A DNA stretch of 63,118 nucleotides, filler included, from Octopus bimaculoides (Eukaryota): the NCBI RefSeq assembly GCF_001194135.2. It is 7 parts of 6 records of this genome, joined end to end, with 100 filler letters (N's around TTAATTAATTAA, not from the genome) between each part and the next. Parts side by side here need not be neighbours in the genome. Positions count along the whole stretch, not along the records: positions 28,411 to 37,623 come from NC_069003.1; 6 more parts are not named here. The stretch is one strand, 5' to 3'. The notes below the pieces were generated by a model. That model was not told the origin of the DNA, made no database searches, and was given only the letters and a program-made list of their open reading frames with translations. Positions 1 to 63,118 of the stretch are shown piece by piece; the stretch's first letter is position 1, and each line of letters starts with the position of its first letter. The position numbers and the translations under genes are program-made.

Positions 1-1637
1 CGTTCGAGAGTTTTTGTGTCTCCTCCTTCGGGTTTTCTTCGAGGAGATCGCTGTATAGTTTTGTCGCCAGGTATTTTTGGCATTTGCCAACTGCCTTGGG
101 AAAAATAGATTTTAGTGTGTGGTGCAAGGTTGGTGCTATGTGTAGTATTTTGATGTGTTCTGGCGGTGTTGTGTACGGATGGTTGCTGGTTTTTATGTCT
201 TCGTTTGTTATGTTTGTCTTTGTGTTGATGTATTCCATCAACTCTGAGTTTTTTGTGTTGATGGCAGTGAGCATTGTGTGTGCGCTTGCTTTTGGGGTTT
301 TATTGCTTGTGTTGTTGTTGTGTGTGATTGTGTTGGTGTCTGGAGTGTTTTCGGGAGTTGTCTATCTCCCTGCTTTGTTTGTGTTTGCTTTTCTTTTCTT
401 GCTCCTCTTCCTCCTTCCTTTCTGGGCTATTTGCCATTCCTCATTGCTTTCGTCTTCCGACGAAGGTTCTGAGAAACCGGAAGGGGGTAGGGGCAAATTG
501 TGAGCGTCTGTGTGTGTTTGTGTGAGTGGTTTTATTGCTGTTTTTGTTGGTGTTGGTTGCTTGTTATTTGTGTGAGGTGTATGTGATGTGAGAGAGGGGG
601 AGACAGTCTTGGAATTTTCTTTTTTTTCTCCTGTTTTCTCACTTGTTGTTTTTGCAGTTGCTGTTGTCTTCTCAGTTGTCGGTGTTGCTTGTATTTCTCT
701 TGTCTTGGTTGTTGATGGTGGTGTTGGTAGTAGGGGTTTTTTCGTGGGTTTTGGTGGTTGCCCTTGTTTCTATTTTTGGTTGGCGGCGGTTGGGCAACTG
801 TCCTTGAGGTGTGCCTCGCTGCCGCATACATAACAACGTGACCGCCTTCCTTCCACCACTACATGTAACTTGTGGTCCTTTGCCAGTTGGATGTGTGGGG
901 GGATCTTTTGGCACTCCACTTCAGTGATGTGGAGGAGGACTTCGATTGTTTTCCTCCTTCCCAGTTTTTCTCCTCTACAGTAGCAATTTCTAATATATTT
1001 GCCTCCTCCATTTCGAGGCATATAGCAGATATTATCCACTGCGTCTCCGCTTGTGAAGGGACATTCTTTACTGTCACCTTCGTCACTCTCTGTCCAAGAT
1101 AACTCGGTATCATCACCAAGTCATCTGTGTGGAGAGAGAGTGTCGAAAATTCCTTCGCTAACTCTTCGCTCTGAAAGCGTACTAGGACCGTGGAGAATTT
1201 GCGTCCCCAAGTAACATGGCTTTGAAAGGGCCATATCGGTTTGAGATAAATCTCAATTTTTTTGGTGGAGAAATTCTCCGGTCTCTTGGTTTTCTTGTTG
1301 ATAAGTCTGTATGATATGTGCTTCTTGTTTGTGTTTTCGATGATTTCTTTTGGTATGTGTATTTGTACAGTGTCACCTTCTTTCGTGAGAAGGGATTTTG
1401 TATCATTGATTTGTTTTTGGGTGAATGTTAATATTCTTCTTTTTTTCTTTCGTTGCATCGGCAAAATTTGTTTTTGTGATGCTGGCAGATATGTTGTTTG
1501 TGGAGTTTGTGGTGTTGTTTATCTTGTTCGTCTTGTAGTTGTTGATGGTGGTGTTGACAGTGGTGTTGGTACTGCCAGGTTCAAAGGTGGTGGTAGTGGC
1601 AGCAGAGTTTGTCGAAGTAGTGGTGGTGTTGGTGTTG
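1..1637 (-). mobile_element. L1/Tx1-like LINE ORF1 (gag-like) remnant, frameshifted, cut by a gap
   Basis: Overlapping minus-strand ORFs 859-1464 and 770-1039 read as one broken Lys/Thr-rich protein with a CX2CX4HX4C zinc knuckle (RCYVCGSEAHLKDSCP), followed by a low-complexity Gln/Thr/Lys tract. Clade assignment is by resemblance. Confidence 0.6.
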
Positions 1638-2380
1638 NNNNNNNNNNNNNNNNNNNNNNNNNNNNNNNNNNNNNNNNNNNNNNNNNNNNNNNNNNNNNNN
1701 NNNNNNNNNNNNNNNNNNNNNNNNNNNNNNNNNNNNNNNNNNNNNNNNNNNNNNNNNNNNNNNNNNNNNNNNNNNNNNNNNNNNNNNNNNNNNNNNNNNN
1801 NNNNNNNNNNNNNNNNNNNNNNNNNNNNNNNNNNNNNNNNNNNNNNNNNNNNNNNNNNNNNNNNNNNNNNNNNNNNNNNNNNNNNNNNNNNNNNNNNNNN
1901 NNNNNNNNNNNNNNNNNNNNNNNNNNNNNNNNNNNNNNNNNNNNNNNNNNNNNNNNNNNNNNNNNNNNNNNNNNNNNNNNNNNNNNNNNNNNNNNNNNNN
2001 NNNNNNNNNNNNNNNNNNNNNNNNNNNNNNNNNNNNNNNNNNNNNNNNNNNNNNNNNNNNNNNNNNNNNNNNNNNNNNNNNNNNNNNNNNNNNNNNNNNN
2101 NNNNNNNNNNNNNNNNNNNNNNNNNNNNNNNNNNNNNNNNNNNNNNNNNNNNNNNNNNNNNNNNNNNNNNTTACAGCATATGGCTAAGATCGAGGAAGAT
2201 GTTTTTGAATTTTTGGAAATAAGGCTCTAAATAGAGCTATTTCCGATTTGAAAAATATATGTTCACGAAGTATTTTGTGTTATACACAACTTATACAAAA
2301 TTTTAAAACAAAATAGGTCTTTTAAGAGGTGAAAAATGCAACTTACATGGGAGCCGATGTGTCTACCGTCCGTCCATGAT

Positions 2381-2460
<80 letters not shown>
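2381..2460. repeat. (GATA)n microsatellite
   Basis: Direct perfect tetranucleotide run; similar runs near 10313-10375, 11693-11778 and 62785-62843. Confidence 0.95.
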
Positions 2461-2726
2461 TATCTGGACTGTAGGGAGCGAGAGAGGCAGTTTTGATGCC
2501 CATATATGTCAAGCAGTGTTGCTTACGAGTCTGGAATGGCGGACAGGTGCATTGTCCTGGTGCGTGTGCTACCGGCCCAAATGAAAGCGCTCTGGCCTTT
2601 TGTAATAAAATCTCTTCATGATCTCCCTCAAAATCTCAATAAAGTTCTCTTTGTTGACCGTCTGGCCAGAGAAAATCCCAGCGAGCGTATATAATGCCCC
2701 CCTTTGTTATAAAAAAAAGAGGATGG

Positions 2727-3296
2727 TCACGGGCTTCCCGGAGTACTTGTTTTGCCTAGCCTTTGGTCTGGAGTAGCCAGGATACTCTCATAGAGTACTT
2801 TAGATCTTAACAGATCATAGCAATAAATCCAGCTAACCAGAAACTCAATTACTCTTGTATCGAAAGTGATGAGCTCAAAATTTTCTGTATCAACCGACAG
2901 TCTTACTTTCTGTTTGTCAGTCAATACCTTGGCAACGAAGTTTGCGCAAATTTTGCGCATATCTCTGTCTTCATAAATAATTCTGTGTACAGCAGTTGTC
3001 ACACCAACTCTAAACTGCATGTTATTGTCTTTATAGGCACATGAAGGTTTTCTATCCAGATAATTGCGAATTTTCCCAACAAGCTCTGATGTTCTGATGT
3101 TCCTCTCCCTCTCACACCTCTCCTCGTCTTTCACCCCCTCTCTACTATCCTTGAACCGCTTGTGCCAGCGAAAAACAGATACTCGGCCCATAGAAGTTAT
3201 TCTGTAAGCAGTCTGGAGCATTTCATAAGTTTCTATGTTTCTGAAGCGTTTTATTCCTAGCTTAACAGAAAACTTTAATGCATAGTGAGCTCCCAA
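2727..3296 (-). mobile_element. mariner-type transposase N-terminal remnant (HTH region)
   Basis: Translation YALKFSVKLG..ETYEMLQTAY..SVFRWHKRFKDSREGVKDEER..RKICANFVAKVLTDKQK matches the mariner N-terminal HTH and the WVP(R/K)-equivalent region; decayed. Confidence 0.85.
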
Positions 3297-3672
3297 ATTG
3301 TCTTCACGTCACGACTGTATTCTGCAAACTAATCATCTGTGACAAGCTGTATTTAGTAGGGAGTACGTCAAGAGCTGTTACAGCTGTCTCCTTCATTCTG
3401 AAAAAAAATGTCCCCTTTCGGTCATGAATGACCATGGTATTGTACCTAGAAAGTTACCCTCCGAGGCACAAGTCCGGGCAAGGTTGTTTATGGAAGACCA
3501 ACAGTTGCCCATGCATACCAGCCTTCCCTCTGCACGCCACCGATGTTATTCAAGAGAAAGGCAAAGGTCGATACAGCTTGGCACCAGTGATGTCCAAACT
3601 CATTTTTACAGCTGAGTGAACTGGAGCAACGTGAAATAAAGTGTCTTGCTTAAGAACACAACACGCAGCCTT

Positions 3673-3896
3673 AAGGCGACGAGTTTGCAGAATCATTAGC
3701 ACGCCGAGCGAAATGCTTATTGGCATTTCGTCTGCCGTTACGTTCTGGGTTCAAATCCCGCCGAGGTCGAATTTGCCTTTCCTTTCATCCTTTCAGTGTC
3801 GATAAATTGGACACCAGTGAAACACTGGAGTCGATATAATCGACTAGTCCCCTCCCTCAAAACTTCAGGCCTTGTGCCTTGAGTAGAAAGGATTAT
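3673..3896 (+). mobile_element. tRNA-derived SINE, family A (~220 bp), full-length copy
   Basis: Head aaggcgacgagtttgcagaatc (A-box-like) and gggttcaaatcc (B-box-like); 3' end ccttgtgccttgagtagaaaggatt. The same sequence recurs more than 15 times in this window. Confidence 0.85.
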
Positions 3897-4544
3897 CAAT
3901 GACTAATTCTTATTTGGAACACATGTCTTATTTTTAGCGATCCATGATCGGTGATACGGGAATCAATGACAAGGTCAATTTCAGATTGACTAAACCTCAA
4001 AACCTAGACAGACGGAAGTAATACCGCAAGACAGTGGAGATTTTGATCACTATTTCTAGCATGTCTAAAAACCATGTAGAACCCTTCCTTGTTGGTTCAT
4101 ATCGGTTTTCATAGACTAGTGTTGCATAGTAAAACAGTAATGCGTGCTTTTTCCTTGTTTAACACATATGAAAGTAAAAAAAAAAAGGAAGTAATATTTT
4201 ATAATGAAATTTTTTTTTAAATAAAGAATAAATATTGAGAAATAGAAGACTCTGTAAATAGACAACTTATAAAACAAAAAATTTAATACTTTATCATGTT
4301 GGTGGTAGGATATAGCTGGAGTTGAGGACACAGAGAGAAAAAAGTCTGTGAAAATAAACAACACTATGGAAATAAAAGTAAAAATTATAAACGAAAAACG
4401 AGATAAATTTTCTAAGGACTCGATAAAGAAATATGACGGCATCATGCTATGAAAGTGAACCGCATACGTAATTGGTTCCTTTGCAGTATCAGGTTCATAT
4501 GCTCGCGAATTTGGGCGTGTATGTATATATCTGTGTATGGGTAA

Positions 4545-4575
<31 letters not shown>

Positions 4576-5309
4576 TGTATGTATGTATGTATGTATGTAT
4601 GTATGCGTATGCATGTATGTATGTACGTATGCGTATATTTGCTTGCGTACGTACGTGCTTGTGTACTTTGTAGCTATTGGATATCGCAGAATATGCGAGA
4701 GTGGAGGGGTAAATATAATATAGTTCATATTATATTACTGCTTGTGTGTGGTTTTATAAGCTGCAAGATATCCGGTTATGTATGGGCTTTATGGCTTATC
4801 GATTACTGTTGGATATTTGATTTATCATCAGTCTTAAATAATTACAAGATAGTTATTACATCTTACAGTTATGATGTAGCCGTCTGGTTCAGAAGATAGC
4901 TTTGTTAACTAACGTTGTGCTGGGTTAAATCACACGGCACGTTTTGTACTGTAGGACAGGGTTGGTGAAGGCAAGTTGAGTCAAATCTGAGAAAACGAAA
5001 CTGCGCAGAAGCCCGTCATTCTTTCTTATTCTTCTTTTTGCTGGTTTTGATCATTGGACTGCTGTCATACTGGAGCACCGTCTCAAATATTCTTTCATTA
5101 GTTGATCATATTGACGCCGGTACTTATTTTAAACCATGCGTCATTTTATTGGTTTCAATGTTTCGAATCATTTACTTACTGAACATAAACCACACTGCCT
5201 GGTGTGTCTTGGCCAGTGATAAGTCAAACACGGTGAGGGGAATGCGCCAGACATATATGGATACATACATACACACATGTACACACACAAGCATACATAG
5301 ATATATACA

Positions 5310-5357
<48 letters not shown>

Positions 5358-5925
5358 NNNNNNNNNNNNNNNNNNNNNNNNNNNNNNNNNNNNNNNNNNN
5401 NNNNNNNNNNNNNNNNNNNNNNNNNNNNNNNNNNNNNNNNNNNNNNNNNNNNNNNNNNNNNNNNNNNNNNNNNNNNNNNNNNNNNNNNNNNNNNNNNNNN
5501 NNNNNNNNNNNNNNNNNNNNNNNNNNNNNNNNNNNNNNNNNNNNNNNNNNNNNNNNNNNNNNNNNNNNNNNNNNNNNNNNNNNNNNNNNNNNNNNNNNNN
5601 NNNNNNNNNNNNNNNNNNNNNNNNNNNNNNNNNNNNNNNNNNNNNNNNNNNNNNNNNNNNNNNNNNNNNNNNNNNNNNNNNNNNNNNNNNNNNNNNNNNN
5701 NNNNNNNNNNNNNNNNNNNNNNNNNNNNNNNNNNNNNNNNNNNNNNNNNNNNNNNNNNNNNNNNNNNNNNNNNNNNNNNNNNNNNNNNNNNNNNNNNNNN
5801 NNNNNNNNNNNNNNNNNNNNNNNNNNNNNNNNNNNNNNNNNNNNNNNNNNNNNNNNNNNNNNNNNNNNNNNNNNNNNNNNNNNNNNNNNNNNNNNNNNNN
5901 NNNTTTACACGCCGTTATTATATAT

Positions 5926-6640
5926 TGTTATAGGTCTGCCCGTGCGGGAGAACCAAGATTCGTTAAGTTGTTAAATTGTTGAATTCCGTCGCTGTTTTGC
6001 CTGTTTTGGAAATTGTTTCTTCCCCAGTTGTGGGTGAAGTGGTGAAAGGAGGGGAAATGGAGCGTGTCACAAGTTATGCATCCGCAACTACACAAGGTAT
6101 TACGACCAACACCCTTGAAGTTCGCGAAATAAAAATAAACACAAAGGAATGGAAAAAGGGAAACAAATTGTTACAAAAGGAAGGGGCCAGTTTAAAGCTG
6201 ACCCCACCAGAAGAAGTGACGAAGAATGTAGCAAGGAAAACGGTTGTGTAAAGGACGTTATCAACCGCTACCAATAAAATAGAGATTGCCCCAATAGAGG
6301 CAATTGAGGAATGTCTACGTGACGTGAAAGGACTAACCACCTTCTATACACATGGAAGAAACAATGTATAATGAAATCATCGTTTTCATTATACGTTTTT
6401 TTTTCCATTCGTTTTATGTTTTTTGTCCCCACTGTGGTGTTGTGTCTGTCCTTGTGCTGTCCCCTCTGTGTGAATAGCAGCAGTGCCACAATAAAGAACG
6501 AGCGTGTCGGTGAGCTGTATAAAGCTGAGAGTTGCGTATTGTCGAATGTAATTACAAGTATTGTGTATCTTGAGTAGAACGATTTGGGAGGACGTTATTT
6601 ATTATCCCGTTATATCGTACGTCGAATGTGCGATACAACA
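5926..6640 (+). mobile_element. putative 5' LTR of a Ty3/gypsy element
   Basis: Begins TGTTATA and ends TACAACA (TGTT..AACA termini), contains AATAAA near 6491, and is followed at 6642 by a PBS-like TGGCATCGAGG and then gag. Confidence 0.55.
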
Positions 6641-6705
6641 GTGGCATCGAGGTTTCGAACAGTACTGAAGATTCGAACAATATTGAAACTGAAAATAGTA
6701 CCAAA

Positions 6706-7373
6706 ATGGAAGAGTCACTGAAAGGAGTCGTAAAACAACAAGAGCAGCAGCAACTATAGAAGTTAACAGATTTGTTGCTGCAGTCGAGAAATACAACAGA
6801 ATCATTTTCAGCGGATGGTGTTACAAACTCCATCGAAGAATTTCTGTACAAACCGGATGAAGGAACTACCTTCACCGCGTATTACAGACGATACGAGTAC
6901 ATATTCAGAGAGGAATACAAAGGATGGTCTAGTTAAAGGAAGGTAAGGCTCCTTTTGCGTAAACTTGCCCCTGCGGAACACGAAAGTTTTTGTAACTTTA
7001 TTTTGCCGAGAAAGACCGCAGAATTGGGTTTTGATGAAACGATAAATATTTTGACTAATATTTTTAGCAGAAAAGTTCGCAGTTCAACATTCGGTGGGAA
7101 TGTTGAAATTTAAAGAAGAATGAGTCTGACGAATTTGTAACATATGCCGGTGTTGTTAATAAGGCTTGTGAAAGGTTTAAGCTTGGAGAATTAACACCAG
7201 ATATGTTCAAATGTCTAATGTTCGTTTGAGGACTTGTGGTAATGGAAGTCGCAGAAATTAGAAAAAGAATATTATCAAAGTTGAATCAAGAAGTTGAACT
7301 TAACCTTGCAGAAAGTGGCTGAGGAAGCCAACAAATTATAAACCTTCGAGAAAATACAAGAAAAATAGAAGAC

Positions 7374-7431
<58 letters not shown>

Positions 7432-8450
7432 TACAAACGTGTTAAGAGTATTGAATGGAAAAAAGACAGATAAATCCAAAACCGTGCTATGGTTGCGGAG
7501 ACCTGCATTTTAAGAAAGATTGCCCTTTTAAAGATAAATGTTTTAAGTGCGGTAAAATTGGGCATAGACAGCCAAAAAGCTGGTTGAAGTAAAATGTAAA
7601 ATATGAGAAACCGAAGAAAGTCTACTCAACAAAAATAAATTATACCATAGAAAACCGAAAATTTGTGTAGGTAAAAATAAATGGTTTTCAGACGAAAATG
7701 CAATTAGATACCGGTTCAGACGTTTCGATAATTAATACGGCAACATGGATTAAGATAGGAAGACCAGTATACAAAAAAACTACTAAGATAGCTTACGGTG
7801 TGTCAGAAGAACGAGTTCAATTCTTGGGCAAAATTTCGCCAGAAATAAAACTTAAAGAAATAACGGTATCTAAAAATAGAATGAATTTGTTCGGTACAGA
7901 TTTAATGGAAGAATTCGACCTCTGGGATCTACCATTTGATACATTATGTAAGAAAGTGAATGTAATGCGTTGGAAAAATTGAAATTAAAATTAATGATGC
8001 AGTCGAAGGAACTCGGAACGTGTAAAAAATCAAAGTAAAGTTTGAGTTTAACGAAAATGCGGTGCCGGTGTTCAAACTGAAAAGGAATGTGCCTTTTGCG
8101 GCGTGAAATCAAGTTGAGAAGGAACTAAAAAGATCGGAAGACACGGAGGTAATTTAAAAAGTATATTACTTAGAGTGGGCGGCTCCTATTGTATATATAA
8201 AAAAGAAAAACAATAAAATAAGAGTATGTACGAACTTTTCAACAGGTCTTAATGATTGTTTAAAAAAAATACAACTATCCGCTTCCAAGTGCAGAAGAAA
8301 TATTTGCTAAGTGCAATGGTGGGAAAACTTTTTCCGAGCTGGATTTGTCAGAGGCCTACCTCCAATTACTGGAGATGTGGAATATGCTAAAGTATTAACA
8401 ATTAATACTCATAAAGGTTTGTACCGTTTCAAAAGACTGCCATTTCATTT
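6706..8450 (+). mobile_element. Ty3/gypsy gag-protease-RT remnant with stops and frameshifts, 3'-truncated
   Basis: Gag-like FTAYYRRYEYIFREE..KVRLLLRKL; Zn-knuckle region CYGCGDLHFKKDCP..CFKCGKIGH; aspartic protease MQLDTGSDVSII; RT motifs WAAPIV, YPLPSAEEIFAK..FSELDLSEAYLQL and INTHKGLYRFKRLPF. Confidence 0.9.
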
Positions 8451-9177
8451 TTACCAAATAATTTAGGAAAATGAATGGGTTATTTCCCTTGGCTATATAT
8501 AAGGATCCCTTCCAGGGGTGAATGGGTTATTTCCCTTAGTTTTAAAATCAAATATATCAGATATATAATGATCCCTTCCAGGGACCCTATTATCGATTTT
8601 TTTAAACAATCTGAGTATGCCATGAGGTTTCCAGCCAAGAGTTCTACTCACGTGTCAAGTTTCAGCAAGATCGAACTCCACAAACACACCCACAGACGGA
8701 ATTTCCCACATATGTAGTAGATGTATGTAAACATGTATATGTGTACAGATAAACACCGCAAACCCTGCCTCACTACTCTATTGGTGAATTACTAACAGGC
8801 GTATGATCCAAAAGCATCTTCCCACATGTATCAGCAAAATGTACAATTTATAGAACTGAATCGCTTTATGTGGCCGAAAGAGGTTTCTTCTGCAATATGG
8901 GGTGCATTCAATTCCATTACATCGTTCCGCATCCACAAGAGAGTAGCGAGAAGTAAGCCGAAACGATCGTTGTCCTAAACAAAGCTTCAAGTACACTCTG
9001 GCTTCCGTATTAATCATTTTGAATACACTCAACATGCACCCAGGAATTTCTTACGTACATCCAGCAATGAAAGTGCACTACCGCAGATGTCGCCTGATAG
9101 CCGTAAGCGATGGACTTGTTCTGTCGGCACACTACAAGGGACATTCTCATAACGATATTTAGATACTACACCTTAAA

Positions 9178-9213
<36 letters not shown>

Positions 9214-10309
9214 NNNNNNNNNNNNNNNNNNNNNNNNNNNNNNNNNNNNNNNNNNNNNNNNNNNNNNNNNNNNNNNNNNNNNNNNNNNNNNNNNNNNNNN
9301 NNNNNNNNNNNNNNNNNNNNNNNNNNNNNNNNNNNNNNNNNNNNNNNNNNNNNNNNNNNNNNNNNNNNNNNNNNNNNNNNNNNNNNNNNNNNNNNNNNNN
9401 NNNNNNNNNNNNNNNNNNNNNNNNNNNNNNNNNNNNNNNNNNNNNNNNNNNNNNNNNNNNNNNNNNNNNNNNNNNNNNNNNNNNNNNNNNNNNNNNNNNN
9501 NNNNNNNNNNNNNNNNNNNNNNNNNNNNNNNNNNNNNNNNNNNNNNNNNNNNNNNNNNNNNNNNNNNNNNNNNNNNNNNNNNNNNNNNNNNNNNNNNNNN
9601 NNNNNNNNNNNNNNNNNNNNNNNNNNNNNNNNNNNNNNNNNNNNNNNNNNNNNNNNNNNNNNNNNNNNNNNNNNNNNNNNNNNNNNNNNNNNNNNNNNNN
9701 NNNNNNNNNNNNNNNNNNNNNNNNNNNNNNNNNNNNNNNNNNNNNNNNNNNNNNNNNNNNNNNNNNNNNNNNNNNNNNNNNNNNNNNNNNNNNNNNNNNN
9801 NNNNNNNNNNNNNNNNNNNNNNNNNNNNNNNNNNNNNNNNNNNNNNNNNNNNNNNNNNNNNNNNNNNNNNNNNNNNNNNNNNNNNNNNNNNNNNNNNNNN
9901 NNNNNNNNNNNNNNNNNNNNNNNNNNNNNNNNNNNNNNNNNNNNNNNNNNNNNNNNNNNNNNNNNNNNNNNNNNNNNNNNNNNNNNNNNNNNNNNNNNNN
10001 NNNNNNNNNNNNNNNNNNNNNNNNNNNNNNNNNNNNNNNNNNNNNNNNNNNNNNNNNNNNNNNNNNNNNNNNNNNNNNNNNNNNNNNNNNNNNNNNNNNN
10101 NNNNNNNNNNNNNNNNNNNNNNNNNNNNNNNNNNNNNNNNNNNNNNNNNNNNNNNNNNNNNNNNNNNNNNNNNNNNNNNNNNNNATACAGCCATATATAT
10201 AATTATTAATTTAATGTATAAATTACCTATAAATTTTTATTGCATGCTTACTACCTGATAAAAATCATTAACGTGATTTTATCCTTATATTCTAGTATGA
10301 ATTATAAAT

Positions 10310-10376
<67 letters not shown>

Positions 10377-10768
10377 CCTTGAATGGTAAAACAAAATAAA
10401 CATGGAGTTGTTGATGTTGACTCACTTGCTCTATACTGTTAACTCCGTTATATTAGACAGATCCTGAATATCTCTAATAACAGTATACTGTAGGAGTCAG
10501 TTGATTTCTTTCAGCAGACGAGTGAAGACTTGGTTATACAGTAAACAAATCGTTGGTGACTTAGTTCTGTGGTAAACAAACGGACGAGGTCTCGGCTGTA
10601 TGGTGTAAACAAATCGAAGAGTGTGCATCGGTGCGACAGAATAGCAATGGCGCGCATGATGGTTGTATAACACATATCTAGTTTCACTCAGCGGGTACTC
10701 CCTGTTGATGTCAACACTATCTCATTCTCACGAGTACATACACTCATCACACAGTTACAAACACAAAT

Positions 10769-10815
<47 letters not shown>

Positions 10816-10948
10816 CACACACAACACAGAGACATGCACACACACATACACACGGACATGCACACACACACACACGTACACACACATGCACACACATACA
10901 CACACATACATGCACACACATAGACACACACATACCAAAACATACACA

Positions 10949-11048
10949 NNNNNNNNNNNNNNNNNNNNNNNNNNNNNNNNNNNNNNNNNNNNTTAATTAA
11001 TTAANNNNNNNNNNNNNNNNNNNNNNNNNNNNNNNNNNNNNNNNNNNN
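10949..11048. other. assembly gap with inserted TTAATTAATTAA marker (artefact)
   Basis: About 100-bp N-run with a central TTAATTAATTAA at 10993; the same construct occurs at 23805, 28355, 37668, 47327 and 59072. Confidence 0.95.
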
Positions 11049-11694
11049 ATATATATATATATATATATATATACATACATACATATTCAATATATATGCA
11101 GATATATATCTGTGTGTATGTGAAGTGTGTGTGTGTGTGTGTTTGTGTGTGTGTATTATGTGTGCGCATAGAGACTTGGTAACAGCTTGCTAGCAAAAGT
11201 GCAGTCAGTCGATTTCTCCACATATCAGATGCCAGTTGGTTGCAGGGGTCATCAGGAAAGGATGCGCACTGTTTCGGGGCCTTTCTCTCGACGGTCTTAC
11301 AGCGCATTGACTCCCCTCACTGATGCAAGGCCTCCATCTACTGTTTCGATTGACTAGTGACCCGGGACCATCATCTCTCCCGCCAGGTTTCACCATTCCT
11401 TTTCAGCCATATTCAATAGATGGCCTCTTAACTGCGCTTCAAGATGGTGTTTGCTTAACGATGCTGAACACCAATTGATACCAGTCACCGTCTCAGTTTG
11501 GCCCCATTAAAGCCTTACAACCAATCCCTACATCCAGCCAGCATCTTATACAGTCTTCTAGTTGCGTCTCACAACACTCGTCTTTCCTAATCTAACAATG
11601 TGTGTGTGTGTGCGTGCGTGCGTGTGCGTGTGTTTATGTATAGTTGTGTATGTGAATATGTATAGATGAGTGTATACATATATGCATACATTTT

Positions 11695-11778
<84 letters not shown>

Positions 11779-12978
11779 CTCATCCACACACAGAGAAACA
11801 CACAAACGCTATGTACACTAACTTACATATTTAAGTATACTTCCAAACAAATCTTTCTTCACTAAAGCGTACACACTCGCATGCAGACGCGCACACACTT
11901 ACACTCACGCACACACATACATTCAACACGTACATACATACACTCTGCTGTGTCATATTACCATGCTACCACACGCCAGGGTAAGAATGGCAGCTACCGC
12001 CATCTGTTATCGCGGAATTCTCACAGATATCACTTTACACTGACTAACCTTTTGTACCTTTGATCACCTCCTTTCCTTCTCCAGGTGTTACCCACTACCA
12101 AACCTCAACACCCCTCTCTCTCTCTCCCCTNNNNNNNNNNNNNNNNNNNNNNNNNNNNNNNNNNNNNNNNNNNNNNNNNNNNNNNNNNNNNNNNNNNNNN
12201 NNNNNNNNNNNNNNNNNNNNNNNNNNNNNNNNNNNNNNNNNNNNNNNNNNNNNNNNNNNNNNNNNNNNNNNNNNNNNNNNNNNNNNNNNNNNNNNNNNNN
12301 NNNNNNNNNNNNNNNNNNNNNNNNNNNNNNNNNNNNNNNNNNNNNNNNNNNNNNNNNNNNNNNNNNNNNNNNNNNNNNNNNNNNNNNNNNNNNNNNNNNN
12401 NNNNNNNNNNNNNNNNNNNNNNNNNNNNNNNNNNNNNNNNNNNNNNNNNNNNNNNNNNNNNNNNNNNNNNNNNNNNNNNNNNNNNNNNNNNNNNNNNNNN
12501 NNNNNNNNNNNNNNNNNNNNNNNNNNNNNNNNNNNNNNNNNNNNNNNNNNNNNNNNNNNNNNNNNNNNNNNNNNNNNNNNNNNNNNNNNNNNNNNNNNNN
12601 NNNNNNNNNNNNNNNNNNNNNNNNNNNNNNNNNNNNNNNNNNNNNNNNNNNNNNNNNNNNNNNNNNNNNNNNNNNNNNNNNNNNNNNNNNNNNNNNNNNN
12701 NNNNNNNNNNNNNNNNNNNNNNNNNNNNNNNNNNNNNNNNNNNNNNNNNNNNNNNNNNNNNNNNNNNNNNNNNNNNNNNNNNNNNNNNNNNNNNNNNNNN
12801 NNNNNNNNNNNNNNNNNNNNNNNNNNNNNNNNNNNNNNNNNNNNNNNNNNNNNNNNNNNNNNNNNNNNNNNNNNNNNNNNNNNNNNNNNNNNNNNNNNNN
12901 NNNNNNNNNNNNNNNNNNNNNNNNNNNNNNNNNNNNNNNNNNNNNNNNNNNNNNNNNNNNNNNNNNNNNNNNNNNNNN

Positions 12979-13010
<32 letters not shown>

Positions 13011-13235
13011 AGAGAGAGAGAGAGAGAGAGAGAGGCAAATGAAAAATGAAAGATAACGAAACAACAAAATTTAAAAAGACGTACACATGGAATGTATTAA
13101 CTTGATGCTCAGTATTAGATGGAAAATGAATAGGTCTATGGTTGTATCGTTATACAACCTTTCTGTCTCCCTTCATCGGAGACAGAAATAGTAGAGGAAT
13201 CGATTATTATATCTATAAGAGGAGAGTTATAGGAG

Positions 13236-13292
13236 TGCTATCCCGATGAAGGGATGCATCGGATTTTTCCCTGAAACAGCTGTAAGACTTTA
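13236..13292 (+). ncRNA. decayed hammerhead-like motif (U4C variant)
   Basis: CCGATGA-AGGGA(loop)TCCCT-GAAA-CAGCTG-TA, with palindromic helix III ACAGCTGT; helix I is poorly formed. Confidence 0.4.
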
Positions 13293-16189
13293 TCCATAAA
13301 ATATATTTCTAGCTTTGCCATTGTTCTCTTTATCCTTTTCTCTATTTATACATACATACATACATACATATATATATATATATATTCAAACGGTTATTAC
13401 TATTAATAGTAACCATTATGAAATAGATGATTAACGACGTGAAAATGCTGTGGAATAAAAATTTATTTGTCAAGTTTGATGATTCGCGATAAACTGAGCT
13501 CATTGATGAGTTCTAACTGCTGATCTCATTGGAATAATGCAAAGTAGCATTAATCTAAGAACAGTATGGTTTACTTCTATGGAAACTTTTTGAAAGTAGA
13601 GAAAGAGGGTAAAAGTTGAGGATTTCATTAACAGGAAGTCTTATTTTTCTCTTAAATGACTTTTGAAAAATTATACATGTACAGAGAGGGAGAGGAAGTA
13701 ATAGCTAAAGAGAAGGGGGATAGAAAAGAAGAGCGGAAGAGGAGAGAGTGAGTGAGTGTGTGTGAGAAAGTGAGAGAGTGAGTAAAAAAGGGAAGGAGAA
13801 AAAATGAGAGACATTGCAATGACAAACTAGTGGGAAATAATGCAAGTTGAGTGCAACGGTGAATATTGAGTATAGACAATGATTAAAATGAGGAGGTTAG
13901 ATAAAGATGGAAATGAGAAGAGGACATGTTACTGTCGAGGTTAATAGTGACAATGAATCTAAAAGTTTTTGTCAGAACATCAGGCCTTTAATTCTCCGTA
14001 CGTGTACCAGTGTATTTCAAAAGATTCTGTAAAATCTTAGTTTTCAGTGAAGGCTGACGTTTAAGTTTAAACGTTGTTGGTTAAATAACAAATAAGGAAA
14101 GAAAGAATTCCGGAAAGAAAAGTTGTAACGACAGGCTACGACGACAAAAGAGAAGATGATTTACACCAAGTGAGTCAGAATGTGCGTGTGAGTCAGCAAT
14201 GATAGCTTAGTTGTTGCATTTTGTGGCTGAGTTGAGTGACATAATTCATGCAGTGATTTTGGCTGTGTTACGACCACTGGTCAGTTACCAAACAAGTGAT
14301 CTATATAGCCATGATTTGCGAAGGAAAGATAAAATAGTTAATGACATTCCAATATGTTGTTTACAACAACTGGGATTTTAACAAGTTAAGCATCTCCTGG
14401 GTCTATTATGTTTACGCCAGTCGGTTCAGCTACTGATAAAAACAAGTTCTCAATGTGTCTATTGAGGACTTAAATGGTTAGCTGCTTGCTAACGTCATCA
14501 ATATCTGACATAATCATGATTTGGTGTTTAAACTTGCTTTCACGTCTCAACACAGTGATTCAGGTTCAATTCCTAGGCAATGAGTTGGAGATTGGGACTT
14601 ACGCATTCTGCCACAAGTTCTTTAAACGATCAATGATGAAAACGTAAATATAAACGAGTTAGGATAATTACTTTATGCTAAAAGGTTAATATGTCAAGAC
14701 AGTGATGAAAATGTTGTAACACAAATGAATTTTATGGAAGAATGAATGGGTTGTGGGAAGTTGGTGGAAGACGGAAGTGTAAGCATAAAACAAGGGGTTA
14801 AAATTAAATAATTGAAAATATATATGCATAATAAAGCATGAAAGGTGAATGGATTAGGTAATACGAAATTGAGAAATATACTAATTAGAAAAGCAGCGTA
14901 TTTATGAGCAACATTAAAAGTACTGAATAACTAAATAAGCCATTATTTTGAGAAATAAAGGAGTTATAAAAGAGAGAAAGATTTAATTACGATTGTAATT
15001 AAAGTGAGGATTAAACAGCGTTGTTATAAAAAGAACAGAAAGAACATATGTAGCTAAATGAAGCATTTAAGGTACTAAAAAAATTGTATGGGGACATTTT
15101 TTAAACCTATTCTTATTAAAATTATGATTGAAACATTAATAAAGCATTATAAGGAGCAAGAAAAGAAAAATGAAAAATGTAAATGAGATTAGGTTAAGTA
15201 AATATAGAAAATGGAAAAAAGAATTCTGACGTAAAAGGGAAATAAGTGGAAGGATTAAATTGAAATTAAAAATATTTAATAAAAGATACTTCAGGAAATT
15301 TGTGTTTTAAGATGTGTGTAAAGATTGAAACTAAAATGATTAAAGCAAATAATTAAACAATACACTAAAAAAAAATATTTGGAATATTTAAAATTATGGA
15401 GCGAAGGTATATGATTTGAGGTGAACCTATCACTTGGTTAAAAATTATATCAAAAATGAAGAATTAAAGTTTGAAACAATAAATTGTGCAGGTACGCTGA
15501 GTAGTCGAATTTGGAGTGGAAAATACTTCGGAAAATGGCTTATTTAGTTATTCAGTACTTTTAATTTGCTTTTAATATTATAAATGTGTTGCTTCTCTAA
15601 TTAGTATATTTCTCAATTTCATATTACTTAAGGTGAAATTATAAAAGTCATATAAGTGTGCAAAGTAAATTGCAAAATAGCTCTCTAAACATTTCGATGA
15701 CTCTCCTACTTATTGAGGATGCGATGGGTGCGCGACAAATTACTACATCGTGGTCAAAGATCGATTTGATATTTATTAGATATTGATTGTTGATTAGATT
15801 TGTGTGCATGTGTATGTGTGTCTGTGTGTGTGTATGTGCGCGAGTGTATGTGTAAATATATATATCATAGTTCAAACATACATATTTACATAGTACCTAT
15901 AAATGCATATTCTTATTCCATAAGTGTTCCAAACCATATTTAGATGAGGGCTCATAAAAGAAGTTTTTCTTCTATATATTTTATTTTACCGTCCTGTCTG
16001 TTAATGTCAATTTGTTTATATGCATTTTATTTTGCTTCCCGTGTAAACTCTTGTTGACTGGGGCCGATTTATTCAACTTAACCATTCAAGGTGCTGTTCA
16101 TCATCGAATGACTGAAACAAGAAAAGAACAAAATTAATAAATATACATATGAACACACACACACCAGACACCAAGCAATTTAACTGGTC

Positions 16190-17010
16190 CGTCCGTCCAG
16201 CGCCCATCAACGCAGTTGGACGGTGTGGACTGGCTTCTCCAGGTGTCGAGCCGCAAGCCCACTGATTTTTTTCATGGTTAAACCACCTCGTAGTCCCTAT
16301 GTGTTTATGATCCGATGCCACTACGGTGACGTCGTTGGCATATCCCGACACGCATCTCCCATTCCTAGGTCACGCGGGATGCCTCTCAACGCCTCCAGTT
16401 TGTGTAGTAGTGGCTTGAGAGTCAGTACATACAAGAGATACGAGAGGGGGTAACCTTACCGGACCGAACGCATGGTGTTTAACGGCTCTGAGAGGTGACC
16501 GTTCACTCTGACCACTGAACAGATGTCGTTGTGCATTGTAGCGATCCAGCCCCTTAATACAGGCCCAAAACCAGCTGCCTTGAGGACCGTCGCCATGTAT
16601 ATGGTCGACTCTATCGAAAGCTTTAGACTGATCTAAATTGATCAGGGCCCCACCCCTGCCAGGTTCTTTAGCCACTTTCTCAATGATGTATCACATGAGG
16701 TGGAGGTTGTCGTGGATGGATCTTTTCTGGATAGCACATGTGTGTACCTCCCCTACCAGATCCCCGACGACAAGTGCCAACCTCGTAGCAAACACCTTGG
16801 CCAAAATTTTGAACTCTGCATTCAGCAGAGTTATGGGCCTAAAGTTGTGAATACAATCCCCCTTGTTCGTGTCTTTTCTCAGCTGCTACTCGGCTCACAA
16901 AACTAGGAATTCTCCCATTCTGTTGCCACTTGCAGTAAACGTTTGCAAAGAGGTCGCCGAACAAGTCTGGCATGTGAACGTAAAGCTCGTAGGGCAGACT
17001 ATCCAAACTA
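16190..17010 (-). mobile_element. L1/Tx1-like LINE reverse-transcriptase fragment
   Basis: Minus-strand frames give NFRPITLLNAEFKILAK, GALINLDQSKAFDRVDH and YANDVTVV (YADD-equivalent), interrupted by stops and frameshifts. Confidence 0.85.
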
Positions 17011-17099
17011 GGATAATAATAATAATAATAATAATAATTTATGTACATACCATCGCCTCAATACACACTCACGTTACAGCGCGCACATTAAAAAAATAA

Positions 17100-17400
17100 G
17101 AGTGGTACTTATTCTATAGGTTTCTACTGCCCAACTACTAGGTTATGGGGGATGCAAACAAAACAACACTGGTTGTCAAGTGGCGGATGGGGGATGACAA
17201 ACCCAGATGCAAAGTCACCCACACATAGACACACACACACACACACACACGGTGAGCTTCCATGTATTTTCCGTCTATTGTATTTACTTACGAAACTTTG
17301 GTCGAGTTGGGGCTGTAGTAGACGAGACTTACCCAATATGGCACTGAACCCGAAACTATGTAGTTGCAAAGCAAGCTTCTTTATCACGCAGCTATGCCTG
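17100..17400 (-). mobile_element. SINE family B copy (degenerate)
   Basis: Reverse-complement similarity to 26411-26750 and 60960-61190 (head ggcgtggctgtgtg..aagcttgct; body ggttgtcaagcg). Confidence 0.55.
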
Positions 17401-17509
17401 GGTCTATTGCTATGTTTGGTCACATGCGGAATGCGTTTAATCATAGGTTTGCTCGCTCAGCGTTGACCGGGGAACGTCTAAGGAAAAGCAAGCGCTCTTA
17501 TTGACTTTA

Positions 17510-17895
17510 TTGTTGTTGGCACTCCGTCGCTTACGACGTCGAGGGTTCCAGTTGATCTAATCAACGGAACAGCCTGCTCGTGAAATTAACGTGCAAGTGG
17601 CTGAGCACTCCACAGACACGTTGACCCTTAACGTAGTTCTCGGGGATATTCAGCGTGACACAGTGTGATAAGGCTGACCCTTTGAATTACAGGCACAACA
17701 GAAGCAGGAAGTAAGATGAGAGAAAGTTGTGGTGAAAAGAGTACAGCAGGGTTCACCACCATCCCCTGCCGGAGCCTCGTGGAGCTTTAGCTATTTTCGC
17801 TCAATAAACACTCACAACGCCCGGTCTGGGAATCGAAACCCCGATCCTATGACCGCTAGTCCACTGCCCTAACCACTGGACCATTGCGTCTCCTT
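17510..17895 (-). mobile_element. complete tRNA-derived SINE (family C) with 12-bp target-site duplication
   Basis: Minus-strand head ggagacgcaatggtccagtggttagggca..gtttcgattccc (A/B boxes). Flanked by the direct repeat TTATTGACTTTA at 17498-17509 and 17896-17907. A highly similar copy lies at 59622-59845. Confidence 0.85.
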
Positions 17896-19028
17896 TTATT
17901 GACTTTAAAACAATAAGAAGCAACATTTTGATTTTAAAAAAATCCCAGTCAAATGCATACAGAACATCCACAAGAGAAAGAGCAAAGTTAAATCAGTATC
18001 TTTAGTAACAGTTGCGCATCACTAGTTTTACGGTAAATGAAGTGGGAGATTATGGGGTTTTACTTGGTGCATATTTCAAGTATTACACTTGGGCTCAGCA
18101 TCCGGTTTGAGAACTTTCTGAATATTGGGTAAGAAAATAAAGGGCCATGCCTTTTAACTTTCTATGTGTATGAGTGTATGTATAAATATTTCATTCCTTT
18201 CTCTCTGTGTATATTTCTATCAAAGATATGATTATATTGAGAGATAGATAGATAGTTAGAGAGAGGGAGAGAGAGAGAGAGAGAGAGATACGGGAGAAGG
18301 ATGAGAGAGAATCCAAAAAGAGAAAGAAGGAAGAGAATTAGATACAAACGGTGGGAGGTGTGGTTGAAAGTGTTAGGGAAATCGCTTTGTAAACACTGCC
18401 TAACAAATAATAGGGTAAGGTGATAGTGCCAGATTGACATGGTAATCTTAACTGTCTCAGGGGTATCTGTTGATATTCAGGTCAGGCATAACGTCGTTGA
18501 GTCTAGAATGTAAATCCGCCAGGCGCCGCCGCTGTAAAAATGCACAGATAAAATCCCTTTCTGACATTTTTGATCACAAGTCGCAACCAAATACCCCCAT
18601 CTCTATAAGCGGTAGGGAGTCGGACGTAACGCCTCACAGAATTTAGTTACGTTGTTTGAAGTTCTGAGTTCAATTTTTCCCTGTGGTTGACTTTCCATTT
18701 CAGTCTCCTGGAGGGTTGATAAAATAAAATACCAGTAGAATATTGGAACTGATTTCAGCGATTGTACCCATCTTCTATTATCTTTTAGTTGTTTCGGTCA
18801 TTAGACTGCGGTCATGCTGGGGCACCGCTTTGAAGAGTATTTTCAATCGAAAAAAATGGGTCTCAGTACTTATATTTTCAAAGTCTTGTAAACATGCGGT
18901 CGTTCTTTTTTGCCGAACCATTAAATTACGGGGACGTAAACAAAGCAACACCGGTTGTCAAGCGATGTGTGTGTGGGACAAACACAGACACACCGAATCA
19001 AACTGTTTTAATTAATAATAATATTAAC

Positions 19029-19400
19029 AATCCTTTGTACTATAGGCACAAGGCCTGAAATTATGAGGGAGTGGGGGGCTAATCGATTAATTACATCGAC
19101 CTCAGTGTGTAACTGGTACTTATTTCATTGACCCCGAAAGGATGAAAGGCAAAGTCAACCTCGGCGGAATTTGAATAATAATGATGATAATAAACTTTTC
19201 TACTATAGGCACAAGGCCTGAAATTTTTGGGGAGGGGACTAGTCGATTACATCGACTCCAGTGTTTCACTGGTACTTCATTTATCGACTCTGAAAGGATG
19301 AAAAGTAAAGTTAACTTCGGCAGAATTTGGACTCAGAACGTAGCGGCAGACGAAATACTGCTAAGCATTTCGCCCGGCGTGCTAACGATTCTGCCAATGC
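19029..19400 (-). mobile_element. two tandem family A SINE copies
   Basis: Two repeats of taggcacaaggcctgaaatt..atcgac..gaaaggatgaaa..cggaatttg separated by an (AAT)n tail. Confidence 0.85.
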
Positions 19401-19431
19401 CCTGATGCAATTGCTGAAGATGCCGCTCAAT

Positions 19432-19501
19432 GGGACTGAATCTCAGGCTACATGGTTGTAAAGCAAGGGACTGAATCTCAGGCTACATGGTTGTAAAGCA
19501 A
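19432..19501. repeat. exact 35-bp tandem duplication
   Basis: gggactgaatctcaggctacatggttgtaaagcaa occurs twice (19432-19466 and 19467-19501). Confidence 0.9.
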
Positions 19502-20988
19502 GCTTTCTAACCATGCAGCCAGGAATGTGCCTTGGTATCATTAGCAGTTCATTGTTATTTTTTCAGTAATTACTTTTCATTATTACAGTTGATTCATTCC
19601 TTTTTCTATTCGATACATCCTCCCGACCATATTTTTGTATTACCTCTTTCGACTGTCCCAAACATTCTGGACCCATGCAGGTAATAAAAGACATAATTAT
19701 TATCTGTCGTAGTTGTAATAGCAGTTGATCTGCAGAACTATAATGTGTAGTTAAAAGCAGTATTTAAGTGATAAAAGATTGCGTGGGAAATTTTTTGTAG
19801 AACAAAAATTCCTCGCGGTTTTTGTTCCAATTTTTATACGTTCTAAGTTCAAATCTCGCCTTATAAAGTCTTCGTTTGACATCCCTTCTCGACCATAAGT
19901 ATTTCGTATCAATTTAAATATTTGTTTCTATTTGATGTTTCCCGTTACGGAAAAGTGATTGTTAACACACATGATGTAAGGAATTAAATATTTTAATCAA
20001 AAGTACAAATGTTCTGATGCAACAAAATAATTATCTCAATGACAAATTCTGAACAAGAAAGACAGAGGTGATCAACTTGGAATTAAAATGAATTAAAAAT
20101 AAAATAGGATGAAAAGTAAGCTTGATATTTGGCTGTTTGTAACAATTCCAGCTTTTTAGATCTCGTTAGCGAAGACTTGTACTACGTTTACTGCGAGGAG
20201 GTTTGAAAAGTTAATGGTGGTGCCCCAGCATGGCCACAGCTCATGAGCTGAAACTATATAAAGTGAAAAAAAAATGAAAGATTTATTATTTCCATATGAT
20301 TACAGCCGTTTCGTAATCTTCTCTAAATAGTATTATTAACTCTAACATTCCAAATTACTACAAACATTTTACATCAATTGCATATTTAACATTATATAAT
20401 ACAGTTGTATATTAGATATGGAAGCATAATTCATCAGGTCATATATATCGGGACATCATGGATACATTAAAGTTTCAACTCTGTTACACAAACAAAACCC
20501 ATTCGTTTTGTACACAATGTATGGAAGGCCAAAACTAGAAGTAGATACAATAATTTGATTTGTAATGGAAACCATTTTTGAAAATGGTGAATAAGCTTGT
20601 AAAATGATATTTTATCAAATAATCCCTTTTTAAACACGCCCTATGGCAGGCAGCTTTACTGAAAATATTCAAAAGAAATCATAAATGTTTTACTATGCAA
20701 AACAAACAAAATATATTTCGGAAGGTCAATTGCTGTCAATCATTAAAAATAAAAATAAAGATCTTCGCATCACAAAACCCAGTTGGAAACCACACCCATC
20801 AAGGTTTATGGGACTATCATTAAATTAGAGACGGACACAGTTTTCTCTTTTATATATCATTTTGTAATAGGCAATTGCATTATATAATGATTTCAAATTT
20901 TGGCACAAGGCCAGCAATTCCGGGTAAGTGGGTGAGTCGATTACATCGACATCAGTGTTCAACTGGGACTTATTTTATCGACTCCAGT

Positions 20989-21031
<43 letters not shown>

Positions 21032-21413
21032 TANNNNNNNNNNNNNNNNNNNNNNNNNNNNNNNNNNNNNNNNNNNNNNNNNNNNNNNNNNNNNNNNNNN
21101 NNNNNNNNNNNNNNNNNNNNNNNNNNNNNNNNNNNNNNNNNNNNNNNNNNNNNNNNNNNNNNNNNNNNNNNNNNNNNNNNNNNNNNNNNNNNNNNNNNNN
21201 NNNNNNNNNNNNNNNNNNNNNNNNNNNNNNNNNNNNNNNNNNNNNNNNNNNNNNNNNNNNNNNNNNNNNNNNNNNNNNNNNNNNNNNNNNNNNNNNNNNN
21301 NNNNNNNNNNNNNNNNNNNNNNNNNNNNNNNNNNNNNNNNNNNNNNNNNNNNNNNNNNNNNNNNNNNNNNNNNNNNNNNNNNNNNNNNNNNNNNNNNNNN
21401 NNNNNNNNNNNNN

Positions 21414-21708
21414 ACCAGCTGCGTATTGGGGTCGGTCTAATCGACTGGTTTCCTCCCCAAAAATGTCGGGCCTTGTGCCTAGATTAGAAATATTCTTTTC
21501 TATTCTAGGCACAAGGCTCGAAATTTTTTTGGAAGGGGTCAGTCGATTAAATTGATCCCAGTACGCAACTGGTACCTAATTTATCGACCCCGAAAGGATG
21601 AAAGGCAAAGTCAACGTCGGCTGAATTTGAACTCAGAACGTAAAGACAGACGAAATACCGCTAAGCATTTCGCCCGGCGTGCTAACGTTTCTGCCAGCTC
21701 GCCGCCTT
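21414..21708. mobile_element. tail-to-tail inverted pair of family A SINEs
   Basis: + copy (3' part only, 21414-21490, cut by gap) abuts a full - copy (21493-21708): ccttgtgcctag..ctaggcacaagg. Confidence 0.8.
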
Positions 21709-22995
21709 ACAATTGCATTATATAATACTAAAAATGCATATTGATGTAAAATGTATATATTAATTTGGAATGTTAAAATTAACAATACTACATTGAGAAG
21801 ATTATGAAAGAGCTGTACTCATATGAAAATCATAGAAATGGTTAATCTGTATTCATTTCTCAAACGTCCTTATTTTCTGATTATTATTTACTCGTCGTGG
21901 AAATATTTATTGCTTGCATATCCTGAATTTTCGATGGCATGAATAAATTAAACTACATCGTAATTTAATTACTTTGTGAACTGATAACTGATTCCTAGCG
22001 GGCGAGCTTATAGTGAGTTCTATTTGATTCTCTGAAGCCCCCCCCCCACACACACGATAGCCTAATAGCAGAGTTATTTACTGCAGCCAAAAGAATGTAT
22101 AATCGGTGCTTCCTCTGGGTCTTTGCGCTCTGAGCTGTAGTATTGCTGAAGTCATCATAGCTTTTCGTCATCTCAAGGTCAATAGATAAAATCCCAGTTC
22201 AGTACTGGATAGTTGCTTTTTGTTTTTAACTCATTAAACATTCAGCAATTGTATGCAGTTGACAAACCCAGAGAGAGGAGTGCTCTGCCTGGATATCATA
22301 TCTGTGATNNNNNNNNNNNNNNNNNNNNNNNNNNNNNNNNNNNNNNNNNNNNNNNNNNNNNNNNNNNNNNNNNNNNNNNNNNNNNNNNNNNNNNNNNNNN
22401 NNNNNNNNNNNNNNNNNNNNNNNNNNNNNNNNNNNNNNNNNNNNNNNNNNNNNNNNNNNNNNNNNNNNNNNNNNNNNNNNNNNNNNNNNNNNNNNNNNNN
22501 NNNNNNNNNNNNNNNNNNNNNNNNNNNNNNNNNNNNNNNNNNNNNNNNNNNNNNNNNNNNNNNNNNNNNNNNNNNNNNNNNNNNNNNNNNNNNNNNNNNN
22601 NNNNNNNNNNNNNNNNNNNNNNNNNNNNNNNNNNNNNNNNNNNNNNNNNNNNNNNNNNNNNNNNNNNNNNNNNNNNNNNNNNNNNNNNNNNNNNNNNNNN
22701 NNNNNNNNNNNNNNNNNNNNNNNNNNNNNNNNNNNNNNNNNNNNNNNNNNNNNNNNNNNNNNNNNNNNNNNNNNNNNNNNNNNNNNNNNNNNNNNNNNNN
22801 NNNNNNNNNNNNNNNNNNNNNNNNNNNNNNNNNNNNNNNNNNNNNNNNNNNNNNNNNNNNNNNNNNNNNNNNNNNNNNNNNNNNNNNNNNNNNNNNNNNN
22901 NNNNNNNNNNNNNNNNNNNNNNNNNNNNNNNNNNNNNNNNNNNNNNNNNNNNNNNNNNNNNNNNNNNNNNNNNNNNNNNNNNNNNNNNNNNNNNN

Positions 22996-23044
<49 letters not shown>

Positions 23045-23711
23045 AAGTATGTATGTATATATGTATGTATGTAAGTATTTATGTATGTATGTAAGTATTT
23101 ATGTATTTATGTATATGTATGTGTGCATGCATATACATGCATTGTCGCATATATTCGCATGTACACACGCACGCATGCTTGCACACAAACGCACATATTT
23201 ATTTTTGTATATTGATACAAATATACATTCAGATGTGTGAGTGTATATGCATTATATATGTGTGCGTAAATGCTTTGTGGAAATGTATGTTTATGTTGGA
23301 ATAGTTATAATTTTGATTTGTTCGCCAATAAACCATTTCCAAAGGAAGGGAGGCGTCTACAAACAGGAAACACCACATGTGCACTGGTTAGTTTTAGAAT
23401 TTTCCTTATTATTATTATTTGTAATGTCGTTTCTGTTACACTGCTTCCTTCCCCTCTTTTCCTATCCCTAACACTTTCCTCTCACTCACTAACAATGAGG
23501 TTTTATACAACACACACATATATACATTCATGTTTGTGAGTGTGTACATATATATAAATATATGTGGTCGTGTATGTATATATACATGCTCGTGTGTGTG
23601 TGTGTGTGTGTGTGTGTATTTATATATATATACATACATACCTACGTACACAAACAAAGACATATACATATGTCATATCCCTATATACGTGTTTGTGTTT
23701 CTCTATCTCTT

Positions 23712-23760
<49 letters not shown>

Positions 23761-23860
23761 NNNNNNNNNNNNNNNNNNNNNNNNNNNNNNNNNNNNNNNN
23801 NNNNTTAATTAATTAANNNNNNNNNNNNNNNNNNNNNNNNNNNNNNNNNNNNNNNNNNNN

Positions 23861-23934
<74 letters not shown>

Positions 23935-26410
23935 GTAGTGTTATTTTCTGCATATTTGTAAGTCTGGGTGTAGGCGGGGTGGATGTGTTATTCATGTTTT
24001 TTAATCATTCCCAAGGCACCTGTTATTTTAGGGATGGTTTCTATCTTCAGTAAACCCCACCACCCAGCGCCATCTGCAGGTTATTTCTAGTTCCAAATCT
24101 TTATATTTGGAGATTTTCTCCGTTTCTTTACCGTTTCTGTTATTTCGATTACGGGTTACTTACTTTCCCGGTACTTCTTCACAACACAATCAAATCAATT
24201 AGCCTTGCTCTCCCTATCTCTATTTATTGTTATATCTCAGAGTAATTAAGGTCGTTTTGTCATTCTCTGGGGCTCTTTCTCGTTTGTGTTTATACAAATT
24301 ATTTTCCTGTTGCTACCACATACAGCACATCGAAGTCTCAACCCTGTGATGTATGCCATAAATCTTTCTCTACTAAGATAAAGAAACTAAGAAGCTTGAG
24401 AAAAATACGGTTAAATGTCCGCCCCCCCCCCCCGAACCTCCACNNNNNNNNNNATGTCCGCCCCCCCCCCCCGAACCTCCACAGCTTCGGCAATTAATTA
24501 AGGCGTCAGCTTCATTACATGCTTATGGTGGTTCCTGGGGCGATCAAGTTATGCCTTTGTACTGCAAGCAAGAATCCTTCAATCCCAGTTTTGAGTTCTG
24601 CGCTTCTCAGCTACCGTTGCGATATTTTAAAAAAGCTGCTTCTACTTTCCAAGCGTTGAGAATGGAAGAACTTTTCTTGCTGTCACTTGCTCGCTACAAC
24701 AGCGACGGATCCGGCGCCTTTCGTGGAAGCTTTCGCCCGCTTCTTAGGACCAACTAACCTGTGCTCGACCGCCGTTGACACGGAATCCTTCTCCACTTCG
24801 ATCTTCGAATTCTGTACCCGGTTTCTGGCTTTTCCCAGAAATTCTGTTGTTTCTCTTCTCTTCTCACTTCGTCTTCCATTTCATGTCCTTGTTTTGTTTT
24901 GTCGGCTTCTTTAACCCATAAAGCGCTGTGACTTGCACTTACATAGCATGGACTGCTGGGCACATATTATAAAAATAAGACTACCATGCGCACATAAAAA
25001 ACAAACAAAAAAAATAGTTAAAATATCTTANNNNNNNNNNNNNNNNNNNNNNNNNNNNNNNNNNNNNNNNNNNNNNNNNNNNNNNNNNNNNNNNNNNNNN
25101 NNNNNNNNNNNNNNNNNNNNNNNNNNNNNNNNNNNNNNNNNNNNNNNNNNNNNNNNNNNNNNNNNNNNNNNNNNNNNNNNNNNNNNNNNNNNNNNNNNNN
25201 NNNNNNNNNNNNNNNNNNNNNNNNNNNNNNNNNNNNNNNNNNNNNNNNNNNNNNNNNNNNNNNNNNNNNNNNNNNNNNNNNNNNNNNNNNNNNNNNNNNN
25301 NNNNNNNNNNNNNNNNNNNNNNNNNNNNNNNNNNNNNNNNNNNNNNNNNNNNNNNNNNNNNNNNNNNNNNNNNNNNNNNNNNNNNNNNNNNNNNNNNNNN
25401 NNNNNNNNNNNNNNNNNNNNNNNNNNNNNNNNNNNNNNNNNNNNNNNNNNNNNNNNNNNNNNNNNNNNNNNNNNNNNNNNNNNNNNNNNNNNNNNNNNNN
25501 NNNNNNNNNNNNNNNNNNNNNNNNNNNNNNNNNNNNNNNNNNNNNNNNNNNNNNNNNNNNNNNNNNNNNNNNNNNNNNNNNNNNNNNNNNNNNNNNNNNN
25601 NNNNNNNNNNNNNNNNNNNNNNNNNNNNNNNNNNNNNNNNNNNNNNNNNNNNNNNNNNNNNNNNNNNNNNNNNNNNNNNNNNNNNNNNNNNNNNNNNNNN
25701 NNNNNNNNNNNNNNNNNNNNNNNNNNNNNNNNNNNNNNNNNNNNNNNNNNNNNNNNNNNNNNNNNNNNNNNNNNNNNNNNNNNNNNNNNNNNNNNNNNNN
25801 NNNNNNNNNNNNNNNNNNNNNNNNNNNNNNNNNNNNNNNTTCAGAATCGTTTGTTTATGTAGTCGGTACTTAATGTATATCGGCTGAATGGACGTCAGTG
25901 ATTGGTTGAAATTACAGAAATACGACAACTTTAACATGGAATAACTTAGGGATTTCTTTTTTTTTTAAGAAGACTAAGAGAAAAAGATGTTTTATATGAC
26001 ACATTCTACCAGTGTTCCAAGTTTCAAAGTGTTTCGTTAATGAAAAATGTGGCCCCCGTTTTAAAAAAGATCCAAATATCTTCTTAGTTTATAATGGTGG
26101 CAAGTTTTACATCATCTGAAAAGTCATTAGTTGAACTATTAGTCCTCTTGCATTCTGGGGGGTATCGGAGCGTTTGAGTGACATTAGACTCCAACAAATG
26201 CCCATAAATTAAATGCATCTACCTGGACCAAATCGTGGCCTGTCGACCTGTGCCTGAGGGCTACGGACGTGGCCCGTCGCGCTTTATGTGTTGAGTCAGA
26301 AAACAATCTTATTTTGTTTGTTTGTTTGTTTGTTTTGTAGCTATTCTCCATTGCTTTTTATTTTGTGGTCCTTCCGGGAATATTCTGTATCAATTGTTTC
26401 TGTATATAGG

Positions 26411-26750
26411 CACAGGCGTGGCTGTGTGGTTAAGAAGTTTGCTTCCCGAACACATGGTTCAGGGATCAGTCCCACTGCCTGACACTTTGGGAAAGTGTTT
26501 TTTTTTTTACCATAACCTAAGGCCGACCAAAGCCCTCTGAGTGAATTTGGTTGACGGAAACTGAAAGAAGCTCGTCCTATATATGCGTGTATGTCTTTGT
26601 GTCTGTGTTTCTCAACTAGTGTTGCTGTGCTTACGTCCCCATAACCTAGAGGTCTGGGAAAAGAGACAGACAGCATTAAGTACTGGCGGTGATTCATTCG
26701 ATTAAAAACTCTTCAAGATGGTGCCCCAGCATGGCCGCAGTCTAAGTAAA
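26411..26750 (+). mobile_element. SINE family B copy
   Basis: tRNA-like head aggcgtggctgtgtggttaagaagtttgcttcc. Its tail ggtgccccagcatggccgcagtc is also seen near 18800 (rc), 20220, 30110 and 62000. Confidence 0.65.
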
Positions 26751-27330
26751 ACATACAAAACGGAGAGATTACTCAAGGCTCCTATCACCCCTCCCCTTGT
26801 ATTTGTAGCGAATACAATCTTTATCTGATTCAGGTGGCGTTCTAAACGCATTCGATATCATTCGTGTTCACCAGTCTAATCATGCTAGTTACGTTAGTAT
26901 CCAGTGGATAATATTATAACACTAATTAGAACTTATTACTGGCTCAGCGAGTCTATTAATACCTTGGCTCTAGTTCATGAGTTAATTTGATACGTGTGTA
27001 ATATTCGTTGCTAGCATTTGTCTTTCATTCGTGTTTGTGTGTTGTGTTGAAGCCTGGTTCATTGATTCCAAAGTATTTATAATTCTGTGCTTGATCTGAC
27101 GTGACTACACCTACTTAGCTTCGTTACAGAGTCGGACAAAATGCCATGCGTTGTTTTTTTCGGCTTTCTGTTTTTGTTTTTTTGTTTTTTTTTACGTTCT
27201 GAGTTCACATCAGGTTAAGGTTATATTCACTTTTTGTCTGTCAAGGGTCGATAAAATAAAGAATCAGTCAAGCACTCGGATCTGTGCGATCGACAGTCAT
27301 ATAACTTTCAAATTTTGTACCTATAATTGA

Positions 27331-27364
<34 letters not shown>

Positions 27365-27373
<9 letters not shown>

Positions 27374-27778
27374 GCCCGGATGCAGTACCAGGCAGTGGCT
27401 CTCATGGCTTCTGATCTTAATTGATTGGAAGTGTTATCATGTACATTGTTTTGTCTTGGTATAAAAAGTTGGGTTACAGCAAATATTCTGCTCAATACCA
27501 CAGATTTGCTTGTCAGTTGTTTGACCTTAACCAGTTGAGCATGTCCCTTAGTGGCTGACGATATGTGCATCTCTGATCATGAGCAGAAGTAGTGGGGGAG
27601 CATCACGGCCATGTGTTGAGAGGAATTCTTTGGGGTTTGAATAATTCAACTCTTATTCAAGGACCTCGACCTGAAGAAAATTCTAACTGGGCCCCACCTG
27701 CAAGGTCATGCGCTGTTTATCTCGATATGAGATCACCATGTCGCGCAGATATGGTTGTGATGCATGTGCCTGGTGTCT
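27365..27778. repeat. interspersed repeat (family D); second copy inverted at about 53880-54465
   Basis: About 400 bp of high reverse-complement identity (e.g. atgcccggatgcagtaccaggcagtggctctcatg vs catgagagccactgcctggtactgcatccgggcat), with an (AAT)n tail at one end. Class not determined. Confidence 0.8.
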
Positions 27779-27879
27779 CCTTAACAGTCGGGGAGCAGTA
27801 GTTGGTCGTCCGAACAGTGACTAGAGACAACAGCAAGAAATACAGAAACTTTCCTAATAGCAGAGATAAAATAGCTTTT

Positions 27880-28278
27880 TTCCTCTAGGCACAAGGCCCG
27901 AAATTTTTGGGGGAAGGGGAGACCAGTCGATTAGATCGACCCCAATACGCAACTGGTACTTAATTTATCGACCCTGAAAGGATGAAGTACAAAGTCGACC
28001 TCGGCGGAATTTGAACTCAAAATGTAAAGACAGACGAAATACCTATTTCTTTACTGCCCACAAGGGGCTACACACAGAGGGGACAAACAAGGACAGACAA
28101 ACGGATTAAGTCGATTATATCGACCGCAGTGCGTAACTGGTACTTAATTTATCGACCCCGAAAGGATGAAAGGCAAAGTCGACCTCGGCGGAATTTGAAC
28201 TCAGAACGCAGTGGCAGACGAAATACCACTTAGCATTTCGCCTGGCATGCTAACCATTCTGCCTGCTCGCCGCCTTAG
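27880..28278 (-). mobile_element. two adjacent or nested family A SINE copies
   Basis: Two copies of actggtacttaatttatcgacc..gtcgacctcggcggaatttgaactc; the second has a different 3' tail. Confidence 0.8.
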
Positions 28279-28619
28279 TAGAAAAGTTTATTAAAGCAGC
28301 AAAATGGCAGNNNNNNNNNNNNNNNNNNNNNNNNNNNNNNNNNNNNNNNNNNNNTTAATTAATTAANNNNNNNNNNNNNNNNNNNNNNNNNNNNNNNNNN
28401 NNNNNNNNNNAATGCTGGCTGTGTTATATAACAGAAGATGGCGAGGTGTGGTGGCGGTGTAGTGTTTGTTAAACTCCAGGCCAGCTTTGATCGAACAAAC
28501 CTAAGATCAAAGGTGTTCCAACCACGACCATCTCGACAGTATTCGTTGTCATGGTGGTGATAGTGGTAGCGGTGGTGGCAGCGATGATGAAAGGGACGAT
28601 GGTGGGGGTGGGGTGTTAT

Positions 28620-29112
28620 TGGTGTTATTATGCTTCTCTATAGCAGTGTGGGAGCATTCCATTTTCTCTGCCAGTTCCCTTGTCGTTTGACGAGAATTTT
28701 CGTGCAAAAGTTGGTTTAATCGCTCCTCATCGAACTCAACTGGACGTCCAGAACGAGGTGCGTCTTTGAGGTCAAAATTTCCATTTTTGAACTTGGCATA
28801 CCAATCACGAGTTGTTCTTTCAGCTATGGCACCCTCTCCATACACAGCAAAAATGTCGCGAGCAGCTTTCGCGGCCTTAGAACGTTGATTAAAAGCAAAA
28901 AGAAGGTGCCGAAAATGCTCGTTTTTCTTAACTTGACATTCCATTTTAATGATCTGAAAATAGACAAAAATTAACTAAAATTAACTAGAAAAAAAAATAG
29001 ATTCCAAAATGATTCAAAAATAGAATTCTCGAAATAAATAGATTCCAAAATTTAAAATCGCAATAAATTCTGAAATTAAAAAAAAACGGCGGGAATTTAG
29101 TTGCCAACCCAA
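28620..29112 (-). mobile_element. mariner element 5' end: TIR plus transposase N-terminus
   Basis: TA|TTGGGTTGGCAACTAA terminus at 29112-29114. ORF MECQVKKNEHFRHLLFAFNQRSKAAKAARDI..WYAKFKNGNFDLKDAPRSGRP..QTTRELA; truncated by a microsatellite. Confidence 0.9.
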
Positions 29113-29194
29113 TATATAAATACATATACAAGAGTAGGCAAGATAGGTTAGTTACTACAGTATCTATCCCGAGATAATATATCTTAAAGACATA

Positions 29195-29378
29195 CTGTAT
29201 TAAAAACACGATGAATATCGGAGGGCGACAAAAATTTCTCCCGTCCGAGTATGTGGATGACTGTGAGTGCGCGCCGCTGAGGAAGCCTAAGAAGGCCGAA
29301 ATGCTTCTAACATTTTTGTTGGCCGCTGCTATGATGAACGTTCGTCTCCCTCCGATATTTAATGCGTTTTTAACACAG
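29195..29378. mobile_element. short inverted-repeat-bounded element (~35-bp imperfect IRs) with a central hammerhead-like core
   Basis: Left arm ctgtattaaaaacacgatgaatatcggagggcgac vs right arm gtctccctccgatatttaatgcgtttttaacacag; CTGAGGA-AGCCTAAGAAGGCC-GAAA at 29277-29301. Confidence 0.55.
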
Positions 29379-29444
29379 CACGTCAATAAGAGATGCTACC
29401 TCAAGACAAATACCGCAGTAACTGGCCTATGTATATATTAAAGT

Positions 29445-29620
29445 GGAGGTGCGTGGCTTAGTGGTTAGGGTGTTGGATCCATGATCGTAAGATTGTGGTT
29501 TCGATTACTGGACCGGGCGTCACGTTGTGTTCTTGGGCAAAGCATTTCATTTCACGCTGCTCGAGTCCACTCAACTAGCAAAAATAAGTAAGCCAGCAAC
29601 GGATCGGCATCCTGTCCAGA
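29445..29620 (+). mobile_element. tRNA-derived SINE head (family C-like)
   Basis: gtggcttagtggttagggtg..gtttcgattactggaccggg (A/B boxes); related heads at 37285-37400 and 52585-52720. Confidence 0.65.
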
Positions 29621-30906
29621 TGGGGAATATACACGCCATTTTAACACTGGGGTCGATGTAATCGACTTAGCACCCCCACCCCACTCCACCCGGAATTGCT
29701 GGCCCTGTGCCAAAGTTTTAAACCAATATTCTTGTCTTGTCTGTGTCGTACGTTTATGTTATTAAATGGGACGACCGTTTGTATTTGGTGTTCTCTAGCG
29801 TTATTGATGGGGAAAGAGGCCACGGATTTTTGTCGGCGCTTCTTTCGGTCATATGTCGTGGGACCAAATTTCCAGCTGATTCAGCTAAGGCGATGATAAT
29901 TGTACAGCAACGACTGGAAGATGGCAAGAGGCTTTTTGTACTTGTTCTCTTCGCACGGCTTTGATTTGATAATGTCTCCATAACCTAGCGGTTCGGCAAA
30001 AGGACAACAATGTAATAAATAACAGAAATACAGAACCAAATTTTTATATATTTTTATATCTTTTAATGGTATGTGAAGCCGATGTGTTTGACTAAACTCT
30101 TAAAGGCGGTGCTCCAGCATGACCGCAATCCAATCGACGGAAACAAGTAAGGGGATAAAACAAAACAAAACAAAACAAGAAAAAAGATAAAAGAACGTGG
30201 GGGTCACGGGTGGAGGTGGAGGCGTGTTTTGTTTTGGTTCCTTTTGTTGATGGCATATTATCACCAAGGCAACGATACATAAATAGAAAACACCGCCGCC
30301 ACCACCACTACCACCACCACCACCACCGCCTACACATAAAAACCATCACCACTTACACAACCACTACCGCATTTTCATCATTCCACCGCACTCTGCCAGC
30401 AACATCCGTCTTCAACTGTTTCTGTTTGTTTGTTTGTTTGTTCCTAGCTTCCATCTTCAAAAGGTTGTAGGCGGAATATTTTGTTTCTTACAAGTTTTGT
30501 TGTTGTTGTTTTTGTTGGTGGTGGTGGTGGGGGCGGGGGTGTTGTTGATGTTGTAGTTGTACGTTCCTCGTGTCATCTCTCTAAACACACCCATTCAATT
30601 ACATCTTAGAAATGACGACGACGACGACGACGTTATTGTTGTTGTTGCTGTTGTTGTTGATGGTGATGTCGGCGGTGTTGATGACGATGGTGACGATGAT
30701 GATGATGATGATGATGATGATGACGATGATGATGATGATGACGATGACGACAATTATGATGATTTCACTATAAATACAATCGCGTCTTGAACTACACATG
30801 TTCAAAGCCATTCACAAAATGTGAGCGCGTGAGTGTGGGAAACATACATGTACTGCCACACCCTTCCCCCACTCCCTGTCATACACCCGTAAACATACGA
30901 GCATGC

Positions 30907-30957
<51 letters not shown>

Positions 30958-31666
30958 TAGATGTTTCTATGCGTGTGTACATAAATATGCCGAACGTACA
31001 CTTATACATATACATATATGGCTATATAATTATNNNNNNNNNNNNNNNNNNNNNNNNNNNNNNNNNNNNNNNNNNNNNNNNNNNNNNNNNNNNNNNNNNN
31101 NNNNNNNNNNNNNNNNNNNNNNNNNNNNNNNNNNNNNNNNNNNNNNNNNNNNNNNNNNNNNNNNNNNNNNNNNNNNNNNNNNNNNNNNNNNNNNNNNNNN
31201 NNNNNNNNNNNNNNNNNNNNNNNNNNNNNNNNNNNNNNNNNNNNNNNNNNNNNNNNNNNNNNNNNNNNNNNNNNNNNNNNNNNNNNNNNNNNNNNNNNNN
31301 NNNNNNNNNNNNNNNNNNNNNNNNNNNNNNNNNNNNNNNNNNNNNNNNNNNNNNNNNNNNNNNNNNNNNNNNNNNNNNNNNNNNNNNNNNNNNNNNNNNN
31401 NNNNNNNNNNNNNNNNNNNNNNNNNNNNNNNNNNNNNNNNNNNNNNNNNNNNNNNNNNNNNNNNNNNNNNNNNNNNNNNNNNNNACTAATGTATTGGGTG
31501 GGCGGGTTCAAGTGGTATTTTTTTACTTCTGTTATGTGGAGGGTGAGAGATGAATTTCGGGGTGTTGGGTTTGGTGGATATCACTTTTGAGGAATTTGCG
31601 TGCATACGTGTGTGCATGTGTATGTGTGCATGTGTGTGTGATGTGTGTTTGTGTTTGTGTTGTTTG

Positions 31667-31697
<31 letters not shown>

Positions 31698-32282
31698 TGT
31701 ATTTGTATGTCTGGATATGTATACGAGAATACAAATATACCTATATATATAAAGAGAGACGCAAAGTTTGGAAGAATTGAAAAGAATCTTCGGACGAAAC
31801 AGAAGCTCCGAGAAAGTACCTGTTGACGAGAGAAACTTTCTGAACAATAATAACTTGTTACTACACCACTCCGACATTAACTGCAACAACAAATATTACC
31901 AATATCGACAACAACATCAACTATACCAATAATATTAACAAGGACCCAGCGTATATTTTGGGTACTTAAAAGATATTGCAGTCTGTTTCTGTGTGGTTTT
32001 TCTCCTTCCAGTCTTATTATTATTATTGTTGTTATTATTAATAATAATAATACTATAAACACACGTTTGGGGTAACTTTTTAGATAACTCAGGTTCACCT
32101 CTCAAGCTCCCATAAAACCCCGCTACTTAAACCAAACGAGACGAAACCCTAAAGAACTTTCATACTTCCATTGTGTATCTCTGAACTCTACTGTCCTATA
32201 GTAAATTATATTAATCTATATTCCAAATATAACATACTTTACGGCACTACACTGTATAACACAAAGAAACACGCTGTGTTGT

Positions 32283-32290
32283 TATATATA
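32283..32290 (+). promoter_or_regulatory. possible TATA box of the Argos-like gene
   Basis: TATATATA in non-microsatellite context about 85 bp upstream of the ATG; positional inference only. Confidence 0.3.
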
Positions 32291-32374
32291 CTGCAACTCC
32301 ACGGTTTGTTTTTGCATCTACATCTCAGCTGAGATTCAGCGTCCTAACTGTGATTCACCGAAACAGATTCAACA

Positions 32375-32488
32375 ATGGCCACTCCATCAATACTGTACTG
32401 CTTCTTAATCTATGCTGTCGTGCAAATCATCTCTGGACATCAGGCTCGTGTGCCGTACAGGGTGTCAAATCTGATGAACGTCGTTCTT
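32375..32488 (+). CDS. first coding exon (signal peptide) of secreted Argos/giant-lens-like protein
   Basis: ACAATGG Kozak context. MATPSILYCFLIYAVVQIISG|HQARVPYRVSNLMNVVL has a hydrophobic h-region and a small residue at the likely cleavage site. Ends at a phase-0 CTT|GTAAGT donor, matching the phase-0 acceptor at 36696. Confidence 0.75.
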
Positions 32489-32519
32489 GTAAGTATCACA
32501 TTTATTATTATCATCATCA

Positions 32520-32572
<53 letters not shown>

Positions 32573-32822
32573 TCCTTTTTTTTTTCTTCTTTCTTCAAAT
32601 ATTCTTCCATTTCTCGCCGAGTGTTTTCCGTACACCTAGGGCAGAGAAACTCGTTGTATGCATTCCCAGTTTACACACGCAAATTCACTGGTAAAATATG
32701 TATGTAAAAAAATTAATAAATAAATAAATTCATGAATGGATGTTGTTTTCACAGCGATAATGCTCTTCTCAGTACTTGAGTCGTTCCAGTTAACACGATT
32801 TATTATTATTATTATAATTGTA

Positions 32823-32879
<57 letters not shown>

Positions 32880-32992
32880 TGCCTTTCATCCTTTTGGGAT
32901 TGATAAATTAAGTACCAGTGAAACACTGGGGGTCGATGTAATTGACTAGTCCCCTCCCCCAAATTTCAGACCTTGTGCCTGTAGTAGAAAGA

Positions 32993-33040
<48 letters not shown>

Positions 33041-33084
33041 TACTTTTAATCTGCATGGTTGTTATAATTAGTCGCCGAAACACA

Positions 33085-33395
33085 TTCAGCGTCCTAGGGC
33101 GAGTGAAGGATAAGAGATGTTACAGTATGACTGGAAGCTTCTCTGAGACATGGTTATCCTGGGATATTATCTAGATGTTTCTGACACCCCGTTCTTATCA
33201 TACTAAGGACACCCACAATAACAAGAACAGTTCTCGCTTTAAGATGCGAGATCTTTTGTATTTCTGTTTCCAGGTCCTTATATCTACTCAATTTGTCAAA
33301 TTTCCTTACAGATATATTTTTATCAGTAGGGACACTCATCTTTCTACTGAGTTGGAGTCTTTGGCTCATCGTGAAATTGTATCTTTATTGTTTTA
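33085..33395 (-). mobile_element. 3' end of a LINE with a restriction-like endonuclease (RLE) domain
   Basis: MSVPTDKNISVRKFDKLSRYKDLETEIQKISHLKARTVLVIVGVL; same domain as at 53470-53872. Confidence 0.75.
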
Positions 33396-35199
33396 TTTTT
33401 CTATAAATATTTCCATAATCATTGCTCTGATCAACTTCCTGGCCTAGTAATTGCTTTCATTTCCTTTAAACATGTTAACCAGCTTCTCTTTCCAAACATA
33501 TCGTTTCTCTTTTGAGCTCCCTGCTCGTCATAAGCCTTTATATTCTAACGGCTTCTTTCCTCGAACTGCTGTCCTCAGAAACTCATTATCATCGTTTTGT
33601 TTTCATCTGGTCTACAATATTCGGTCCTTTAAGCTTTCTGTCAATCAACTTCTTTTGTTTTTGTAAGCCCCTTTAAGCCCCTTCTTTATATACTACAATG
33701 ACCTCAAGCCCTGTTCGGGGAAAAGTCGTATAAAAAGAATAATAATGCGTCGAACTGCCAGAATAGTCGAACAGAATTCTTAACAGCATTTCTTCCGGTT
33801 CTTTACGTTCTGAATTCAAATTGTACCAAGATGGGAAATTATCAGGAATCATATTATTATATTTAGGTGCACTCCTCCGCATTGTAAGTTCAATTCTTGT
33901 TTCCCTCATCTCAGTTGGGTACCCCAGGTTAACAAACATAAAAAAAAACTCTTGAATACCATCACAAAACTCACTGAGTGATGAAGACCGTTTTCTTTGG
34001 TATGTATATGAGATTACTCGCGGGGATATACTCACACATACCGTTTATAATATAGGGTTATGCAAAGCGAGATTCTTAACCACACAGCCTAAAGGGAATT
34101 GATTCGAATGAAATTTGGTTGCTATTTCTAGCATGTCCAGCGACCACGAATACCTTTCCTTGTTGATTCGTCACTTGTTTTTAATGTTGTTTTCCTTTGT
34201 TACTAAGATACAAAGACCGTACACTGAAATTTGAGTTATATTTCGCTATTAATGGTTAATCGGCAGCGCAGGTTCTCAACGTGTGTGGTACCACCCCTAG
34301 GGGCGCGCTGGGTATATCGAAGACTTTAGGGGTAGTGAATGGGGTGGTGAAGTAACATAATTAACATACTAAATTTCACCTATAGCAGTAATTATTATAC
34401 ATAATAAAACTAGTAATGGTTATTAAAATGAAATGAAATCTCATCAAGCACAGGGAAGTCATTAACTTGCAATGTATGAAGTTAATTTACAGTTTCTGTC
34501 TTTATTAATTTCTTTTTTATCTGTTCACTGTTAAAAGCTCATGCAATCCATTTTTAGAGCAACATTTATAAACTGTCATCCATGTCAAATTAGTTTAGTC
34601 GTGATATCTCACTCACCACTTAGATGGGTGCAAGGCGTAACAACTACGTAGAAAGTGGGGCGCTACAGACAAAATGGTTAAGAGCCATTGTTCTACTGAT
34701 AAAGTATTTATAGTCGGATTTACTTTCCTGTTGCTCTTCACCTCATAGGATACATTGAAGAGAAGGGGAGTAAAACAACTGCTTTCGATGGGAACCTGAT
34801 CGATCTGAATCGATTTAAAGCATTCAACTGAGTCTACTATCAACATATACAGATGATCTACACTACAGTCAATTTAAGTCTGTTTTTAGAGGCTGCATCG
34901 CTTCAATATACAGCAGAATCTTAAAGTGGTCGGAGTAAATGGTCGCTTAACAGAACTGTTTCGATTCACGTGCGGATGTCTATCAAGATTCATTGTTCAA
35001 GTAGCGGTGTTAAGGAGCATACTTAACTTCGAAAAGTGAGATGTTTGGAGTAAGAGACAGAAAGCAGGATAAATCAGCGGACTCGACAACTGGGAAGGGA
35101 CATCCATGCCCGTCTGCGTCATGGATCACTGGATTGAGGGACTTGGTAAAATGCTTGAGGTACAATTCTAATCAAATTTCCAGATGAATAGAAACTGAG

Positions 35200-35420
35200 G
35201 TGATGTTACAAGCAAGGTGGCCGTTGGGTGACAGTGTGGTTGTAAGTTTTTAGTCAAGAAGAGTATTTTCCTCTGTCCTGTGGCTATGGTGAAAACCGTT
35301 ATGTGGCAATCAAGCCAGAATGTCCCTCAAGCTCTCGTTGATTTTTTCAAGTTCTACTTGAAGAGGGAGATGAGTGTTTATCAAAAGATGGGTGAAAGTA
35401 GTGAACATGACCTGAGTGAA
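35200..35420 (+). mobile_element. possible L1/Tx1 ORF2 C-terminal fragment
   Basis: KKSIFLCPVAMVKTVMWQ..ALVDFFKFYLKREM resembles the Tx1-type ORF2 tail; resemblance only. Confidence 0.35.
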
Positions 35421-35721
35421 TGGAGCTACACTCAACTGAGAAATGACAACCAACAAAACACCTTTTAAAGTCACAGTAATCTTGGATCGGTGGTGTTCCT
35501 TAATAGGTACTAGGTGGTGGTCTATATCTTCGACGATGCAAGTAATTCATCTGTAGATTGTGAACCACTTTTTCTGGGTTTTTTCGTTCTCTTTCCATTT
35601 ATCTGATTTCAGTATAAACTGTTAGAAATTTTGTAACCTGTCATTAACTTGTTCTTTCATTCGTCGCCCTTTTATTTAAATCATAATAATGTTTTTTCTA
35701 AATAAATAAATAATTATTAGT

Positions 35722-35885
35722 ATTGGCATTTCGTCTATCTTTACGTTCTGAGCTCAAATTCCGCCGCGACTGACTTTGCTTTTCATCCTTCCGGGATTGA
35801 AATAAGTACAAGTTGAGTACTGTATACGACTTTCCCCACTTCCTCGAAATTCCAGGACTTGTTTCTATAGTAGAAATGATTATTA
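35722..35885 (+). mobile_element. degenerate family A SINE in intron 1
   Basis: ggcatttcgtc..acgttctgagctcaaattccgccg..tttcatcctt..ctatagtagaaa, followed by an (ATT/ATC)n tail. Confidence 0.7.
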
Positions 35886-35897
35886 TAATTATTATTG

Positions 35898-35934
<37 letters not shown>

Positions 35935-36200
35935 TATTATTATTATTGTTCAGTAGTTTTATTTTTATGACGTGCTTTCACTTCACTACCGAGCGCAGCT
36001 CTGTGTGCCTTGGGTATGTGCTGTGGTTTGCTGTGATGCTCTTATGGTTACTGTATTGAAAGTGTTTTGCGTAGGATGTGTGCAGTGCCCAGTAGTGCAA
36101 TTTTCTGTATGTTATAGATATTTGTAAGTCATGGTGGTTTTGTTATGTATTTGTCTGAATCTATTCCCCGATATTCAGAGGTTTGTTTCTGCCCAGGTAC
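35935..36200 (-). mobile_element. RLE-LINE extreme 3' end (copy 1)
   Basis: Reverse complement encodes IYNIQKIALLGTAHILRKTLSIQ*, then a 3' UTR and an (AAT)n tail. Confidence 0.7.
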
Positions 36201-36449
36201 TTTTATAACTGTTTCAACATCTAACTCAACGGAATTTGAGTTTACCAATTTCCCTTTCTTCGAAGTGGCCTTGGAGCATTTATCAGGACCAACGCTATCC
36301 TGCTGTCATCACTAAATACTTTTACAATACATAATAGGTCTTCAAGCTCATCATTGTCGTTGCTAATAAACTTTTAAGCCATTCTTATAAAACTGATAGC
36401 TTGTTTTCTTGTTGTCAATTTTATAACCATACTATTGTTACTATCGTTA

Positions 36450-36626
36450 CCATTATTTAGTAGCTTTATTTTTATTACGTGCTTTTGCTGTACTGCCGAG
36501 CGCAGTTCTTTGTAATTTGGGTATGTGCTGTGGTTTGTTTAAGTGTTGCTATTTTTACTGTATTGAAAGTGCCTAACATAGGGTGTGTGCGGTGTCTAGT
36601 AGTGCTATTTTCTGTATGTTATATAC
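36450..36626 (-). mobile_element. RLE-LINE extreme 3' end (copy 2)
   Basis: Diverged repeat of 35970-36120; encodes IYNIQKIALLDTAHTL. Confidence 0.65.
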
Positions 36627-36695
36627 ATACATAAGTCCCGTTTTTGCTGCTGCTGTTGTTGTTGGTACTATGTTATTGATTTATTGTTTTTACAG

Positions 36696-37079
36696 CCTCA
36701 AAGGTATATACCCGTCTGTCCCACGCTCGATCACGTATGCGGCCGTGTCTGGAGGAAAGGCATCTACATACAACACATCTGCTCCTGTCCAGGCAAAACA
36801 CAATGTTCCATGGAATGGGATGATAGCGTAACAGGCCGTTCGTTCCAAGTGAAGAAGTACGTCCAAGACAAATATTGCGGCCCTGCCAAAGTGGAAAGAG
36901 TGTGCGCTCCTAAAGAAATCTCATTCAGCGTGGTTTCGGCCATCAAACCGCAAAGAGAGGTCTACCGCCAAGGTGTCGTCTGCTTGTGCAAGTCTCCATA
37001 CGGGGTTCACCAGAATGCCATCTATGAACTCCGAGACAGAAACGATTTAAAATATGTGCACGTCTTTTCTTGTGGTAAA
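36696..37079 (+). CDS. internal coding exon of Argos/giant-lens-like cysteine-rich protein (two clamp domains, 10 Cys)
   Basis: Acceptor ttgtttttacag|, donor AAA|GTGAGT, 384 nt, phase 0-0, no stops. PVCPTLDHVC..CSCPGKTQC..KYC..RVC..CLC..VFSC reproduces the 6+4 Cys spacing of Drosophila Argos domains 1 and 2 (recalled as LPVCARNTVC..CRCP..GGC..KMC..PVC..CRC..LFAC). Confidence 0.85.
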
Positions 37080-37723
37080 GTGAGTAGTCTTTTGTCTTTT
37101 TTTACTTGTTTCAGTCATTTACGGGGGGTCACGTTTGTGTACTGCTTTCAAGGGCTCTTGCAATTAGTCTGGTACTTATTTTATCGACCTGTTTGCAAGA
37201 AATGATTAAGTTTATCAGAGTCAGTGCTGTCTTAATGCATGGGCACACTAGACAGTTTCCTTGGGACAACCCGCATGAAAGTACCTGGCCTAGTGGTTAG
37301 GGTATCGGCCACATGATCATAGCGTTTTGGGTTCGATTCCTGGACTAGGCAAAGCGTTGTTTCCTTGATCAAGACGCATTATTTTATGTTACTCCAATTT
37401 ACTCATTCGAAAGAGAGTAGCAGGCATTTCCTTCGCAAGCTCTTCAAAGGACGCAACAATGATCAAGACCGTCTTAGCAACATTATTATAGGCCCTCGGA
37501 TAAATCCGTGCACTGAGACCTATAGTGTTTATTTACTGGCAGCAAGCCATATCACACATATATCAGAACTGGCCCGTTCCGAGAATCGAACACACAATTT
37601 CCCGATTGTAAGCCATACACCTCNNNNNNNNNNNNNNNNNNNNNNNNNNNNNNNNNNNNNNNNNNNNTTAATTAATTAANNNNNNNNNNNNNNNNNNNNN
37701 NNNNNNNNNNNNNNNNNNNNNNN

Positions 37724-37758
<35 letters not shown>

Positions 37759-37953
37759 CATATATGTCTGTGTGCGTGTGTGTATATATACATATATAGA
37801 TATATATACATATATATGTGTGTGTGTATATATATATATATACGCATTTATATGTTTGCGTATGTATATAAATATGTTTACACACACACAGATGTATATA
37901 TATATGTATATTGTATATGTATGTATGTATGTATATATATATACAAATGTATA

Positions 37954-37990
<37 letters not shown>

Positions 37991-37993
<3 letters not shown>

Positions 37994-38195
37994 GTCATCA
38001 GCTGTCGAACGCCGACGAAGGGAAATAACCCTGAAATCCGGATACGTTCGTGCTGCTGGTCGAGGTGAGAGGGATAACTCCCTTGGCAAACAGGACACAG
38101 TCGTGTGTCGATAAGCCAGCTGGAGGAGATGTCCTCCTGGGGCTAAAAGCAACAGTAACATCCACCCCTAGGGGTCAGCCACACTTAAGTGGCAA
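37991..38195 (+). mobile_element. ~200-bp structured element between (TA)n tracts carrying a hammerhead-like motif
   Basis: GC-richer island with hairpins (gagggataactccct; ggaggagatgtcctcc; cccctagggg) and the motif at 38006-38050. Confidence 0.5.
38006..38050 (+). ncRNA. minimal type-I hammerhead ribozyme motif, U4C core variant
   Basis: CGAACG-CCGACGA-AGGG(AAATAA)CCCT-GAAA-TCCGGA-TA-CGTTCG: perfect 6-bp helix I, 4-bp helix II, palindromic helix III (ATCCGGAT), AUA triplet. Confidence 0.65.
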
Positions 38196-39072
38196 TATAC
38201 TACACTTTATATATATATATATATATGTATATATATAAATATGTATGTATGTTGCGCGAGCATATGCCCAACCATTCGCGAGCGTTTATATCAGCGAATT
38301 ATTTCATTATAGACTTTATCATCGCCGCATGAACGATATTCCCATATACACTCCATTCCTCTAAAAATAATGATTACTCGGCAGAACATGAAGTTCTGAC
38401 AATTTTCTCAATTAATTTCCACGTAAAATTCTGACAGATTCCGCTAATCGTGAGAATAAGTTTTCTTTATTAATTTTCATTAAAATGCTTCATTTATTAT
38501 AAGCAGATGATAAATATAATCTTCTTTAACCTCTTAACTTTAGCAAGCTTGATTTGTTTGCAGACATAACAACTTGAAATATTCGGTGTCAGAAAATTGG
38601 ATTTTGTCAATGGAAAGCCATTTTCACATATTTTAAATAATAACCTCGATATATTGGGTATTTCTCGAGTTTTGTTGTTTTATAAATTTTATTTATGATA
38701 TTACTTTATTTATTATTATTTTTTTATTTTTATTTTAGTTGTTTCGATGTTTAGGCTGCGGCCAGGCCGAGGGACCGTCTCGAAGGGTTTTCGACGAACG
38801 AATCGACCCACTTCTTTTCTCTAAGCCTTTTATTTATTCTGTTGGCCTCTTTTGCCGTAGTGATTAGTTACGACGACGTAAACAAACTAATATATACTGA
38901 GAATTTACGGAAAAGATAAAAGACGAAGACGGGTGTGTAAACAACAAACATGTATTAGTTTAACGCTCGGGAAGAAAGAAGGTGTTTTACGAATCGAGCC
39001 TACGCTCTTCAACAGAAAGGAACACAGAAATAAACAGAGAAAGGTTTAGTGGCTAGTGATCTATCATGGCGA

Positions 39073-39111
<39 letters not shown>

Positions 39112-39382
39112 NNNNNNNNNNNNNNNNNNNNNNNNNNNNNNNNNNNNNNNNNNNNNNNNNNNNNNNNNNNNNNNNNNNNNNNNNNNNNNNNNNNNNNNNN
39201 NNNNNNNNNNNNNNNNNNNNNNNNNNNNNNNNNNNNNNNNNNNNNNNNNNNNNNNNNNNNNNNNNNNNNNNNNNNNNNNNNNNNNNNNNNNNNNNNNNNN
39301 NNNNNNNNNNNNNNNNNNNNNNNNNNNNNNNNNNNNNNNNNNNNNNNNNNNNNNNNNNNNNNNNNNNNNNNNNNNNNNNNNN

Positions 39383-39442
<60 letters not shown>

Positions 39443-39469
39443 TTAGTAATAATAATAATAATAATAATG

Positions 39470-39678
39470 GTTTTAAATTTTTCCACAAGGGCAGCAATTT
39501 TGATGGGAGGGGCTGATTCGATTCCATTGACACTAGTATTAATCTGCTACTTATTTTATCGACCCCGAAAGGATAAAAGGCAAAGTCGACCTCGTCAGAA
39601 TTTGAACTCAGAATGTAGCGACGGGTGAAATGCCGCGCTAAGCATTTTGTCCGGCGTGCTAACAATTCTGTCTACTAG
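39470..39678 (-). mobile_element. family A SINE
   Basis: Matches family A (atcgaccccgaaagg..gtcgacctcg..aatttgaactcagaa..ccggcgtgctaac); flanked by (AAT)n. Confidence 0.8.
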
Positions 39679-39698
39679 CCAATAATAATAATAATAAC

Positions 39699-39751
<53 letters not shown>

Positions 39752-40855
39752 TGATGATGATGATGATAATAATAATGATGATGATGATGATGATTTCTGA
39801 GCAAAACATCCATATCTACTTCTATAAGTAGACCCACGGGTGAAAAATAAAATGAAGAACAGCCATTATCTGCTTTGAAATTTGATACAACATAGAAAGC
39901 AAGTGGTATAATTACCAAATTCGGAAATCTTTAAAGTAAAGAAACAAGAATATAAAAAAACAAACAAACAAGATGGAAGGAAAGAATATTTAATCTAAAA
40001 CAAAATATATTCGAATAAAATTCAATGTTAATATATTTATTAAAAAATAGTAACAAAAGATACCGGGAAAGTTAAGTTTTCTAATAAAAATCAGACAATA
40101 CATAAATATCAATATTACATATCTGTACCAATATTAACTATTCTTTTAGAGAAGAAGAAAAGACAAAAAGGGCGCACGCGCACAAACACACAGCACATCA
40201 TAGCACAACAACCCCCGAAAGTAAAAAATAAAGATAATAAACTAGTTGCTTATAAAATCAACCAATAATCGCAATATATATTTATTGTACGCTCTCTATG
40301 AAAGGAGGCGAGATAAATAAAAGTCATCAAACAATGGCGGAGACAAACTGTTATTAATAAATTGAAAAGATGCGTAACAAAACCGAGTATTGATAAATGA
40401 AAGCTAAGAAGTAGAACAATGGATGTCATTGTTAGCATGAATTTAACCTAAAAGCAAACGTGCTAAGAATTTAAAGCAATATTGAATATCAATGACGGGA
40501 TTAAACTGTTATGGAGGTCACCTTGATAGCGGTCAGATATCGTATTGTTTTTGAGCAGGCTTATGAGATTCGCAACAAAATGATTACCGATGTGTCGATG
40601 TGATAAAAACATGGCGACATAGGAGATTAGGTGCAAAATACGAAATTAGAAACCGGCTTATAAACACGATCCTTGCGCTGTATTAATGTGTACGCAGGCG
40701 AAAAGCACGGATATATTCGAACGATATATTAACACTTAACTAAGGAAATATGTATAAGTACCCGCGAACACATATGTATGTATAGGTATACATATACATG
40801 CATGTATCAATGTGTATGTGTATTTACATATATATATATATATATATATATATGC

Positions 40856-40893
<38 letters not shown>

Positions 40894-40978
40894 TTAGAGA
40901 GAAAGAGAGAGAAAGAGAGAGATAGAGAGAGAGAGATACACACACATATATTATATATGTGTATATGTACATATATAT

Positions 40979-41345
40979 ATATAAATACAGTGTACATTTA
41001 AACACATAACAGGTATCCATCATAGGATTCCCTCACGCTAGAAAGAATAGCTAAGTTCCAAGCCACTATTAGGGATAAAATTCCGAAGGGAATGAAAAAT
41101 AAAAACATTTACCATCTAGTTCCTGGACCAATGGTTTCTGACATATTTTAGCAAATAAAATAATTTGCCGGGCGAAGTCTTCATCAGCAGGTACACCCAG
41201 ATTAAAGATATATACACGAGGCAATCCAGTATATGCCCCATGCTTATACATTCTCATTTTTCAAATCTACCGCGCAAGCGCAGTTCCTTGAGGGAATCCT
41301 ATGATGGATACCTCTTATGTATTTAAATGTACACTGTATTTATAT
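40979..41345. mobile_element. inverted-repeat cassette (~57-bp arms, 253-bp loop); MITE-like or Penelope-derived
   Basis: 40988-41035 vs the reverse complement of 41289-41336 differ at 2 of 48 positions; TA|CAGTG..CACTG|TA ends, with pairing extending about 9 bp further out. Confidence 0.8.
41122..41191 (-). ncRNA. type-I hammerhead ribozyme motif with intact core
   Basis: Minus strand: CCTG-CTGATGA-A-GAC..(GCAAAT/ATTTGC hairpin)..GTC-A-GAAA-CC(ATT)GG-TC-CAGG. All conserved core bases are present, with a GUC triplet; predicted cut between +41126 and +41125. Confidence 0.7.
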
Positions 41346-41681
41346 GAATAATATATAGTCTATTGACTAAATTTTTACACGCTAGGCCACTGGTAGTAGA
41401 AATTTCTAATATTTCTAATTAACATTCGATATTATTAAATATTGATAATTTTTCTGGATAATTTTCGAATCTAACGCCGGCATTTTTATTTACTGCCGAC
41501 AAGGAGCTGTGTTACTCATTTGTCGAGCGTTTTTGATTTTCCGATTGCATGCAAATGATTACAGGCAGTTTTCTGGCTAACTTGAAGTTCTTTTGTTAGT
41601 TTGCGAGTGGTTTTACGTAGATCTTTCTCAATGACGGTCTTTAATTGACCGTCATCGATGATAGATAGGCGTCCATTACGC

Positions 41682-41880
41682 TCACGAAACTTCAGGGCTT
41701 AGGTCTCCACTGCGAAATTGTTTAAGCCATTTTTGAGGTGACCACTCACTGGTTATTTTCTTGCAAAACGTTTCGTTGATATCACGAGCAGTTTCAGCTG
41801 CTTTACGTCCTTTTATGAAGTTGAGTAGCAAAATTGCTCGAATGCCGCACTTTGACAGTTCTATTTCAGATGATTGTAAC
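41682..41880 (-). mobile_element. mariner transposase N-terminal remnant
   Basis: IRAILLLNFIKGRKAAETARDINETF..QKWLKQFRSGDLS, a mariner HTH signature. Confidence 0.75.
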
Positions 41881-42240
41881 AAAGGTGAAAAAAATATCAA
41901 TGTTAATTTATTGATGTATTTGGGCAAGTCTATGTCTCTATTATTAAACAACTGAAAGAAAATGTCTAAGAAGAATTCAAACCTCTGCAAAAATCCGGTA
42001 CAAATTCTTCGTAGTTCAAAACGTTGCTTACTAATTGCTCAGCCTGAAGAATTGCTCAGCCTGCAGAATACAGACAGGAGAAAAGTTCATATCTTTTTCG
42101 AGAGGTTGGTTCGTACTTCCGTAAAAGTATAGGCCCTTAGGTATAATCCCAAGAAGATCGAGGCAGTATTTTGGCAGTATTTTGAATGATGCGTTCATGT
42201 TGATTAAGCTGTTAGCTAGTATGTAAATGATCCACGTGGG

Positions 42241-42282
<42 letters not shown>

Positions 42283-42921
42283 NNNNNNNNNNNNNNNNNN
42301 NNNNNNNNNNNNNNNNNNNNNNNNNNNNNNNNNNNNNNNNNNNNNNNNNNNNNNNNNNNNNNNNNNNNNNNNNNNNNNNNNNNNNNNNNNNNNNNNNNNN
42401 NNNNNNNNNNNNNNNNNNNNNNNNNNNNNNNNNNNNNNNNNNNNNNNNNNNNNNNNNNNNNNNNNNNNNNNNNNNNNNNNNNNNNNNNNNNNNNNNNNNN
42501 NNNNNNNNNNNNNNNNNNNNNNNNNNNNNNNNNNNNNNNNNNNNNNNNNNNNNNNNNNNNNNNNNNNNNNNNNNNNNNNNNNNNNNNNNNNNNNNNNNNN
42601 NNNNNNNNNNNNNNNNNNNNNNNNNNNNNNNNNNNNNNNNNNNNNNNNNNNNNNNNNNNNNNNNNNNNNNNNNNNNNNNNNNNNNNNNNNNNNNNNNNNN
42701 NNNNNNNNNNNNNNNNNNNNNNNNNNNNNNNNNNNNNNNNNNNNNNNNNNNNNNNNNNNNNNNNNNNNNNNNNNNNNNNNNNNNNNNNNNNNNNNNNNNN
42801 NNNNNNNNNNNNNNNNNNNNNNNNNNNNNNNNNNNNNNNNNNNNNNNNNNNNNNNNNNNNNNNNNNNNNNNNNNNNNNNNNNNNNNNNNNNNNNNNNNNN
42901 NNNNNNNNNNNNNNNNNNNNN

Positions 42922-42958
<37 letters not shown>

Positions 42959-44168
42959 ATATGTACACATATATATATATGGATTCTTGTATCTCAATAT
43001 GCATGCGCATGCGTGTGTGCTTGTGTGGTTTAGGATAAGTGTATACGCAAAAAGTATTAGAAGGATGAATATGTAAATGTAAATATCATTATCTACATCA
43101 GACTATCGTATATTTAAATATGTTTATAAATTTATGATAAACATACCAGAGTTTGTACTTTTTATTACAAAGGCAGGCTTACATATTACCGATACTATAC
43201 GTTGATACACTGGCAAGTAAGCAAATAGACATGCAGACACACCCAGAAACAAACAAACAAACTTACATACGAATACATACACGTACACGTGTACACGTAT
43301 TCACGCGCAGACAATTTGCATAATGAGCCATGTAAATATTCTTGCTTACATCCGTGGGTATACATATATCATCATACATAAACATGGAAATATTAGAATT
43401 AGATGAATGCTATCCATTGCACGCGTATGTATATATACATATAATACATCCATACATACATACATGAATGTATGTACGTATTACGGATATGTGCGCACGC
43501 TTCAATGTTGTACGTTACTTTATAAAATATGTGTCTGCTTCTATGCATATATGCAACGAGTAAACTTGACAAATTTTCCTCTCAATAAAAAAGATAAAAT
43601 GACGGAAAAAGTCTTTATATCGAGAAAAATATTTTCAGTTGTTTTATGTCTTTATTTGTGTTTTTCGTATTAATTTATGAATTTTCGTATTATTTTTCTA
43701 GTTTTTGCTATTGTTGATGTTATTATTATTATTATTATTATTGATATTTTTTTCATTTTATTGTTAATATTGTTATTACTATAGCTAGTGTGGTTTTGTA
43801 TTACAATAATGTTTTTGTTTCTAAATTTTACTTGTTATTTCCATTATATAACGAAATTTCCTGTATTAGAATTAAGGTGATTATCATCATCATCATCATA
43901 ATCATACACCTCTTCCATTTCCTCCTCCTCTTCTTCTTCTTCTTCCTCTTCCTTCTCCTCCTCCTCCTCCTCCTCCTCCTCCACGTCATCATCATCATCA
44001 TCATCATCAACATCGTCAACTACATAATCATCATCGTTATCGTCCACGTGGTGGTGGTCGTCATCCGTTTCTTCCCCTGTTCCTCCTCCTACTGTCCCCT
44101 CCCCTCATCCTAATCTCCCCCCTCCTCCTCCTCCTCCTCCTCATCATCATCATCATCACCGCCGCCGC

Positions 44169-44211
<43 letters not shown>

Positions 44212-44740
44212 GTCGTCGTCATTTCCCCCTTTTGGTTGCGGCCCGTATGGCAAATAAAGACGCGATTATTTACATAGTCATTTTAACCATTATTTATTTA
44301 TTTATTTATGTATTTATTATTTACACGTATGTGTAAATATTCTCAGAATGGAATGCATACATGCACGATTTCGCACTTTTCATTCGGAAGTGTGTATGTG
44401 AGAGTGGAGTGTGCTTTGTGACTGGAATTTGTCAATTTTTCGCATTATACATTTACAATTACATTAACACTGCAAGACGGATACGAACGACGGCAGGGAA
44501 GAAAAAAAAAAGAAATAAAGAAACAAAAAATAAAAGAACAAAAACAAAAGCAAAAACGAAACAAGAAACTACAACAGCCGCGACAACGGCGACCACAACG
44601 ATGATAAATATTAAGATCGAGCTAAGGACAGCAACTACATCAAAAGCCAATAGCGATAACAACATCAATAACAGCCACAAGAATGGCCGCGAGAAAATCA
44701 TGAACGCCACAGCAACAGCAATAATAATAATAATAATAAT

Positions 44741-45360
44741 CCTTTCTACTAAAGGCACGAGGTCTGAAATTTTGTGGGAGGAGACTGGTCGATTACATCG
44801 ACACCAAATGTTTCACTGGTACTTATTTAATCGATCCTAAAAGGATGAAATGCAAAGTCTACCTGGGCGGAATTTGAACTCAGAACGTAGCAGCAGACGA
44901 AATACCGCTAAGCATTTCGCCCGGCGTGCTAGCGATTGAGCCAGCTCGCCGCCTTCGTAATCATAATAATAATAGTAATCCTTGCCTGAAATCTGTGGGA
45001 GGTGTTATCGTCAATTACATCGATCTCAGTACTCAACTGGTACTTAATTTATCGACCCCGAAAGGATAAAAGCAAATGCTACCTGGGCGGAATTTGAACT
45101 CAGAACGTAGCAGCAGACGAAATATCGCTAAGCATTTCGCCCGGCGTGCTAGCGATTCAGTCAGCTCGCCGTTTTCATAATCATAATAATAATAGTAATC
45201 CTTTCTACTATAGGCACAAGGCCTGAAATTTGTGGGATGGGTCATCGGCAATTACGTCGACGCCAGAACTCACCTAGTACTTAATCTATCAACCTCGAAA
45301 GGACAAAAGGCAAAGTCTACCTCGGCGGAATTTGAACTCAGAACGTAGTTTATCGCCTTC
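44741..45360 (-). mobile_element. three tandem family A SINE copies with an exact 220-bp period
   Basis: Identical 24-bp junction taatcataataataatagtaatcc at 44958 and 45178; shared variant acctgggcgg at about 44860 and 45080. Confidence 0.85.
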
Positions 45361-46178
45361 AAAATAATAATAATAATAATAATAACAATAATAATAATAA
45401 TAATATCTATTTTTTCTTTCCCTCTCTCTATATCTCTTCTACTAGCTGTTTTTTATTTATTTTCTTTCTGTGTTGTTGTTGCTGGTGGTGGTGGTAGTGG
45501 TGGTGGTGAGGGGAGTTGGGTGCCCATCACTTATAAAATGCCCCAATACCTTGCGCAAGACCTATCCGCTAACAGTTAAGCCTGACTCCTTCGCGAAATC
45601 AACAGGAAAAGAGTGGGAAAAGGCGAGTATCTGGCACCTTCCAATAACCACTGCTCCGGGTAGGCTATAGTCGTTAGGTTTGGATGCCAAGCGTAGGAGA
45701 AGGAAACCAGAGGAGCAAGGCTCCTGCCACCTTGGCACACTACCTTTATAGAGATGGTGCCACAATAAAAAATACAGGTTGTTAGTAACCTAAAAACACA
45801 CCTCATTTGTGAGTGAAAATGCCAAGCAGAATAGATAATGATAATGTCATTAAGTTCAGGCCTTTCTCAAAATTTACCGACAAAGAGCGCGTTCCTTTAT
45901 CGAGCATTATGATGTTTTATTTATCAGCCATCTTTGAATAATCACAGAAAATTGCAAAATATTTGTCTTTGCCGAAAGCAGTTTAAATTCAAAAATTATT
46001 TAAGCGCACCCCCTGCAAAACAGGGGTCGTTTCTACACAAAAATACTATCTGCAGTAACCAGACAATCTTAAAAATGTAATGGTAACAGTAAAAATTAGA
46101 AGACGAGACCTTAGAAAAGATTATAAACACTTTTTCAACTTACGGATTCCCGTGACTTCACAATATGGCGGCAGTAAT

Positions 46179-46259
<81 letters not shown>

Positions 46260-46304
46260 AATAATAATGATAATAATAATAATGATGATGATGATGATAA
46301 AGAT

Positions 46305-46510
46305 TTCTCTATTTCTAGCATAGGCACAAGGACTGAAATTTTGGAAGAGGGGCAAGGTCGATTCTACTATTCTTGTCTGTTATTTCATTGATCTCGAAAG
46401 GTTGAAAGGCTGAGTTGACCTCAGCTGAAATTTGAATGCAAAGACAGATGAAATGCCGTTCACCATTTTATCGGGCATGGTAACAACGATTCTACCTGGC
46501 CGCCACCTTA
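46305..46510 (-). mobile_element. degenerate family A SINE
   Basis: taggcacaaggactgaaatt..gaaagg..cagatgaaatgccg..cgccacctta, between (AAT/GAT)n tracts. Confidence 0.7.
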
Positions 46511-47619
46511 GTAACACTAACGACGCTGCTGCTGCTACTGCTGCTGCTGCTGATGATGATGATAATGATGATGATGATGATGATGATAGTGATAATTGTA
46601 ACAACAACAAAACAATAATAATAATAGTATTAATGATGATGATAATGATGACGATGATGATGATGATGATGATAATGATTATCCTTTCTACAATAGGCAC
46701 AAGGTGTGAAATTTTAGGAGAGGGTTATAATCGATGATGATGATAGCACAAAAACAATAAATATACTAACAACAACAACAGCAACAACAACAATAACAAC
46801 ATGTAACTCCAGCAATGGCCGTGACGAAATCATGAACAAGAACAACACTGACAATAATAAAAAAATAAAAGCATCAATATCGTCAAAAATAATAACAATA
46901 ATAACAAAAACAACATTCACAAGTAACAACAAACAGCAGGAACAGCAGTAGTATCGATATCATCAATAAACTAGATAGATAATTACAACAACAACAGCGG
47001 CAGCAATATTAGCAACTTCGATAATAACAAGAAGAAGAAAGAAGCAACAACGACGACGAGGCGTACATCAGAGACTTGAAACAAATGTAAGTTTAACTTG
47101 GAAAAATGGCATCCATAACGAGAAAAAAAAAAGAAATAATAAAGCGAAAATGACAGCGTTGAGAATAAAGATATGTGAATGAAATTATGAAATGGACCAA
47201 AGAAACATGACCACCACCGCCGACGCGACCACCACTGTCACCGCAACCGCCGTCACCTCTAAACAACATCAGCCCCCCCCCCNNNNNNNNNNNNNNNNNN
47301 NNNNNNNNNNNNNNNNNNNNNNNNNNTTAATTAATTAANNNNNNNNNNNNNNNNNNNNNNNNNNNNNNNNNNNNNNNNNNNNATGAATGGGGCAAAGACT
47401 TATTTATACAAAATTGCACATTGTATAGATGTTAACTTCATTGAACATGGCTAACTGAGTGGACGAGCCTATACAACTTATTATCACTTCACCCCCTCCC
47501 GCTTTCTCCCACCCTCTCCCTTTACCCCTCCTTCTTCGCATTCTATCTGACTCTCCTGCTTTTGCAGCATCATCTAGTTTGATCTCTCTATATCATGAGT
47601 GCGTGCGTATTTATATATG

Positions 47620-47662
<43 letters not shown>

Positions 47663-47729
47663 TTATATATATATACACATACATTACATACACACATACT
47701 TTACATACATACATATATGTGTATGTGCA

Positions 47730-47760
<31 letters not shown>

Positions 47761-47816
47761 AGCCGTTTCTAGCTCTCACTCTCTATCTCTTCTCTCTCTA
47801 TCTCTTCTCTCTCTAT

Positions 47817-47885
<69 letters not shown>

Positions 47886-48829
47886 TTCTATTTACAAAGG
47901 AAAATAAATATAGACGTCTACGTTTACATACATACATCGAACCTAAAAAATATGTTTCTGAATTGAAAATAATTACCTCTTTTTCACATAGTTGTTCATC
48001 TCCCACTCATCTATCTTCCTTCGTACCTTGCTATCTCTCTAATTAGCACTCCATCATTAGTGCCACTATTTCTTTAATTCACTCCACCACCACCAGAGTA
48101 GCACCCTACACTTTCTATCCCTCTTTTCATCCTCTTTCTCCTCTCTCTTTATAACTCACCCCTTCACTCCTCTCTCTGTGACACAGATTCACTCATACTT
48201 CAGCTATTTTCGTTTTTTATCTTCATCTATCTTTCAGTTCCGAACCCTAACCATCACAGAACCCACCCTTCTCCTACGACCATTTTATTCTCTCGTTTCT
48301 TCTGTCCCCTTCGTGGCCGGTCACAATTTTTTTTTCTTTATCCTCTACTAAACAGTAACGTCTTAATGAAAATGACAATAATAAGTCATATGACAACGGA
48401 CGGGCAACAAGAACATCAACAATAATATTAACAAGAATAATAAAAGCCCTTATATGAGAAATAGAAAATTATTATAATTAACTAAAAATAAAGTGACATA
48501 ATATATATAGAAATATAAACACTGTAAATAAAATAATAAGGAAAGACAACTCTGGACAAGTGAAAGACCCGTGAAATTGAAAGAAAGAAAGAAAAATAAG
48601 AACAATGATAAACTATATCAAACATATAAAAAAATGGAGGAGACTAATTCTATACCTAACCATAAATGCTTTCCGTTAGAAACGCCCTCCCCCCCAATAA
48701 AACAAGGGTTAAACAAGAAGAAAATAATAGAAACATTAACCGATATGTGTATGGGCGTGAAGCTAACAAAAAAAAAAAATTAAGCTATAGAACATATTGC
48801 ATATGTGCATATATGTATANNNNNNNNNN

Positions 48830-48865
<36 letters not shown>

Positions 48866-49640
48866 GTACACACACGTGTATAATAAGAGTAAAAAAATAC
48901 CTCGATGAAAATCCCAAACGAGAATTCAACGAAGAAAGAATCTTTGGCATTCATTTTGTGTCTATTCATTAACATTCATTACTTGACCATGCCAAAGCAA
49001 TGACTGATTCTAAATATATTGACGACCAAACAATGTAAAATATAAGCTAAATGAATCCACATCACTATTTTCGCATTACCATTATTTTATTTATTTATTT
49101 ATCTATGTATTTATTCTTCAAATGATCACGAACGTTTTTAACAAGAATGTTCGAGTGAAGAATATTGTGAAATAGGAGCACACATACACACGCACTCTCC
49201 TAACTCCACACATTCGGATAGGCAGATGAAAGGAAGAACTATTGAATACATGTAGCTCAGTTTATGCGTTTGAAGCTGGTAATCCGTTTCCTCTCTACTT
49301 AGAATTTAATGAATGCATTCTGGTCACTTTACATACAACCTATCGTCGTCGACTGCTATCTATAGTAAGGTTTCATTGGAACCTGTTATTTTTCTCACCG
49401 GCTGAAGAGACGAATAGTTGCTGAAAAATCTGGGTATCTCGGAAATTCACCTCCAGTTAAACAGACGCATATTTTCTTTATATGAATATTTTGTAGGTCA
49501 TTGTCTCCCGTTACTTACTTCACATAAATGTTGGTCATAGCCCCAACTAATCTTCCCGGGGCCGACCAATGCTTTGTGAAACTGAGCGGAAGTCCGTTGT
49601 ATATATACATTGTATACATATATATATGTGTGTGCGTGTG

Positions 49641-49680
<40 letters not shown>

Positions 49681-49849
49681 TGACGTCAATAACACATTTG
49701 ATCATTGGTCTACTGGACCGTGGCTAACTTGGGACTAAACAATAACAACAATAATAAAAGAAACATTGTAGAAATTAAGAAAACGATTTTGATGATGATG
49801 ATGATGATGTTAGTGGTAATGGTATTGATGGTGGAAATGATGGTAATAT

Positions 49850-50369
49850 TGGTTTCAAATTTTGGCATGAGACCAACAATTTCAGGGGAGAGTTAAATCG
49901 ATAAAATCGATCACAGTACTCAGCTGGTACTTATTCTATTGACCCCGAAAGGGGAAAGGCAAAGTCAACCTCCTGAACACAGAGTGTAAAGACGGCCGAA
50001 ATGCCGCGGAGCATTTTATCCGGCGTGCTATCGATTCTGCCAGCTCATCATCTTAGTAATAATAATAAGAAAAATCATTTCTGCTATAGGTACAAGGCCT
50101 GAAATTTGGGGGGAGGGGAGTTGTCGCTAAGTATTTTGCCCGGCGTGCTAACTATTCTTTTCTACTCTAGGCACAAGGCCCGAAATTTGTGGGGAGGAGG
50201 CTAGTCAATTAGATCGACCCCACAACGCAACTGGTACTTAATTTATCGACCCCGAAAGGATAAAAGGCAAAGTCGACCTCGGCGGAATTTGAACTCTGAA
50301 CGTAAAGACACGAAATACCGCTAAGCATTTCGCCCGGCGTGCTAGCGATTCTGTCACCTCGCCGCCTTG
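49850..50369 (-). mobile_element. cluster of three family A SINE copies (the middle one truncated)
   Basis: Repeated ggcacaagg/gtacaagg..gaaattt..ggggagg and ccggcgtgcta motifs. Confidence 0.8.
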
Positions 50370-51289
50370 TGTAATGATAATAATAATACTTTTCTATGGA
50401 AGAATATTAATTATAATTGTAAATCATAAAAAAAAAACTTACAACAATTATAATATTAACACAGTAATAATTAATCTTTATCATAATTAGCACTGTGTTA
50501 TTGAAAGTAGACAAAGAAGAGAAGCCAGATGAGGAGGTAGAAGTGCACAAAATGCTGGCAATGTTGATATCGATGAAGATGATGGTGATGATGATAGTGG
50601 TGGTGGCTATGGTGATGTGATGCGACGTAAGGAGTGATGTGGTTGGTAGGCAAAAAGGCAACAAACAACGCAAGAGGAAAAAAAAAACTGCCCGAAAATG
50701 TAACTAATAACACTACGACACCCTCAAAAACCCACCACAACCACCTCCACTATCGTCATCCTTAACACAGCCTCCGATACCTTCTACTCATCTATCGCAC
50801 ATAACATGACGGATTAGATCATTGATCTAATGTCTTAAAATCTTTCTCTAATGTAAGAGTGGGGGGAAGCCTCACTGATTAACGTTTCCTCGCTCCTTGT
50901 TACATTGGTGTTAGCAATGAATTGGCAAATCGTTTTCCTTGCGGATGGCAACCCTACGTAATTTCTCTCGGTCATTTTATCATACATAACGATTGGTTAA
51001 ACAAAAAGCTCGCCATCCAATTAAACGTCAGTGAAAATATTTTAATTTCATCAAGTAACAAAACACTCTCTATCCATTATTACTTTCTCGCAACGTCATC
51101 TAGAGAAAGTCTTCTGTTTTTCTTCATTACATTACATCGCTTTCCCTTGCCACGCCATCTTTATATTTTAATTATAATATTTTTAATTGTAATTATTGTT
51201 ATTGTCTTTGTGGTGAAGTAGGCAGAAATATTAGACTGCCGGACTAATTGCTTCTGTCTCTTCAGGATTTAATTACGCTGTTTAATTAT

Positions 51290-51515
51290 TGTTATGTTCT
51301 GAGTGAAGAAGGTGGCGAGCCGGCAGACTCATCGGAGCGAGAGAAAATCGCATTTCTTCCGGCTCTTAACGTTTTAAGTTCAAATTCCACCGAAGTCAAA
51401 TTTGTCTTTCATCTTTTCGGGGTCGATAAAATAAGTACCAGTTGAGTATTTGGTCGATGTAAGTGACTTCCCCGCCCATCAAAATTGCTGGTCTTGTGCC
51501 AAATTTAGAAAGAAT
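51290..51515 (+). mobile_element. family A SINE
   Basis: aaggtggcgagccggcagactc..agttcaaattccaccga..cttgtgccaaatttagaaagaatt. Confidence 0.7.
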
Positions 51516-51575
51516 TATTATATATATATATTATATTCTGCGTGAAGAAGGCCGTAAGCTATCACAATCGTGTTA

Positions 51576-52386
51576 CGAAAGGATATCAAAAGGTTTCCGA
51601 AATAGTTCTGTAGCGCGCCAACAGATGGCAGCACACGGTTGCGTGCGCTGTGAGTGACATTGCTGTGTTTACTCCGCAAATTGTGAAATTTGTGTTTTTG
51701 TGATCACGTGTATGCTGTAGTTTGTGATTTTTATCATGGACAGAAAGTTGGAACAAAGAGCCATCGTGAAATTTTGCATTAAACTTGGGAATTATGCTAC
51801 AGAGACATTGAACATGCTTCGGCAAGCTTATGGCGATGAGGCGATGTTTTGGGTGGGACAGGCGCTTCAAAAACGGATGGCAGAGCTGCAGCTCAATCAA
51901 AAGCATGCTCGTCGTTTTTTTCCTACATACGCGGTATCGTGCATCGAGAATTCGTCCTCCAGGGCGACGTTTTGAAGCGTATGAAGGAGGAAATTCGGTG
52001 AAAGCGACCAGAACTGCGGAGCGCGAAGAATTGGATTCTTCACGACGACAATGCATCCTGTCACCAATCTCTCCTCACTCGTGAGTTTCTCGCTAAAATC
52101 AACATGGTATTGCTTCCACACCCACCCTATTCGCCAGATTTAGCACCTGCGGACTTCCATCTGTTCCCCAAGATGAAAAGGTAGCTCAAAGGTCACTGTT
52201 TTAATACCGTTCTCGAGATCCAGAGCGAATCTCAGAACGTCCTTGACTCGCTTACGGAAAATGACTTCAAAGGTACTGGTATATTGCTGCGCAAGCTGAC
52301 TATTTTGAAGATGATGCTAAAACTTAGGTAAATAAGTTATTGTTTATTAAACATAACTAGGCCGAGAACTTTTTGATACCACCTCG
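51576..52386 (+). mobile_element. internally deleted mariner element with both TIRs
   Basis: TA|CGAAAGGATATCAAAAGGTTTCCG..CCGAGAACTTTTTGATACCACCTCG ends; fragments QRAIVKFCIKLGNYATET, WILHDDNA and HPPYSPDLAPADFHLFPKMK. Confidence 0.9.
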
Positions 52387-52838
52387 CATCTTCGGAAAAA
52401 TACTTTGTTGTATTTCTTCCGGTTCTTTAAATTCTGAGTTCAAATTCTAACAAGGTGAGCTTTGACTCCTGTCTTTCCGGAGTCGATAAAAATAAATGCC
52501 AGTTGAACACTGGGCTCGAAGTAATCGACTCACTCTCCCCCTAAAATAGCTGACTTTGGGCCAAAATTCAAAACCGTTATGAGTTGTTAGGTGAGTTGGA
52601 TTCTTGGCGATAAGGTCCTCACTTCGATTCCTGGACCAGGTGAAGTGTTGTGTTCTTGAGCAAGGCACATGTTCTCAAGTTACTCCAGTCTATCCAGCTG
52701 AAAATGACTGCAAGCCAACTGTTGTTGCAGCCTTCTTTCCTCCTAGCTGTTACATGCGATGTTCCGTTGGGTTAAAGATAGAAGGCTCGAGAAAGTGTCA
52801 ATGTTTGCTCACCATTACACAGGCCCTTCAAATAATTA

Positions 52839-53450
52839 TAGGGTGTGCAGGATAAATTTGACAGTTTGCATAAAAGCAAAGTAAAACACAATATCTCATC
52901 CAAAGATGAAAGCATTTAAAAACAAAATGAAAAAATATCAACTAGATTATGGCTCGGAGGTACACAAAGTAGCCGCCCTCAACTTCCACCACGGCCCCAA
53001 GATAGCTCCAGAACCTGACGCATGCGTTCCTAACTGTGTCCTTTGGAAGATCTTCGAACACATCTTTGAACTTGGTCAGCAACTTGGCTTTCGCGTTGCA
53101 GGTAGAGCGGTTGGTGTCTTTCTTAACCGCGTCTTACACATAGTATTCCATAAGATTATATCTGGTGTAATTAGGAGGTCAGAAATTGGAGCTAGTGAAG
53201 GCGTAGAAACTCTCCGACAACTGCTTGTGATTTTTACCAGAGGTATAGTAAGGACGCGAATCCTGCTGCCATACATATGGCCTTCCAGTAGCAACGCTTT
53301 CCAGCCAGAGTTTGTCCACAATTTCCAGCAGCTACACATAACCATCTGAATTGAGCTTAAGGCTCTGTTCAAAGATGTGAGGCGGCATGAAGTCACCCTC
53401 ACCAATAGAGATGGTAAGCCTGGTATCATTTTCAAATAGGTTTCAGAACC
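52839..53450 (-). mobile_element. Tc1/mariner-superfamily transposase C-terminal fragment (maT/DD37D-like) with 3' end
   Basis: GDFMPPHIFEQSLKLNSDGY..RPYVWQQDS..F*PPN..YNLMEYYV*DAVKKDTN..RFWSYLGAVVEVEGGYF; likely TIR at about 52839 after TA. Confidence 0.75.
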
Positions 53451-53469
53451 TTTTTTTTAGTGATCCTAC

Positions 53470-53872
53470 AATCACTGGTACGGTAGTCGCCTTAAGATGC
53501 CACATTTTCCAATTTCTATTAGCAAGTCTTTATATTTACTGATCTTGTCAAATTCTTTCGCAGCTATATTATGATCGCAAGGAATACTCATGTCAATTAA
53601 GAAACACGTCTTCTTTGCCTGATCTTTTATAATAATATCCCGTTTATTAGCTTTTATAGTTTTGTCGGTATGTACGGGGAAGTCCTAGAGAATCGACACA
53701 TTTCTCACTCAGTCACAGCTTCAGGATGGTGTTTATACCATTTGTCAGCGATTTTGAGTTTATAATGCCGACATATTGTCCAGTGTAAATACTGGTCGAC
53801 TCTGTCATGTCTTGCTTTATATTCAACAGATACTAAGGCTCTACACCCTGAGATTAGGTAGTCTATAGTTGC
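53470..53872 (-). mobile_element. RLE-type LINE C-terminal fragment (Zn-knuckle/RLE region)
   Basis: TIDYLISGC..YKARHDRVDQYLHW..KWYKHHPEAV, then (frameshifted) DFPVHTDKTIKANKRDIIIKD..FLIDMSIPCDHNIAAKEFDKISKYKDL. Confidence 0.85.
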
Positions 53873-54593
53873 AATCTCAATCTTATTATTATCATTACTG
53901 AGTGAGAGAGCAGTGCATGCCATCAAAGTGACACTGGGGTAAAATGTACGAAGCCCAGTATACCCATCATGACTACCCGTCTAATAAGGGTACACCAGAC
54001 ACATGCATCACAACCATATGTGCGCAACATTGTGATCTCATATCAAGATAAACAGCGCATGAACTCGCAGGTGGAGCCCGGTTAGAATTTTCTTCAGGTC
54101 GATTAACCCATCCCGCTCAAAAGGTCCCTGAATAAGGTTTGTTTAAGGATGTTGAGCAAAACACCCATGTTTCCAAAGGTGAATTATTCAAACCCCAAAG
54201 AATTCCACTCAACACATGGCTATGATGCTCCCTCACTACTTCTGCTCGTGTTCAGAGATGCACATATCGTCAGTCACCAAGGTACATGCTCAACTGGTTA
54301 AGGTCAAACAACTGACAAGTAAATCTGTGGTATTAAGCAGAATATTTGCTGTAGCCCATCTTTTTATACCAAGACAAAACAATGTACATGATAACACTTC
54401 CAATCAATTAAAACCAGAAGACATGAGAGCCACTGCCTGGTACTGCATCCGGGCATTATTATTATTTCTACCTTCCTTTCTGCAACCATACTACTACTAC
54501 TATTTACTGCAACTATCTTTGGGAATCTCCTGCCAGTCAGATAACTGTTATTCTTTTTTCTGTATGACTCTAGCAACTCTTAATAAAATTTAT

Positions 54594-54652
<59 letters not shown>

Positions 54653-54829
54653 GTTATTATTATTTCTGCAGAAGACGTAAAAGTTGAAATGCCGGATTGA
54701 ATTATTTTTAGTGTATCTGCAGTGGAAGAAGACTGAAGTCCTGGATTAAGTTATTTTGACGTGTTTTTTTGCAGAGGAAAATAAATTGAAGTACACGATT
54801 AAATCAAATGCGCGGTGTTTTGTTACATA

Positions 54830-55146
54830 TCATAAAAAACCCCAATCACGGAAATAATGAAAATGACGCTATCTAGTTAATCATCCCATTCGCTATGCAA
54901 ATTAAGAATAATATAGTTAAAACAATATTTAGATTAATTAAAAAACATTTTATAAAAGGGAAAAACAAATGCTGTGAGATAATTAACAACAAAACAATCA
55001 AAATAGGATACAGTTTAACACATAATCTGGCTACCATCATCTCCTCAATAAACAATAGAAAATTGGACACCTATTTAAGTAGAAAAAATAACAACAGTAA
55101 TATGCACACTAGTAATAGCAATAGCCACAACAACAACAACAACAAC

Positions 55147-55180
<34 letters not shown>

Positions 55181-55790
55181 GAAACAATAATATTAAAATC
55201 AATAACAACAACAACAACAACAACAACAATAATAATAATAATAATAGCGATACGAATAATAGCAATAATAACAACAACAATATCATTATTAGTATCAACA
55301 ATAGCCACTGCACCGATAATGCAATACCTAATGCTACCCACAATATTGCCCCCACACAGCTATATAGAACCTGTGATTGTAGAATTAGCAGTAATTGTGT
55401 ATTCAACAATAATTGCGTTAGAAAGGTAGTAGTATATCAATGTGTAGTAAGTACGTAATCTGGTAATAAGGTATATATAGGAGCAACTCAGAATAATATG
55501 AGACATAGGCTTAATCACCATAAGTACACCTTTAAAAACAAATAGGAGAAATTCAACGGGATTAATCAACTACATATGGGAACTTAAGGATAGGTGAATT
55601 GATTATAACCTACAATGGAAGATTTTAACCACAGCACCAGCGTATAGTACAAAGAATAGGAAATGTATGTTATGTTTAAATGAAATTTCCTTCATGATTA
55701 AAACCAACCTTCCGCTTGTAAATTCTCTTAAGGAGAGAAACGCCTTCTGCCTTCACAAGGCGAAGCACACCTTTTCTAAATACCATTAGT
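54830..55790 (+). mobile_element. Penelope-like element, 3' part of ORF with GIY-YIG endonuclease (decayed)
   Basis: PFAMQIKNNIVKTIFRLIKKHF..TIKIGYSLTHNLATIISSINNRKL, CDCRISSNC, VVYQCVVST*SGNKVYIGATQNNMRHRLNHHKYTF: linker, CCHH-type Cys residues and GIY-YIG equivalents. Confidence 0.85.
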
Positions 55791-58433
55791 ACTAGTTATT
55801 TAACCCCCACTATCACTAGCGCCCCTCCTTATTCGTATCATAATAACAATATTCGTATTATTAACACCTTTCTGTACATGGTCACCATCTAATGTTTGCC
55901 ATATCCCCCCATTGCGCTATATGCCCTGGTTCTTCCCACCCTAACTAGTTTGCAATTAGCCTTTTCCAGGTAGGTAGCTGTATATACTTTTGAGTGTATG
56001 TATGTACGAATATATGCATGTATGCTGCGTGTGCAGATGTATATATGTATGTATACATGTATGTGTGTATCTATGCATATATACGTGTGCACATATAAGT
56101 ACATGCAATTGTATCCCTATTTCAGTGCGTGTAAGTATGTGTAGGTATAAGGCTTTGTATGCATAGGTGAATATGTGTATTGTGTCTGTATGTATGAGTG
56201 TGCGTTGTTTGAGTGTATATATACATGTATATGTATGTAGGTGTATATGTATGTAGGTGTATATGTTTGTGTATGTATATATATATGTATGTGTGAGTAT
56301 ATTTGTGTGTACATGTATATGTATGTGTATATATATGTGGATGTGTATGTTTGTGCATATACATACACATATTTTTTTTGTGTGTGTGTATGCATATACA
56401 GGCTTATATAGGTATAGATATGGGCATGTGTATGTATGCATATATGTACATATTTATATGGCTACATATGAGAGGGTATGTAAGAAGCCATAGGCATTTG
56501 GATGTTTACACACATATGTATCCATAGTTATGGAAATGAATACATACGTGTGTGCACTTGTATGGAGATAAGGGTATGGGTAAGGGCCAGTATGGATTTG
56601 CATGTATATAATAGTGTGCACACATGGGTATGGGTGTGAATGTATATCTGATTAGTATTAGTACAGGTGCATATGTGGGTCTGTAGACATATTTGTATGT
56701 ATGCTTGCTGGAGTGTGAGTATAATCAGGTACAGATAGGAATATCCCATCGCTTTTTGTCTACCATTGGTATGTTACTCCATACTTCTATTAGGAATGCT
56801 CTACGTAAACCTAGCTTATACACTAGGGCTAAGAACCCCTCTCTTATGAGCCTTTTGAATAAACACGCGGGACTAGTTCATCATACATACTAACGCTTAG
56901 TAATTGAAATGCACCCTAGAAATGAGCAGAGTAATAATAATATAGCACACTATTCACTAACTTAACTTATGAATATAAACCATTATGCACAATCGGATAA
57001 TTGAATATGATATAATATAATATAATTTACTATAGTTAAACTACCTTATACATCGTAATCCATAGATATCTACACCCCATAGTTGACACCCTTATGCGAA
57101 CACAAATACCTCCAATTTACATCTACAACTGGTATTACCTCTTCCCTTAGAGCTAAACTGAGTACTATTCCAATACGGAATTAATTAATTAATTTAATTA
57201 GCTAGAAATACCCGGGTTACCCCCCTTTAGCTATACACAGAATTACCGATAGCTGAATATATATATATATATATATCCATGTAAACATTTTCTTCAAACT
57301 ACCCCTTTTTAAAAAAAACACATAATTTAATATTATAAAACAGTGCCACTCCTTTAGTACTTTATATCTAATATTCTAATCTATATTTTACTAGTATAAG
57401 TTTTAGCACTGAATAACTATAAGTTAGCAAAACAAACAACAACTATTCGTCCGGTCCGGTCCACTTTTGTCCCTATTCACAAAGTCCTCCTTCTTCTGCC
57501 TTCCGACAACAATGAATCCCCTGTCCAGCTCCTATATTATATTTAACCATATACAGTTGACTCCGCCGATAGATAGATGTATGTTTTATATGTTTATATT
57601 TTTATACGTTTATACTCTTTTATTTTTTATATGTTGTCCTTTAGGATCCTCTTACCTTAGTCCTATTGTTTTAGTTATCGCACTTACTCACCTATTTACT
57701 TGTTTTTAATTTTATTTTGCTCATTTACTTGCCCATAATGGCCATGGTTTATTTATTTATTTGATTTGTTTTGTTTTATCGGTTAATCATCAACGAACCG
57801 TAACCACGTCATGGTTTTCAAAAAAATAGCTGACCAATTAGCTGTAGGACTGACCATGACCCCACCCCACGACACATAGGGATTCCAAGACTTGGTGATC
57901 CTCAAAAAATAACGAACACTAACACCGCACTTTGGTCCCACCTAGTTCCTTACTCTCATTAGTACATTCATATACCAAATTTTCCCCATGATGTGTTCAC
58001 CATCATAGGCTGCTTATGCCATACCATCCGCAACGTTGCACCTACTAGCTGGCACTTTACATATAAACTTTCACCTACGTAACACGGACCATACCTTCAA
58101 ATCTACCATTGTATTTCTATGTAAACATAATGTGAATTTCTATGTAAACATAATGCGAACTATTGCCTAAATTCACCCTTCCTGAAAAAAACTCCTCCTG
58201 AGAACGACTATATTCACCTATCTACAATTGGACGAAATAACATGGATCTTGGAATACATCATGGGAAGTCTGTAGATTATTCCCCTTCCTATACCTAAAT
58301 AATTTTAATAGGTTGTGCTTCACTAATATCCCCATGTTTGCTCCTATTCTTTTTCTGCCTTTTCAAAAAGACAAACACGCCGTACCTATTGTTAACTGTT
58401 TTTTATATGTATTAGCCCTCCCAACGACTTAGA

Positions 58434-58557
58434 CCCTCTAAAGAAGCCTAGAGGCACATTCATCATCCAAACTTTATCTGCCCATCCCTGCAGAACAGTG
58501 AGGAGATAGAGATGGCATGGAGGAGTTCGTTGCCTCTAGGCAGAAACGGCCGTAAGG
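58434..58557 (+). ncRNA. Penelope pLTR-type hammerhead motif with G5A mutation and long helix II
   Basis: CCT-CTAAAGA-A-GCCTAGAGGCA..TGCCTCTAGGC-A-GAAA-CGGCCG-TA-AGG: 11-bp helix II, palindrome ACGGCCGT, GUA triplet; downstream of and on the same strand as the PLE ORF. Confidence 0.6.
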
Positions 58558-58760
58558 AACTAGAACCTACTGACAATCTGATCTTTTGGTCTTTTGTTCT
58601 TTTCGTCTTTCCTGTAATATTAGTACATGTGTATGTAACACATAGTTATTACATGTGTATGTATTCTCCAAATACTTTCTAATACTTTTGAATGGACATA
58701 TTAGAATGTCTACCGGCTGATGTATGTCGTGTTTTTGCATCCTCTCCATTTTCTTATTTG

Positions 58761-58797
<37 letters not shown>

Positions 58798-58922
58798 CTA
58801 CTAGCGTTCTACATCAGATTCGCGTTTGGCCGTACGGCTTTTTTATGTTGTTTTCACTGTCCAATTTTTCCTGTCTTGGTTTACGTTTGCCACCTTGGAA
58901 TCCTGTTTAGTTGGTTGATCCA

Positions 58923-58982
58923 CTACTCAGGAAGAGACTATTCTAGAGTACGTCGTGCCTTATCTTCGAAACGTCGAGTTAG
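58923..58982 (+). ncRNA. decayed minimal hammerhead motif (CUG apparently deleted)
   Basis: CTACTC-[..]AGGA-AGAGA..TCTTC-GAAAC-GTC-GAGTTAG; helix I ACTC/GAGT is present. Confidence 0.35.
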
Positions 58983-59494
58983 AATAGAGGCAGCTGATGA
59001 ATAATTCCAAATGGCTTTCTGTTTTCCNNNNNNNNNNNNNNNNNNNNNNNNNNNNNNNNNNNNNNNNNNNNTTAATTAATTAANNNNNNNNNNNNNNNNN
59101 NNNNNNNNNNNNNNNNNNNNNNNNNNNGTGGGGGGGGGGCACCCTGTATAACTCACCCACTCCTGCACAGGGCACTGATCCAGGCATTGCAGGAACTCAT
59201 TTACAGCTGAATTGAATGAAATAATATAAAAATGAGGTATTTTGCTCAAAAACACAAGGCACCACCTAGTACAGGGATTGAAATCAAAAACTTGCAATCA
59301 CAAGTGCAACACGTTAACTACTGGGCTATGAGCCCTCACATGTTATTGCATACTTTCTACACTAATACTCTTGCTTCCACCACCCATTTTTGGCTTCAGT
59401 ACTTGGTTTGTTCTCCCTTGTATTTTTCCCTCTTTGGTCTATATGTTCTTGATCAGTTGTTCTCAATCATTTATTACCTATGGAGCCCTTAGAT

Positions 59495-59560
59495 CAGCGT
59501 TTCGCAACCGGGGTTCCCCAGAACCCTAGGGTTCCACAAAAGGTTCCTAGGCGTTGTGCG
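59495..59560 (+). mobile_element. possible hAT-like terminus
   Basis: CAGCGTTTCGCAACCGGGGTTCC resembles non-autonomous hAT ends; no partner end identified. Confidence 0.3.
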
Positions 59561-59621
59561 AGAAAGAGTGAGATATGCTGAAGCTAATTTCATGATATAT
59601 AATCATATGTTGTTGTTGTTG

Positions 59622-59845
59622 GCACTCCATCGCTTATGGCATCGAGGGTTCCAGTCGATCCGGTCAACGGAACAGCCTGCTCGTGAAATTAACGTGCAAG
59701 TGGCTGAGCACTCCACAGACATGTGTACCCTTAACGTAGTTCTCGGGGATATTCAGCGTGACAAGGCTGACCCTTTGAATTACAGGCACCACAGAAACAG
59801 GAAGTAAGAGTGAGAGAAAGTTGTGGTGAAAGAGTACAGCAGGGT
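59622..59845 (-). mobile_element. family C SINE 3' part, cut by a gap
   Basis: Highly similar to 17510-17755 (aacggaacagcctgctcgtgaaattaacgtgcaagtggctgagcactccacagac). Confidence 0.85.
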
Positions 59846-60959
59846 TNNNNNNNNNNNNNNNNNNNNNNNNNNNNNNNNNNNNNNNNNNNNNNNNNNNNNN
59901 NNNNNNNNNNNNNNNNNNNNNNNNNNNNNNNNNNNNNNNNNNNNNNNNNNNNNNNNNNNNNNNNNNNNNNNNNNNNNNNNNNNNNNNNNNNNNNNNNNNN
60001 NNNNNNNNNNNNNNNNNNNNNNNNNNNNNNNNNNNNNNNNNNNNNNNNNNNNNNNNNNNNNNNNNNNNNNNNNNNNNNNNNNNNNNNNNNNNNNNNNNNN
60101 NNNNNNNNNNNNNNNNNNNNNNNNNNNNNNNNNNNNNNNNNNNNNNNNNNNNNNNNNNNNNNNNNNNNNNNNNNNNNNNNNNNNNNNNNNNNNNNNNNNN
60201 NNNNNNNNNNNNNNNNNNNNNNNNNNNNNNNNNNNNNNNNNNNNNNNNNNNNNNNNNNNNNNNNNNNNNNNNNNNNNNNNNNNNNNNNNNNNNNNNNNNN
60301 NNNNNNNNNNNNNNNNNNNNNNNNNNNNNNNNNNNNNNNNNNNNNNNNNNNNNNNNNNNNNNNNNNNNNNNNNNNNNNNNNNNNNNNNNNNNNNNNNNNN
60401 NNNNNNNNNNNNNNNNNNNNNNNNNNNNNNNNNNNNNNNNNNNNNNNNNNNNNNNNNNNNNNNNNNNNNNNNNNNNNNNNNNNNNNNNNNNNNNNNNNNN
60501 NNNNNNNNNNNNNNNNNNNNNNNNNNNNNNNNNNNNNNNNNNNNNNNNNNNNNNNNNNNNNNNNNNNNNNNNNNNNNNNNNNNNNNNNNNNNNNNNNNNN
60601 NNNNNNNNNNNNNNNNNNNNNNNNNNNNNNNNNNNNNNNNNNNNNNNNNNNNNNNNNNNNNNNNNNNNNNNNNNNNNNNNNNNNNNNNNNNNNNNNNNNN
60701 NNNNNNNNNNNNNNNNNNNNNNNNNNNNNNNNNNATATATTTGTTTTGCAAGATTCTTGATGTGAATTTGTGATAATTTTGTATTTGGGGATGGTCATGT
60801 TGCCAGATTAGCCAATAAAAACACATGCACTGTATATGTGGTGTTCAATTGATTTATTTTATATTCATCGTCTTTCGTCACACTTCTGTGACCTCATCAG
60901 TGGTCCTTTGCTTTCTTCTTTCTTTTTTGTGCGTCTTTCCTTACTCACGATCATTTGTC

Positions 60960-61190
60960 AAGCGATGGTGGGGAACAAACATAGACACAAAGACAAACAC
61001 ACGTAAATATATACATATATACAACGGGCTTCTTTCAGTTTCTCTCTACCAAATCCACTCACAAGGCTTTGGTCAGCCTGAGGCTACAGTAGAAGACATT
61101 TATTTGCCCAAGGTGTCATGCAGAGGGACTGAACCCGGAACCATGTGGTTGGGAAGCAAGCTCCTTATCACACACAGCCACGCCTGCACA
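60960..61190 (-). mobile_element. family B SINE copy
   Basis: Reverse complement of the 26411-type head: caggcgtggctgtgtgtgataaggagcttgcttcccaaccacatggttccgggttcagtcc. Confidence 0.7.
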
Positions 61191-61655
61191 CACACACGCA
61201 CACACACATATATAGCATAACGGGGAAAGCATAAATTTCAGATAATTCATAGTTTGTTTGTATGTATGAATCTGCGTGCATGCATAATAGGCTACTATAG
61301 GAGTGGGATGAACAGAATACACAATATAGCGAGAGGGGGAGAGAGAAAGAGAGAGAGAGATGAAAAACGGAAATAACAAAACAGAAAAAGAAGCAGAAGG
61401 AGGAATGAATGAACGAATGAATAAAACAGATAGTGTGGGTTGTGGAGCGGAGAGTAGTAAAGACTTAGTGTAGGCTGCTTGACGGTGATCCAGCAGAGGA
61501 CCCATAATATCAGTGTCAGTGGTTGTTGTCAGACTGCAGTAAAGTATGATCGTTCGCGGGAAGTCTTTACTTGAGTCATTGAGAGAGACAATGTAGTATT
61601 ACACACGAGCAGCTGTTTCTGTGAGTAAACCTTTAGTTATGTTATGCAGTGTGTG

Positions 61656-61700
<45 letters not shown>

Positions 61701-62134
61701 GTACATATATGTGTATGTTTATGTTTATGCCTTGCGCTTGGATTCTCTTCTCTCCCGCTCTCTCTATATATATACACACACACACACAGCGAGTTTATGT
61801 TTATGATATATAATGTGTGTATACATATGTGTATATCTATCTATCTATCCACACACACACACACACATGTAGATGTATTTATGTATATATAAATACATAT
61901 ACTCAGTAAATCTGTGTTTATAAGATATTTTCGGTAAAAGAGACCGATAGAATAAGTACTAGACTTACAAAGAGTAAGTCGGTTTGTTCAATTAAAGGCA
62001 GTGCTCCAGCATGGCCGCAGTCAGATGGCTGAAACAAGTAAAAGAATAGAAGAATGTGTATGTATATATGTGTGTATCTGTATGCATTCAGATATATGTT
62101 GATGTTTATATATGTCGTGTATGTGTGTGTGTAC

Positions 62135-62165
<31 letters not shown>

Positions 62166-62803
62166 ATCCTTCTGTGACCGTCGCATGATTGCCTAGATAG
62201 ATGGATTTATATATATAAGCAAATAGGTGTATCTGTGTTTGTATATGTATGTAATGGTATTTGTGTACGCGTGTGTGTGTATATATATATATGTTTGCAT
62301 TATACATAAACGCATATAGTTGTATAGGTAATACATATAGATATACNNNNNNNNNNNNNNNNNNNNNNNNNNNNNNNNNNNNNNNNNNNNNNNNNNNNNN
62401 NNNNNNNNNNNNNNNNNNNNNNNNNNNNNNNNNNNNNNNNNNNNNNNNNNNNNNNNNNNNNNNNNNNNNNNNNNNNNNNNNNNNNNNNNNNNNNNNNNNN
62501 NNNNNNNNNNNNNNNNNNNNNNNNNNNNNNNNNNNNNNNNNNNNNNNNNNNNNNNNNNNNNNNNNNNNNNNNNNNNNNNNNNNNNNNNNNNNNNNNNNNN
62601 NNNNNNNNNNNNNNNNNNNNNNNNNNNNNNNNNNNNNNNNNNNNNNNNNNNNNNNNNNNNNNNNNNNNNNNNNNNNNNNNNNNNNNNNNNNNNNNNNNNN
62701 NNNNNNNNNNNNNNNNNNNNNNNNNNNNNNNATACACACACACATTTCGTTTTTATATTTAATGTAATGACTTTGTCTTTGGATGGATAGATAGATAGAT
62801 ACG

Positions 62804-62844
<41 letters not shown>

Positions 62845-63118
62845 GGGATCCTTTTTCTCATGATGCGTAGAACCAGGTCAACTTTGGTTTGGCTGGCATA
62901 TGATTGTATTCTAAGGTATTCTAGCCGTGACCATCACGTCATTAATGTAACACGGTAGGTTACGTGGATCTGAAGGACATTTGGCTGCTATTTCTAGTAT
63001 AACTCCTCGTGTTTCTTGTTGTTTGTGCTCGTATATGTGTGTTTACGTGTAAGCTATCTTCGCATTAATAATTATGTATAAAAATTCATGTATATAAAAT
63101 ATGATATATATATATATA

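Follow-up and report, generated by a model that had tools for sequence, protein, structure and literature searches.

The window analysed here, a stretch of 63,118 nucleotides of Octopus bimaculoides DNA (filler included), holds the first two of the three coding exons of LOC106874624, amounting to the 5' two-thirds of the gene. Considered as a whole, the evidence is very likely best explained by LOC106874624 being a three-exon gene that encodes a compact, probably secreted protein of the Argos family. Both the gene model and the protostome-wide spread of this family are already on record; the finding is a correct annotation link, not a discovery. A literature search for LOC106874624 found no paper mentioning the gene.

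Gene structure and annotation

Splicing exon 1 to exon 2 gave an in-frame product of 166 aa, identical to residues 1-166 of the O. bimaculoides RefSeq protein XP_014777905.1 (P0016). This protein is the 234-aa product of LOC106874624 and carries the RefSeq name "U-scoloptoxin(11)-Sm2a". The piece of the window that contains both exons (28411-37623) matched O. bimaculoides chromosome CM046623.1 at 100% identity. The two exons, their splice sites and the in-frame join proposed by the first-pass annotation from the DNA alone were thus reproduced exactly. Its description of a hidden gene split across two exons has to be given up, as RefSeq and UniProt both already annotate LOC106874624 and the gene has three coding exons (intron phases 0,0), the third of which lies past the edge of the piece. 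Exon 3 (LPKC...HYCSA; domain D3, 6 Cys and the stop codon) was located at L002 16800-17006, ~1551 nt beyond that edge (L002 15249 corresponds to window position 37623), and a tblastn search of the piece 28411-37623 with the exon 3 peptide returned no match.

The three exons divide the protein by role: exon 1 carries the signal peptide, exon 2 carries D1 and D2, and exon 3, outside the piece, carries D3. The 234-aa precursor corresponds to a mature protein of ~213 aa (24.5 kDa, pI ~9.2) with 16 Cys. Translation begins at the ATG at 32375 (context caacaATGg), the first start codon downstream of an in-frame stop, and exon 1 ends in phase 0 at 32488 with ...GTCGTTCTT/GTAAGT (CTT/GTAAGT). Exon 2 is bounded by ttttacag/CCT at 36696 and ...GGTAAA/GTGAGT at 37079. 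The signal peptide was called by rule-based judgement: Kyte-Doolittle means over 11 residues reach up to 2.68 across residues 5-20 and are followed by small residues, and the AlphaFold2 (AF2) model places an N-terminal helix at residues 2-19. Cleavage would occur after S-G. Coordinates of all features are given in Table 1.

Intron 1 contains (TTA)n arrays at 32502-32572, 32800-32879 and 32993-33040, together with repeats at 32878-32947 and 35722-35822 that each have many matches in the Octopus vulgaris locus, where the orthologous intron is ~5.7 kb long. The nearby sequence is repeat-rich and AT-rich, with a mariner fragment and microsatellites, and the exons form small islands within it.

Table 1. 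Features of LOC106874624 located in the window (positions count along the whole window)
Feature	Position	Strand	Basis or remarks
Coding exon 1 (38 codons): start codon, signal peptide, short linker	32375..32488	+	Residues 1-38 of XP_014777905.1; exon and donor shared with O. vulgaris
Predicted signal peptide, residues 1-21 (MATPSILYCFLIYAVVQIISG)	32375..32437	+	Hydrophobicity and AF2 helix
Intron 1, 4207 nt, phase 0, GT..AG	32489..36695	+	Microsatellites and dispersed repeats throughout
Coding exon 2 (128 codons, 384 nt, phase 0-0, 10 Cys): two-finger domains D1 and D2	36696..37079	+	Residues 39-166 of XP_014777905.1
Domain 1 Cys frame: C46, C53, C67, C69, C75, C99 (6 Cys; spacings 6, 13, 1, 5, 23)	36717..36878	+	No variation in alignments A2 and A3, which contain fly Argos
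Domain 2 Cys frame: C108, C134, C136, C164 (4 Cys; spacings 25, 1, 27)	36903..37073	+	Invariant columns
Intron 2, first 544 nt, donor GTGAGT	37080..37623	+	Exon 3 beyond the piece

Membership of the Argos family

We are highly confident that the protein has the Argos fold and belongs, as a compact member, to the protostome Argos / giant-lens / scoloptoxin-11 (2FTX) family. It comprises three consecutive two-finger domains with 6+4+6 Cys, and alignment A3, which spans cephalopods, crustaceans and fly Argos, shows no variation at any of the 16 Cys or at P44, K97 and L167. The Cys spacings of the octopus protein (6,13,1,5,23 / 25,1,27 / 5,22,1,5,24) nearly coincide with those of the Argos core (5,14,1,5,21 / 24,1,26 / 5,20,1,5,26), which bears out the earlier claim that exon 2 matches Argos domains 1 and 2.

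Direct comparison with the Argos core gave 25% identity over 179 aa by BLASTP (E = 3e-6), and hhalign aligned a cephalopod-only profile to it with a probability of 90.8% (E = 1.2e-6). The mature protein scored above 1000/1000 full shuffles (z = 11.4), with a single one of 1000 Cys-fixed shuffles reaching its score. Exon 2 alone was marginal (z = 3.4), its score being reached by 33/1000 Cys-fixed shuffles. When searched against 1.84e9 proteins, the cephalopod-only profile matched crustacean proteins (E = 6e-7 to 6e-4), including an amphipod protein named 'Antagonist of EGFR signaling Argos [Trinorchestia]' (P0012), which itself scores 148.8 bits against the Pfam Argos family PF11581, and a barnacle protein from a 90%-identity cluster that bears both scoloptoxin(11) and giant-lens names. 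The cephalopod orthologue P0003 scored 27.9 bits against PF11581 (threshold 25), and the Domain 2 stretch of the window falls inside its match. A Pfam Argos search with the window product and the O. vulgaris and Argonauta proteins gave no match at E <= 10, and a cephalopod-only HMM did not match Argos in the PDB; a combined cephalopod and crustacean profile matched 3c9a, 'Protein giant-lens', at E = 1.9e-33.

Structure comparison pointed to the same family. Using an AF2 model of moderate confidence (pLDDT 63.5), whose input alignment included one Argos-family member, a Foldseek search of the PDB recovered only the Argos chains 3cgu and 3c9a at E <= 1e-3 (E = 8e-10 to 5e-9, probability 1.00, TM 0.43-0.51 over ~210 columns), the next match having E = 0.2. 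With a poor model built from cephalopod sequences only, the four Argos chains still ranked top, followed by uPAR. The Argos fold proposed by the first-pass annotation, for which a structure or profile search had been set in advance as the test, was therefore recovered by Foldseek, by hhalign and by the cephalopod and crustacean profile. The assignment stands at family level, short of orthology to Argos proper: the family falls into 12 sequence clusters, function is known for Argos only, and knock-outs of the Caenorhabditis elegans member had no phenotype (PMC12514838).

Conservation and selection

The gene is conserved in octopods and in another cephalopod lineage and is under strong purifying selection. 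O. vulgaris keeps the same GT/AG sites and phases. All 15 substitutions that separate the two species in exon 2 are synonymous (dN = 0, dS = 0.21), and identity in the introns is only 77-91%. Across the mature protein dN/dS is 0.02; the value of 0.76 for exon 1 represents relaxation, as expected for a signal peptide. Identity across distant cephalopod lineages is 59-70%, Argonauta has orthologues as well, and in another cephalopod an RNA-seq contig carries an uninterrupted coding sequence spanning both junctions. The gene appears to be single-copy: one protein was found per octopus species, and an exhaustive profile search of 1.84e9 proteins found no divergent cephalopod paralogue.

Proposed function and alternatives

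Argos is the textbook case of a growth-factor pathway held in check by capture of the ligand rather than by a block on the receptor; to our knowledge, no relatives outside insects were recognised for years. XP_014777905.1 is probably a secreted, endogenous extracellular binding protein. By analogy with Drosophila Argos, its D2 and D3 would close like a clamp on an EGFR ligand at its EGF domain, so that the bound ligand would be sequestered and EGFR signalling damped. Argos requires D3 to bind Spitz (PMC12514838), and D3 is present in XP_014777905.1. We tentatively regard Argos-type sequestration of an EGF ligand as the single most likely mechanism, albeit at somewhat less than an even chance. 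The narrower proposal, that the cephalopod protein truly corresponds to Argos in function and acts as a diffusible EGF-ligand sink in neural or eye development, is more doubtful again. If true, trapping of the ligand would be an ancestral protostome means of tuning EGFR signalling rather than an insect peculiarity. A compact, apparently single-copy and strongly constrained cephalopod member is a convenient candidate for testing the age and spread of the mechanism.

It is also quite possible, though short of probable, that the protein has the same fold and a different partner, namely that it is an endogenous secreted binder of a non-EGF extracellular ligand or receptor, such as a neuronal modulator. 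Finger-fold proteins, among them Ly6/uPAR, the ectodomains of activin and TGF-beta receptors and Lynx-type modulators, have varied partners, and in the structure search with the cephalopod-only model uPAR came directly behind Argos. Outside the Cys frame, identity to Argos is only ~25%. Few of the ~1800 members of the family, which fall into 12 clusters, have a known function, C. elegans M6.4 knock-outs lack a phenotype, and ganglia are enriched for the Aplysia member (PMC12514838). Against this, the only endogenous function demonstrated in the family is that of Argos, which needs the three-domain architecture including D3 that the octopus protein keeps, and the best non-cephalopod sequence relatives include strong scorers against Pfam Argos.

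We consider it improbable that the product is a scoloptoxin-11-type toxin of saliva or venom, such as an anticoagulant or a blocker of Kv channels secreted by the posterior salivary gland. Octopods are venomous, RefSeq names the product U-scoloptoxin(11)-Sm2a, and centipede SLPTX11 proteins, which share the Cys frame of the octopus protein (PMC4379518), have been reported as Kv antagonists and, in one case, as an anticoagulant (PMC4379518; PMC7232367). The RefSeq label, however, is a name derived from similarity alone and not evidence of a toxin, and the only octopus paper we found that names a scoloptoxin gives Scoloptoxin SSD14 as a transcript of the posterior salivary gland (in an appendix) and has no scoloptoxin-11 entry. 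Recruited toxins evolve fast and form expanded families. Unlike them, the octopus gene shows very strong constraint on the mature protein, with exon 2 free of non-synonymous change, and substantial identity among distant cephalopod lineages; a single copy was detected per species, and gene expansion, rapid change and truncations of the venom type were not encountered. The low dN/dS and the single-copy appearance both make an endogenous signalling protein more likely than a venom toxin.

A chance open reading frame or decaying pseudogene, as might be suspected from small exons lying near a mariner fragment and microsatellites in repeat-rich, AT-rich DNA and from the absence of the last exon from the window, is effectively refuted by the intact coding sequence, splice sites conserved in two Octopus species, strong purifying selection, and orthologues in Argonauta and, as a transcript, in another cephalopod.

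Comparison with known Argos-like proteins

The closest structural comparison is with Argos / giant-lens of Drosophila melanogaster (3C9A, 3CGU, PF11581), which likewise consists of three two-finger beta-hairpin domains with 6+4+6 Cys and is secreted, as the octopus protein would be according to its predicted signal peptide. Their identity is only ~25%, and fly Argos has a long disordered N-terminal region and a large D1 insert (122 and 119 residues, respectively, both deleted for crystallisation; PMC12514838). The octopus protein has neither, and only 24 residues precede its first Cys once the predicted signal peptide is taken off, in agreement with its initial description as a compact version. 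Because compact three-domain proteins share the cluster of Argos in the analysis of Khilji et al. (PMC12514838), the two long regions define insect Argos and not the family.

That study (Khilji et al. 2025, Protein Sci 34:e70333; PMC12514838) described ~1800 protostome Argos-like two-finger proteins, including those of molluscs and centipede scoloptoxins, with endogenous members from Pomacea, Conus and Aplysia (XP_005110430.1). The gastropod endogenous proteins resemble the octopus protein in having three compact domains and a signal peptide and in being strongly conserved; in cone snails they are far better conserved than the related toxins, and the Aplysia member is expressed most highly in the pedal ganglia (PMC12514838). 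In both groups the signal peptide occupies its own first exon and D3 its own last exon, and both the first and the last intron have phase 0. The gastropod genes differ in having four exons (signal / D1a / D1b+D2 / D3; phases 0,1,0), the phase-1 intron interrupting D1 (PMC12514838), whereas the three coding exons of the Octopus gene (phases 0,0) place D1 and D2 on one exon with no intron in D1. Our cephalopod profile search of 1.84e9 proteins returned no gastropod protein at E <= 1e-3.

Centipede SLPTX11 proteins (kappa-scoloptoxin Ssd1b, U-SLPTX11-Sm2a), after which RefSeq names the octopus protein by similarity, have an identical 16-Cys frame when compared through the published pattern (C-C-CxC-C-C-C-CxC-C-C-C-CxC-C-C; PMC4379518), and Khilji et al. 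counted one centipede scoloptoxin, in which there are three 2FTX domains, among the Argos-like proteins (PMC12514838). A link to the scoloptoxin-11 family, suggested in the first-pass annotation, is thus borne out by the RefSeq name, the shared pattern and that report. SLPTX11 proteins are venom components with truncations and insertions (6-19 Cys), in contrast to the apparently single-copy octopus gene under strong purifying selection. Finally, the two-finger conotoxins (MLSML, MMLFM and related superfamilies; Tx33.1) have the D1-D2 fold and disulfide pattern that exon 2 of the window encodes. They lack D3, are encoded by four exons (phases 0,2,0) and evolve fast (PMC12514838), whereas the octopus protein has D3, three coding exons (phases 0,0) and a conserved sequence.

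Gene structure and identity

Both splice junctions and the start codon of the gene can be read directly in the sequence, and the two exons had been placed exactly by the first-pass annotation. Translation begins at 32375 (context caacaATGg), which is the first ATG past an in-frame stop, and both junctions are in phase 0. When joined, exons 1 and 2 encode 166 amino acids: the N-terminus is hydrophobic, and the 128 residues after it contain 10 cysteines. This spliced product is identical to the first 166 residues of the annotated protein XP_014777905.1 (A0A0L8GUZ4). The original observation is confirmed. Two points of its interpretation did not stand: the gene had been described as hidden, but it is annotated as LOC106874624, and it had been given two exons, whereas there are three coding exons, the last of which lies past the edge of the piece (28411-37623) and outside the window. 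The piece itself matches O. bimaculoides chromosome CM046623.1 at 100% identity. In RefSeq, the protein is named 'U-scoloptoxin(11)-Sm2a' and was formerly uncharacterized protein LOC106874624 isoform X2. The X2 label points to an earlier model of an isoform X1; the homologue searches all found only this one protein in O. bimaculoides.

Features of LOC106874624 and its surroundings, with comparison between the two Octopus species (window positions unless a locus is named; L002 is the O. bimaculoides genomic locus holding exon 3)
Feature	Coordinates	Strand	Size	Sequence	O. bimaculoides vs O. vulgaris
Transposase ORF	28549-28944	-	131 aa	N-terminal HTH_48, E 4.7e-16	
Repeat pair	29449-29640; 37286-37393			tRNA-like GGTTCGATTCC box	
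Other short dispersed repeats	30100-30150; 32878-32947; 35722-35822				
Assembly gap	31034-31484			run of N, ~0.9 kb upstream of exon 1	
Exon 1 (signal peptide)	32375-32488	+	38 codons	end CTT/GTAAGT	dN/dS 0.76 (relaxed)
Intron 1	between exons 1 and 2	+	4207 nt		
Intron 1 microsatellites	32502-32572; 32800-32879; 32993-33040		16-27 units	(TTA)n/(ATT)n	
Exon 2	36696-37079	+	384 nt	start ttttacag/CCT, end AAA/GTGAGT	15 synonymous, 0 non-synonymous differences; dN 0, dS 0.21
Exon 3	L002 16800-17006, ~1551 nt beyond piece edge			LPKC…HYCSA + stop, 6 Cys	
Mature protein					dN/dS 0.02
Flanking introns					77-91% identical, many indels

The surroundings are rich in repeats. The HTH_48 DNA-binding domain of the minus-strand ORF is that of a Mos1/mariner transposase and gives way to a Pro/Ser-rich tail, which makes this a transposase fragment rather than an intact element. 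Within the 28 kb of the O. vulgaris locus, each of the short dispersed repeats, including the repeat pair, has matches in at least 7 places. The tRNA-like box of the pair suggests a tRNA-derived SINE, but ARAGORN called no tRNA in it. The first microsatellite begins 14 nt past the exon 1 donor site. The assembly gap hides its stretch from any analysis of the promoter or 5' UTR.

Orthologues, transcript and selection

Homologue searches with the window product recovered an Octopus vulgaris 'hypothetical predicted protein' (234 aa, 97% identity, 100% coverage), whose 90% cluster includes XP_014777905.1, together with an Argonauta hians protein (237 aa, 71% identity) and P0003, an orthologue predicted from the RNA-seq assembly of another cephalopod (67% identity). 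All three proteins read through the proposed exon 1/exon 2 junction (…NVVLPQRY…). In the source contig of P0003 (SRR27666067, 1529 nt), the orthologous coding sequence runs unbroken over both junctions. As predicted, P0003 (266 aa; contig positions 318-1118) overshoots by 33 residues, because the true TGA was taken as Trp in gene calling; the true product ends after ...HVCSA and is 233 aa long, like its cluster mate P0017.

The three exons, their GT/AG sites and their phases are all kept in O. vulgaris. A pseudogene or chance ORF is rejected on the selection figures in the table and the transcript contig. With conserved splice sites, selection and an orthologous transcript, the gene is more than a chance arrangement.

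Assignment to the Argos family

Sequence comparison places the protein with Argos to a degree that depends on the query: the link is weak when the octopus protein is searched directly but solid for profiles and for the full-length protein. Searched directly, the octopus protein had no match to Pfam Argos, and neither phmmer with the window product nor an HMM of four cephalopod sequences matched Argos among PDB sequences. The sole Pfam match of the window product, TMEM62_C, was below threshold (17 vs 21 bits) and was judged to be chance, and the best PDB sequence matches, glutathione transferase and anillin, were at chance level. Exon 2 alone was only marginally similar to the Argos core, the crystallised part of fly Argos (z 3.4; score reached by 33/1000 cysteine-fixed shuffles).

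P0003, by comparison, exceeded the Pfam Argos (PF11581) threshold (27.9 vs 25 bits, E 2.6e-6). Scored exhaustively against 1.84 billion proteins, a cephalopod-only profile matched crustacean proteins (E 6e-7 to 6e-4), including an amphipod 'Antagonist of EGFR signaling Argos' (148.8 bits on PF11581) and one from a barnacle, which RefSeq lists as U-scoloptoxin(11)-Sm7a-like and whose 90%-identity cluster includes a protein named giant-lens in UniProt. Against the Argos core, the cephalopod alignment gave 90.8% probability with hhalign (E 1.2e-6, 156 columns) and BLASTP gave 25% identity over 179 aa (E 3e-6). The full mature protein scored z 11.4 against the core, a score reached by 1/1000 cysteine-fixed shuffles, so the similarity extends past the cysteine frame. 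A combined cephalopod and crustacean profile matched 3c9a/3cgu 'Protein giant-lens' at E 1.9e-33. The cysteine spacings of the octopus protein and the Argos core almost coincide, and in an 11-sequence alignment including fly Argos all 16 cysteines (6+4+6), P44, K97 and L167 are invariant, bearing out the 6+4+6 pattern that the first-pass annotation had given for Argos.

Two other resemblances fall within exon 2. Bacterial fibronectin-III repeat proteins (P0006-9, P0014) had 5-9 matches each to the cephalopod profile (E 2e-6 to 9e-4), all within repeats and at profile positions 65-107 only (~36770-36900); we regard them as spurious and driven by the repeats. The CART neuropeptide (1hy9_A) matched the family profile weakly (E 0.006) over the first finger of the first domain (~36708-36800), and Pfam CART gave faint matches. 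The pattern in common is LPxC..xC....C.CP..T.C, which probably reflects a common cysteine spacing only.

Fold prediction

AlphaFold2 gave a poor model from four cephalopod sequences (pLDDT 41); the three word-indexed homologue searches had returned 3-6 proteins each, so the alignment stayed shallow. An 8-sequence alignment that included an Argos-family sequence gave, without templates, an all-beta hairpin architecture of moderate confidence (pLDDT 63.5). Using this better model, Foldseek returned four PDB matches at E <= 1e-3, all of them Argos chains (3cgu_B, 3cgu_A, 3c9a_B and 3c9a_A; E 8e-10 to 5e-9, prob 1.00, TM 0.43-0.51, ~210 columns), with the next match at E 0.2; the moderate confidence of the model and the Argos-family sequence in its alignment are caveats to this result. 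The poor cephalopod-only model also placed the four Argos chains on top, though weakly (E 4e-3 to 3e-2), and uPAR came next, in fifth place. The Argos fold proposed from the sequence was thus recovered by structure and profile searches alike, and these results support the interpretation as regards fold and family.

Likely function

LOC106874624 encodes a strongly constrained, secretory-type precursor with three two-finger domains (D1-D3), and appears to be single-copy as far as homologue searches reach. The computed mature protein has ~213 aa, 24.5 kDa, pI 9.2 and 16 cysteines, and a sequence scan found no N-glycosylation sequon in it. We infer an endogenous role, as a protein that binds its partner outside the cell.

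The most likely single mode of action, put forward tentatively, is that of Argos, whose D2 and D3 grip the EGF domain of an EGFR ligand and hold the ligand away from its receptor (Klein et al. 2004, 2008, summarised in PMC12514838). D3, which this mechanism needs, is present in the octopus gene, and D2 and D3 of the octopus protein would by analogy sequester an EGF ligand in the same way. Almost as likely, the same scaffold may bind another protein partner. A venom or salivary toxin, as suggested by the RefSeq name, is improbable because the gene shows neither the rapid evolution nor the expansion typical of recruited toxins; in cone snails, the conserved copies are precisely the endogenous paralogues (PMC12514838).

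Comparison with known systems

Conotoxin Tx33.1, whose structure was solved by Khilji et al. (Protein Sci 2025, PMC12514838), resembles D1-D2 of Argos, and they named its domain the two-finger toxin (2FTX) fold. Their study describes ~1800 protostome 2FTX proteins, which fall into 12 clusters. Most are secreted proteins of three domains that lack the disordered insertions of Argos. The compact version recognised in the first-pass annotation is borne out. The set includes endogenous molluscan proteins of Pomacea, Conus and Aplysia, the Aplysia transcript peaking in pedal ganglia; C. elegans M6.4 knock-outs are without phenotype, and EGFR-signalling regulation by some members is the authors' speculation (PMC12514838). 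The link to scoloptoxin-11 drawn in the first-pass annotation also proved sound: beyond the RefSeq name, the published cysteine frame of centipede SLPTX11 is the same 16-cysteine pattern as in the octopus protein (PMC4379518), and a centipede scoloptoxin is described as Argos-like with three 2FTX domains (PMC12514838). Kv-channel antagonism and anticoagulation have been reported for SLPTX11 members (PMC4379518, PMC7232367).

No paper on the gene itself turned up in literature searches for LOC106874624, cephalopod giant-lens or octopus scoloptoxin. Its novelty is low, as an annotated gene and a member of a published family. The endogenous genes of gastropods are split into four exons (phases 0,1,0) for signal, D1a, D1b+D2 and D3 (PMC12514838), whereas the Octopus gene is split into three coding exons (phases 0,0) for signal, D1+D2 and D3. 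The gastropod phase-1 intron inside D1 is absent in Octopus, and the outer two introns correspond.
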